Shown here piece by piece: positions 1-33,070 of a stretch of DNA of 33,070 nt; the first letter of the stretch is position 1, and each line of letters opens with the position of its first letter. The notes under the pieces are model-generated. The model was given only the letters and a program-made list of their open reading frames with translations. It made no database searches and had not been told where the DNA came from. The DNA lies in NCBI GenBank assembly GCA_043826085.1, contig JBDRQW010000046.1, positions 1 through 33,070 of the forward strand, given 5' to 3'. The position numbers and the translations under genes were made by a program. Source of the DNA: Candidatus Beckwithbacteria bacterium (lineage in GTDB: Bacteria > Patescibacteriota > Microgenomatia > UBA1400 > CG1-02-47-37).

Positions 1-1160
1 ACCACTTCAGTTTCTTTAGTCAAACACTCCCTCAAGTCAGCCAACTGTGGTTTTTTAATCCCCCTATGTTCCACCGCTCTTGATAACTGAGACAAAGCAA
101 TCACCGGCAATCTTAATTCACGAGCCAAGTTTTTTAAACCCATCGAAACTTCAGAAATTTCTTGAACCCTATTTTCCAGATTTCTACTATGGGCCAACTG
201 CAAATAATCAACTACCAGCAATCCCAAACCATGCTCAGACTGAAGCCTCCTCGCCTTGGTTCTCATCTCCATAATACTCATTCCCGGAGTGTCATCAATA
301 TACAAAGGCGCTTCGGCCAACTCTCCCATTGCATCAGATAAAGACGAAAAATCTTTTTCGTTTAATCTTCCGGTTTTTAATTTCCAAGCATCAATATCTG
401 CCTGAGATACCAACAACCTATCCACCAACTCTTCTTGACTCATCTCCAAAGAAAAATACCCAACCGGCATTTTTTTCTCGACTGCTACATGTTGAGCAAT
501 AGTTACAGCCAAAGAAGTTTTTCCCATCCCCGGTCTAGCCGCTAAAATAATCAAGTTACTTTTTTGAAACCCGGCCAAAACATTATCTATGTCTTTAAAC
601 CCACTTGAAACTCCTCGAATTCCACCTGCAGTTTTATGAAGCTCGTCTAATCTATCAAATGACTCTGCCAAAACATCTTTAATCGGTAGAAAATTTCTCT
701 CCAAAGTATCCTGGCTTAAACCAAAAATTGTTTTCTCTGCGTTATCTAAAATTTTAGTTATAGACAAAGTCTCATCAAACGAATCTTCAACCAATTTTGA
801 AGCTTGAGAAATCAACGTTCTTTTGGTATAAAATCCCTTAACAATTTTGGCGTACTTCTCTACATGTGCGCTAGTCGGCACTCGATTTACCAACTCAGTC
901 AAATAACTGGAACCGCCAACTTTTTTCAAAGCCCTGGCAGACTTTAATTTATCTGACACCGTCACCACATCAATTGGATCGCGATTTTCATACAAATCCA
1001 TCACTGCCTCAAAAATCTTTATATGCTTATCATCATAAAAATGTTTGGCCCGAAGAAAAGAAGCCACCTCAACCACTGCATCTTTATCAATCAAAACCGC
1101 TCCCAAAATTGACTGTTCGGCCTGCAAACTATGCGGCGGAACCCGCAAACTACTTGACAT
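1..1160 (-). CDS. dnaB: Replicative DNA helicase DnaB, truncated by the left window edge; the frame appears to run into an intein from nt 26 leftwards
   Basis: Absent from the ORF track because there is no stop in the window. The reverse-strand ATG at 1160-1158 gives MSSSLRVPPHSLQAEQSILGAVLID. Also seen: Walker A LIILAARPGMGKT, DDTPG, and LSQLSRAVEHRGIKKPQLADLRE followed by CLTKETEVV at the edge. Confidence 0.9.
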   Translation of the reverse strand, partial: MSSSLRVPPHSLQAEQSILGAVLIDKDAVVEVASFLRAKHFYDDKHIKIFEAVMDLYENRDPIDVVTVSDKLKSARALKKVGGSSYLTELVNRVPTSAHVEKYAKIVKGFYTKRTLISQASKLVEDSFDETLSITKILDNAEKTIFGLSQDTLERNFLPIKDVLAESFDRLDELHKTAGGIRGVSSGFKDIDNVLAGFQKSNLIILAARPGMGKTSLAVTIAQHVAVEKKMPVGYFSLEMSQEELVDRLLVSQADIDAWKLKTGRLNEKDFSSLSDAMGELAEAPLYIDDTPGMSIMEMRTKARRLQSEHGLGLLVVDYLQLAHSRNLENRVQEISEVSMGLKNLARELRLPVIALSQLSRAVEHRGIKKPQLADLRECLTKETEV

Positions 1161-1803
1161 ATCTTTCTAAAACTACTAAGGAAAGTTCTTCCGGCAGGTC
1201 CAATTTTTTAACAGTTAATTTCTTTTCTTTCTTTGGCTCCATCTGTATCTCATCAATAAATTCTTTACATGTAGCTTTATTTTTCCACAAAGAACTATGT
1301 TCTTTTGTTCTATAATGCATTGGAATCACTATCGAAGGACTAATTTGTTTAATCACTTTGACTGCCTGCTTTAAATCAATAGTATAAACTCCTCCAACCG
1401 GTATTAATAAAACATCTAAATCCCCCAATTGACTAATCGTTTTTTCACTAAGTTCATGCCCTAAATCTCCCAAGTGGCAAATCCTTAAATCTTCGGCCTG
1501 AAAAGTATAAACCACATTCTTGCCTCTATCTTTACCCTCATTGTCATCATGAAAAGTAGATATACCGGTAATAGCCACCCCCTTAATCTCATACTCACCG
1601 GGACCATTAATAATCATCGGTTCCCCCTCAACCCCATCAGAATTGTTATGATCTTTATGTTGATGAGAAATAGTCACAATATCAGCTTTAATTTTAGCCA
1701 ATTTAAAGCCTACCGACTCAAAAAAAGGATCACAGACCACTCTAGTTGACTTAAATTTTAATAAAAAACCGGAGTGTCCCAAGTAAGTGATGTCCATAAT
1801 CAC
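1150..1803 (-). CDS. MBL-fold metal-dependent hydrolase (UPF0173-like)
   Basis: 217 aa. N-terminus YLGHSGFLL and metal motif SHQHKDH (HxHxDH). The 3' end overlaps the dnaB start by 11 nt. Confidence 0.8.
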   Translation of the reverse strand: MIMDITYLGHSGFLLKFKSTRVVCDPFFESVGFKLAKIKADIVTISHQHKDHNNSDGVEGEPMIINGPGEYEIKGVAITGISTFHDDNEGKDRGKNVVYTFQAEDLRICHLGDLGHELSEKTISQLGDLDVLLIPVGGVYTIDLKQAVKVIKQISPSIVIPMHYRTKEHSSLWKNKATCKEFIDEIQMEPKKEKKLTVKKLDLPEELSLVVLERYVK

Positions 1804-1827
1804 TCATCCTAACATAATCTAACTTTC

Positions 1828-1856
1828 TTGACAATAAATTAGCCTATTGATATAGT
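1828..1856 (+). promoter_or_regulatory. Sigma70-like promoter for the 1878 gene
   Basis: TTGACA (1828-1833), 17-nt spacer, TATAGT (1851-1856), about 20 nt upstream of the ATG. Confidence 0.55.
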
Positions 1857-1877
1857 GCTGGGGCTTGATTAAATTAT

Positions 1878-2318
1878 ATGAAAAAAGAAGCATTAATAGC
1901 TATTGTTGTTGGTTTAATTTTGGGGCTGATCATTACCGTTGGTATCTATACCGCTAATCGATCGATCAATCAACTCAAAGCCAACAAAGTAGCTAAGTCA
2001 GACACCACCGCCACTCCTTTACCCCCAAACCAACCTGAGGAAAAATCTCTGGAAATAACTTCCCATGAATCTTTCGATTTAATTAATCAAAGTGAGGTTA
2101 CTTTATCAGGAATCGCCTGGTCTGATGCTGTTATTGCCCTACTGACTGAAGACCAAGAACTTCTTACCACTGCTGATCCTGACGGTATTTTTTCCTTTAA
2201 CTTTGACCTTATTAAGGGCTATAACGAAATTCAAGTCATCGCCACCGACGACACCGGAGAAACCAATTCCAAAAGTTTAATCTTAACTTATTCAACAACT
2301 AAAATTGAACTCGAATGA
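1878..2318 (+). CDS. Hypothetical membrane-anchored protein
   Basis: 146 aa with an N-terminal hydrophobic helix (LIAIVVGLILGLIITVGIY). No recognisable catalytic motif. ATGA overlap with the next ORF. Confidence 0.6.
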   Translation: MKKEALIAIVVGLILGLIITVGIYTANRSINQLKANKVAKSDTTATPLPPNQPEEKSLEITSHESFDLINQSEVTLSGIAWSDAVIALLTEDQELLTTADPDGIFSFNFDLIKGYNEIQVIATDDTGETNSKSLILTYSTTKIELE

Positions 2319-3070
2319 AAAAACTAATTATCTTAACCATTCTTTCTCTTTTAATTTTAATACCTTCTCCTCTAATTGCCAACGAGGCTTCAGAATCATC
2401 AAACTCAGAATCCCTCACCAATAAAATCAAAGAAAAGCTCCAAGAAACAGCTGAAGAAGGCTTAGACAACATCAGAAATGAAATTGTCAGCAAATCAAAA
2501 ACTCCAAAGAAAAAAGCTTTTATAGGTAACCTTAAATCAATTAATGAATCAAACCTAACCCTTGAATACAAGTCTCAGGTTTTCAAAGTCACTTTAGACG
2601 AAAATACCGATATTATTAAATCATCCGGTAGTAAAACTCTTACCATAGATGACCTTAGTATCGATGACTTTGTTATTGCCATGGGCTTTGTCTTGCCCGA
2701 TACCGACGATCTGATAGCTCACCGAATCCTCTTAATCTCTGCCCCAAAACCATCAATTTCCCGGCAATTACTAAGTGGAAAAATTAACGAAATCGACGGC
2801 AACAAAATTTCCATCGACTCGAAGTCTCTAGTCATCACCGCCAAAACCAATCTAAAAATCAAAGATGTGGAAGATCCCAAAGTAGAAGACCTGGAACTTG
2901 ATGATAATTTATTTGCCATTGTCACCTTAGACCAAAATGGAGATATCAACCTCATCAAACAAATTCTTATTTTACCCGGCAAAAACAATCCCGCTGCTCT
3001 TCAACCAACCAATGCCACCACCGCCACAGACTCTGCCACCGCCACCGATTCTGCCACCCTCGAAGAATAG
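2315..3070 (+). CDS. Hypothetical secreted protein with a C-terminal Ala/Thr-rich repeat
   Basis: 251 aa with a signal-peptide-like N-terminus (MKKLIILTILSLLILIPSPLIA). Translationally coupled to the upstream ORF. Confidence 0.6.
   Translation: MKKLIILTILSLLILIPSPLIANEASESSNSESLTNKIKEKLQETAEEGLDNIRNEIVSKSKTPKKKAFIGNLKSINESNLTLEYKSQVFKVTLDENTDIIKSSGSKTLTIDDLSIDDFVIAMGFVLPDTDDLIAHRILLISAPKPSISRQLLSGKINEIDGNKISIDSKSLVITAKTNLKIKDVEDPKVEDLELDDNLFAIVTLDQNGDINLIKQILILPGKNNPAALQPTNATTATDSATATDSATLEE
3020..3055 (+). repeat. 18-nt tandem duplication encoding TATDSA twice
   Basis: accgccacagactctgcc followed by accgccaccgattctgcc, inside the 3' end of the 2315-3070 CDS. Confidence 0.6.
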
Positions 3071-3080
3071 CTCCACCTGA

Positions 3081-3105
3081 ACCTGCAGGGTTTATCCTTG
3101 CAGGT
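3081..3105. repeat. ACCTGCAGGG-type hairpin, copy 1
   Basis: acctgcaggg-tttat-ccttgcaggt: a 10-bp stem with one G-U pair. It shares the arm sequence with the hairpin at 10049-10075 and lies 10 nt after the stop of the 2315-3070 CDS. Confidence 0.6.
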
Positions 3106-3134
3106 AAAAAACACAAATTTGTTATAATAAATAT

Positions 3135-3413
3135 ATGTCCAACAAACTTTATCAAGCAATCCTTACTTTAAAAACCGAAAAAGAAGTCACTGCCTTTCTT
3201 CGCGATCTTCTCACCTTAAAAGAAATCCATACTATCTCTAAACGCTTTCAAATGGCCATTTTGCTTTATCAAGGCCTTTCCTACGCCAAAATTGCCAAGC
3301 AACTTAAAGTTTCTACCACCACCGTTACCCGTACCGCCCACTGGCTCAAGCATGGTAAGGGTGGTTACCAAACAGTTCTCAAGCGCCTGAAAAAACACCC
3401 ACTCCCGGAGTGA
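3135..3413 (+). CDS. TrpR-related YerC/YecD-family DNA-binding protein
   Basis: 92 aa. LRDLLT..E......R......L..G.SY..I......S..TVTR pattern with C-terminal WLKHGKGGY, typical of YerC/YecD. Confidence 0.75.
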   Translation: MSNKLYQAILTLKTEKEVTAFLRDLLTLKEIHTISKRFQMAILLYQGLSYAKIAKQLKVSTTTVTRTAHWLKHGKGGYQTVLKRLKKHPLPE

Positions 3414-3436
3414 AAGAAGTTCACACTCCGGGAGTG
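3400..3436 (+). terminator. 13-bp perfect hairpin overlapping the stop codon of the YerC-like gene
   Basis: cactcccggagtg (3400-3412), 11-nt loop, cactccgggagtg (3424-3436). Each arm is itself a near-palindrome. The trailing tract ttcttcc is only a weak U-run. Confidence 0.5.
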
Positions 3437-3445
3437 TTCTTCCGC

Positions 3446-3474
3446 TTGACAAATATTTATTTTTACCTTAGAAT
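3446..3474 (+). promoter_or_regulatory. Sigma70-like promoter of the Phd/RelE pair
   Basis: TTGACA (3446-3451), 17-nt spacer, TAGAAT (3469-3474). Confidence 0.55.
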
Positions 3475-3478
3475 AACC

Positions 3479-3492
3479 TTAGATTAATCTAA
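3479..3492. promoter_or_regulatory. Candidate antitoxin operator
   Basis: Perfect 14-nt palindrome ttagattaatctaa between the -10 box and the ATG, flanked by three ACCTTAG repeats (about 3465, 3476 and 3499). Confidence 0.4.
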
Positions 3493-3511
3493 TAAATACC
3501 TTAGGAACAAT

Positions 3512-3802
3512 ATGTTAATACCCACTGACGAAAATGTTTGCAGTATCACTGATTTAAGAGAAAATACTCTTTCTCTTTTACAATCAGTTCAAAAAAAACA
3601 ATCCCCTACAATTATCATGTACAGAAATTCACCCAAAGCAATTCTGCTATCCATAAAAAAATATAACCAGTTAATGGAAATGGTAGAAGACTACTTAGAC
3701 GAAGACTTAGCTTTAGAACTTGAGCAAGAAGCCTTATCAGCAACCAAAAAAGACTATATCTCCCTTAAAGATATGGCTAAAAAACATAGCGTAAAAATCT
3801 AA
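3512..3802 (+). CDS. Type II antitoxin, Phd/YefM family
   Basis: 96 aa. SITDLRENTLSLLQSV...PTIIMYRNSPKAILLSIKKYNQL matches the Phd/YefM N-terminal pattern. Lies 2 nt upstream of the toxin ORF. Confidence 0.8.
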   Translation: MLIPTDENVCSITDLRENTLSLLQSVQKKQSPTIIMYRNSPKAILLSIKKYNQLMEMVEDYLDEDLALELEQEALSATKKDYISLKDMAKKHSVKI

Positions 3803-3804
3803 GC

Positions 3805-4071
3805 ATGTACCAAGTATTTGCCTTACATAAAGCTGATAAAAAAATTTATAAACTTCATTCCGATGACAAAAAGAAAGTCTTTAAGTTATTTACTAAGCTT
3901 AGGATTAATCCTCTCTCGGAAAATTTAAATATAAAAAAGATTAAAAATTCTAAAAAGACTTTCAGAATTAGAATTGGTAAGATTCGAATAACTTACACCA
4001 TAATTGCACAAAAAAAACAAGTGATTATTACAGACATTGGCTATCGTGGTAGCATGTATCGATTGTTTTAA
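3805..4071 (+). CDS. Type II toxin, RelE/ParE family
   Basis: 88 aa. FRIRIGKIRITYTI...VIITDIGYRGSMY is the typical RelE/ParE C-terminal signature. Confidence 0.8.
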   Translation: MYQVFALHKADKKIYKLHSDDKKKVFKLFTKLRINPLSENLNIKKIKNSKKTFRIRIGKIRITYTIIAQKKQVIITDIGYRGSMYRLF

Positions 4072-4091
4072 CACCCACTAATAACCCCTAC

Positions 4092-4119
4092 TTGACAAAT
4101 ATGTTTTTTCCTGTATATT
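4092..4119 (+). promoter_or_regulatory. Sigma70-like promoter heading the sORF/ammonia-lyase operon
   Basis: TTGACA (4092-4097), 16-nt spacer, TATATT (4114-4119). The -35 context CTTGACAAATAT is shared with the 3446 promoter. Confidence 0.55.
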
Positions 4120-4143
4120 AACGTATTAACATGCTAATATATC

Positions 4144-4166
4144 ATTTAAAGTTCCGAACTTTAAAT
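4144..4166. promoter_or_regulatory. 23-nt perfect palindrome (11+1+11) in the operon leader; candidate operator or RNA hairpin
   Basis: atttaaagttc-c-gaactttaaat, roughly +19 to +41 relative to the predicted transcription start. Confidence 0.45.
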
Positions 4167-4178
4167 ATTTATACAAAT

Positions 4179-4256
4179 ATGAACAAACAAAACAAAATAT
4201 TAAATTCTCATCACGGCCCACTTTTATGCGGGACGGGATATTTCATGTTGAAATAA
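4179..4256 (+). CDS. Candidate 25-codon sORF (leader peptide or precursor peptide)
   Basis: ATG at 4179 to TAA at 4254-4256 encodes MNKQNKILNSHHGPLLCGTGYFMLK. No clear Shine-Dalgarno. Sits between a promoter and a terminator. Too short for the supplied ORF track. Confidence 0.25.
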   Translation: MNKQNKILNSHHGPLLCGTGYFMLK

Positions 4257-4276
4257 ATTAATAAATTAAAAATATA

Positions 4277-4312
4277 ATCCCCCACCCCCCGCATTCTCTC
4301 GGGGGATTTTTT
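4277..4312 (+). terminator. Intrinsic terminator/attenuator between the sORF and the ammonia-lyase gene
   Basis: cccccg (4286-4291) pairs with cggggg (4300-4305). An alternative 7-bp stem is atccccc/gggggat. Followed by six T (4307-4312). The lyase RBS GGAG follows at 4315. Confidence 0.65.
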
Positions 4313-4326
4313 ATGGAGAAAAATAT

Positions 4327-5859
4327 ATGAATAAAAAAATCTTTAAACTGACAGGTAAGAATTTAAAACCTGAAAATGTAGTCGCACTTGGCAACAACCA
4401 GCTTAAGCTCGTTGTCCCCAAAGAAACTATTAAACGAGTTTCAGATAACTGGCAGGCAATTGCCCAAATGCTAAAGCGCGGTGACATCATGTACGGTTTA
4501 AATACTGGCATTGGTGGCTTTGGTAATGTAGTTATTTCAAAAAATAAAGCTGGAGAACTATCCACGAGAATGCTCAGAGCCCACGCTGCTGGATACGGAG
4601 ATATTGTTCAAGAAAATATTGCCAAAGCTTCATTATTCTTAAGATTAAATCTTTTTGCCATGGGTTACTCAGGTGTTAGACCTAAATTATTTAACACTTT
4701 TGTTACTATGATTAATCGCGGCGTTACTCCAATCTTTTATAATAAAGGCTCTGTTGGCACCTCGGGTGATCTTGCTCCTTTATCTCAAATGGGCTTAGTG
4801 GTTATTGGCGAAGGCCAAGCTTTTTATCAAGGCAAAATTATGTCCGGTAAAAAAGCAATGAAAAAAGCCGATATTCCTTTAGTTCCATTAACTTACCGAG
4901 AAGGGTTAGCTATTATGAATGGCACTCAATACATGAGCGCTATTGCTGCTTTTAATGTTTTTGAAGCTGAAAAATTAATTAAACAGGCAGAAATTATCTG
5001 CAGTATGTGTATTGATGTCTTAAACTGTGTTGAATCAGCCTACTCAAAACCATACAACCAAGCCAAAAAATATCAAGGCCAAAATGACTCAGCCTCTAAT
5101 ATAAGAAGCTTATTAAAAGGAAGCCAGATTTTAAAACAACCAAAGAAAAACATTCAAAATGCTTACTCACTCCGATCCGTGCCACAAGTTACTGGTAGTA
5201 TTCGTGAATGTTTAAAGTTTATTCGTCAAATGACAGAATCTGAGATCAATTCTGTGGCTGATAATCCTTTATTTTTTACCAAAGAAAAAGTTTGTCTAAC
5301 CGGAGCCAATTTTCACGGCGCACCTATTGGTTACAGTCAAGATTTACTTAAAGTCATCATCACTGATCTGGGTAATTTATTAGAACGCCAAACCAATAAT
5401 CTAATGGACCCTGCTTGCTCAGGTGATTTGCCAGCTTTTCTAGTAAAAAGTGCTGGTTTAGACTCTGGTTTAATGATTACCCAATATACTCAAGCCGCTC
5501 TCGTATCTGAAAATAAAGTTTTAGCTGGACCAAACAGTGTTGATTCAATTCCTGTTTCAGCCAATCAAGAAGATCACGTTTCTTTCGGCACTATTGCCGC
5601 CAGACAAGCTAGTGAAATTATTGAAAATACACAGGCCGTTTTAGCTATTCAACTTCTAGCTGTCTGTCAAGCTTATGAGTTTAGAAAACCGCTTAAACCC
5701 TCACCTGCTTTTCAGGCAGTTTATAAATTAGTTCGTTCTGTCAGTCCCAAAATCACCCAAGACCGAGCTTTTTATAAAGACATTGAAAAAGTAGTTCCTT
5801 TAATTAGAAATTGTCAAGTCTTACAAACTGCCGAAAAAATAGTCGGCAAACTTAAATAA
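4327..5859 (+). CDS. hutH: MIO-dependent aromatic amino-acid ammonia-lyase, histidine ammonia-lyase-like
   Basis: 510 aa. YGLNTGIGGFG, MIO loop GSVGTSGDLAPL (TSG at nt 4759-4767), LNGTQ, YSLRSVPQV, NFHGAP, SANQEDHVS. RAHAAG resembles the HAL LSHAAG motif (His retained) rather than the PAL/TAL FL/HL motifs. Length fits HAL. Confidence 0.8.
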   Translation: MNKKIFKLTGKNLKPENVVALGNNQLKLVVPKETIKRVSDNWQAIAQMLKRGDIMYGLNTGIGGFGNVVISKNKAGELSTRMLRAHAAGYGDIVQENIAKASLFLRLNLFAMGYSGVRPKLFNTFVTMINRGVTPIFYNKGSVGTSGDLAPLSQMGLVVIGEGQAFYQGKIMSGKKAMKKADIPLVPLTYREGLAIMNGTQYMSAIAAFNVFEAEKLIKQAEIICSMCIDVLNCVESAYSKPYNQAKKYQGQNDSASNIRSLLKGSQILKQPKKNIQNAYSLRSVPQVTGSIRECLKFIRQMTESEINSVADNPLFFTKEKVCLTGANFHGAPIGYSQDLLKVIITDLGNLLERQTNNLMDPACSGDLPAFLVKSAGLDSGLMITQYTQAALVSENKVLAGPNSVDSIPVSANQEDHVSFGTIAARQASEIIENTQAVLAIQLLAVCQAYEFRKPLKPSPAFQAVYKLVRSVSPKITQDRAFYKDIEKVVPLIRNCQVLQTAEKIVGKLK

Positions 5860-5865
5860 AAAAAT

Positions 5866-6507
5866 ATGATTAAAAAATATCCCAATCAAACCATTAAAAC
5901 CTTACTAACTCGTACTTGCTGTCGAGATTATACTAACCAACCTATTCCTGATCAAGATATTGATTATATTCTTAAAGCTGGCCAAGTAGCTCCTTCGGCT
6001 AAAAACCGTCAACCTTGGTTCTTTATAGTTATTAAAGATCAAGATTGTCGACAAAAAATCGCTAAATCCGCTTTTGTTGGCCGTCAACGCCAATTTGCCG
6101 GCTGGGATCAAGAAAAAGCTAAACAAATGATACAAGGAAATGCTTTTGATAATTCTAACGATGCCGTTATTGCTAAAGCTCCGGTCGCTATTCTTATTCT
6201 CAGAAACCTTAACCCCGATTATCAAGAAGCACTACCTGCTGAGCTTAATATTAAAGAGGAGCAAGGGGTCGCTAATACCACCTTTTCCATGATGTTAACA
6301 GCCCAAAGTCTAGGCCTAAACACAGTTTGGATCTGCTCCCCTCTTTATATTAAGAAAGAACTATCCCAAATACTGCCTCAATATGAAGTAGACTGGCAAA
6401 ATAATTGGCAACCACGAGCAATTATTCCCATCGGCTATCCAAAACAACCAGGCAATAAACCAACAAGAAAACCCTTACAAGAAATTAGTCTAGAAATATC
6501 GTCCTGA
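5866..6507 (+). CDS. Nitroreductase-family FMN oxidoreductase
   Basis: 213 aa. RTCCRDY....I........IL.AG..APSAKNRQPWFFIVI is the canonical nitroreductase N-terminal signature. Confidence 0.8.
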   Translation: MIKKYPNQTIKTLLTRTCCRDYTNQPIPDQDIDYILKAGQVAPSAKNRQPWFFIVIKDQDCRQKIAKSAFVGRQRQFAGWDQEKAKQMIQGNAFDNSNDAVIAKAPVAILILRNLNPDYQEALPAELNIKEEQGVANTTFSMMLTAQSLGLNTVWICSPLYIKKELSQILPQYEVDWQNNWQPRAIIPIGYPKQPGNKPTRKPLQEISLEISS

Positions 6508-6525
6508 TCCTAACCGGATCAGGAC
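6501..6525 (+). other. 10-bp perfect hairpin containing the nitroreductase stop codon
   Basis: gtcctgatcc-taacc-ggatcaggac. The TGA stop lies in the left arm. No U-run follows, so it is probably not a strong terminator. Confidence 0.5.
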
Positions 6526-6547
6526 TAAAAGAAAGTTGAAATAACTT

Positions 6548-7954
6548 ATGACGTCAAAAGAAATTAAAACTAAACCGCTTCAATTATTAACTTCTCAAAG
6601 AGAAATAAATAGATTTAATCTTAAGCCTGAACAGCCCTTATTTGCTTTAACTAGCGATGGAGGAATGGTTAAATCTCAAGATCCAAGAGTAAATTCTGTT
6701 GGAGAATTATTAACAAAGGTTGAAGATTTACTTCTTGAGCCAGAAGCAGTTTTTTGTGAAGAAATTTTATCTAGGATTTTAGATAAATCAACTAGTAGTG
6801 TTGCCAGACTAGAACCTCAGGCATTATTATCTCCACTTGAGTTTGAAGCTTACGTTTATAGATTTAAGAATGGTGGTGCTTATCTTAACCCAACACAGGA
6901 TTTTTATGCAGTTGTAGATGAAACAAAACTACCGGTGGCATATGGTTCAAGAAGCAGTCTATGCCCACCTATGGCAAATATTTCAATATTCAGTCAAAAA
7001 CTGATGAATATTCCAGACGAACCAGTCTGTACTGGAGGGGTTCAACCTTGTTTACGAAATGAGGTAATTTATGAACAGGAAAAAATCCGGTTCCCATGGT
7101 TTACCCAAACAGATATTGAACTAATAGCAATAACTTCACTTGACCAACAAGAGAATCAAGAAATTCTGTTAGATACCTATTCTTGCTATCAAATGATCAA
7201 AGCACTCGAATTAGCAGGTATTCCTAATAAAAGTATCGAAATTAGAATTAATAATTATATGCAAATTCTAAATAATGTTCTTGGAGATCAAGTCCCATGG
7301 TTAGAAAAAGAAATTTTTGGTTATCAATCACTTAATAATTTATCAGCCTTAAAAGCTGCTAGAAAAACAGAAACTGATGAGTATCGGATAGAACAAAAAC
7401 AATCCCTAAATAAATTATCTAATTTCTGTAAAAAGTTTGATGTTCCTGAAGAAGCTCAAGCATTTTTCTCAAATATAATCACTAAGGGTGGATATGATTT
7501 TTCTTGCCTATCTGATAATCCTGGAGAATCACCCGAAATAATAACAAATTTTAATTACATTGATGCAATCCAGGCTTACTTACGATTAATTACTACGTCA
7601 ACCTTGCTTAGAAATTTTTTCCCTGGAAGGCAAATATGTAAAATCGATCCACTTTCATATAGGGGAGGTTTTCCTGGTTATGACAAAACTACTATGCAAA
7701 TAGACGTTATTCTCCCAAACGATCAAGTAATGATAGAGGTTGGCGGTGGCGGAGCTTATCCGAATTCCCTGCAAACAGCGGCTGAAGTACTGGGTGATAG
7801 TTATTTAAATCAACCTCAATCCTATGCAGTTGGATTTGCTTTAGGTAATGCTCGTGTATACAGTGCAATGGAAAAGTTTTTACCATCACCACAAGTTAAT
7901 TCGACAGTTTCTGTTTTATCTTGGAATGAATTTCTAGAAGTATGCAACCAATAA
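6548..7954 (+). CDS. Degenerate class II aaRS-like protein (HisRS/HisZ-like catalytic core, no anticodon-binding domain)
   Basis: 468 aa, with the hisS product in this window as comparator:
- Motif-2-like: CLRNEVIYEQEKIRFPWFTQTDIELIA (aa 168-194) versus VWRAEKPQKGRFREFTQCDADTIG.
- DPLSYRGGFPGYD versus FIARGLAYYTG.
- Motif-3-like: VGGGGAYPN...YAVGFALGNARVY versus GCGRYDN...ATGGSFGIERIV.
The protein ends about 25 aa after motif 3. Confidence 0.6.
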   Translation: MTSKEIKTKPLQLLTSQREINRFNLKPEQPLFALTSDGGMVKSQDPRVNSVGELLTKVEDLLLEPEAVFCEEILSRILDKSTSSVARLEPQALLSPLEFEAYVYRFKNGGAYLNPTQDFYAVVDETKLPVAYGSRSSLCPPMANISIFSQKLMNIPDEPVCTGGVQPCLRNEVIYEQEKIRFPWFTQTDIELIAITSLDQQENQEILLDTYSCYQMIKALELAGIPNKSIEIRINNYMQILNNVLGDQVPWLEKEIFGYQSLNNLSALKAARKTETDEYRIEQKQSLNKLSNFCKKFDVPEEAQAFFSNIITKGGYDFSCLSDNPGESPEIITNFNYIDAIQAYLRLITTSTLLRNFFPGRQICKIDPLSYRGGFPGYDKTTMQIDVILPNDQVMIEVGGGGAYPNSLQTAAEVLGDSYLNQPQSYAVGFALGNARVYSAMEKFLPSPQVNSTVSVLSWNEFLEVCNQ

Positions 7955-9024
7955 GAAAAGAGATCATTTCAATAGTTTCTAAACTTATATCTTTTAAAAC
8001 TATTGATAAAAATTTACAAGAAATAAATAACTGCATTGATTATATTCAAGATTATTTTTCAAATTCAAAATTGATAGTAAAAAAATTTACTTCTGGGAAT
8101 ATTCCTTCATTAGTTATTAGTAATCAAGATACTAAATCTTTTGATATTTTGTTTAATGGGCATATAGACGTAGTGCCTGGAACAAAAAAACAATTTACTG
8201 CAAAAGTAACTAATTTAAAAATATTTGGTCGAGGAGCAATTGATATGAAAGGCTCAATTGCTAGTTTAATGGTGCTGTTTAAAAATTTACCGAAGATCAA
8301 CAAAAAGGTTGGATTAATGATCGTTAGCGACGAAGAAATTAATGGCACTAACGGAACAAATTATTTAGTTAATAAAAAAGTTTTAAAATCTAAATTTACT
8401 ATTATTGCTGAAGAAAGCGATTTTAATATTGTAACTAAACAGAAGGGGCAAATAACAATAAAATTAAAAGCATTGGGTAAGAGTGGACATGGATCTCAAC
8501 CGTGGGCTGGTGAAAATGCAATTGAAAAACTTTATAAATATTATTTAAAAATTAGAAATAAATTTCCACAAAATCAAACAGATATTTGGAATTCAAGTAG
8601 TATCAATCTAGGAGTTATTGCGGGAGGTGAAGCAGTTAATGTTATTCCAAATTATGCAGAAGCAAAAATTGATATTAGATATCCGACTATCAAAAGATTA
8701 GAAACTCTTTTACATGATTTAAAAAAAATTACTCAAAGCGATGAAACATTTATGATTAATTCCAAAACTAATCCGATGAACTCTGGAAGATCTTTACCTT
8801 ATATTAATAAACTAAAACAGATAATAAAGGAGGAGATTGGACGTAAATCTCAAATCAAATGGACAAATTATTGTAGTGATGGAAGGTATTTTTCTGACAA
8901 GAAACTGCCTGTAATAGAATTTGGTCCAACTGGAGAAAATTACCACACTATAAAAGAGTATGTTGAAATAAACAGCCTAGTTCAATACTATAATATTATT
9001 AATAAGCTGATAGAATCAATCTAG
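7942..9024 (+). CDS. M20-family metallopeptidase/deacylase (ArgE/DapE/PepV-like)
   Basis: 360 aa. NGHIDVVPG, GRGAIDMKG, VSDEEINGTNG and GKSGHGSQPW are M20 metal-binding and catalytic motifs. The start overlaps the upstream ORF by 13 nt. Confidence 0.8.
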   Translation: MQPIRKEIISIVSKLISFKTIDKNLQEINNCIDYIQDYFSNSKLIVKKFTSGNIPSLVISNQDTKSFDILFNGHIDVVPGTKKQFTAKVTNLKIFGRGAIDMKGSIASLMVLFKNLPKINKKVGLMIVSDEEINGTNGTNYLVNKKVLKSKFTIIAEESDFNIVTKQKGQITIKLKALGKSGHGSQPWAGENAIEKLYKYYLKIRNKFPQNQTDIWNSSSINLGVIAGGEAVNVIPNYAEAKIDIRYPTIKRLETLLHDLKKITQSDETFMINSKTNPMNSGRSLPYINKLKQIIKEEIGRKSQIKWTNYCSDGRYFSDKKLPVIEFGPTGENYHTIKEYVEINSLVQYYNIINKLIESI

Positions 9025-9027
9025 TTT

Positions 9028-9984
9028 ATGAGCTCTAAAATAAATCCATTCACCAACGTCATTCAAAACTGCATGGCTGTCAAACCAACCGATTCAGTTC
9101 TAATCGTCACTGATCCTACAAGAAATCTCCTTGCATGTGAGTTCTTAAAAGCGGCTAAAGAAATCACCAAAAAAGCTGAGCTTATTTCTTTTGACAGCAT
9201 GATCGAGAACGCCCAGGAGCCGCCAAAAGAAATCGGCGATCTTTTACACACATCTGATGTGTGTTTGTTAATAACCACCTATTCCCTCTCCCACACCCAA
9301 GCCAGAAAAAACGCTTGCAAGGCTGGTGCCCGAATTGCTTCCATGCCAGGCATCACCAAAGACATGATATTAAGAACCCTATCTGAGGATTACTCAGAGA
9401 TTGCCAAAACTAGCCAAAAATTAAAAAAAGTTTTAGAAACAGGTAAAAAAGTTACTATTACCTCTCCAGGTGGCACTAACCTCACTCTTACCATCACTAA
9501 TCGGCCAGTTATTGCCGATACCGGCTTTTTCACTAAACCGGGCGACTTTGGTAACTTACCAGCCGGAGAAACTTTCTTAGCTCCAATTGAAGAAAAAACT
9601 AACGGCACAATTATTTTTGATGGTTCCTTTGCCGGTATCACTCTAGATAAACCCATTAAAATAGAAGTTAAAAACGGCCTTGCTATAAAAATCTCTGGCG
9701 GTAAAGCCGCCAAAACCCTCAAGAAACTCATTGACAGGGTCAGACCCTGTCATAAAGCTAAAATCATTGGTGAACTTGGTCTTGGCACCAATAAAACCTG
9801 TAAGCTATGTCCACAAATTTTAGAAGCCGAAAAAGTCTATGGTACTGCCCATCTAGCTCTTGGTAATAACTTTGGTTTTGGTGGCAGTAACCAAGTCTCC
9901 TTCCACTCCGACGGCATTATCCTCAACCCAACTGTTACAGTTGACAAAAAAATCATCATCAAAAATAACAAAATCCTAATCTAA
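9028..9984 (+). CDS. M29-family aminopeptidase (AmpS/PepS-like, short form)
   Basis: 318 aa. GNLPAGETFLAP, GELGLGTN, GTAHLALGN and SFHSDGI match M29 conserved blocks. Lies 3 nt after the M20 stop. Confidence 0.75.
   Translation: MSSKINPFTNVIQNCMAVKPTDSVLIVTDPTRNLLACEFLKAAKEITKKAELISFDSMIENAQEPPKEIGDLLHTSDVCLLITTYSLSHTQARKNACKAGARIASMPGITKDMILRTLSEDYSEIAKTSQKLKKVLETGKKVTITSPGGTNLTLTITNRPVIADTGFFTKPGDFGNLPAGETFLAPIEEKTNGTIIFDGSFAGITLDKPIKIEVKNGLAIKISGGKAAKTLKKLIDRVRPCHKAKIIGELGLGTNKTCKLCPQILEAEKVYGTAHLALGNNFGFGGSNQVSFHSDGIILNPTVTVDKKIIIKNNKILI
9244..9266. repeat. Copy 1 of the 23-nt element TTACACACATCTGATGTGTGTTT (core 9+1+9 palindrome)
   Basis: Identical 23-mer to the copies at 18194-18216 and 19823-19845. 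In frame inside the M29 CDS, encoding LHTSDVCL. Confidence 0.85.
9732..9752. repeat. 21-nt perfect palindrome inside the M29 CDS
   Basis: tgacagggtc-a-gaccctgtca, encoding DRVRPCH. Confidence 0.7.
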
Positions 9985-10007
9985 CCTACAAGGATCATCC
10001 CTGTAGG
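9985..10007. other. Imperfect hairpin immediately after the M29 stop
   Basis: cctacaagg-atcat-ccctgtagg: 8 of 9 stem positions pair. Confidence 0.45.
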
Positions 10008-10048
10008 CTGATTAATTAACATCCTAACCCAAGAAGACTCTTTTCACA

Positions 10049-10075
10049 CACCTGCAGGGTTGAACCCTGCAGGTG
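10049..10075. repeat. ACCTGCAGGG-type hairpin, copy 2
   Basis: cacctgcaggg-ttgaa-ccctgcaggtg: an 11-bp perfect stem between the M29 gene and hisS. Confidence 0.7.
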
Positions 10076-10111
10076 AATAAATAAGAAATAAACTATGGTA
10101 AACTAATAAAT

Positions 10112-11455
10112 ATGACTAAACTAAAAGCTCAAAAACTAGCCGGATTTAGAGACTTCTTTGCCGAAGATATTAAAATCCGGGAATTTGTAATTAACGCTTT
10201 CAAAACAGTATTTGAAAAATATGGTTACGAACCCTTGCAAACCCCGGCCCTAGAGTACACTGATATTTTCGCTGGTGAAACCGGAGAAGAAGCTGAAAAA
10301 CTTTTTTATAATTTTAAAGATAACGGCGGCAGGGACATCATGCTTAAATATGAAGTTATGATCTCCATGTGTCGAGCCGTAGCTGAAAACATCAATAAGA
10401 TCACCTTCCCCTACAAACGCTACCAAATCCAAAATGTCTGGCGGGCTGAAAAACCACAAAAAGGGCGCTTTAGAGAATTTACTCAATGTGATGCTGATAC
10501 CATCGGCACAGCCTCTGTTATCACTGATGCTGAGTTTATCCAAATGGGTATTGAAGTCATGCAAAAACTTGGCTTTAAAAACTTCATCGCCAATATCTCT
10601 AATCGAAAATTCTTAAACGGTCTAGTTAAATTTGCCGGCGCTAAAGATAACGACTTTATCCCAATTTGCCTGTCAATTGATAAACTTCCAAAAATAGGCC
10701 GCGATAAAGTTAAACAAGAACTAGTTGCTAAAAGAAAAATATCTCCGGATATCGCCGATAAAGTTCTAGATGTTGTCACTACTACCGGTAAGTCAGATCA
10801 ACTAATTAAGAAATTCAAAACTCAAATGAAAAACATTCCGGAAGCTATCAAAGGCTTAGAAGAACTGGAAACTATTTTTAATTACTTAAAAACATCTAAG
10901 GTTAATTCTAAATTTTATCAATTTTCCCCTTTTATTGCTCGAGGTTTAGCTTACTATACCGGTCCAGTCTGGGAATTTGAAATTCTTGAAGGAAATATTG
11001 GTTCAGTCGCCGGCTGTGGTCGCTACGATAACACCATTGGTAACTTAATCGGCTCAGGCAAACAAGTCCCAGCTACAGGAGGCTCGTTTGGCATCGAAAG
11101 AATCGTAGAGGTAATCAAAGACAGGAAAATGATTAAAATTGATATCACGCCGGTTAAGGCTCTAGTGACCTGGTTTGCTGATAAAACTTTTGACCAAAGT
11201 TTAGTTGTTGCAAATAAATTAAGAAACAATAACATCTCCACTATGTTATATCCGGAGATGGATAAACTTAATAAACAACTCAAATACGCCGATCAGAAAC
11301 AAATTCCTTTTGTAATTATCATCGGCCCGGATGAAGTCAAGAAAAATTTAGTCACCCTCAAAAACATGAATAAAAAATCTCAAACCACCCTCCCCCTTGA
11401 AAAAGTAATCGCTAAACTTCGGCCAAAGGCCGATCAGCCTCTGGCTGAAAAATAA
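10112..11455 (+). CDS. hisS: Histidine--tRNA ligase
   Basis: 447 aa. Motif 2 WRAEKPQKGRFREFTQCD, ARGLAYYTG, motif 3 GCGRYDN...GGSFGIERI, and a C-terminal anticodon-binding domain (IPFVIIIGPDE). Confidence 0.92.
   Translation: MTKLKAQKLAGFRDFFAEDIKIREFVINAFKTVFEKYGYEPLQTPALEYTDIFAGETGEEAEKLFYNFKDNGGRDIMLKYEVMISMCRAVAENINKITFPYKRYQIQNVWRAEKPQKGRFREFTQCDADTIGTASVITDAEFIQMGIEVMQKLGFKNFIANISNRKFLNGLVKFAGAKDNDFIPICLSIDKLPKIGRDKVKQELVAKRKISPDIADKVLDVVTTTGKSDQLIKKFKTQMKNIPEAIKGLEELETIFNYLKTSKVNSKFYQFSPFIARGLAYYTGPVWEFEILEGNIGSVAGCGRYDNTIGNLIGSGKQVPATGGSFGIERIVEVIKDRKMIKIDITPVKALVTWFADKTFDQSLVVANKLRNNNISTMLYPEMDKLNKQLKYADQKQIPFVIIIGPDEVKKNLVTLKNMNKKSQTTLPLEKVIAKLRPKADQPLAEK
11419..11448 (+). other. 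Twin GC-rich mini-hairpins forming the last codons of hisS
   Basis: tcggcc-aaa-ggccga and tcagcc-tct-ggctga, encoding the C-terminal tail RPKADQPLAE. Confidence 0.5.
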
Positions 11456-11462
11456 TACCCCA

Positions 11463-12365
11463 ATGCCTAAACGTCTTAAAGCCTATCTAGCCCTCATCGT
11501 CGTCGCCATTGTTTGGGGTGCCGCCCTGCCCATTGTCAAACCGGCCCTTGAATTTATCACTCCCGCGCAATTTTTATTTTTCCGCTACCTTTTAGCCGCC
11601 CCATTAGCTTTACCAATATTTATTTACTACTTCATCAAGTTGAAACCAAAACGTAATCTCATCATCAAAATTATATTATTAGAAGCCTTCACTTACTTTA
11701 CTTTAATTATTCTTTATCAAGGCCTCAAGCTGACTTCAGCCATCGAAGCATCTTTAATCGGCGCCACCGGCCCGATTTTTACTGTTTTAGGCGGTATTCT
11801 CTTTCTCAAAGAAAAAGAAGAAAAACGAGAATGGCTAGGCTTAATAATTAGTTTTTTTGGCACTATCATACTGATAGTTGAACCCCTGTTAACTGGCGCA
11901 AATTCTTCAATTGGTCTTTCCTTAAACGGCAACTTAATGATTATTGGATACAACCTAACTTGGACCGCCTATCTTTTAATTGCCAAAAAACTTTATCAAA
12001 AACTTCCCAAACTATTTATCTCAAGTTTTAGCTACCAAATCGGTTTACTATGCTTTTTTCTCATCAACCACTTTAACCACAATTCAATGTCCTTATCTTT
12101 ACTCTCTCACCCAAGCGTAGCCATAGCCGCCATTTACATGGCCGTCTTTGGCTCAATTATCGGCTTTACTCTTTACATCTACGGTCAAAACCTCATCGAG
12201 GCCTCAGAAGCCTGCCTCTTTACTTACTTACAAGGAGTTGTTGCCATTCCTGTTGCAATTATTTTGCTCAACGAGTCCATCACTTGGCCCGCCTTACTAG
12301 CTATACTGATCATCTCCATCGGTATCTTTTTAGCCGAATATCGGCCTAGAAAAATAACTACTTAA
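11463..12365 (+). CDS. EamA/DMT-superfamily transporter
   Basis: 300 aa with about 10 hydrophobic segments in two halves and the N-terminal WGAALPIVK-type EamA pattern. Confidence 0.75.
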   Translation: MPKRLKAYLALIVVAIVWGAALPIVKPALEFITPAQFLFFRYLLAAPLALPIFIYYFIKLKPKRNLIIKIILLEAFTYFTLIILYQGLKLTSAIEASLIGATGPIFTVLGGILFLKEKEEKREWLGLIISFFGTIILIVEPLLTGANSSIGLSLNGNLMIIGYNLTWTAYLLIAKKLYQKLPKLFISSFSYQIGLLCFFLINHFNHNSMSLSLLSHPSVAIAAIYMAVFGSIIGFTLYIYGQNLIEASEACLFTYLQGVVAIPVAIILLNESITWPALLAILIISIGIFLAEYRPRKITT

Positions 12366-12384
12366 CTGATATAATCCTCTGGTT

Positions 12385-12708
12385 ATGAAAAAAAAGATTC
12401 ATCCTAAATACTATTCCAATTGCAAAGTCACTTGTGCTTGTGGCAATGTCTTTACCACCGGCTCTACTCTCGAGGAAATTAAGGTCGACATTTGCTCTGC
12501 CTGCCATCCCTTTTTTACCGGTAAAATGAAATTTATTGACACCATGGGCCGAGTCGAAAAATTCCAAAAAAGTCAAAAAAAAGCAGAAAAAAAGAAATAC
12601 ACCAAAAAAATAGACCGAAAAAGATTAGAAGAAAAATTAGAAAAAGCTAAGCCTAGAACCTTAAAAGAAATGATTGAACAACAAGCAAAGAAAAAGAAAA
12701 AACAATGA
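12385..12708 (+). CDS. rpmE: Ribosomal protein L31 with a long Lys-rich C-terminal extension
   Basis: [10 protein letters not shown]...CACGN...[11 protein letters not shown]...D..GRVEKF is the L31 signature. About 40 extra residues follow, rich in K and E. Confidence 0.9.
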
Positions 12709-13595
12709 ACGACTACCTCAAAGAGGAGGTCAAGCGCTTAGAAGAAAAAATTAAAAAAACTTCAACCCTCCTCAAAGACCCTCAACTAAAGGACTTAGCT
12801 CAAGAAGAAGTTACTTCTCTCGAATCCCAACTCCAATCTTTAAATTCATTACCACTCCGGAGTGGTAATGAAAAGAAAAAAACAAAAAAACTACAAATAC
12901 GCCAAGGAAATATTATTATCGAAGTTCGATCCGCCGCTGGCGGTGAAGAAGCTAAAATTTGGGCCGACGACCTACTTGAAATGTACACTCGTTTTGCAGA
13001 AATTCAAGGCTTAGAAATCATCCCATTAAGCTCCGGAACTATTAAAATCAAGGGAAAGAAAGCCCACTCTCTTTACCAATTTGAATCTGGGGTTCATCGA
13101 GTTCAAAGAGTTCCAACCACTGAATCCCAAGGTAGAATTCACACCTCTACCGCCACTGTTACCATTCTTCCGGAAGTTAAAGAAACTGAAATTATTATTA
13201 ACCCAAAAGATATTACTATTGAGTTTTATCGATCATCAGGATCAGGTGGCCAAAATGTAAATAAAGTTTCTACGGCAGTCAGACTAAAACACGCTCCCTC
13301 CGGAATCGTCATTGAGTCTCAAACTCAACGCACTCAAGAACAAAACCGAAAAATTGCTTACGATTTATTACGCTCTAAACTCTACACTATAAAAAAAGAC
13401 AAAGAAATAACCAAAGTCGACTCAACCAGAAAACAAGCGGTTGGTCGTGGCATGAGAGCCGAAAAAATCAGAACCTACAACTTTCCCCAAAACCGAGTCA
13501 CTGATCACCGTCTCCAAAAATCATTCAAAGACTTAAAAAACATCATGGAAGGCAACCTCTTACAAATCGTAACCAATCTTCAACAATTATCCTAA
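12705..13595 (+). CDS. prfA: Peptide chain release factor 1 (compact form)
   Basis: 296 aa. [20 protein letters not shown] (PxT-type RF1 tripeptide region) and [10 protein letters not shown] (GGQ). ATGA overlap with rpmE. Confidence 0.9.
12847..12870. repeat. 24-nt perfect palindrome inside the prfA N-terminal region
   Basis: cattaccactcc|ggagtggtaatg, encoding SLPLRSGN. The core CACTCCGGAGTG resembles the arms of the 3400-3436 hairpin. Confidence 0.75.
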
Positions 13596-13596
13596 A

Positions 13597-14280
13597 CTAA
13601 TCCAAGCCAAGAGTTTTAAATACGGCGTTTTTATTAGCTTTATATATAATATCCCCGTCAAAAATATCACCAGGTATATCTATTAATTTAGTTTCAGGCA
13701 ACTCATGTCCATATTGGTCCAGTATTTGCCTTGCAGTATTGTTATACGTTTCAATTTGTATAAATATCCTTTGTTTTATTTCTTCAAGGTGATCTTTGTC
13801 AGTTTCAAAAATTAACTTTATTCGTGATAAAACCGCCCTAGGCTTAATCAGAGTAACACATATTAAATCTTCCATTTGAATAAACCTTAACAATTTGCTT
13901 CTCCATTCCTGAAAAGATTTTTCATCTTTAAACCTACCTGCTTTCATATACATCTCCGCAACTACCATTGCCTGAAAGGGGCCATCAGTCAACAGCAATA
14001 CTCCGGCATGAGCTTTCTTTCTCTCAACTAATTTACACACAGTATTTGTATATAAAGGCAATTCATTTTCACTGTCGTTTAATGGATCAGGCAACAAAGA
14101 CATACCGCATAAACCTCTATGTTTCTTGCCAGTTTCTCGTGTCAATAAATTATCAAGCGTACCGTTCACTAATAAAGTATATTTTCCCCGAAACGGTGTC
14201 CCGCAGAATTCAATTCTTGTTGTAACATTTAAAATGTTGGTATTTTCTTTTTTGCGAAATAAATTGTATTTTTCATTCAT
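13597..14280 (-). CDS. Hypothetical protein (possible degenerate P-loop fold)
   Basis: 227 aa. Only weak cues: GTPFRGKYT (Walker-A-like, with Y in place of S/T) and LLLTDG. Visibly AT-rich. The stop lies 1 nt from the prfA stop, in convergent orientation. Confidence 0.5.
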   Translation of the reverse strand: MNEKYNLFRKKENTNILNVTTRIEFCGTPFRGKYTLLVNGTLDNLLTRETGKKHRGLCGMSLLPDPLNDSENELPLYTNTVCKLVERKKAHAGVLLLTDGPFQAMVVAEMYMKAGRFKDEKSFQEWRSKLLRFIQMEDLICVTLIKPRAVLSRIKLIFETDKDHLEEIKQRIFIQIETYNNTARQILDQYGHELPETKLIDIPGDIFDGDIIYKANKNAVFKTLGLD

Positions 14281-14311
14281 TTATCTTTAAAGTAAAATTT
14301 TAATTAACCTC

Positions 14312-15445
14312 TTACAAATCGTCAGCCTCCTCCAAAACAGCCTCTAACTCAATCATCTTTCCATTTCTAAAAACTTCCAACTTAATCTTAAAGTTTGGCC
14401 TTAACTTGGCCACCACTGTACTTAAATCATTTTTTTGAGTTAATGGCTGACCTTCAATCTTGGTTACAATATCATTTTCTTTTAAACCGCTTTTATCTGC
14501 CGGTGAACCCAAAACTATTTCCACAATATAAGCCCCTTCAGGAACACTATTTAAAATTGCCGTCTTCTTATCAAGCATTTGATACCTCACTCCCAAATAA
14601 GGCCTGGAAAACTTACCGGTGGCATTAAAGATATCAATTGAATCTTGAACCACATTAATCGGAATGGCAAAACCAATATTTTCCCCGGCTTGAGATATTG
14701 CCACATTCACTCCAATCACTTGGCCAAACGAATTAAGCAATGGCCCTCCGGAATTACCAAGATTTATAGCCGCATCGGTCTGAATCACATCATCGAGTCG
14801 CTCACTTAAGGACCCATAACCTGTATTTATCCCTCTCCCTAATCCGGATATAACTCCTGTAGTTACCGTTGACCTAAACTCACCTAAGGCCGTCCCTATA
14901 GCAATTACTATCTGACCCACCTTTAAAGAATCAGAGTCCCCCATCTTTGCCGCCACCAACTCTGCTTCCCCCGGAGTAACTTTTAATATAGCCAAATCAT
15001 TACTCGGATCTCTATAAATTTTTTCCACCACCAACTCAACGTTATCACTGGTAATCACCCTAAACTCTGCATCAGGATCAAAAACAACATGCTTATTAGT
15101 CACCACCAAACCACTCTTATCTATGATAAATCCGGAACCAATATCTTGTTCTATTTTTCTCTCCTCAACTTTAGGATTTTGATTAAAAATCCCAAAAGGA
15201 TCAAAAAAAGTACTAGGGTCAATAATTTTCTGCGTTTTTTTAACTCCCACCGTTACCACCGAAGGCCCCACTTTTTCCACTACATCAATCACCGCATTCT
15301 CTTCTTTTAAAATCTCCCGATACACTTGTTGTTGTTTTGGTTCTGCTTTATCTTTTTTAGAAAAAAATCGGTCGCCAACCGCTCCCCCTAAAATCCCAAC
15401 CACTAAAACTACCACTAAGGCTAATCCAATTAGCCCCTTCTTCAT
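14312..15445 (-). CDS. htrA: HtrA/DegP-family serine protease with PDZ domain
   Basis: 377 aa with an N-terminal TM segment, TNKHV (His), DLAILK (Asp), GNSGGPLLN (Ser) and a C-terminal PDZ-like region. Confidence 0.88.
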   Translation of the reverse strand: MKKGLIGLALVVVLVVGILGGAVGDRFFSKKDKAEPKQQQVYREILKEENAVIDVVEKVGPSVVTVGVKKTQKIIDPSTFFDPFGIFNQNPKVEERKIEQDIGSGFIIDKSGLVVTNKHVVFDPDAEFRVITSDNVELVVEKIYRDPSNDLAILKVTPGEAELVAAKMGDSDSLKVGQIVIAIGTALGEFRSTVTTGVISGLGRGINTGYGSLSERLDDVIQTDAAINLGNSGGPLLNSFGQVIGVNVAISQAGENIGFAIPINVVQDSIDIFNATGKFSRPYLGVRYQMLDKKTAILNSVPEGAYIVEIVLGSPADKSGLKENDIVTKIEGQPLTQKNDLSTVVAKLRPNFKIKLEVFRNGKMIELEAVLEEADDL

Positions 15446-15846
15446 ATTTTTTCAATCTTTACTTTCACCTTGGCTAAAGCTTGACCAAATTTTAACTCCA
15501 CCTCATAATCACCAATTTTCTTGATCGGCTTCTCCAGTTTTATATATGTTTTTAAAATATCCAATTCTTTAGCAATTTCTTTTTTAGTAATACTACCGTG
15601 AATTTTACCGGCTTTACCGGCCTTTGCTTTAATAGTCACTACCTTGCCGTTTAATTTTCCCGCTAACCGCCTATCTTCTTGTTTTGTTTTCTTTTTAACA
15701 TCTTTATTCAAGGCTTCTTGTTTTTTTAACTTTTCAAGGGCAATCTTTGTAGCAATAATCGCTTGCTTTTTTGGCAACAAATAATTAACCGCATAACCCA
15801 ACGAAACATCCTTAACTTCACTTGTCTTTAAAATTATAACTTTCAT
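15442..15846 (-). CDS. rplI: Ribosomal protein L9
   Basis: MKVIILKTSEVKDVSLGYAVNYLLPKKQAI is the L9 N-terminal signature. 134 aa. Confidence 0.9.
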   Translation of the reverse strand: MKVIILKTSEVKDVSLGYAVNYLLPKKQAIIATKIALEKLKKQEALNKDVKKKTKQEDRRLAGKLNGKVVTIKAKAGKAGKIHGSITKKEIAKELDILKTYIKLEKPIKKIGDYEVELKFGQALAKVKVKIEKI

Positions 15847-15852
15847 ACAACC

Positions 15853-17088
15853 CTAATTATACACCACTTCCAGCGCCTTAATAAACTGTTCATCAATATC
15901 AACAGTTTCTAAATCATCTTCTATTTCAATATCAGGAGTAATTCCTTTAGTTTCATTTACCCACTGTCCACTAGGTAGTAGCCACTTAGCCGTAGTTACA
16001 TGAAGACCGGCTCCTTTACCCAACTCCAAAGCTTCCTGAATGGTACCTTTGCCAAAACTCTTTTCTCCAATTAATTTGGCCCTCTGATGATCGCGAAGAG
16101 CTCCGGATAAAATTTCCGAAGAAGAAGCACTCCCCTTATTAATTAATACCACTAAAGGTTTATCTAATAACCGCCCCTTATCATTTACACTATAAGTCTC
16201 AACTTTACCCTTAGAATCTTCTTGTTTAACTACAATTAAGCCTCTGTCTAAAAACTCACCGGCATAAATAACCGCTCCCTGTAAATATCCACCGGGATTA
16301 TTTCGCAAATCTAAAATAATACCCCTGGCATTTTTTTTAGCTACTACCTCATCAACCACATTATTCCACTCTTCCTCGGTTCTACCTCCGAATCTGGATA
16401 ATTTAATATAAGCAATATCTAAATTTTCACCCTTCCAAAAAAGTTCAACACTTTTAATCACTATAGTCTCTCTCTTAATAGTCACTATACTTAAATCACT
16501 GTCTCCTGCATGAAATAAAGTTAAATCAATTAGAGAATCTTTTGGGCCCCTAATAATCTCGACCGCTTCGGGCAAAGACATATCAGTCGTATCAACATCA
16601 ATATCTTTAGCCTCATCTTTAATGTGTAAAATCAAGTCACCGGCTTTAACCCCAGTTGCTTCCGCCGGCATACCGGCCAAAGGAGCAATCACTCCCAATT
16701 GACCATCAATAAAACCCAACTGAATTCCCACTCCTTCAAAAGCTCCATTTAACTCTTCATTTGTAGCTTTATTTTGTTTAGGCGGTAAAAAAACCGTGTA
16801 AGGATCTTCCAAAGAAGCAGTCATTCCCCTTATTGCTCCCCAGACCATCTCAGTCGGCTTTAAACTCTCCTTAATCAAGTAACTCTCTCCAAGCTTATCC
16901 CACACTTGCCAAAACATTCTTAAATCAACACTATTCTTATCATCGGGCTGAGACCTATCCAACTTAATTACTCCCAAATTACTCACCGAAATTTCCTTTT
17001 TACCAATCCGATACCCAATCACTCCAGCCATCAAAACCAGACTTAAAATCAACACCCCCGTTCTAATTTGTTTGAGTGATATTTTCAT
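15853..17088 (-). CDS. S41-family carboxy-terminal processing peptidase
   Basis: 411 aa with an N-terminal TM segment, a PDZ region, LDLRNNPGG, GSASSSEILSGAL (Ser) and GEKSFGKGT (Lys). Confidence 0.88.
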   Translation of the reverse strand: MKISLKQIRTGVLILSLVLMAGVIGYRIGKKEISVSNLGVIKLDRSQPDDKNSVDLRMFWQVWDKLGESYLIKESLKPTEMVWGAIRGMTASLEDPYTVFLPPKQNKATNEELNGAFEGVGIQLGFIDGQLGVIAPLAGMPAEATGVKAGDLILHIKDEAKDIDVDTTDMSLPEAVEIIRGPKDSLIDLTLFHAGDSDLSIVTIKRETIVIKSVELFWKGENLDIAYIKLSRFGGRTEEEWNNVVDEVVAKKNARGIILDLRNNPGGYLQGAVIYAGEFLDRGLIVVKQEDSKGKVETYSVNDKGRLLDKPLVVLINKGSASSSEILSGALRDHQRAKLIGEKSFGKGTIQEALELGKGAGLHVTTAKWLLPSGQWVNETKGITPDIEIEDDLETVDIDEQFIKALEVVYN

Positions 17089-17092
17089 TATC

Positions 17093-17323
17093 CTAACTTA
17101 CAAATGGAATAAACGCTAAATGCCTAGCTCTCTTAATTGCTTTTGACAATCGCCTTTGATGTTTAGCGCAAACTCCGGAACGTTGTCTAGATAAAATCTT
17201 GCTTCGTTCAGAGATGAACTTTTTTAAAATCTCAAAGTCTTTATAATCAGGCACTTTTTCACCTTTACTTTCACAAAAAAAGCACTTTAAGTTTCTTTTA
17301 AATTCTCGTCGTTTTCTTTGCAT
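17093..17323 (-). CDS. rpsR: Ribosomal protein S18
   Basis: CFFC......DYKD...[42 protein letters not shown]. Confidence 0.9.
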
Positions 17324-17328
17324 AGTTT

Positions 17329-17865
17329 TTAAAAAGGAATGTCGTCGGGATTAATTTTATCATCCTCTACTTTTTTTTCAGCTGGTTTAACCTCTTTTCC
17401 AACCGGTTTAACCGGGGCCTTGGCCTCAATCGGTTTTTTTGCTTCTACAGGTTGCTCATCTTGAGATTGAGCCACCGGTTCCGCCTGATAAGCGTCCGGA
17501 TTAGCCTGTCTATCTTTGTGCTTTGAGTCCAAAACAATCATGTTGTCAATTATTACTTCAACGGTAGTTCTTTCTTGACCTGAAGCATCAGTCCAATTTC
17601 TTGTTTGAAGTCTTCCTTCAACATATGCTTTTCTACCTTTAAAAAGTAACTCACTACACAGCTCAGCCAGCTTATTCCAAGCCACTATTCTATGAAATTC
17701 AGTTTCTTCCTGACGATCACCACCCGCAGACGGCTGCCAAGATCTATTTGTAGCTAACCCAAAAGTGCAAACCGGCGTACCTTGTGGTGTATATCTTAAC
17801 TCTGGGTCACGAGTTAAATTTCCAATTAATATTACTTTGTTAAGAGATCTGCTTGACATAATCAC
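17329..17865 (-). CDS. ssb: Single-stranded DNA-binding protein
   Basis: [21 protein letters not shown]-fold start, [12 protein letters not shown], a low-complexity linker and the acidic tail DDIPF. Confidence 0.92.
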
Positions 17866-18143
17866 TCCTTCATTATTAATAAATATCTCAAAATTTCCTC
17901 TTTTAAACGCATTGCCCGATCAAGCTCTGCAACCTTAGTCTCCGGCATCTCTATAATAAAAATTCCATACCAACCTTTGGTTTTCTTCTTAATCTCATAA
18001 GCCAAATCACGAACCCCTAAAATATTTTTCTCTTTAACAACAGCCTTAGCTTCAGTTAACAACTCTTCTAATAATGATTTTTGTTTTGCCTCGTCTTTCC
18101 CAATCTCTTCGGTCAGAACCAAGGTTAGTTCATATGTCTTCAT
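17862..18143 (-). CDS. rpsF: Ribosomal protein S6
   Basis: MKTYELTLVL...LGVRDLAYEIKKKTKGWY. First gene of the rpsF-ssb-rpsR cluster. Confidence 0.88.
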   Translation of the reverse strand: MKTYELTLVLTEEIGKDEAKQKSLLEELLTEAKAVVKEKNILGVRDLAYEIKKKTKGWYGIFIIEMPETKVAELDRAMRLKEEILRYLLIMKE

Positions 18144-18153
18144 GTCTCATCCT

Positions 18154-18181
18154 ATTTTATCTAATTTCAAAAAAATTGCAA
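18154..18181 (-). promoter_or_regulatory. Sigma70-like promoter of the rpsF operon
   Basis: On the minus strand: TTGCAA (18181-18176), 16-nt spacer, TAAAAT (18159-18154), then AGGATGAG before the ATG at 18143. Confidence 0.5.
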
Positions 18182-18191
18182 TCGCTAAATT

Positions 18192-18218
18192 ACTTACACA
18201 CATCTGATGTGTGTTTTT
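18192..18218. repeat. Copy 2 of the palindromic element, extended 27-nt form ACTTACACACATCTGATGTGTGTTTTT
   Basis: Identical 27-mer at 19821-19847. Core palindrome at 18196-18214, followed by a T-run on the plus strand. Confidence 0.85.
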
Positions 18219-18275
18219 TCTCTGTTTTTTCTCTTGGAATTTTGTAATAAAAATGCTGTCATACATGAAATAAAT

Positions 18276-18735
18276 ATGGCATTTATCGAAAAATTCCACC
18301 AAACAATAGAAAACACCATCGCTCTCTCGGAAATCGGAGAAACATTGGTAACCAACCTAACAGCATTTGCTGAAAAATTTCAACCCGCAAAAATAGGCTT
18401 TGTTGGCGATGCCGTAACTTGCTCCTACCACAAAAGAAATGGACGAAAATAGAGCCAGGTTAGTTAGATTTGCCTCCCACCTTAACCAACAAAATCCAGA
18501 CTCTTTCTTTTTCAGCTCAGCTGACATCTTTACTAACGAAGTTCGCGAAAGAATAAACTCCACTGAAATCAGCCATCCACAATGGATGGAATACTGGGAA
18601 ACAATTTTAAAGGCAAACCTTATCACTGATTTATTTCTAACTCCTGGATGGGAACGATCTACTGGCACAAAAGATGAACATAGAACAGCCGAAGAAATGG
18701 GTCTCGCCATTCATTATCTAGATTACGAAGTTTAA
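18276..18735 (+). pseudogene. DUF4406 / nucleoside 2-deoxyribosyltransferase-like gene split by a +1 frameshift near 18430-18450
   Basis: ORF 18207-18452 (probable start at M24, nt 18276) ends ...KIGFVGDAVTCSYHKRNGRK. ORF 18439-18735, in the +1 frame, continues ENRARLVRFASHL...LTPGWERSTGTKDEHRTAEEMGL, the GW..S.G...E motif of DUF4406. A-runs at the junction. Confidence 0.45.
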
Positions 18736-18747
18736 CCCAAACAAATA

Positions 18748-19815
18748 CTAACTAAAACATTTAAATTTTTTATTACCCCTATAACTTCTCCCAGATTTTG
18801 AAACATTTTTACCCCCAACCTTAACTATATCAGCCGTAAAGTCATTATTTCCATGAACTAAACTAGACCCCACTCCATAAACATCCACGGGTGTTTTTTC
18901 TTTCTCAAACCAAGTTACTTTTTTTTCGTCAAATCCTCCAGAAACAACAATCTTTACAAACTCAAAACCTTCTTTATTTAAAGTTTTTCTCACCAACTTC
19001 ACTAATTTTGGATTGACTCCATAATTTAACTTGTTTTTAACTTTATTACTAACTAAAGATTTGTCAATCATGTTTTGAGCTGTATCTAGTCGCACTCCCC
19101 ATAATTTCCTACCTAAAACTCTTGCTGCTTTTAAAGAATCCGCCACACAATCATTATTAAAGTCAACTAAAGCAATTGCCCTCACTTTTTTAAAATGCTT
19201 GACAAACTGTTTCAAAGTAATCTCCAAATCGCCCTTATTAACAGCGATTAAAGCATGAGGAATTGTTCCTATCGCCGGCAATTCTACCCTAACAGCCTGA
19301 GCAAGCGTACAAACTGCCGTAGCTCCTCCGACCTTAGCTGCATAACCATCACCTTCCTGATTTAAAAAATGGTCAAATCTATCAGCAAAAAACATCACTG
19401 GTTTTTTATTTGCAGCCTTCACTACCCCCCTAGTATTACTTGCCACCAAAGTTCTTCTGGCTAAAATTCCTAAATACAAAGATTCTAAATGAGCAAAATA
19501 TGTATACGGGCCAATAATATGCATTACCGACTCGCCTGATTTTATCTGACTTCCTTCGGGCAAGGATCTGACTTTTAAATCACTCCACTTTGAAACCCAT
19601 CGATTTCTTTTAAAATATCCTGTCCCTTTTTTTAATAGTTCAACTGCCTCATCAACCCCACAAAACACACTCTTATCTTTTTTTTGAAATAACTGCATTG
19701 TTACTAAATTTAAATTAACTTCTTGAGATAAAATATGTTTAGTTTTATTAAAATACACCGCCGAAAAATAACCCCTTCTAATCTTATTAATAGTTTTTTT
19801 ATCCCAATATGTCAT
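18748..19815 (-). CDS. Nicotinate phosphoribosyltransferase (archaeal/Ta1145-like type II PRTase)
   Basis: RRGYFSAVYF, GTIPHALI, VRLDTAQN, VVSGGFDE, VYGVGSS, DFTADIVKVGGK. I place the start at MTYWDKK (19815), because the upstream ATG at 19830 lies inside the palindromic repeat. Confidence 0.85.
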   Translation of the reverse strand: MTYWDKKTINKIRRGYFSAVYFNKTKHILSQEVNLNLVTMQLFQKKDKSVFCGVDEAVELLKKGTGYFKRNRWVSKWSDLKVRSLPEGSQIKSGESVMHIIGPYTYFAHLESLYLGILARRTLVASNTRGVVKAANKKPVMFFADRFDHFLNQEGDGYAAKVGGATAVCTLAQAVRVELPAIGTIPHALIAVNKGDLEITLKQFVKHFKKVRAIALVDFNNDCVADSLKAARVLGRKLWGVRLDTAQNMIDKSLVSNKVKNKLNYGVNPKLVKLVRKTLNKEGFEFVKIVVSGGFDEKKVTWFEKEKTPVDVYGVGSSLVHGNNDFTADIVKVGGKNVSKSGRSYRGNKKFKCFS

Positions 19816-19820
19816 TAAAT

Positions 19821-19847
19821 ACTTACACACATCTGATGTGTGTTTTT
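19821..19847. repeat. Copy 3 of the palindromic element (27-nt form)
   Basis: Core palindrome at 19825-19843. On the minus strand it encodes the last codons THIRCV plus the stop of cysS. Confidence 0.85.
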
Positions 19848-21250
19848 CCCTCCTCTTTATCCTCTATCAAATATCCTTTTTTTTCTATCTCTAGCCTCAC
19901 CACATCCGCCTCATCCCACTTTTTCTCTTTTCTTAAACTTTCCCGTTTTTTTACTAATGTTTCCACCTCAACCGAAATCTTAACTTTATCTTTTTCAACT
20001 TCACCCAACCCCAACCCCAAAACTTGATCCCAATCTAAAATCAATTCCCACTTATCATATTCTGGAATATTTGACTTAGCCATCTCCCAAACCACAGCCA
20101 TAGCTTGAGGCATATTAAGATCATTTTCCACCGCCTGCCTAAACTTCAAGGAGACTCCCTGAAGTTTTTCCAATTTTTCAGGAGACAACTTAGTCCTGCC
20201 TTTTGTACCGCTCCAGGAGCGTGATATTGAAGTTAATTTTTTATAAGCTTCTTTAGCCGCATCTAAAGATTTATAAGTAAAGTTCATCTTGGTTCGATAA
20301 TGCCCCGTCAAAAACAAGTACCTTAATATTCGAGGTTCGTAACCTCGAATTTCTAGATCTTTTACCCTTATAAAATTCTTCAAAGACTTGCTCATTTTTT
20401 CACCATCAATATCCAAAAAGTTCGAATGAAACCAATAGTTCACAAACTTCTTGCCGGTACAAGCCTCACTTTGAGCAATTTCATTGGTGTGATGCACCGG
20501 AATATGATCAATTCCACCGGTATGAATATCAATCGTCTCCCCCAAATACTTCATCGAAATAGCACTACATTCAATATGCCAACCTGGAAATCCAACTCCC
20601 CACGGACTCTCCCACTCCATTAAACGACGCACAGCAGAGTCAGGATAACTAAACTTCCACAGAGCAAAATCAGTGGCATTTTTCTTCTCCAAGTTTTTCT
20701 TAACCCTAACTCCTTCTTTCAAGCCTTCAATGTCCAATCTTGCTAACTTACCATAGTCTTTAAATTTACTGGAATCAAAATAAATCCCATCACTGGTTTT
20801 ATATGTAAAACCTTTTTTCTCAAGTTTTTTTATTAAATCTATCTGTTCGCTAATATGATCAGTCACGCGAGCCACTACATCAGGCTTCACTATATTAAGC
20901 TGATCTAGCATCTCAAAAAAATCTTTTGAGTAGTAGTCGGCTAATTTCCAAATGTTCTTATTTTCCTCTCTCGCCTTTTTTTCCATCTTATCCTCACCGG
21001 AATCGGCATCCGAAGTTAAGTGGCCCACATCAGTCACATTCATGACCACTTTAACTTTATAATCTAACCACCTTAAAGCTCTGACTAAACAATCGCTGTT
21101 TATATAAGCTCTGGCATGACCAATATGGGCATAGTCATACACCGTCGGGCCACAAATATAAACTCCAACTTGCTTGCGATGAGCTTGCCGAACTCGATCA
21201 ACCAATCTAAACTCCTCGATTTTTCTAGTTAAAGTATTAAATAGTTTCAT
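19823..21250 (-). CDS. cysS: Cysteine--tRNA ligase
   Basis: 475 aa. CGPTVYDYAHIGHARAY (HIGH), WHIECS and KMSKS. Confidence 0.93.
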   Translation of the reverse strand: MKLFNTLTRKIEEFRLVDRVRQAHRKQVGVYICGPTVYDYAHIGHARAYINSDCLVRALRWLDYKVKVVMNVTDVGHLTSDADSGEDKMEKKAREENKNIWKLADYYSKDFFEMLDQLNIVKPDVVARVTDHISEQIDLIKKLEKKGFTYKTSDGIYFDSSKFKDYGKLARLDIEGLKEGVRVKKNLEKKNATDFALWKFSYPDSAVRRLMEWESPWGVGFPGWHIECSAISMKYLGETIDIHTGGIDHIPVHHTNEIAQSEACTGKKFVNYWFHSNFLDIDGEKMSKSLKNFIRVKDLEIRGYEPRILRYLFLTGHYRTKMNFTYKSLDAAKEAYKKLTSISRSWSGTKGRTKLSPEKLEKLQGVSLKFRQAVENDLNMPQAMAVVWEMAKSNIPEYDKWELILDWDQVLGLGLGEVEKDKVKISVEVETLVKKRESLRKEKKWDEADVVRLEIEKKGYLIEDKEEGKTHIRCV

Positions 21251-21750
21251 CCGCTCACCCCCCTGGCTATTTCACCGGTTCCCATTCCTTGCTTACTTAA
21301 TAATGATAACTTACTTTTATTCTGCTTCATCTCTTCCTTTTTTTTCTTTAATTTATCAAAAAAACTCTCGGGATCCTTGACTTGCTCATCATCAAACTCC
21401 GCCTTACCTGTTTCATACTTTCTTTGTTTTTCAAGTTTCTTTCTTCTCTCCAACTTTATTTTCTCTTGAATTTCTTTATATAACTGCATGGATTTTTGTT
21501 TATCAATATTCTCAAGTCTTTTAATATTTTCCGGTTTCTCTTCTGGTTTCTTTTTGGGCTTTTTTAACTCCTCTTCTCCCGATCCATACATCCTTTGATT
21601 TAACTCATCGCTCTCAGTTGTATCCATTCCAACAACACTCTTTACCATTTGTTTGGTTACATCACCCACTGCTTTTTTCGATTGCCTCACGGTCTGTTTT
21701 CCGGTTTCCAACAACTCCCCAAAAACATCTCTGATAATTTTCTTTGGCAT
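21247..21750 (-). CDS. Hypothetical Lys/Glu-rich protein
   Basis: 167 aa, low complexity, no motif recognised. ATGA-type 4-nt overlap with the cysS start suggests co-translation. Confidence 0.55.
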   Translation of the reverse strand: MPKKIIRDVFGELLETGKQTVRQSKKAVGDVTKQMVKSVVGMDTTESDELNQRMYGSGEEELKKPKKKPEEKPENIKRLENIDKQKSMQLYKEIQEKIKLERRKKLEKQRKYETGKAEFDDEQVKDPESFFDKLKKKKEEMKQNKSKLSLLSKQGMGTGEIARGVSG

Positions 21751-21758
21751 ATCAAACT

Positions 21759-21787
21759 ATCCTATCATCTAGCGATTTTTTTGGCAA
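21759..21787 (-). promoter_or_regulatory. Sigma70-like promoter for the 21750 gene/cysS
   Basis: On the minus strand: TTGCCA (21787-21782), 17-nt spacer, TAGGAT (21764-21759). Confidence 0.45.
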
Positions 21788-21810
21788 AAAAAAACGCTTT
21801 ATTATATAAT
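21781..21810 (+). promoter_or_regulatory. Sigma70-like promoter for the 21818 gene
   Basis: TTGGCA (21781-21786), 18-nt spacer, TATAAT (21805-21810). The ATG is only 7 nt downstream, so the leader is very short or absent. Its -35 box overlaps the divergent -35 box. Confidence 0.45.
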
Positions 21811-21817
21811 TTAAAAA

Positions 21818-22894
21818 ATGAAAGAAAAAAATAGTTTACCCACGATAGGAATTATTGGCCTTGGAGCTGTAGGCTTCATGCTTACCAACCAACTCCTAAA
21901 ATCAAATAAAGGTTATATTATTAAACTGCTTGGAAAAAAGAAAGCTTTAAAACAATTTAAAAACTATTTTATTGAATCTCCTGCAGAATTTTGCCAATCA
22001 TATAAACAATTTTTCTCTAAACCCCATCCAAATATTATCTTGCTTGCTATTCCCAATCCGATTGATGCTACCATTAACTCAATCTCTAAAGAATTAAAAA
22101 ATAATAAAGCAATAAAATCCACAACAATCGTTCCACTACAAAATGGTGTATCTGCCGTTAAGACAATTCAATTAATCTCCACTAAATACAAACTAAATCA
22201 ACTAAATATTGTTAAGGGTTGTATTACAAATGCATCTACACGCAATAGTCCCATTTCATTAAAACCAGCCCAATACAACCCAAAAAAATTATTTATTGCT
22301 CTCGCTAAAATAAATAGTCAAAGTAATCTAATTATAGTTATTAAATTATTCCAAAACATGAATTTTATTGTTAAAAAAGTTAACAACCTAGCTAGTCTTC
22401 AATGGTCAAAACTGATTAGCGGTAATTTGTCAGGATACTCAACTGCTGTTACCTTCATGCCTCTAATCTATACCTTACATGACAATGATCTTCTTAGATT
22501 TGAAATCAAATGTTTTAAAGAAAGGCTTAAAATTATCAATAAAGCTAAAATCAAGATAATAGATTTGCCGGGTTTTAAAGCTAGACGAATCGCCTTAATA
22601 GCCCAATACTTACCAACTAACATCCTTATCCAACTCAAAACTTTAATTTACAAAAGCAATCTGGCACCAAGAAGCAATACTATGCCCAGCACGGCTAAAA
22701 AAATTCTAGCAGGGAAAAAAACAGAAGTAGATTACTACTTAAAACCAATCATAGATCTAGGTAACAAATATAACCAAAATATGCCAATCGCTAAAAAACT
22801 CTATTCAATTATCAAGCAATTTGAAACCGGCCAAGTCAACCCTAAACAATTAAGTCTCAATAAAAGAAAACTACTACTTACTGGTTCAACCTAA
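21818..22894 (+). CDS. Ketopantoate reductase (ApbA/PanE)-like NAD(P)-binding oxidoreductase
   Basis: 358 aa. N-terminal Rossmann IGIIGLGAVG. LQWSKLISGNLSGYSTAV resembles the PanE W.KL..N....ALT block. AT-rich. Confidence 0.5.
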   Translation: MKEKNSLPTIGIIGLGAVGFMLTNQLLKSNKGYIIKLLGKKKALKQFKNYFIESPAEFCQSYKQFFSKPHPNIILLAIPNPIDATINSISKELKNNKAIKSTTIVPLQNGVSAVKTIQLISTKYKLNQLNIVKGCITNASTRNSPISLKPAQYNPKKLFIALAKINSQSNLIIVIKLFQNMNFIVKKVNNLASLQWSKLISGNLSGYSTAVTFMPLIYTLHDNDLLRFEIKCFKERLKIINKAKIKIIDLPGFKARRIALIAQYLPTNILIQLKTLIYKSNLAPRSNTMPSTAKKILAGKKTEVDYYLKPIIDLGNKYNQNMPIAKKLYSIIKQFETGQVNPKQLSLNKRKLLLTGST

Positions 22895-23466
22895 CCATTC
22901 CGATATTCTACATCTCTCTTCATATCTTCTTGAATTAACTTTCGTAAATATACTGCTCTCGGAACTTTTCTTTTTTTCGCAATCCAGTCTAAATAATTCC
23001 CAATCTTAGATGAAATAAAAAAGTTAAATCTGGTATCCATTTGCTCTTGAGCATAATTAATTGAAGTGGCCAATTGTTTTTTAGCATTAGTGGCCGTATA
23101 TTCAATAACTTGAACTTTATCATTATTAATAGCAGTTAAAAAAAATGGTTCTCTTCCGCTAGTATGTAATATCACTACTGGTTTTGAACTCTCTATAGCT
23201 CTATCAACCACATAACCAACAGCCAAGCTAGATATTGAACCCTCAATAATTACTACATCTGCTTTTTTAATACTATCAATAACCTTTTTATAATGTTTTC
23301 TTAACTTATCTTGAGAAATCTTATAATGATCTTCTGGTTCTACTGATATTGCAATATCAGTAACATTCTTATGACCCAATTCTTCTATAGTTTTATAAAT
23401 TTTATTATATTCTTCCCTAAACTCAGTTAAACCTTTAGGGGATGCAGCAAAAAAAACTTTCATCAA
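22891..23466 (-). CDS. Fusion protein: nucleoside 2-deoxyribosyltransferase-like Rossmannoid domain plus C-terminal ribbon-helix-helix
   Basis: 191 aa. VFFAAS...ADVVIIEGSISSLAVGYVVDRAIESSKPVVIL (NDT-like pattern), then RFNFFISSKIGNYLDWIAKKRKVPRAVYLRKLIQEDM (CopG/RHH-like). Confidence 0.5.
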   Translation of the reverse strand: MMKVFFAASPKGLTEFREEYNKIYKTIEELGHKNVTDIAISVEPEDHYKISQDKLRKHYKKVIDSIKKADVVIIEGSISSLAVGYVVDRAIESSKPVVILHTSGREPFFLTAINNDKVQVIEYTATNAKKQLATSINYAQEQMDTRFNFFISSKIGNYLDWIAKKRKVPRAVYLRKLIQEDMKRDVEYRNG

Positions 23467-24065
23467 AACTCCCTTCGGCCCTCAAAGGCTCTATTTAAAG
23501 TTACTTCGTCAGCATACTCAAGATCAGCTCCAATTGGCAAACCTCGGCCAATACGAGACACTTCCACTTTTATATTACTCTCATTAATCAATTTTTTAAT
23601 ATACATAGCGGTTGCTTCTCCTTCCATGTTAGGATTAGTCGCCAAAATCACTTCATTTATTTTATCATCTTTTAATCTGGGTAGTAAGTCATGAATATGT
23701 AGTTCTTCAGGACCAATATTATTCAAAGGAGATAAAGCTCCTCCCAAAATATGATAAAGACCCCTATAAAAGTCTCCTTTTTCTATTGCCAATAAATCAA
23801 GCGGTTGCTCAATTATACAAATTTTATCTTGTTCTCTTGATCTATCAGTGCAAATTCCGCAAGGATTATTCTCTGAAATATTAAAACAAATACTACACTC
23901 TTTAGTGTCTTTCTTAAGCCTTTCTAAAGCCGTAGCAAATTTCTCAAGTTCAGACTGAGGATTATGCAGTAAATAAAAAACCAGTCTTTGGGCCGATTTC
24001 GGTCCAATTCCAGGCAATTTTTCAAATGACTCAATAAGCCTCATCACAGCCCTGGCAGTTTTCAT
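23463..24065 (-). CDS. recR: Recombination protein RecR
   Basis: LPGIGPKSAQRL helix-hairpin-helix, Cys4 finger CSICFNISENNPCGIC, Toprim region VILATNPNMEGEATA. Confidence 0.93.
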   Translation of the reverse strand: MKTARAVMRLIESFEKLPGIGPKSAQRLVFYLLHNPQSELEKFATALERLKKDTKECSICFNISENNPCGICTDRSREQDKICIIEQPLDLLAIEKGDFYRGLYHILGGALSPLNNIGPEELHIHDLLPRLKDDKINEVILATNPNMEGEATAMYIKKLINESNIKVEVSRIGRGLPIGADLEYADEVTLNRAFEGRREF

Positions 24066-24095
24066 AATCTTTACTATATCACAACTTAATTAAAT

Positions 24096-24130
24096 ATTAA
24101 GGAGACTCCTTGCAAAGGAGTCTCCTTAAT
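24096..24130. repeat. 16-bp perfect hairpin in the recR/transposase divergent intergenic region
   Basis: attaaggagactcctt-gca-aaggagtctccttaat, ending 16 nt upstream of the Y1 transposase ATG. Confidence 0.8.
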
Positions 24131-24146
24131 AGTAAGATAGCCTTAT

Positions 24147-24833
24147 ATGCCTGGGAAAAACACAATCAAGGAGTATTTTGAAGACTCTTTCTATCACATC
24201 TACAATCGAGGGGTTGAAAAAAGAATTATATTCCAAGATAAACTAGACTACAAAACATTTTTAAGTTATCTAAAATTATATTTATCTCCTCCCCTTCAAC
24301 TACCCGCAGAAATCTCTGCCGAATTTCGCCGCATTGCCGAACGAGCATCTCTCAACAACCTTTTTGGCGAAGTTAAACTAATCTCTTACTGCCTCATGCC
24401 TAATCATTTCCATTTTTTAGTCAAACAAAAACCCATTAACGGTATCGAAAAGTTTATGAGGTCAATTGGCACCAAATACACTATGTACTTCAATAAAAAA
24501 TATAAAAGAGTTGGAAAACTTTACCAAGGAACTTACAAAGCTGTTTTAGTTAAATCCGAAGCTCAATTACTTCACCTATCTCGATATATCCACCTTAACC
24601 CCGTTGTTAATCAAAAACTTGAACCAAGAAAATTACATCAAAAATTAATATCAAGTTCAAGCTACAGTAGCTATGCTAATTATCTTAAACTAAGAAACAC
24701 TACTTGGCTCAAATCCGGTGAAATCCTAGAATATTTCAACTCTGCAAATTTATCATCATCTTATCAAAACTTCGTGGAAAAACACTACACTACACCCTCA
24801 GAAGAAACCATCTCCAAGCTCCTTCTCGAATAA
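24147..24833 (+). CDS. Y1 HUH transposase, IS200-like / REP-associated tyrosine transposase (RAYT)-like
   Basis: 228 aa. YHIYNRGVEKRIIF, HUH motif CLMPNHFHFLV, YQGTYKAV, and catalytic-Tyr block SRYIHLNPV. Confidence 0.8.
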   Translation: MPGKNTIKEYFEDSFYHIYNRGVEKRIIFQDKLDYKTFLSYLKLYLSPPLQLPAEISAEFRRIAERASLNNLFGEVKLISYCLMPNHFHFLVKQKPINGIEKFMRSIGTKYTMYFNKKYKRVGKLYQGTYKAVLVKSEAQLLHLSRYIHLNPVVNQKLEPRKLHQKLISSSSYSSYANYLKLRNTTWLKSGEILEYFNSANLSSSYQNFVEKHYTTPSEETISKLLLE

Positions 24834-24841
24834 CCAAGTTA

Positions 24842-26110
24842 TCAAGTTCCTTCTTGCCAAGATCCTAAATACTTCTTTTGATCAAAAGTTAACTTTTGCA
24901 AACCCATACCCATAGATTTTAACTTTAAAGTAGCTACCATATCATCAATCTTTTGAGGCAAAACATAAACTTTATTTTCCAAACTTCCTTTATTTTTTAC
25001 CAAATACTCCGCCGCCAAACTTTGAATGGCAAAACTCATATCCATTACTTCAGCCGGGTGACCTTCAGCTGCCGCTAAATTAATCAATCTACCTTCTCCA
25101 AGTAAATACACTTTTTTATTATCTTTAAGTTGATACTCCTCCAAAAACGGACGAATTTTTATTATCTTTGTTGAAATTTCTTTTAAACCTTTAACGTTAA
25201 TCTCCACATCAAAGTGACCACTATTTGCCAATATTGCTCCATCTTTCATTTTTTTAATATGGCTAAGATCAATCACTTTTTTGTCTCCGGTAGTCGTCAA
25301 AAACACATCACCAATCTTAGCCGCTTGATTCATAGTCATCACTCTATATCCCTCCATGCCAGCTTCTAATGCTCTCACCGGATTGGCCTCAACTACCACC
25401 ACATTTGAACCCATCCCCTTGGCTCTCATTGCCACCCCTCTCCCACAATATCCAAACCCTCCTACTACAAAGGTCTTTCCCGCCAGTAAGATGTTAGTAG
25501 ATCTTAAAATCCCATCAATTGTAGATTGACCAGTCCCATAGCGATTATCAAACAAGTGTTTAGTTTGGGAATCATTAGCGGCAATTACCGACACCTTTAA
25601 AACCTTATTTTTTTCCATTGCCCTTAATCGAATTACTCCAGTTGTTGTTTCTTCAGATGATCCCCAAACTTCTTTGAGTTGATTTTTTCTTTTTGTGTGA
25701 AGTAGCGAAACCAAATCAGCCCCATCATCCATCGTCACTTGAGGTTTACAATCCAAAACTTCATTTAAGTGCTTATAATATCTTTTATTATCCTCACCCT
25801 TAATTGCAAAAGTGGAGATATTAAAGTCTTTAACCAAACTAGCCGCTACGTCATCTTGAGTTGATAAAGGATTAGAAGCACAAAGTGCCAAACTAGCTCC
25901 ACCGGCTTTCAAAGCCAACATTAAGTTAGCCGTCTCGCTAGTAACATGAAGACAAGCACTCAAGTTAATCCCTTTAAGTGGTTTATCTTTTAAAAATCTC
26001 CCTTCAATCTTCCTTAAAACCGGCATCTGTTTTCTAGCCCACTCAATTCTCAACTTACCAGCTCGAGCTAACTTTAAATCTTTAACATCATGTTTAATCA
26101 TGTTTAGCAA
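24842..26110 (-). CDS. ahcY: Adenosylhomocysteinase
   Basis: 422 aa. VKDLKLA..G...[15 protein letters not shown] site [25 protein letters not shown]. Confidence 0.92.
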
Positions 26111-26114
26111 TATA

Positions 26115-27059
26115 TCACAAATCTAAACTTTCACCAAAGTTTTCTTTATATCTTTTTTTAAATTCACTTAGACTAAATTTATGTGTTTGAGTCCCATATT
26201 CCTCAACCGTGTAAACTGCCGCTAACGCCCCTATTCTCCCACAAACAGCCAAAGGTAAATTATTTATGTATCCCGTCACAAATCCAGAACGATAAGCATC
26301 ACCGGCCCCCGTCGGATCAGAAATATTTTTAGGTTTAACTACCGGAATCTTAAGCTTTTTATCGTTAGTTTCTATCAACGACCCACTTGAACCCAAAGTA
26401 GTAATTAATATTTTATCCTTCTTTAATAGTTGGGATTTTTTTAAACCTGTCTTTTTTAACATCAAGATAATCTCATAATCGTTACCTATCAATACTCTGG
26501 CTTTATTTACTCCCAATCTTAGTTCTTCTACCGGCAAATTTGGAATTTGAAAAGCCGGATCAAACAAAAATAAATAACCAAAAGAACTACATTCTGTTAC
26601 ATACTTTGCCATTGCTTTTGGATCATTCGGGCCAATCACCACCAACTCATCCTCATTAACCAACTTTTTTAAAGTCAACCTAATTGCTTGTTTCATCGCC
26701 CCTTCAAAAAATCCCCAAATCTGATTATCATCTCTATCAGTCATTACAAAACCGGTAGCACTAACCAAATCCTTACAAACCTTAATCTGACTGGTATCTA
26801 CCCCAACGCTTTCCAAATGAGCTCTATATTCAAGTTCAAAATCAGCCCCAACACTTGCAATCAATTTTGATTTAACTCTCAATAAACCCAAACCATAAGC
26901 CATATTACCCCCTGTTCCACCCTTTTCCCGACGTAATTTATTCATCAAAAAACTCACATTTAACATATGAATCTTATCTGGCATAATATGGTCTTTAAAC
27001 CTGCCAGGCATTGACATAATATGGTCAAAAGCCACACTTCCGGTTATGATCACTTTCAT
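26115..27059 (-). CDS. PfkB-family carbohydrate/nucleoside kinase (adenosine kinase-like)
   Basis: 314 aa. [11 protein letters not shown] and [13 protein letters not shown] are the PfkB signatures. The position next to ahcY suggests adenosine as substrate; this is an inference. Confidence 0.78.
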
Positions 27060-27358
27060 TAATTTCCCCCCATCGGGCCTTGACCTTTTAACATCCCAGT
27101 TAAACCACCGCTCATTTCAGCTAATTTTTTAGCCGCCATTTCTTGAGATTTTTTAATAGCCTTATTAATTAACTCCAAAACCCTAATATTAGTCATACCA
27201 TCAATTTCAAGACTTTTTAATTTTTGATCTCCGGTAATTACTATCTTAATTCCATCTTCACTAATCTCAATTTCCTCTTGGGCTAACTGTTTTTGAATAG
27301 TCATAGCCTGGTCACGCATTTTTTTTAGTTGACCTAGTTGTTTTACTTTATCAAACAT
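27059..27358 (-). CDS. ybaB: YbaB/EbfC nucleoid-associated protein
   Basis: 99 aa. QLKKMRDQAMTIQKQL....IE.S.DG.KIVITGDQKLKSLEID. Directly downstream of dnaX, as in most bacteria. Confidence 0.88.
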   Translation of the reverse strand: MFDKVKQLGQLKKMRDQAMTIQKQLAQEEIEISEDGIKIVITGDQKLKSLEIDGMTNIRVLELINKAIKKSQEMAAKKLAEMSGGLTGMLKGQGPMGGN

Positions 27359-27361
27359 TAA

Positions 27362-28816
27362 TTAATTCACCTCCACTCCAAAAACTTCTTCTGCTGTTGT
27401 TACAATATCATCTGTAACTTCAGCAGTAATATTTTTAGCTTTATCTCCCAATAAAAACCTAACCCTAGTCGGTTGACTCAAAACTTCTGATACCACCTGT
27501 TCAATAATTTGCCTGTATCTATCTGCCTCAAGTCTCTCTTTGTGAAACTGATAAAAAACCTCCAAAACCAAAAACTCACCATCAAAGCCACTTGGTTTGG
27601 TGGACCTAAGCAAAGCTTCAATTGAGTGATTGTGGGGCTTCATCGCCGCCATTACCTCTCCCCATTTAGCTATTACTGAATCAAGGCTGACTTTACCGGA
27701 CCGAACTTTTAACTCAGGAGTCTTTAGCTCAGAAACTTTTTCTTCAGTTGCCTTAGGCATTTCAATCACTTTAATCCTCTCAGTTTGATTACCCCACTTC
27801 ACCACCGCTAACTCCAAAGATAAGCTTTCTATCACCGATCCTTTAATTTCTCTTGCGGCCCTATGAAATAAATCGATCAATTCTTTTAATTTATTAATAT
27901 CATCAATCTCTTCAATGTCCTCGCCTTCTTCTACTCTTAATTTAATCATCAAGACTTCTCTCAGTCTCTCAACTATATCAACCCCCAACTGCCTTACATT
28001 CATACCACCATTAATAACTTTAGCCAACCAACCTAAAGCTTTTTTAATTTCCTTTCTATAAACCATTCCCAAAAAATCATCAATCAAAACTTCGCTCGCT
28101 CCTCCTAAAAAAAATTCCTTAACCTTCTTTGAAGTTATTTTCTTTCCTCCAAACGATAATTGTTCCAATACTTTAACTCCATCTCTAAAACTCCCTCCGG
28201 AATTCTTGGCAATCAAAACCAAATCATTGTCTAAAATCTTTAGGTTTTCTCCTTTAACAATTCTTTTTAAAGACCTAACTATCTCACTAACCTTGCCTTT
28301 ACTAAACTCCACCTTAACGCATCTTGAAACAATAGTTCCGGGAATTTTATGAGGTTCGGTGGTGCACAAAATAAATTTCGCATGTTTGGGCGGCTCTTCT
28401 AAAGTTTTTAATAAAGCATTAAAGGCCTCAATAGTTAACATATGGACTTCATCAATAATATAAATCTTAAACTTTAAAACACTTGGCACCAATTTAATCT
28501 TTTCTCGAAGCTCTCTAATGTCATCAATCCCTCGATTCGAAGCCGCATCAATCTCAATAATATCCAAAGATCTGCCCTCAATAATCAACTTGCAGGCCTC
28601 ACACTTATTGCATGGCTCCCCGGCTTTTGGTTTTAAACAATTAACCGCCTTAGCCACAATCCTGGCACTGGAAGTTTTCCCGGTTCCCTTAGGTCCAACA
28701 AACAAAAAAGCATGGGGAGTATCTTTTGCTTTTAACAACTCTCCCAAAGAATTTCTAACCTTCTCTAGGTCCAGTTCTAAAATTGTTTGCGGTCGATACT
28801 TTAAATAATAAGCCAT
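27362..28816 (-). CDS. dnaX: DNA polymerase III gamma/tau subunit
   Basis: 484 aa. YRPQT, Walker A GPKGTGKTS, zinc module CNKCEAC, DEVHML, SRC. Confidence 0.92.
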   Translation of the reverse strand: MAYYLKYRPQTILELDLEKVRNSLGELLKAKDTPHAFLFVGPKGTGKTSSARIVAKAVNCLKPKAGEPCNKCEACKLIIEGRSLDIIEIDAASNRGIDDIRELREKIKLVPSVLKFKIYIIDEVHMLTIEAFNALLKTLEEPPKHAKFILCTTEPHKIPGTIVSRCVKVEFSKGKVSEIVRSLKRIVKGENLKILDNDLVLIAKNSGGSFRDGVKVLEQLSFGGKKITSKKVKEFFLGGASEVLIDDFLGMVYRKEIKKALGWLAKVINGGMNVRQLGVDIVERLREVLMIKLRVEEGEDIEEIDDINKLKELIDLFHRAAREIKGSVIESLSLELAVVKWGNQTERIKVIEMPKATEEKVSELKTPELKVRSGKVSLDSVIAKWGEVMAAMKPHNHSIEALLRSTKPSGFDGEFLVLEVFYQFHKERLEADRYRQIIEQVVSEVLSQPTRVRFLLGDKAKNITAEVTDDIVTTAEEVFGVEVN

Positions 28817-28830
28817 AAATTTGTTCCGAT

Positions 28831-29082
28831 TTAATCGTGATGAACACCTAACAAATGTAGCATAGCATGCCTAATTAAAAAAGGCGCACTATTACCATTT
28901 TTTTTAGCTTGGCTTTTACAAATTACAATATCTCCCAGTCTCACCACTCCATCAGGCCCCAACTTCATATCATCCAAAGGAAAAGATAACACATCAGTCG
29001 CTTGATTTTTCTTCCGATATTTTTTATTTAAATCCTTAATTTTTTTTTCACTTACAAAAGACAAATCAGCTACCACTTTCAT
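28831..29082 (-). CDS. ybeY: Endoribonuclease YbeY, unusually short (83 aa)
   Basis: LNKKYRKKNQATDVLSFP, with metal motif HAMLHLLGVHHD at the extreme C-terminus. Lacks about 35 N-terminal residues of typical YbeY. Confidence 0.65.
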   Translation of the reverse strand: MKVVADLSFVSEKKIKDLNKKYRKKNQATDVLSFPLDDMKLGPDGVVRLGDIVICKSQAKKNGNSAPFLIRHAMLHLLGVHHD

Positions 29083-29351
29083 AAATAACTTTTAATTATT
29101 CCAAGCTCTATTTCTTCTTTTTCCGCCAACTCCAAACGGTTAGCTTGTTTATATATTATAATAGCATCTTGTCTTTTTTTAGCCTCTTTGTTAATTATTT
29201 TAATTTCTTCCTCTTCATTCAAATTCTCCTGTTTCTCAATCTCTTTATTTTTCAAAGCCGCCATCAAACAACGTAACACCAGCATCCTGCTAGTGTCTCT
29301 TTGCTTCATAGCTGATTTTAAATCAATTAAGAACTTCTGGCTCTTACCCAT
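29079..29351 (-). CDS. yqeY: GatB/YqeY-domain protein, N-terminal half only (90 aa)
   Basis: LKSAMKQRDTSRMLVLRCLMAALKNKEI...EEIKIINKEAKKRQDAI..Y..A.R.ELAEKEE.E..IIKSYL, then a stop. The annotated start overlaps the rpsU end by 25 nt. Confidence 0.62.
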   Translation of the reverse strand: MGKSQKFLIDLKSAMKQRDTSRMLVLRCLMAALKNKEIEKQENLNEEEEIKIINKEAKKRQDAIIIYKQANRLELAEKEEIELGIIKSYL

Positions 29352-29542
29352 TTTAACCTCTTTCTTCTTTTGCTAAGTCTCTTAAACTCAGCCATTTTTT
29401 CTTTCTTTTTAACTGATGGTTTTTTATGAAATTCTCTTTCTTTCAACTGAGTCAAAAGCTGGCTCTGTAAAATCTTTTTTTTGAATTTTCTAATCACTTG
29501 ATCAGAAGAATCTCCTGGTTGTGCTTTAACTACTATTGGCAT
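29327..29542 (-). CDS. rpsU: Ribosomal protein S21
   Basis: 71 aa. IRKFKKK......L..LKEREFH.KPS.KKKEK is the S21 pattern. Confidence 0.85.
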   Translation of the reverse strand: MPIVVKAQPGDSSDQVIRKFKKKILQSQLLTQLKEREFHKKPSVKKKEKMAEFKRLSKRRKRLKWVRARSS

Positions 29543-30399
29543 TACTGCCTGACACCCCCTTTAATACTTTTTGTTATTTCTATTAACTCACTTAAAGTTA
29601 AAGTACTAGGCTTAATCTTAGGATTATGCCTAGAACCATTTAGGATTATATGCTTACTGGAGTGAAAAAACCAGTCGGCCTTAGTATCTTTTTTTATTAA
29701 TTCTTCATACAACTCTGTCAAGTCTAGCTCTTTTTTAGGTTGAGACTTAATTGAAACAAAATTTGTTTTTGGTTCTTTTCTAACCACCAAATTAAAACCC
29801 TTCTTTTGAGCCAGCTTGCTCACCCTACTTATCTTAGTTTCAATTCCCAATGACCGCCCCCAGTAAGACTCAAACTCAACTCCTCTCTCTAACTCTTCTT
29901 CAGTGGCCACCTTTTGCCTAAATCCAAACAAAATCGCATCCAGTAGCTTTTCTCCTACTTCCACCAATTCCCTATCTTTTAACTGACCGGATAACTTCAA
30001 ATGATCAAAAATATGGTGTAAACAAAAATCATAACGATCATTGTTACTGTCGTCCCAAAAAAAATCTTCAAAATTATCTATTTGATTAACAATTTTTACA
30101 ATTCTCTCAAGGCCACTTTGATATTTTAAAGCGACTTTTTTCTCACACTTTAAATAATTAAAGACCAACTCAGCCGCACAAGTCCGACTATCCAACTGAT
30201 GATGATCAAACCCGCCCAAGCCGGTATCTACATGAACAATACTTGGATCACTATCAACCATTTCATTATTCAAAGTAGTTCCTGCCGGAACAAACTTTAT
30301 ATCAGCATTATCAAATTCACTATCAAATTTTCTTAGCAACCAAATACTGCTAATCGCATCCAGGTCCGGGAATATATGGGTTACAATTATCTTACTCAT
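29542..30399 (-). CDS. DHH-family phosphoesterase-like protein
   Basis: 285 aa. THIFPDLDAISS (DxD motif) and VDTGLGGFDHHQ (DHH motif). No DHHA1 tail recognised. Confidence 0.5.
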   Translation of the reverse strand: MSKIIVTHIFPDLDAISSIWLLRKFDSEFDNADIKFVPAGTTLNNEMVDSDPSIVHVDTGLGGFDHHQLDSRTCAAELVFNYLKCEKKVALKYQSGLERIVKIVNQIDNFEDFFWDDSNNDRYDFCLHHIFDHLKLSGQLKDRELVEVGEKLLDAILFGFRQKVATEEELERGVEFESYWGRSLGIETKISRVSKLAQKKGFNLVVRKEPKTNFVSIKSQPKKELDLTELYEELIKKDTKADWFFHSSKHIILNGSRHNPKIKPSTLTLSELIEITKSIKGGVRQ

Positions 30400-31661
30400 T
30401 TTAGCTTGCTTAATACTTGATCTAAAAATAATAACTCTTGCTTATTACTATCTCTTCTCTTCCATTCAACTTTTACTTGCCCCGAGTATTCACCAAGGGT
30501 CTTTTTGGAAACGACCAACCTAATCGGACAACCAATTAAATCCGCATCTTTAAACTTTATTCCGGCTGACTCATCCCTATCATCCCATAAAACTTCTATA
30601 TTCTTATCCACCAACATTCTATAAACTTCCTCGGTCTTTTTTTCCACCCCCTCTAGTCCTATCAAATAAACCTGAAACGGCGCCACTATCTTTGGCCACA
30701 TTAAACCTTTGTCATCATGAAATACTTCCGCATAAGTTCCCATTACCCTGGTAGGTCCAATCCCATAACTACCAAACCAAACCGGTTTTCTAACACCCTT
30801 TTTATCTGTATAAAATACTTTCATTTTTTCAGCATACATAGTTCCAAGCGGGAAAATATTAGCCACCTCAATTGATTTTGCAGTTATAACTTTTCCCTGC
30901 CTGCCGGCAGGCAGGCCTTTTTTAACACATTTAGGGCATTTATCGCCTTCTTTAAATTTATAAATCTCACTATTAGCCCCCCAATCACACTCTTTGCAAT
31001 AATAAATTGTATCTTCACCCGCCTCACATATCACTTGAATTTCGTGAGTATTTTTATCGGTAAACACCCCGCCGTCAGCTTCAGTCACTCGGTAGCTAAA
31101 ACCCAATCTATCAAATATTTTTTTATAAGCCTCCAGCACTTTGAAGTAATAATCCATTAAATCTTCTTCAGTGGTATGAGCCGAATACAAATCCTTCATC
31201 ATAAATTCCCTGCCCCGTAAAATCCCTGACCTGGCCCTTAATTCATTTCTAAATTTGGTCGAAAAATGATATATTGCTACCGGTAGATCCTTGTAACTGA
31301 CAATGTGTTTTCTAAGTAAATCCATCACAATCTCTTCGTGAGTAAAACTCAAAACATATTCTCTATCTCTTTGATCTTTTAATTTATACATTATCTCATC
31401 CGCCTTATCCCACCTACCGGTCTCGTTCCAAATTGCTTTAGGGTGAAGTAACGGCATCAACATTTCTTGCCCCCCAATCGCATTTATCTCTTCCCGAATC
31501 ACCTGATTAATTTTATTGACTACCCGCCAACCTAATGGCAATAAAGTCCACGACCCGGCCATTAATTGATCCATAAAACCGGCCTGAACCAATAACTCAT
31601 GATTTTTGCTTTCGGCTTTAATTTTTCTCTTAGCTTTAGGAAACAATTTCGAATAACGCAT
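30396..31661 (-). CDS. proS: Proline--tRNA ligase, bacterial type without the INS editing domain
   Basis: MRYSKLF...SHELLVQAGF..Q..AG.W..LPLG, FTHEEIV, motif 2 FRNELRARSGILRGREFMMKDLYS, Cys pairs CKEC...CPKC, and GSYGIGPTR. I place the start at M11 (31661) by similarity to the usual MR.S.LF start. Confidence 0.9.
   Translation of the reverse strand: MRYSKLFPKAKRKIKAESKNHELLVQAGFMDQLMAGSWTLLPLGWRVVNKINQVIREEINAIGGQEMLMPLLHPKAIWNETGRWDKADEIMYKLKDQRDREYVLSFTHEEIVMDLLRKHIVSYKDLPVAIYHFSTKFRNELRARSGILRGREFMMKDLYSAHTTEEDLMDYYFKVLEAYKKIFDRLGFSYRVTEADGGVFTDKNTHEIQVICEAGEDTIYYCKECDWGANSEIYKFKEGDKCPKCVKKGLPAGRQGKVITAKSIEVANIFPLGTMYAEKMKVFYTDKKGVRKPVWFGSYGIGPTRVMGTYAEVFHDDKGLMWPKIVAPFQVYLIGLEGVEKKTEEVYRMLVDKNIEVLWDDRDESAGIKFKDADLIGCPIRLVVSKKTLGEYSGQVKVEWKRRDSNKQELLFLDQVLSKLK
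30896..30915. repeat. 20-nt perfect GC-rich palindrome inside the proS CDS
   Basis: cctgcctgcc|ggcaggcagg, encoding LPAGRQG just after the CPKC pair. Confidence 0.75.
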
Positions 31662-31732
31662 ATAAACCACTTTACCAAAAATCTTCCTCACACTCTATAC
31701 CAATCTATAGCGTCACTCCTCACTAGCCTCTT

Positions 31733-32149
31733 TTATCGCGGTTCAACTCGTTTAATTTGTTTAAACTTATCAAAATCCCGATCATAAGAATAAACTCTTT
31801 TTATCTTAGACTTAACCATATAAGCCACTATTAAAGCATCTTCAAAGTCCACTTTTTTATCAATCATATAATCCAAAGCCAATAAAAAAACATTTTTATT
31901 TTCCATTTTTAACCCCTTCATCTCTATAATCGGAATTAAAACCTGCCTGACTTTTTCCATTGAAAGGGCATATAACTTTTTAGAACTTAATGTATAAACC
32001 ACTTCAGCTAAAACAGCCTCAATAACAATTAGTTTAATTTTACCTTGTTCAACTAACTTAAATAGCTCAAAAACTTTTTTTGCTTTTTTTTCATCATCCT
32101 TTGTAATAAATCGAATAAAAATATTAGTATCTACAAACTTAACCTTCAT
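31733..32149 (-). CDS. vapC: PIN-domain toxin VapC
   Basis: 138 aa. VDTNIFIRF start (first acidic residue) and later D/E residues (EAVLAEV, DFEDALI). 4-nt overlap with the upstream antitoxin. Confidence 0.8.
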   Translation of the reverse strand: MKVKFVDTNIFIRFITKDDEKKAKKVFELFKLVEQGKIKLIVIEAVLAEVVYTLSSKKLYALSMEKVRQVLIPIIEMKGLKMENKNVFLLALDYMIDKKVDFEDALIVAYMVKSKIKRVYSYDRDFDKFKQIKRVEPR

Positions 32150-32400
32150 ATTAATTTATCTGCTCTTTCCTCTCTTACAATCTTTCTAATTTCTTTAAAA
32201 CTCTTTTTAATAGGCTTAACAGAACCATAAACTTCACTTAATGAAGACTTTCTGGGTCTTAATTGCACAGTCTTATTATCAAATAACTCAAGCACTACTC
32301 TTTTAACTTTACCAAGATTAAACAATTGCCTAATATCAACCGGAATCGTTACTTGACCCTTAGAACTAACCGGTAAAGAATAACTTTGTAAAACATTCAT
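32146..32400 (-). CDS. vapB: AbrB/SpoVT-type antitoxin VapB
   Basis: SSKGQVTIPVDIRQ is the looped-hinge SpoVT/AbrB motif. I place the start at MNVLQSY (32400), because the longer track ORF would run through the predicted promoter. Confidence 0.7.
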   Translation of the reverse strand: MNVLQSYSLPVSSKGQVTIPVDIRQLFNLGKVKRVVLELFDNKTVQLRPRKSSLSEVYGSVKPIKKSFKEIRKIVREERADKLI

Positions 32401-32409
32401 ATTAAGTAA

Positions 32410-32438
32410 AGAATAATATAAAAGTAAAGATTTGTCAA
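32410..32438 (-). promoter_or_regulatory. Sigma70-like promoter of vapBC
   Basis: On the minus strand: TTGACA (32438-32433), 17-nt spacer, TATTCT (32415-32410). The ATG is about 10 nt downstream. Confidence 0.4.
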
Positions 32439-32445
32439 TATCCTT

Positions 32446-32480
32446 TACGGTGCCACTTCCCGCCAAGAATAAATCGGTTT
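32446..32480. repeat. 35-nt direct repeat, copy A
   Basis: tacggTgccacttcccgccaAgaataaatcggttt matches 32924-32958 at 33 of 35 positions. Confidence 0.85.
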
Positions 32481-32482
32481 AT

Positions 32483-32854
32483 CTAGGCCGTCACTACCGC
32501 TCTTTCCAAATAATCAATTCTCTCTTCGTGATTATCCAATCTATCTCTATTTTTATCAGACCTATCAACATGAATTTCTCTCTCTTCTCTCATGTCTTTA
32601 AGTTCCCCCATCACTTCGGAAACCGCCCCCAAAATATCACTCCTAAACTCTTTTAATCTTGTCTCATTTTTTTCATCTTGCTCATCAAATCTAAGCTCCA
32701 TAGCCATTCTATGACCACCTAACTCATTTCTTAAACTACCCATATCCTTTTTTAGAACCTTAACGTCCTTTTTTAGAACCTTCACGTCCTTTTTAGTAGG
32801 ATCCAGCTCTTTTTTTAAGTCTTTTTTAGTTATTGGCCGATCATCATTCTTCAT
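32483..32854 (-). CDS. Hypothetical coiled-coil protein with an internal KKDVKVL duplication
   Basis: 123 aa, highly charged, heptad-like. Contains a 21-nt tandem repeat. Confidence 0.5.
   Translation of the reverse strand: MKNDDRPITKKDLKKELDPTKKDVKVLKKDVKVLKKDMGSLRNELGGHRMAMELRFDEQDEKNETRLKEFRSDILGAVSEVMGELKDMREEREIHVDRSDKNRDRLDNHEERIDYLERAVVTA
32746..32787. repeat. 21-nt tandem duplication (2 units plus a partial third)
   Basis: ccttttttagaaccttaacgt followed by ccttttttagaaccttcacgt, encoding KDVKVLK twice on the minus strand. Confidence 0.8.
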
Positions 32855-32864
32855 AACTAAAATC

Positions 32865-32894
32865 AGTATATCTCATCTCTTTAATTTCTGTCAA
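32865..32894 (-). promoter_or_regulatory. Sigma70-like promoter of the coiled-coil ORF
   Basis: On the minus strand: TTGACA (32894-32889), 18-nt spacer, TATACT (32870-32865). The ATG is about 10 nt downstream. Confidence 0.4.
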
Positions 32895-32922
32895 TAAATC
32901 ATCCCAAAAACCCAATACCGAC

Positions 32923-33069
32923 CTACGGCGCCACTTCCCGCCAGGAATAAATCGGTTTTTTCAGATATTTATAAATAGATAGCAAAAAATCCGGTCGATA
33001 TTTAAACATCTCAATCGGATTGGTATTATTTCGAGTATCTTCAAAATCCCTACACAAAGTCACTCCTCC
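32923..33069 (-). CDS. 3' end of an unidentified ORF entering from the right window edge
   Basis: The frame is open from the edge and reads ...GGVTLCRDFEDTRNNTNPIEMFKYRPDFLLSIYKYLKKPIYSWREVAP, then a stop (TAG, 32925-32923). The last 11 codons lie within repeat copy B. Confidence 0.25.
   Translation of the reverse strand, partial: GGVTLCRDFEDTRNNTNPIEMFKYRPDFLLSIYKYLKKPIYSWREVAP
32924..32958. repeat. 35-nt direct repeat, copy B
   Basis: tacggCgccacttcccgccaGgaataaatcggttt. Forms the coding 3' end of the partial ORF at the right edge. Confidence 0.85.
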
Positions 33070-33070
33070 C

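Follow-up and report, generated by a model that had tools for sequence, protein, structure and literature searches.

The leader of the histidine operon in E. coli and Salmonella (hisL, RF00514) contains a short ORF with consecutive histidine codons, mutually exclusive 1:2, 2:3 and 3:4 hairpins and an intrinsic terminator before the first structural gene, with read-through expected when His-tRNA is scarce. In E. coli pheST, the leader-peptide attenuator pheM adjusts a synthetase operon to the charging level of the tRNA which that enzyme serves, and the hut operon of B. subtilis is induced by HutP, a histidine-activated RNA-binding protein. Histidine leader peptides have also been predicted in bacilli, upstream of a hisS paralog and of hisZ (Naville & Gautheret 2010, PMC2965389), and the parts of Ashniev et al. 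(2022, PMC9413887) used here describe novel his attenuators in the B. cereus group, Peptostreptococcaceae and Erysipelotrichales. In the same parts of that work, YerC is the predicted histidine repressor HisR, HisR regulons consist of histidine-repressed supply genes, and Patescibacteria are absent among the phyla named for such regulons. Patescibacteria (CPR) are nearly uncultured and gene regulation there is almost uncharted; a literature search for leader-peptide attenuation in Patescibacteria/CPR found no relevant report.

Here we analysed a stretch of 33,070 nucleotides from a Candidatus Beckwithbacteria bacterium (contig JBDRQW010000046.1), the whole of which we call the window. On the evidence of its sequence and of its relatives, the leader in front of a histidine-ammonia-lyase/hisS operon in this window is a real and conserved His-sensing transcription attenuator of the stalled-ribosome type, paired with a HisR site, and low levels of charged tRNA-His very probably turn the operon on. 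We consider it highly likely that the two elements together form a two-layer histidine-limitation switch, with a HisR operator on the DNA and a leader-peptide attenuator on the RNA.

This leader shares with hisL the features listed above and has no homology with it in sequence or structure: the Rfam His_leader model (RF00514) gives 15.6 bits against a gathering threshold of 49 (E = 2.9), which places the leader outside that family. hisL has 7 His codons, whereas the leader here has 2, in an sORF without a Shine-Dalgarno sequence, and it would control a salvage-type lyase/hisS operon in a genome that lacks his biosynthesis, with a predicted HisR operator in addition. The leaders of bacilli and other Firmicutes (PMC2965389 and the parts of PMC9413887 used here) are alike in that His-codon attenuation occurs outside Proteobacteria, including before HisRS-family genes, but they belong to another phylum, are unrelated in sequence and have 3-5 His codons. 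In those parts of PMC9413887, moreover, the Firmicutes attenuators are reported in lineages without HisR, whereas here HisR and an attenuator are predicted to act on the same promoter. As in the B. subtilis hut operon, a terminator lies between the promoter and hutH, with predicted control by antitermination, but a search for hutP (PF09021) found none in this genome (G000), with a positive B. subtilis control, and the predicted logic is the opposite. Compared with pheST, the amino acid is different, there is no homology, and hisS is distal, behind variable cargo.

Layout of the leader and the proposed switch

The leader spans 235 bases. Its elements and the neighbouring genes are as follows.

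3135-3413, plus strand: hisR, gene for a YerC/YecD-type repressor of the TrpR family (TIGR02531, PF01371)
4092-4119, plus strand: sigma-70-type promoter, TTGACA at 4092-4097, 16-nt spacer, TATATT at 4114-4119
4114-4141, plus strand: predicted HisR operator, a pair of overlapping palindromes with an offset of 8 bp
4144-4166, no strand assigned: member of a dispersed family of palindromic repeats with core GTT[C/A]CGAAC, an insertion in the 5' untranslated region
4179-4256, plus strand: leader peptide sORF of 25 codons, ATG at 4179, TAA at 4254-4256, encoding MNKQNKILNSHHGPLLCGTGYFMLK
4214-4221, plus strand: segment 1, weak partner of segment 2, directly 3' of the His codons
4226-4239, plus strand: segment 2, 5' strand of the antiterminator, inside the sORF (codons 16-21)
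4277-4294, plus strand: segment 3, two C-runs, common to the antiterminator and the left arm of the terminator
4286-4312, plus strand: intrinsic terminator, CCCCCG at 4286-4291 and CGGGGG at 4300-4305, loop at 4292-4299 (8 nt), A4306, T6 at 4307-4312
4327-5859, plus strand: HutH-type histidine ammonia-lyase, first regulated gene, RBS GGAG at 4315-4318, ATG at 4327
5866-12365, plus strand: rest of the probable operon, with nitroreductase, HisRS-like paralog, M20 and M29-like hydrolases, hisS (10112-11455) and EamA transporter

A sequence-only reading of this DNA had already drawn the promoter, the palindrome, the sORF with its His-His pair, the GC stem followed by six T and the lyase RBS right after it, and all of them lie where it had put them. 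The promoter matches the consensus at 11 of 12 positions and is among the two best sites in 3000-14000; the GC stem with its T-run is an intrinsic terminator. That reading had further suggested a translation-coupled attenuator keyed on His-His, and this now has the support of dozens of independent loci, in which the frame, the His codons, the spacing and the competition among segments 2, 3 and 4 recur. The leader has three hallmarks of attenuators of the trp/his type: consecutive His codons in an sORF, a terminator before the first gene, and a predicted antiterminator that would exclude it and is placed for a stall at the His codons.

In the proposed mechanism, HisR (3135-3413) would presumably shut the promoter at 4092-4119 through the tandem operator at 4114-4141 when free histidine is plentiful, and the RNA would behave as a classical ribosome-mediated leader-peptide transcription attenuator. 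With scarce His-tRNA(His), a ribosome would stall at 4209-4214 and cover segment 1, leaving segment 2 free to pair with segment 3 once the latter has been transcribed; the left arm of the terminator would then be occupied, and RNA polymerase would read through into the lyase operon. With plentiful His-tRNA(His), the ribosome would translate through segment 2 as far as the stop codon (4254), the hairpin at 4286-4305 with its U6 would form, and transcription would end at about 4312.

The reading frame of the leader peptide is conserved

The putative regulatory His codons are codons 11 and 12 of the sORF, CAT at 4209-4211 and CAC at 4212-4214. Homologous sORFs encode MNQQNKSLNSHHVSSTCGQADIFMLK in G001, a genome of the same genus and the closest relative, MTKSNKLSISHHAPLLCGLNRL in G003 and MNTKPVSHHDYHLITQAVTGFVML in G016. 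Conservation of this frame, which had been proposed as a check on the sORF, is pronounced: across 22 hits outside the training set of the covariance model R1, the His frame starts with ATG and meets a stop 15-66 nt past the His codons in 22/22, and the other two frames of the same hits qualify in 3/22 and 0/22. A 3-nt net indel in G001 leaves the frame intact. Peptide conservation is limited to HH and to codons constrained by the RNA. The sequence-only reading had remarked that classical his leaders have far more than two His codons; two is the norm among homologous leaders, which carry HH, HHH or HHHH, written with CAT or CAC, so the low number is no weakness.

The sORF is not leaderless, as about 50 nt of 5' UTR, including an inserted hairpin, precede ATG 4179, and there is no Shine-Dalgarno sequence before this ATG. 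A longer in-frame ORF, nearly leaderless and of 41 codons, begins at ATG 4131; its counterpart in G001 (ATG ATA ATA TAA) is out of frame, and for this reason we take ATG 4179 as the conserved start. Points against the attenuator include the presence of just two His codons and, for the sORF, the missing Shine-Dalgarno sequence together with the long 5' UTR and its hairpin.

The missing Shine-Dalgarno sequence would fit another reading, in which the sORF is not translated and CAUCAU, conserved at the RNA level, serves together with the hairpins as an attenuator that binds a protein or a ligand, in the manner of a riboswitch, HutP or a T-box, and detects histidine or tRNA-His directly; the hutH gene of B. 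subtilis does have a protein-dependent antiterminator. We find this very unlikely, because an ATG-to-nearby-stop frame is kept in every one of the 22 hits and survives indels, and because the codons vary between CAT and CAC and in number from 2 to 4. In addition, no Rfam family is reached at threshold and the genome has no hutP. Rfam at gathering thresholds gave no match in the whole window, and a permissive scan of 4050-4350 gave sub-threshold matches only (Arrc14, 36.8 vs 99; Phe_leader, 16.6 vs 55). A T-box covariance model found no match in 4050-4350 even at E <= 10, and an Rfam scan of the G029 leader returned nothing.

A predicted antiterminator competes for the left arm of the terminator

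The stalled-ribosome attenuator that we favour depends on the alternative pairings of segment 2. Both the MFE and the centroid structure from RNAfold contain a pairing of 4214-4221 with 4228-4235; this pairing is weak and interrupted in the window, and the segment 1:2 hairpin is far stronger in relatives such as L018 (CCCCGCC/GGCGGGG) and L021. Segment 2 begins 14 nt after the first base of the second His codon, and in homologous leaders it sits 13-18 nt past the His codons. The terminator stem has 6 bp, all GC (-12.1 kcal/mol with flanks and -10.6 kcal/mol for the hairpin alone), and an intrinsic terminator was found in all terminator-type homologs. In the window, duplex 2:3 reaches -17.1 kcal/mol, compared with -10.6 kcal/mol for the terminator, a value that 1% of dinucleotide shuffles equal, and the antiterminator covers 6/6 bases of the terminator left arm (4286-4291). 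The pairing that the sequence-only reading had drawn by hand, 4228-4237 with 4285-4292, computes to -10.6 kcal/mol and becomes stronger when extended: AUGCGGG:CCCGCAU plus GGGAU:AUCCC is the MFE structure (-15.5) of an RNA that still lacks segment 4. This antiterminator, which uses 4288-4294, is obtained for a stalled ribosome and a transcript reaching 4296.

The comparison of terminator and antiterminator energies, another check proposed with the original description, therefore came out in two parts: the duplex energies favour the antiterminator, but at equilibrium the terminator persists in the window leader even with segment 2 free (MFE -19.0), its pair probability being about 0.92. Segment 2 can occupy the first of the two C-runs in segment 3, so that in these folding models the switch in the window must be kinetic and co-transcriptional.

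The same competition is seen across homologs. In 15 hand-checked leaders, duplex 2:3 ranges from -13.7 to -21.4 kcal/mol and the terminator from -6 to -17 kcal/mol, with few shuffles that match; the duplex overlaps the entire left arm of the terminator in 14 of the 15 and most of it in the remaining one. Among 35 unique model hits, the medians are -17.0 for duplex 2:3 and -11.6 for the terminator, and the duplex is the stronger in 31. Segments 2, 3 and 4 change together between lineages, as in G016 (CCAGCC/GGCTGG with GGTGACTGG), L034 (ATCATTATCCCGC with GCGGGATGAT) and G030 (CCCCCT with AGGGGG). Covariation of the alternative pairing, which had also been named as a check, was measured on an alignment (A2) that is fitted to the modelled structure and has segment 4 shifted by one column between rows: 86.8% of cells are paired compared with about 57% after sliding by one column, and the covariation score is 0.234 compared with 0.139, a value reached by 0/500 shuffles. 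The core helix GCGGG/CCCGC is highly conserved and true compensatory changes are limited to the helix ends. The register of a MAFFT alignment (A1) is rough only. For leaders of an SD-sequestering variant (L019, L020, L022, L025, L026, L028 and L030), masked folding with a His-stalled ribosome leaves the sequestering hairpin in the MFE structure, and the SD is not freed.

The promoter carries a predicted HisR operator

TTGACA and a TATATT/TATAAT-like -10 box occur at the same place in relatives, and 20+ loci retain ATTAACAYGNTAATAT immediately 3' of the -10 box. In the window this region holds two cores, ATTA-N6-TAAC at 4117-4130 and ATTA-N6-TAAT at 4125-4138, which overlap the transcription start, and no other site in the entire 1.05-Mb genome matches TATTAACATGTTAATA as well as 4124-4139, which has 1 mismatch. 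From its sequence and position, the ATTA-N6-TAAT palindrome at 4125-4138 is predicted to be a HisR operator. Its TTA-N6-TAA architecture is that of the published HisR consensus cacTTTAnnnnnnTAAAgtg, as given in the parts of PMC9413887 used here.

The candidate repressor is encoded nearby. The hisR product scores 73 bits with TIGR02531 yecD_yerC (cut-off 42.2) and only 26 bits with TrpR TIGR01321 (cut-off 67), and it matches PF01371 at 2e-22. Most related loci have a hisR ortholog as the immediate upstream neighbour of the leader; here the two are separated by a Phd/ParE toxin-antitoxin pair (3512-4071). The locus and the HisR (YerC) system, as described in those parts of PMC9413887, both have a TrpR-family gene beside the target and a palindromic operator of about 20 bp that overlaps the promoter. 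They differ in the half-site, which is atATTAaca here (lineage-specific) and cacTTTA in the published operators, and in the target, which here is neither his biosynthesis nor a known histidine transporter (PMC9413887, same parts). Both the operator over the transcription start and the hisR gene upstream had been missed by the sequence-only reading.

A lyase operon in a probable histidine auxotroph

The first gene behind the leader encodes a HutH-type lyase by several lines of evidence: PF00221 at 1e-161, TIGR01225 hutH at 545 bits (cut-off 539), histidine ammonia-lyases as the best PDB relatives, and the MIO loop GTSGDL. We infer that hisS is co-transcribed with the lyase operon; the 127-nt gap before hisS holds two hairpins and no T-run. 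In a metatranscriptome run (X7; sparse, with short contigs), matches fall on the lyase, the paralog, the M29-like gene, hisS, EamA and hisR, and none on 3634-4584. hisD is not present in the genome and HisA/F gave no match above the Pfam cut-off; judging from this gene content, the host is probably a histidine auxotroph. This, and the position of hisS within the same block, would suit a switch that responds to histidine limitation.

Catabolic hut operons are as a rule induced by histidine, and the gene that comes first here does encode a genuine HutH-type lyase. The leader could instead be a TnaC-like nascent-peptide sensor of inverted logic, in which high free histidine arrests the ribosome, blocks termination and makes the lyase substrate-induced. 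Some peptide positions beyond HH do recur (HHxxHT.VAG, F-M-L-K), but apart from HH the recurring residues map to RNA segment 2 (GCG GGG = Ala-Gly), and there is free variation in the rest of the peptide. The intrinsic terminator has a textbook 2:3 competitor that is placed for a stall at the His codons and not at the stop codon, and hisS is directly driven by the same leader elsewhere. The promoter also carries a predicted operator of HisR, whose regulons are of the histidine-repressed type noted above (PMC9413887, in the parts used). Finally, there is no hutU (urocanase) in the genome, hence no catabolic pathway to induce. We regard substrate induction of this kind as very unlikely, and keep to an attenuator that responds to the charging of tRNA-His.

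The first regulated gene belongs to a histidine-degrading enzyme type, which is the opposite of what is expected of the target of a starvation switch. The question raised is why a "catabolic" lyase should be under starvation control. One tentative answer, which we hold to be possible but more doubtful than probable, is that the HisR operator and His attenuator mark a histidine-starvation regulon, that an exchangeable cassette of histidine-salvage enzymes fills the slot between leader and hisS, and that the lyase is biosynthetic (urocanate + NH3 -> L-histidine) or acts on a histidine derivative, supplying HisRS, since the genome has neither urocanase nor a his pathway. The cassette starts with a very conserved HutH-type lyase in this genome and 20+ others; alternatives in relatives are a FAD D-amino-acid-oxidase-like enzyme, GNAT + M15, M20/M29 hydrolases and nucleoside hydrolases. 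Genes behind the leader would be those expressed when histidine charging fails, which makes the HutH-type lyase, the HisRS-like paralog, the M20/M29 hydrolases and the variable cargo of relatives candidates for histidine scavenging in auxotrophic symbionts.

The leader is widespread in the order

Upstream of the orthologous lyase, this layout recurs in about 22 of 24 further Patescibacteria loci, and lyase loci with a His-His(-His) sORF were found in Roizman-, Gottesman-, Woese-, Chisholm-, Dojka- and Paceibacteria MAGs. Synteny over hisR-leader-lyase-...-hisS-EamA-L31-RF1 extends to 15+ genomes. In G001, the promoter, operator, sORF, segments and RBS are nearly identical and the first downstream gene differs. 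The leader stands directly upstream of hisS in G016 and G030, before M20-peptidase genes in other genomes, and elsewhere before unrelated cargo. A covariance model (R1) built from 13 leaders matched, at a threshold of E <= 0.01, in 148 of 286 genomes of the order. For the best 22 new R1 hits, the next downstream gene was found in 15, which divide into 5 with hisS, 4 with a HAL-like lyase and 6 with an M20 hydrolase. The mechanism of attenuation is itself classical, and an attenuator alone is a moderate finding; its presence in about half of the sampled genomes of the order suggests that coupled transcription-translation attenuation operates in reduced cells.

Short ORFs are abundant in AT-rich genomes, and generic scans were not significant: the whole-leader fold has a z-score of -1.37, and 13 terminator-like sites, compared with 8.6 +/- 2.5 in shuffles, are not significant alone. 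On that view, the promoter would be an ordinary one, the short ORF random and the hairpin decorative, brought together by chance and not coupled in regulation. It is conservation, and not these scans, that marks the leader as more than chance; with the entire arrangement kept across many families of the order and beyond, such an assembly is extremely improbable. The sequence-only reading had offered as its alternative a RiPP-like precursor or other micropeptide followed by a leaky terminator, and although the downstream nitroreductase/dehydrogenase, aaRS-like ligase and peptidases are of types seen in peptide-modification clusters and the peptide has a Cys and a Gly-rich core, we give this next to no credence. 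The core varies even within the genus, and conservation falls on the His codons and on the pairing of the RNA. Elsewhere, this leader stands before hisS alone, M20 peptidases or unrelated cargo (GNAT+M15, DAO+M29, nucleoside hydrolases), and most lyase orthologs that have the leader come without nitroreductase, paralog and peptidase genes.

A palindromic repeat in the 5' untranslated region

The palindrome at 4144-4166 is, as first described, a perfect inverted repeat, ATTTAAAGTTC-C-GAACTTTAAAT (11+1+11), but its proposed place in the structured leader did not stand. A genome scan found 17 matches with <=3 mismatches, compared with 1 for a control pattern, and 4 identical copies; a looser scan found about 43 family members, mostly intergenic. 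With many near-identical, mainly intergenic copies, 4144-4166 belongs to the dispersed palindromic (REP-like) repeats. The palindrome is missing from the G003 leader and replaced by a different hairpin in G001. Judged by these sequence comparisons, it is a passenger repeat in the 5' UTR, outside the switch. A role as a HisR site was also considered and rejected, since 13 nt, and not 6, separate the TTTA...TAAA halves and the palindrome proved to be the dispersed repeat. As RNA, it is predicted to form an 11-bp hairpin.

Anatomy of the leader

We read the following features in the leader at 4092-4326 (forward strand).

4092-4119, promoter: TTGACA at 4092-4097, a 16-nt spacer and TATATT at 4114-4119 (11 of 12 consensus matches)
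4117-4130 and 4125-4138, cores of the predicted HisR operator sites
4144-4166, palindrome, a perfect inverted repeat of 11+1+11
4179-4256, short ORF (sORF) of 25 codons, peptide MNKQNKILNSHHGPLLCGTGYFMLK
4209-4211 and 4212-4214, its His codons, CAT and CAC
4214-4221, 4226-4239 and 4277-4294, segments 1, 2 (inside the sORF) and 3
4286-4312, terminator (segments 3 and 4): stem 4286-4291/4300-4305, six pairs, all GC, then A and six T at 4307-4312
4315-4318, GGAG, ribosome-binding site of the lyase gene, which starts with ATG at 4327

The promoter, which was among the two best sites in a scan of 3000-14000, the palindrome, the sORF, the GC stem with its six T and the lyase ribosome-binding site all lie where the sequence-only reading had placed them, but its inventory was incomplete, as it did not list the predicted HisR operator just past the -10 box. 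The pairing that it had drawn by hand between 4228-4237 and 4285-4292 is real (-10.6 kcal/mol) and lengthens to AUGCGGG:CCCGCAU plus GGGAU:AUCCC. By themselves, neither the fold z-score of the region (-1.37) nor the number of terminator-like sites (13, against 8.6 +/- 2.5 in shuffles) is statistically remarkable, and the case for a putative attenuator rests on comparison with other genomes.

Conservation across genomes

A search with the lyase returned 25 loci, with orthologs 71-84% identical. In nearly all lyase loci with enough upstream sequence, a short ORF carries two or three His codons in a row. A G-rich segment comes next, and after it either a CCCCGCC...GGCGGGG-T(n)-type terminator or a hairpin that sequesters the lyase Shine-Dalgarno (SD) sequence. 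The same design stands directly 5' of hisS in genomes G016 (MNTKPVSHHDYHLITQAVTGFVML) and G030. Using 13 terminator-type leaders, we built a covariance model, which found matches in 148 of 286 genomes from the order. Of the 22 best new matches, 15 had a recognisable gene next downstream: hisS in five, an HAL-like lyase (40% identical) in four and an M20 hydrolase in six. In all 22, an ORF in the His frame starts with ATG and ends 15-66 nt on, as against three and none of the 22 for the other two frames. Because the start codon lies outside the covariance model, this is independent evidence that the translation frame is conserved, as the sequence-only reading would expect. G001, a genome of the same genus, is nearly identical to the window in its promoter, operator and sORF (MNQQNKSLNSHHVSSTCGQADIFMLK), in segments 2-4 and also in the ribosome-binding site; a net 3-nt indel keeps the frame, and the first downstream gene differs.

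Two variants were also seen. One strong model match, L079 (G109:C1:59469-59562; peptide MSTQQHFIKSYLLTSHKRGGV), has CTT CTT (Leu-Leu) replacing the His codons and may have either switched to another amino acid or decayed. In a second leader version upstream of the lyase (loci L016, L019, L020, L022, L025, L026 and L028-L031), the His-His sORF ends in a hairpin, and the lyase SD is buried in a long conserved hairpin (CCATTCGCAG...CTGCGAA) that takes the place of a terminator; masked folding of this version showed no route by which a stalled ribosome opens the hairpin.

Competing RNA structures

In 15 hand-checked leaders, we took the RNA that stays free when a ribosome stalls at the last His codon and paired it against the left arm of the terminator. 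The resulting duplex of segments 2 and 3, the antiterminator, had energies between -13.7 and -21.4 kcal/mol, compared with -6 to -17 for the terminator hairpin. In 14 of the 15 it covered the left arm completely (14 of 17 bases in L011), and in 12 of the 15 it was matched by at most 1% of dinucleotide shuffles. The window copy behaves likewise, with -17.1 for the antiterminator against -10.6 kcal/mol for the terminator and 1% of shuffles as good. Across 35 unique model matches the medians were -17.0 and -11.6, and the antiterminator was the stronger in 31.

Segments 2, 3 and 4 co-vary in divergent lineages: CCAGCC/GGCTGG with GGTGACTGG in G016, ATCATTATCCCGC with GCGGGATGAT at locus L034, and CCCCCT with AGGGGG in G030. 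In the model alignment, which is itself fitted to the model, pairing is seen in 86.8% of cells, falling to about 57% with the partner slid by one column, and the covariation score of 0.234 (against 0.139) was reached by none of 500 shuffles. With so little variation in the GCGGG/CCCGC core, double changes occur only at the ends of the helix.

With CAC 4212 in the A site, the ribosome is expected to cover the mRNA up to about 4224-4227, and segment 2 starts at 4226. For RNA extending only to 4296, the fold of lowest energy (-15.5) is the antiterminator, using 4288-4294. Once segment 4 is made, the equilibrium fold goes back to the terminator (-19.0), since segment 3 has two C-runs and segment 2 can shift to the first of them, so that, on this modelling, the decision in the window copy must be kinetic. 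The protector hairpin of segments 1 and 2 is weak in the window copy, and no SD precedes its sORF. One sparse metatranscriptome gave short contigs on the lyase, the HisRS-like paralog, the M29-like gene, hisS and the EamA gene, and none on the leader.

Recurrence, frame conservation and competing structures across genomes thus bear out the translation-coupled attenuator layout, and we take the predicted element to be a real leader-peptide attenuator. Its mechanism would be that of hisL, trpL and pheM, and it falls outside Rfam His_leader. His leader peptides have been predicted ahead of HisRS-family genes in bacilli (PMC2965389), and other novel his attenuators in Firmicutes (PMC9413887). A literature search turned up no description of leader-peptide attenuation in Patescibacteria; the mechanism is ordinary, but the lineage is unstudied and the target unexpected.

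A predicted HisR operator and a variable slot

YerC is the predicted histidine repressor HisR, with operators that are 20-bp palindromes of consensus cacTTTAnnnnnnTAAAgtg (PMC9413887). We found ATTAACAYGNTAATAT (ATTA-N6-TAAT) directly 3' of the -10 box in the window and in 20+ related loci, often as two sites 8 bp apart; 4124-4139 is the only match with one mismatch to the palindrome TATTAACATGTTAATA in the genome. The conserved predicted operator together with the attenuator therefore points to two independent histidine-responsive devices on one promoter. Both would be of the kind that turns supply genes on when histidine is short.

It is odd that a lyase is the first gene behind a starvation switch. 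The lyase scores 545 bits against TIGR01225 (cut-off 539), its MIO triad is TSG (Thr-Ser-Gly), and the alignment shows a SHAAG-type His, the QEDHVS Glu, NGT, Q..Y..R and NFHG, which we take to be histidine-specific HAL active-site motifs. Its identity across Patescibacteria classes is 71-84% (window 4327-5859, L011-L035), against 37-42% for hisS and 47-64% for DnaB. The organism is probably a histidine auxotroph, as hisD is missing from its genome and nothing there matches HisA/F over the Pfam cut-off; hutU (urocanase) is missing as well. Within the window's own family the genes between leader and hisS vary.

Genes in the slot between leader and hisS
G001 (L096): GNAT and M15
G003 (L097): FAD DAO-type oxidase and M29
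G007 (L098): unknown protein, DUF917/S-Me-THD-like protein and M29
G009 (L099): HAD/PRTase and nucleoside hydrolase
G011 (L100): kinase-like protein and nucleoside hydrolase

The interval looks like a cargo slot under putative histidine-starvation control, and one reading of its gene content is a variable histidine-salvage cassette in which the lyase would supply rather than destroy histidine.

A TnaC-like sensor of free histidine would make sense of a catabolic lyase, but such a sensor is at odds with the stall geometry and the intrinsic terminator, with hisS being a direct target, and with the predicted HisR operator and the missing urocanase. An untranslated protein- or ligand-binding RNA does not fit the conserved sORF frame, and we found no Rfam family or T-box in the leader and no hutP gene in the genome. 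The other suggestion of the sequence-only reading, that the sORF is a precursor peptide, fails, as conservation is limited to the His pair and the codons overlapping segment 2, and unrelated genes follow the leader.

The 4144-4166 palindrome

The 23-nt repeat is perfect, as had been noted, but it is not a leader component. With up to three mismatches allowed, the genome contains 17 occurrences of TTAAAGTTCCGAACTTTAA, against one for a control, with four copies identical; the palindrome is exactly missing from the G003 leader, and G001 has a different hairpin at that place. A looser scan of the 1.05-Mb genome found 43 family members with the core GTT[C/A]CGAAC, mostly intergenic. Their flanks are variable and complementary (for example, CATGAAGGTTACGAACCTTCATG and ACTCAAGGTTACGAACCTTGAGT); besides 4144-4166, copies lie at C95:4793, C95:5022 and C98:5122 in the same genome, with about 40 more. 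The palindrome is a dispersed repeat that landed in the 5' UTR as a passenger, and its family may consist of REP-like elements or mark where a global DNA-binding protein binds.

Genomic neighbourhood

The window is contig C46 of a Patescibacteria-type genome (36.5% GC, about 97% complete). Downstream of the leader lie the HutH-type histidine ammonia-lyase, a nitroreductase, a diverged HisRS-like paralog, M20 and M29-like hydrolases, genuine hisS, an EamA transporter, L31 and RF1; upstream are the YerC/YecD TrpR-family gene hisR (3135-3413) and a Phd/ParE toxin-antitoxin pair. The order DnaB-MBL-Ig-hyp-YerC-[leader]-lyase-...-hisS-EamA-L31-RF1 is shared by more than 15 genomes, drawn from several classes of Patescibacteria. 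The Phd/YefM-ParE/RelE pair (3512-4071), with its own strong promoter at 3446-3474, separates hisR from the operator and leader; this insertion is also in G001 and is absent from G003, G007 and G009.

The window hisS (10112-11455) shares 82% identity with that of G003, which belongs to another genus, and 72-73% with the G014 and G017 genes, but only 44-46% with hisS of the two same-genus genomes, which suggests that it was replaced or transferred along with the operon. A DNA contig from run X2 links 3105 directly to 9984, skipping 6878 bases (the whole block from hisR to M29) with an overlap of only 20 nt. The junction falls at hairpins with the common arm ACCTGCAGGG (3105/9984 and 10049-10075), and may be an assembly-graph join through a repeat or a strain without the block.
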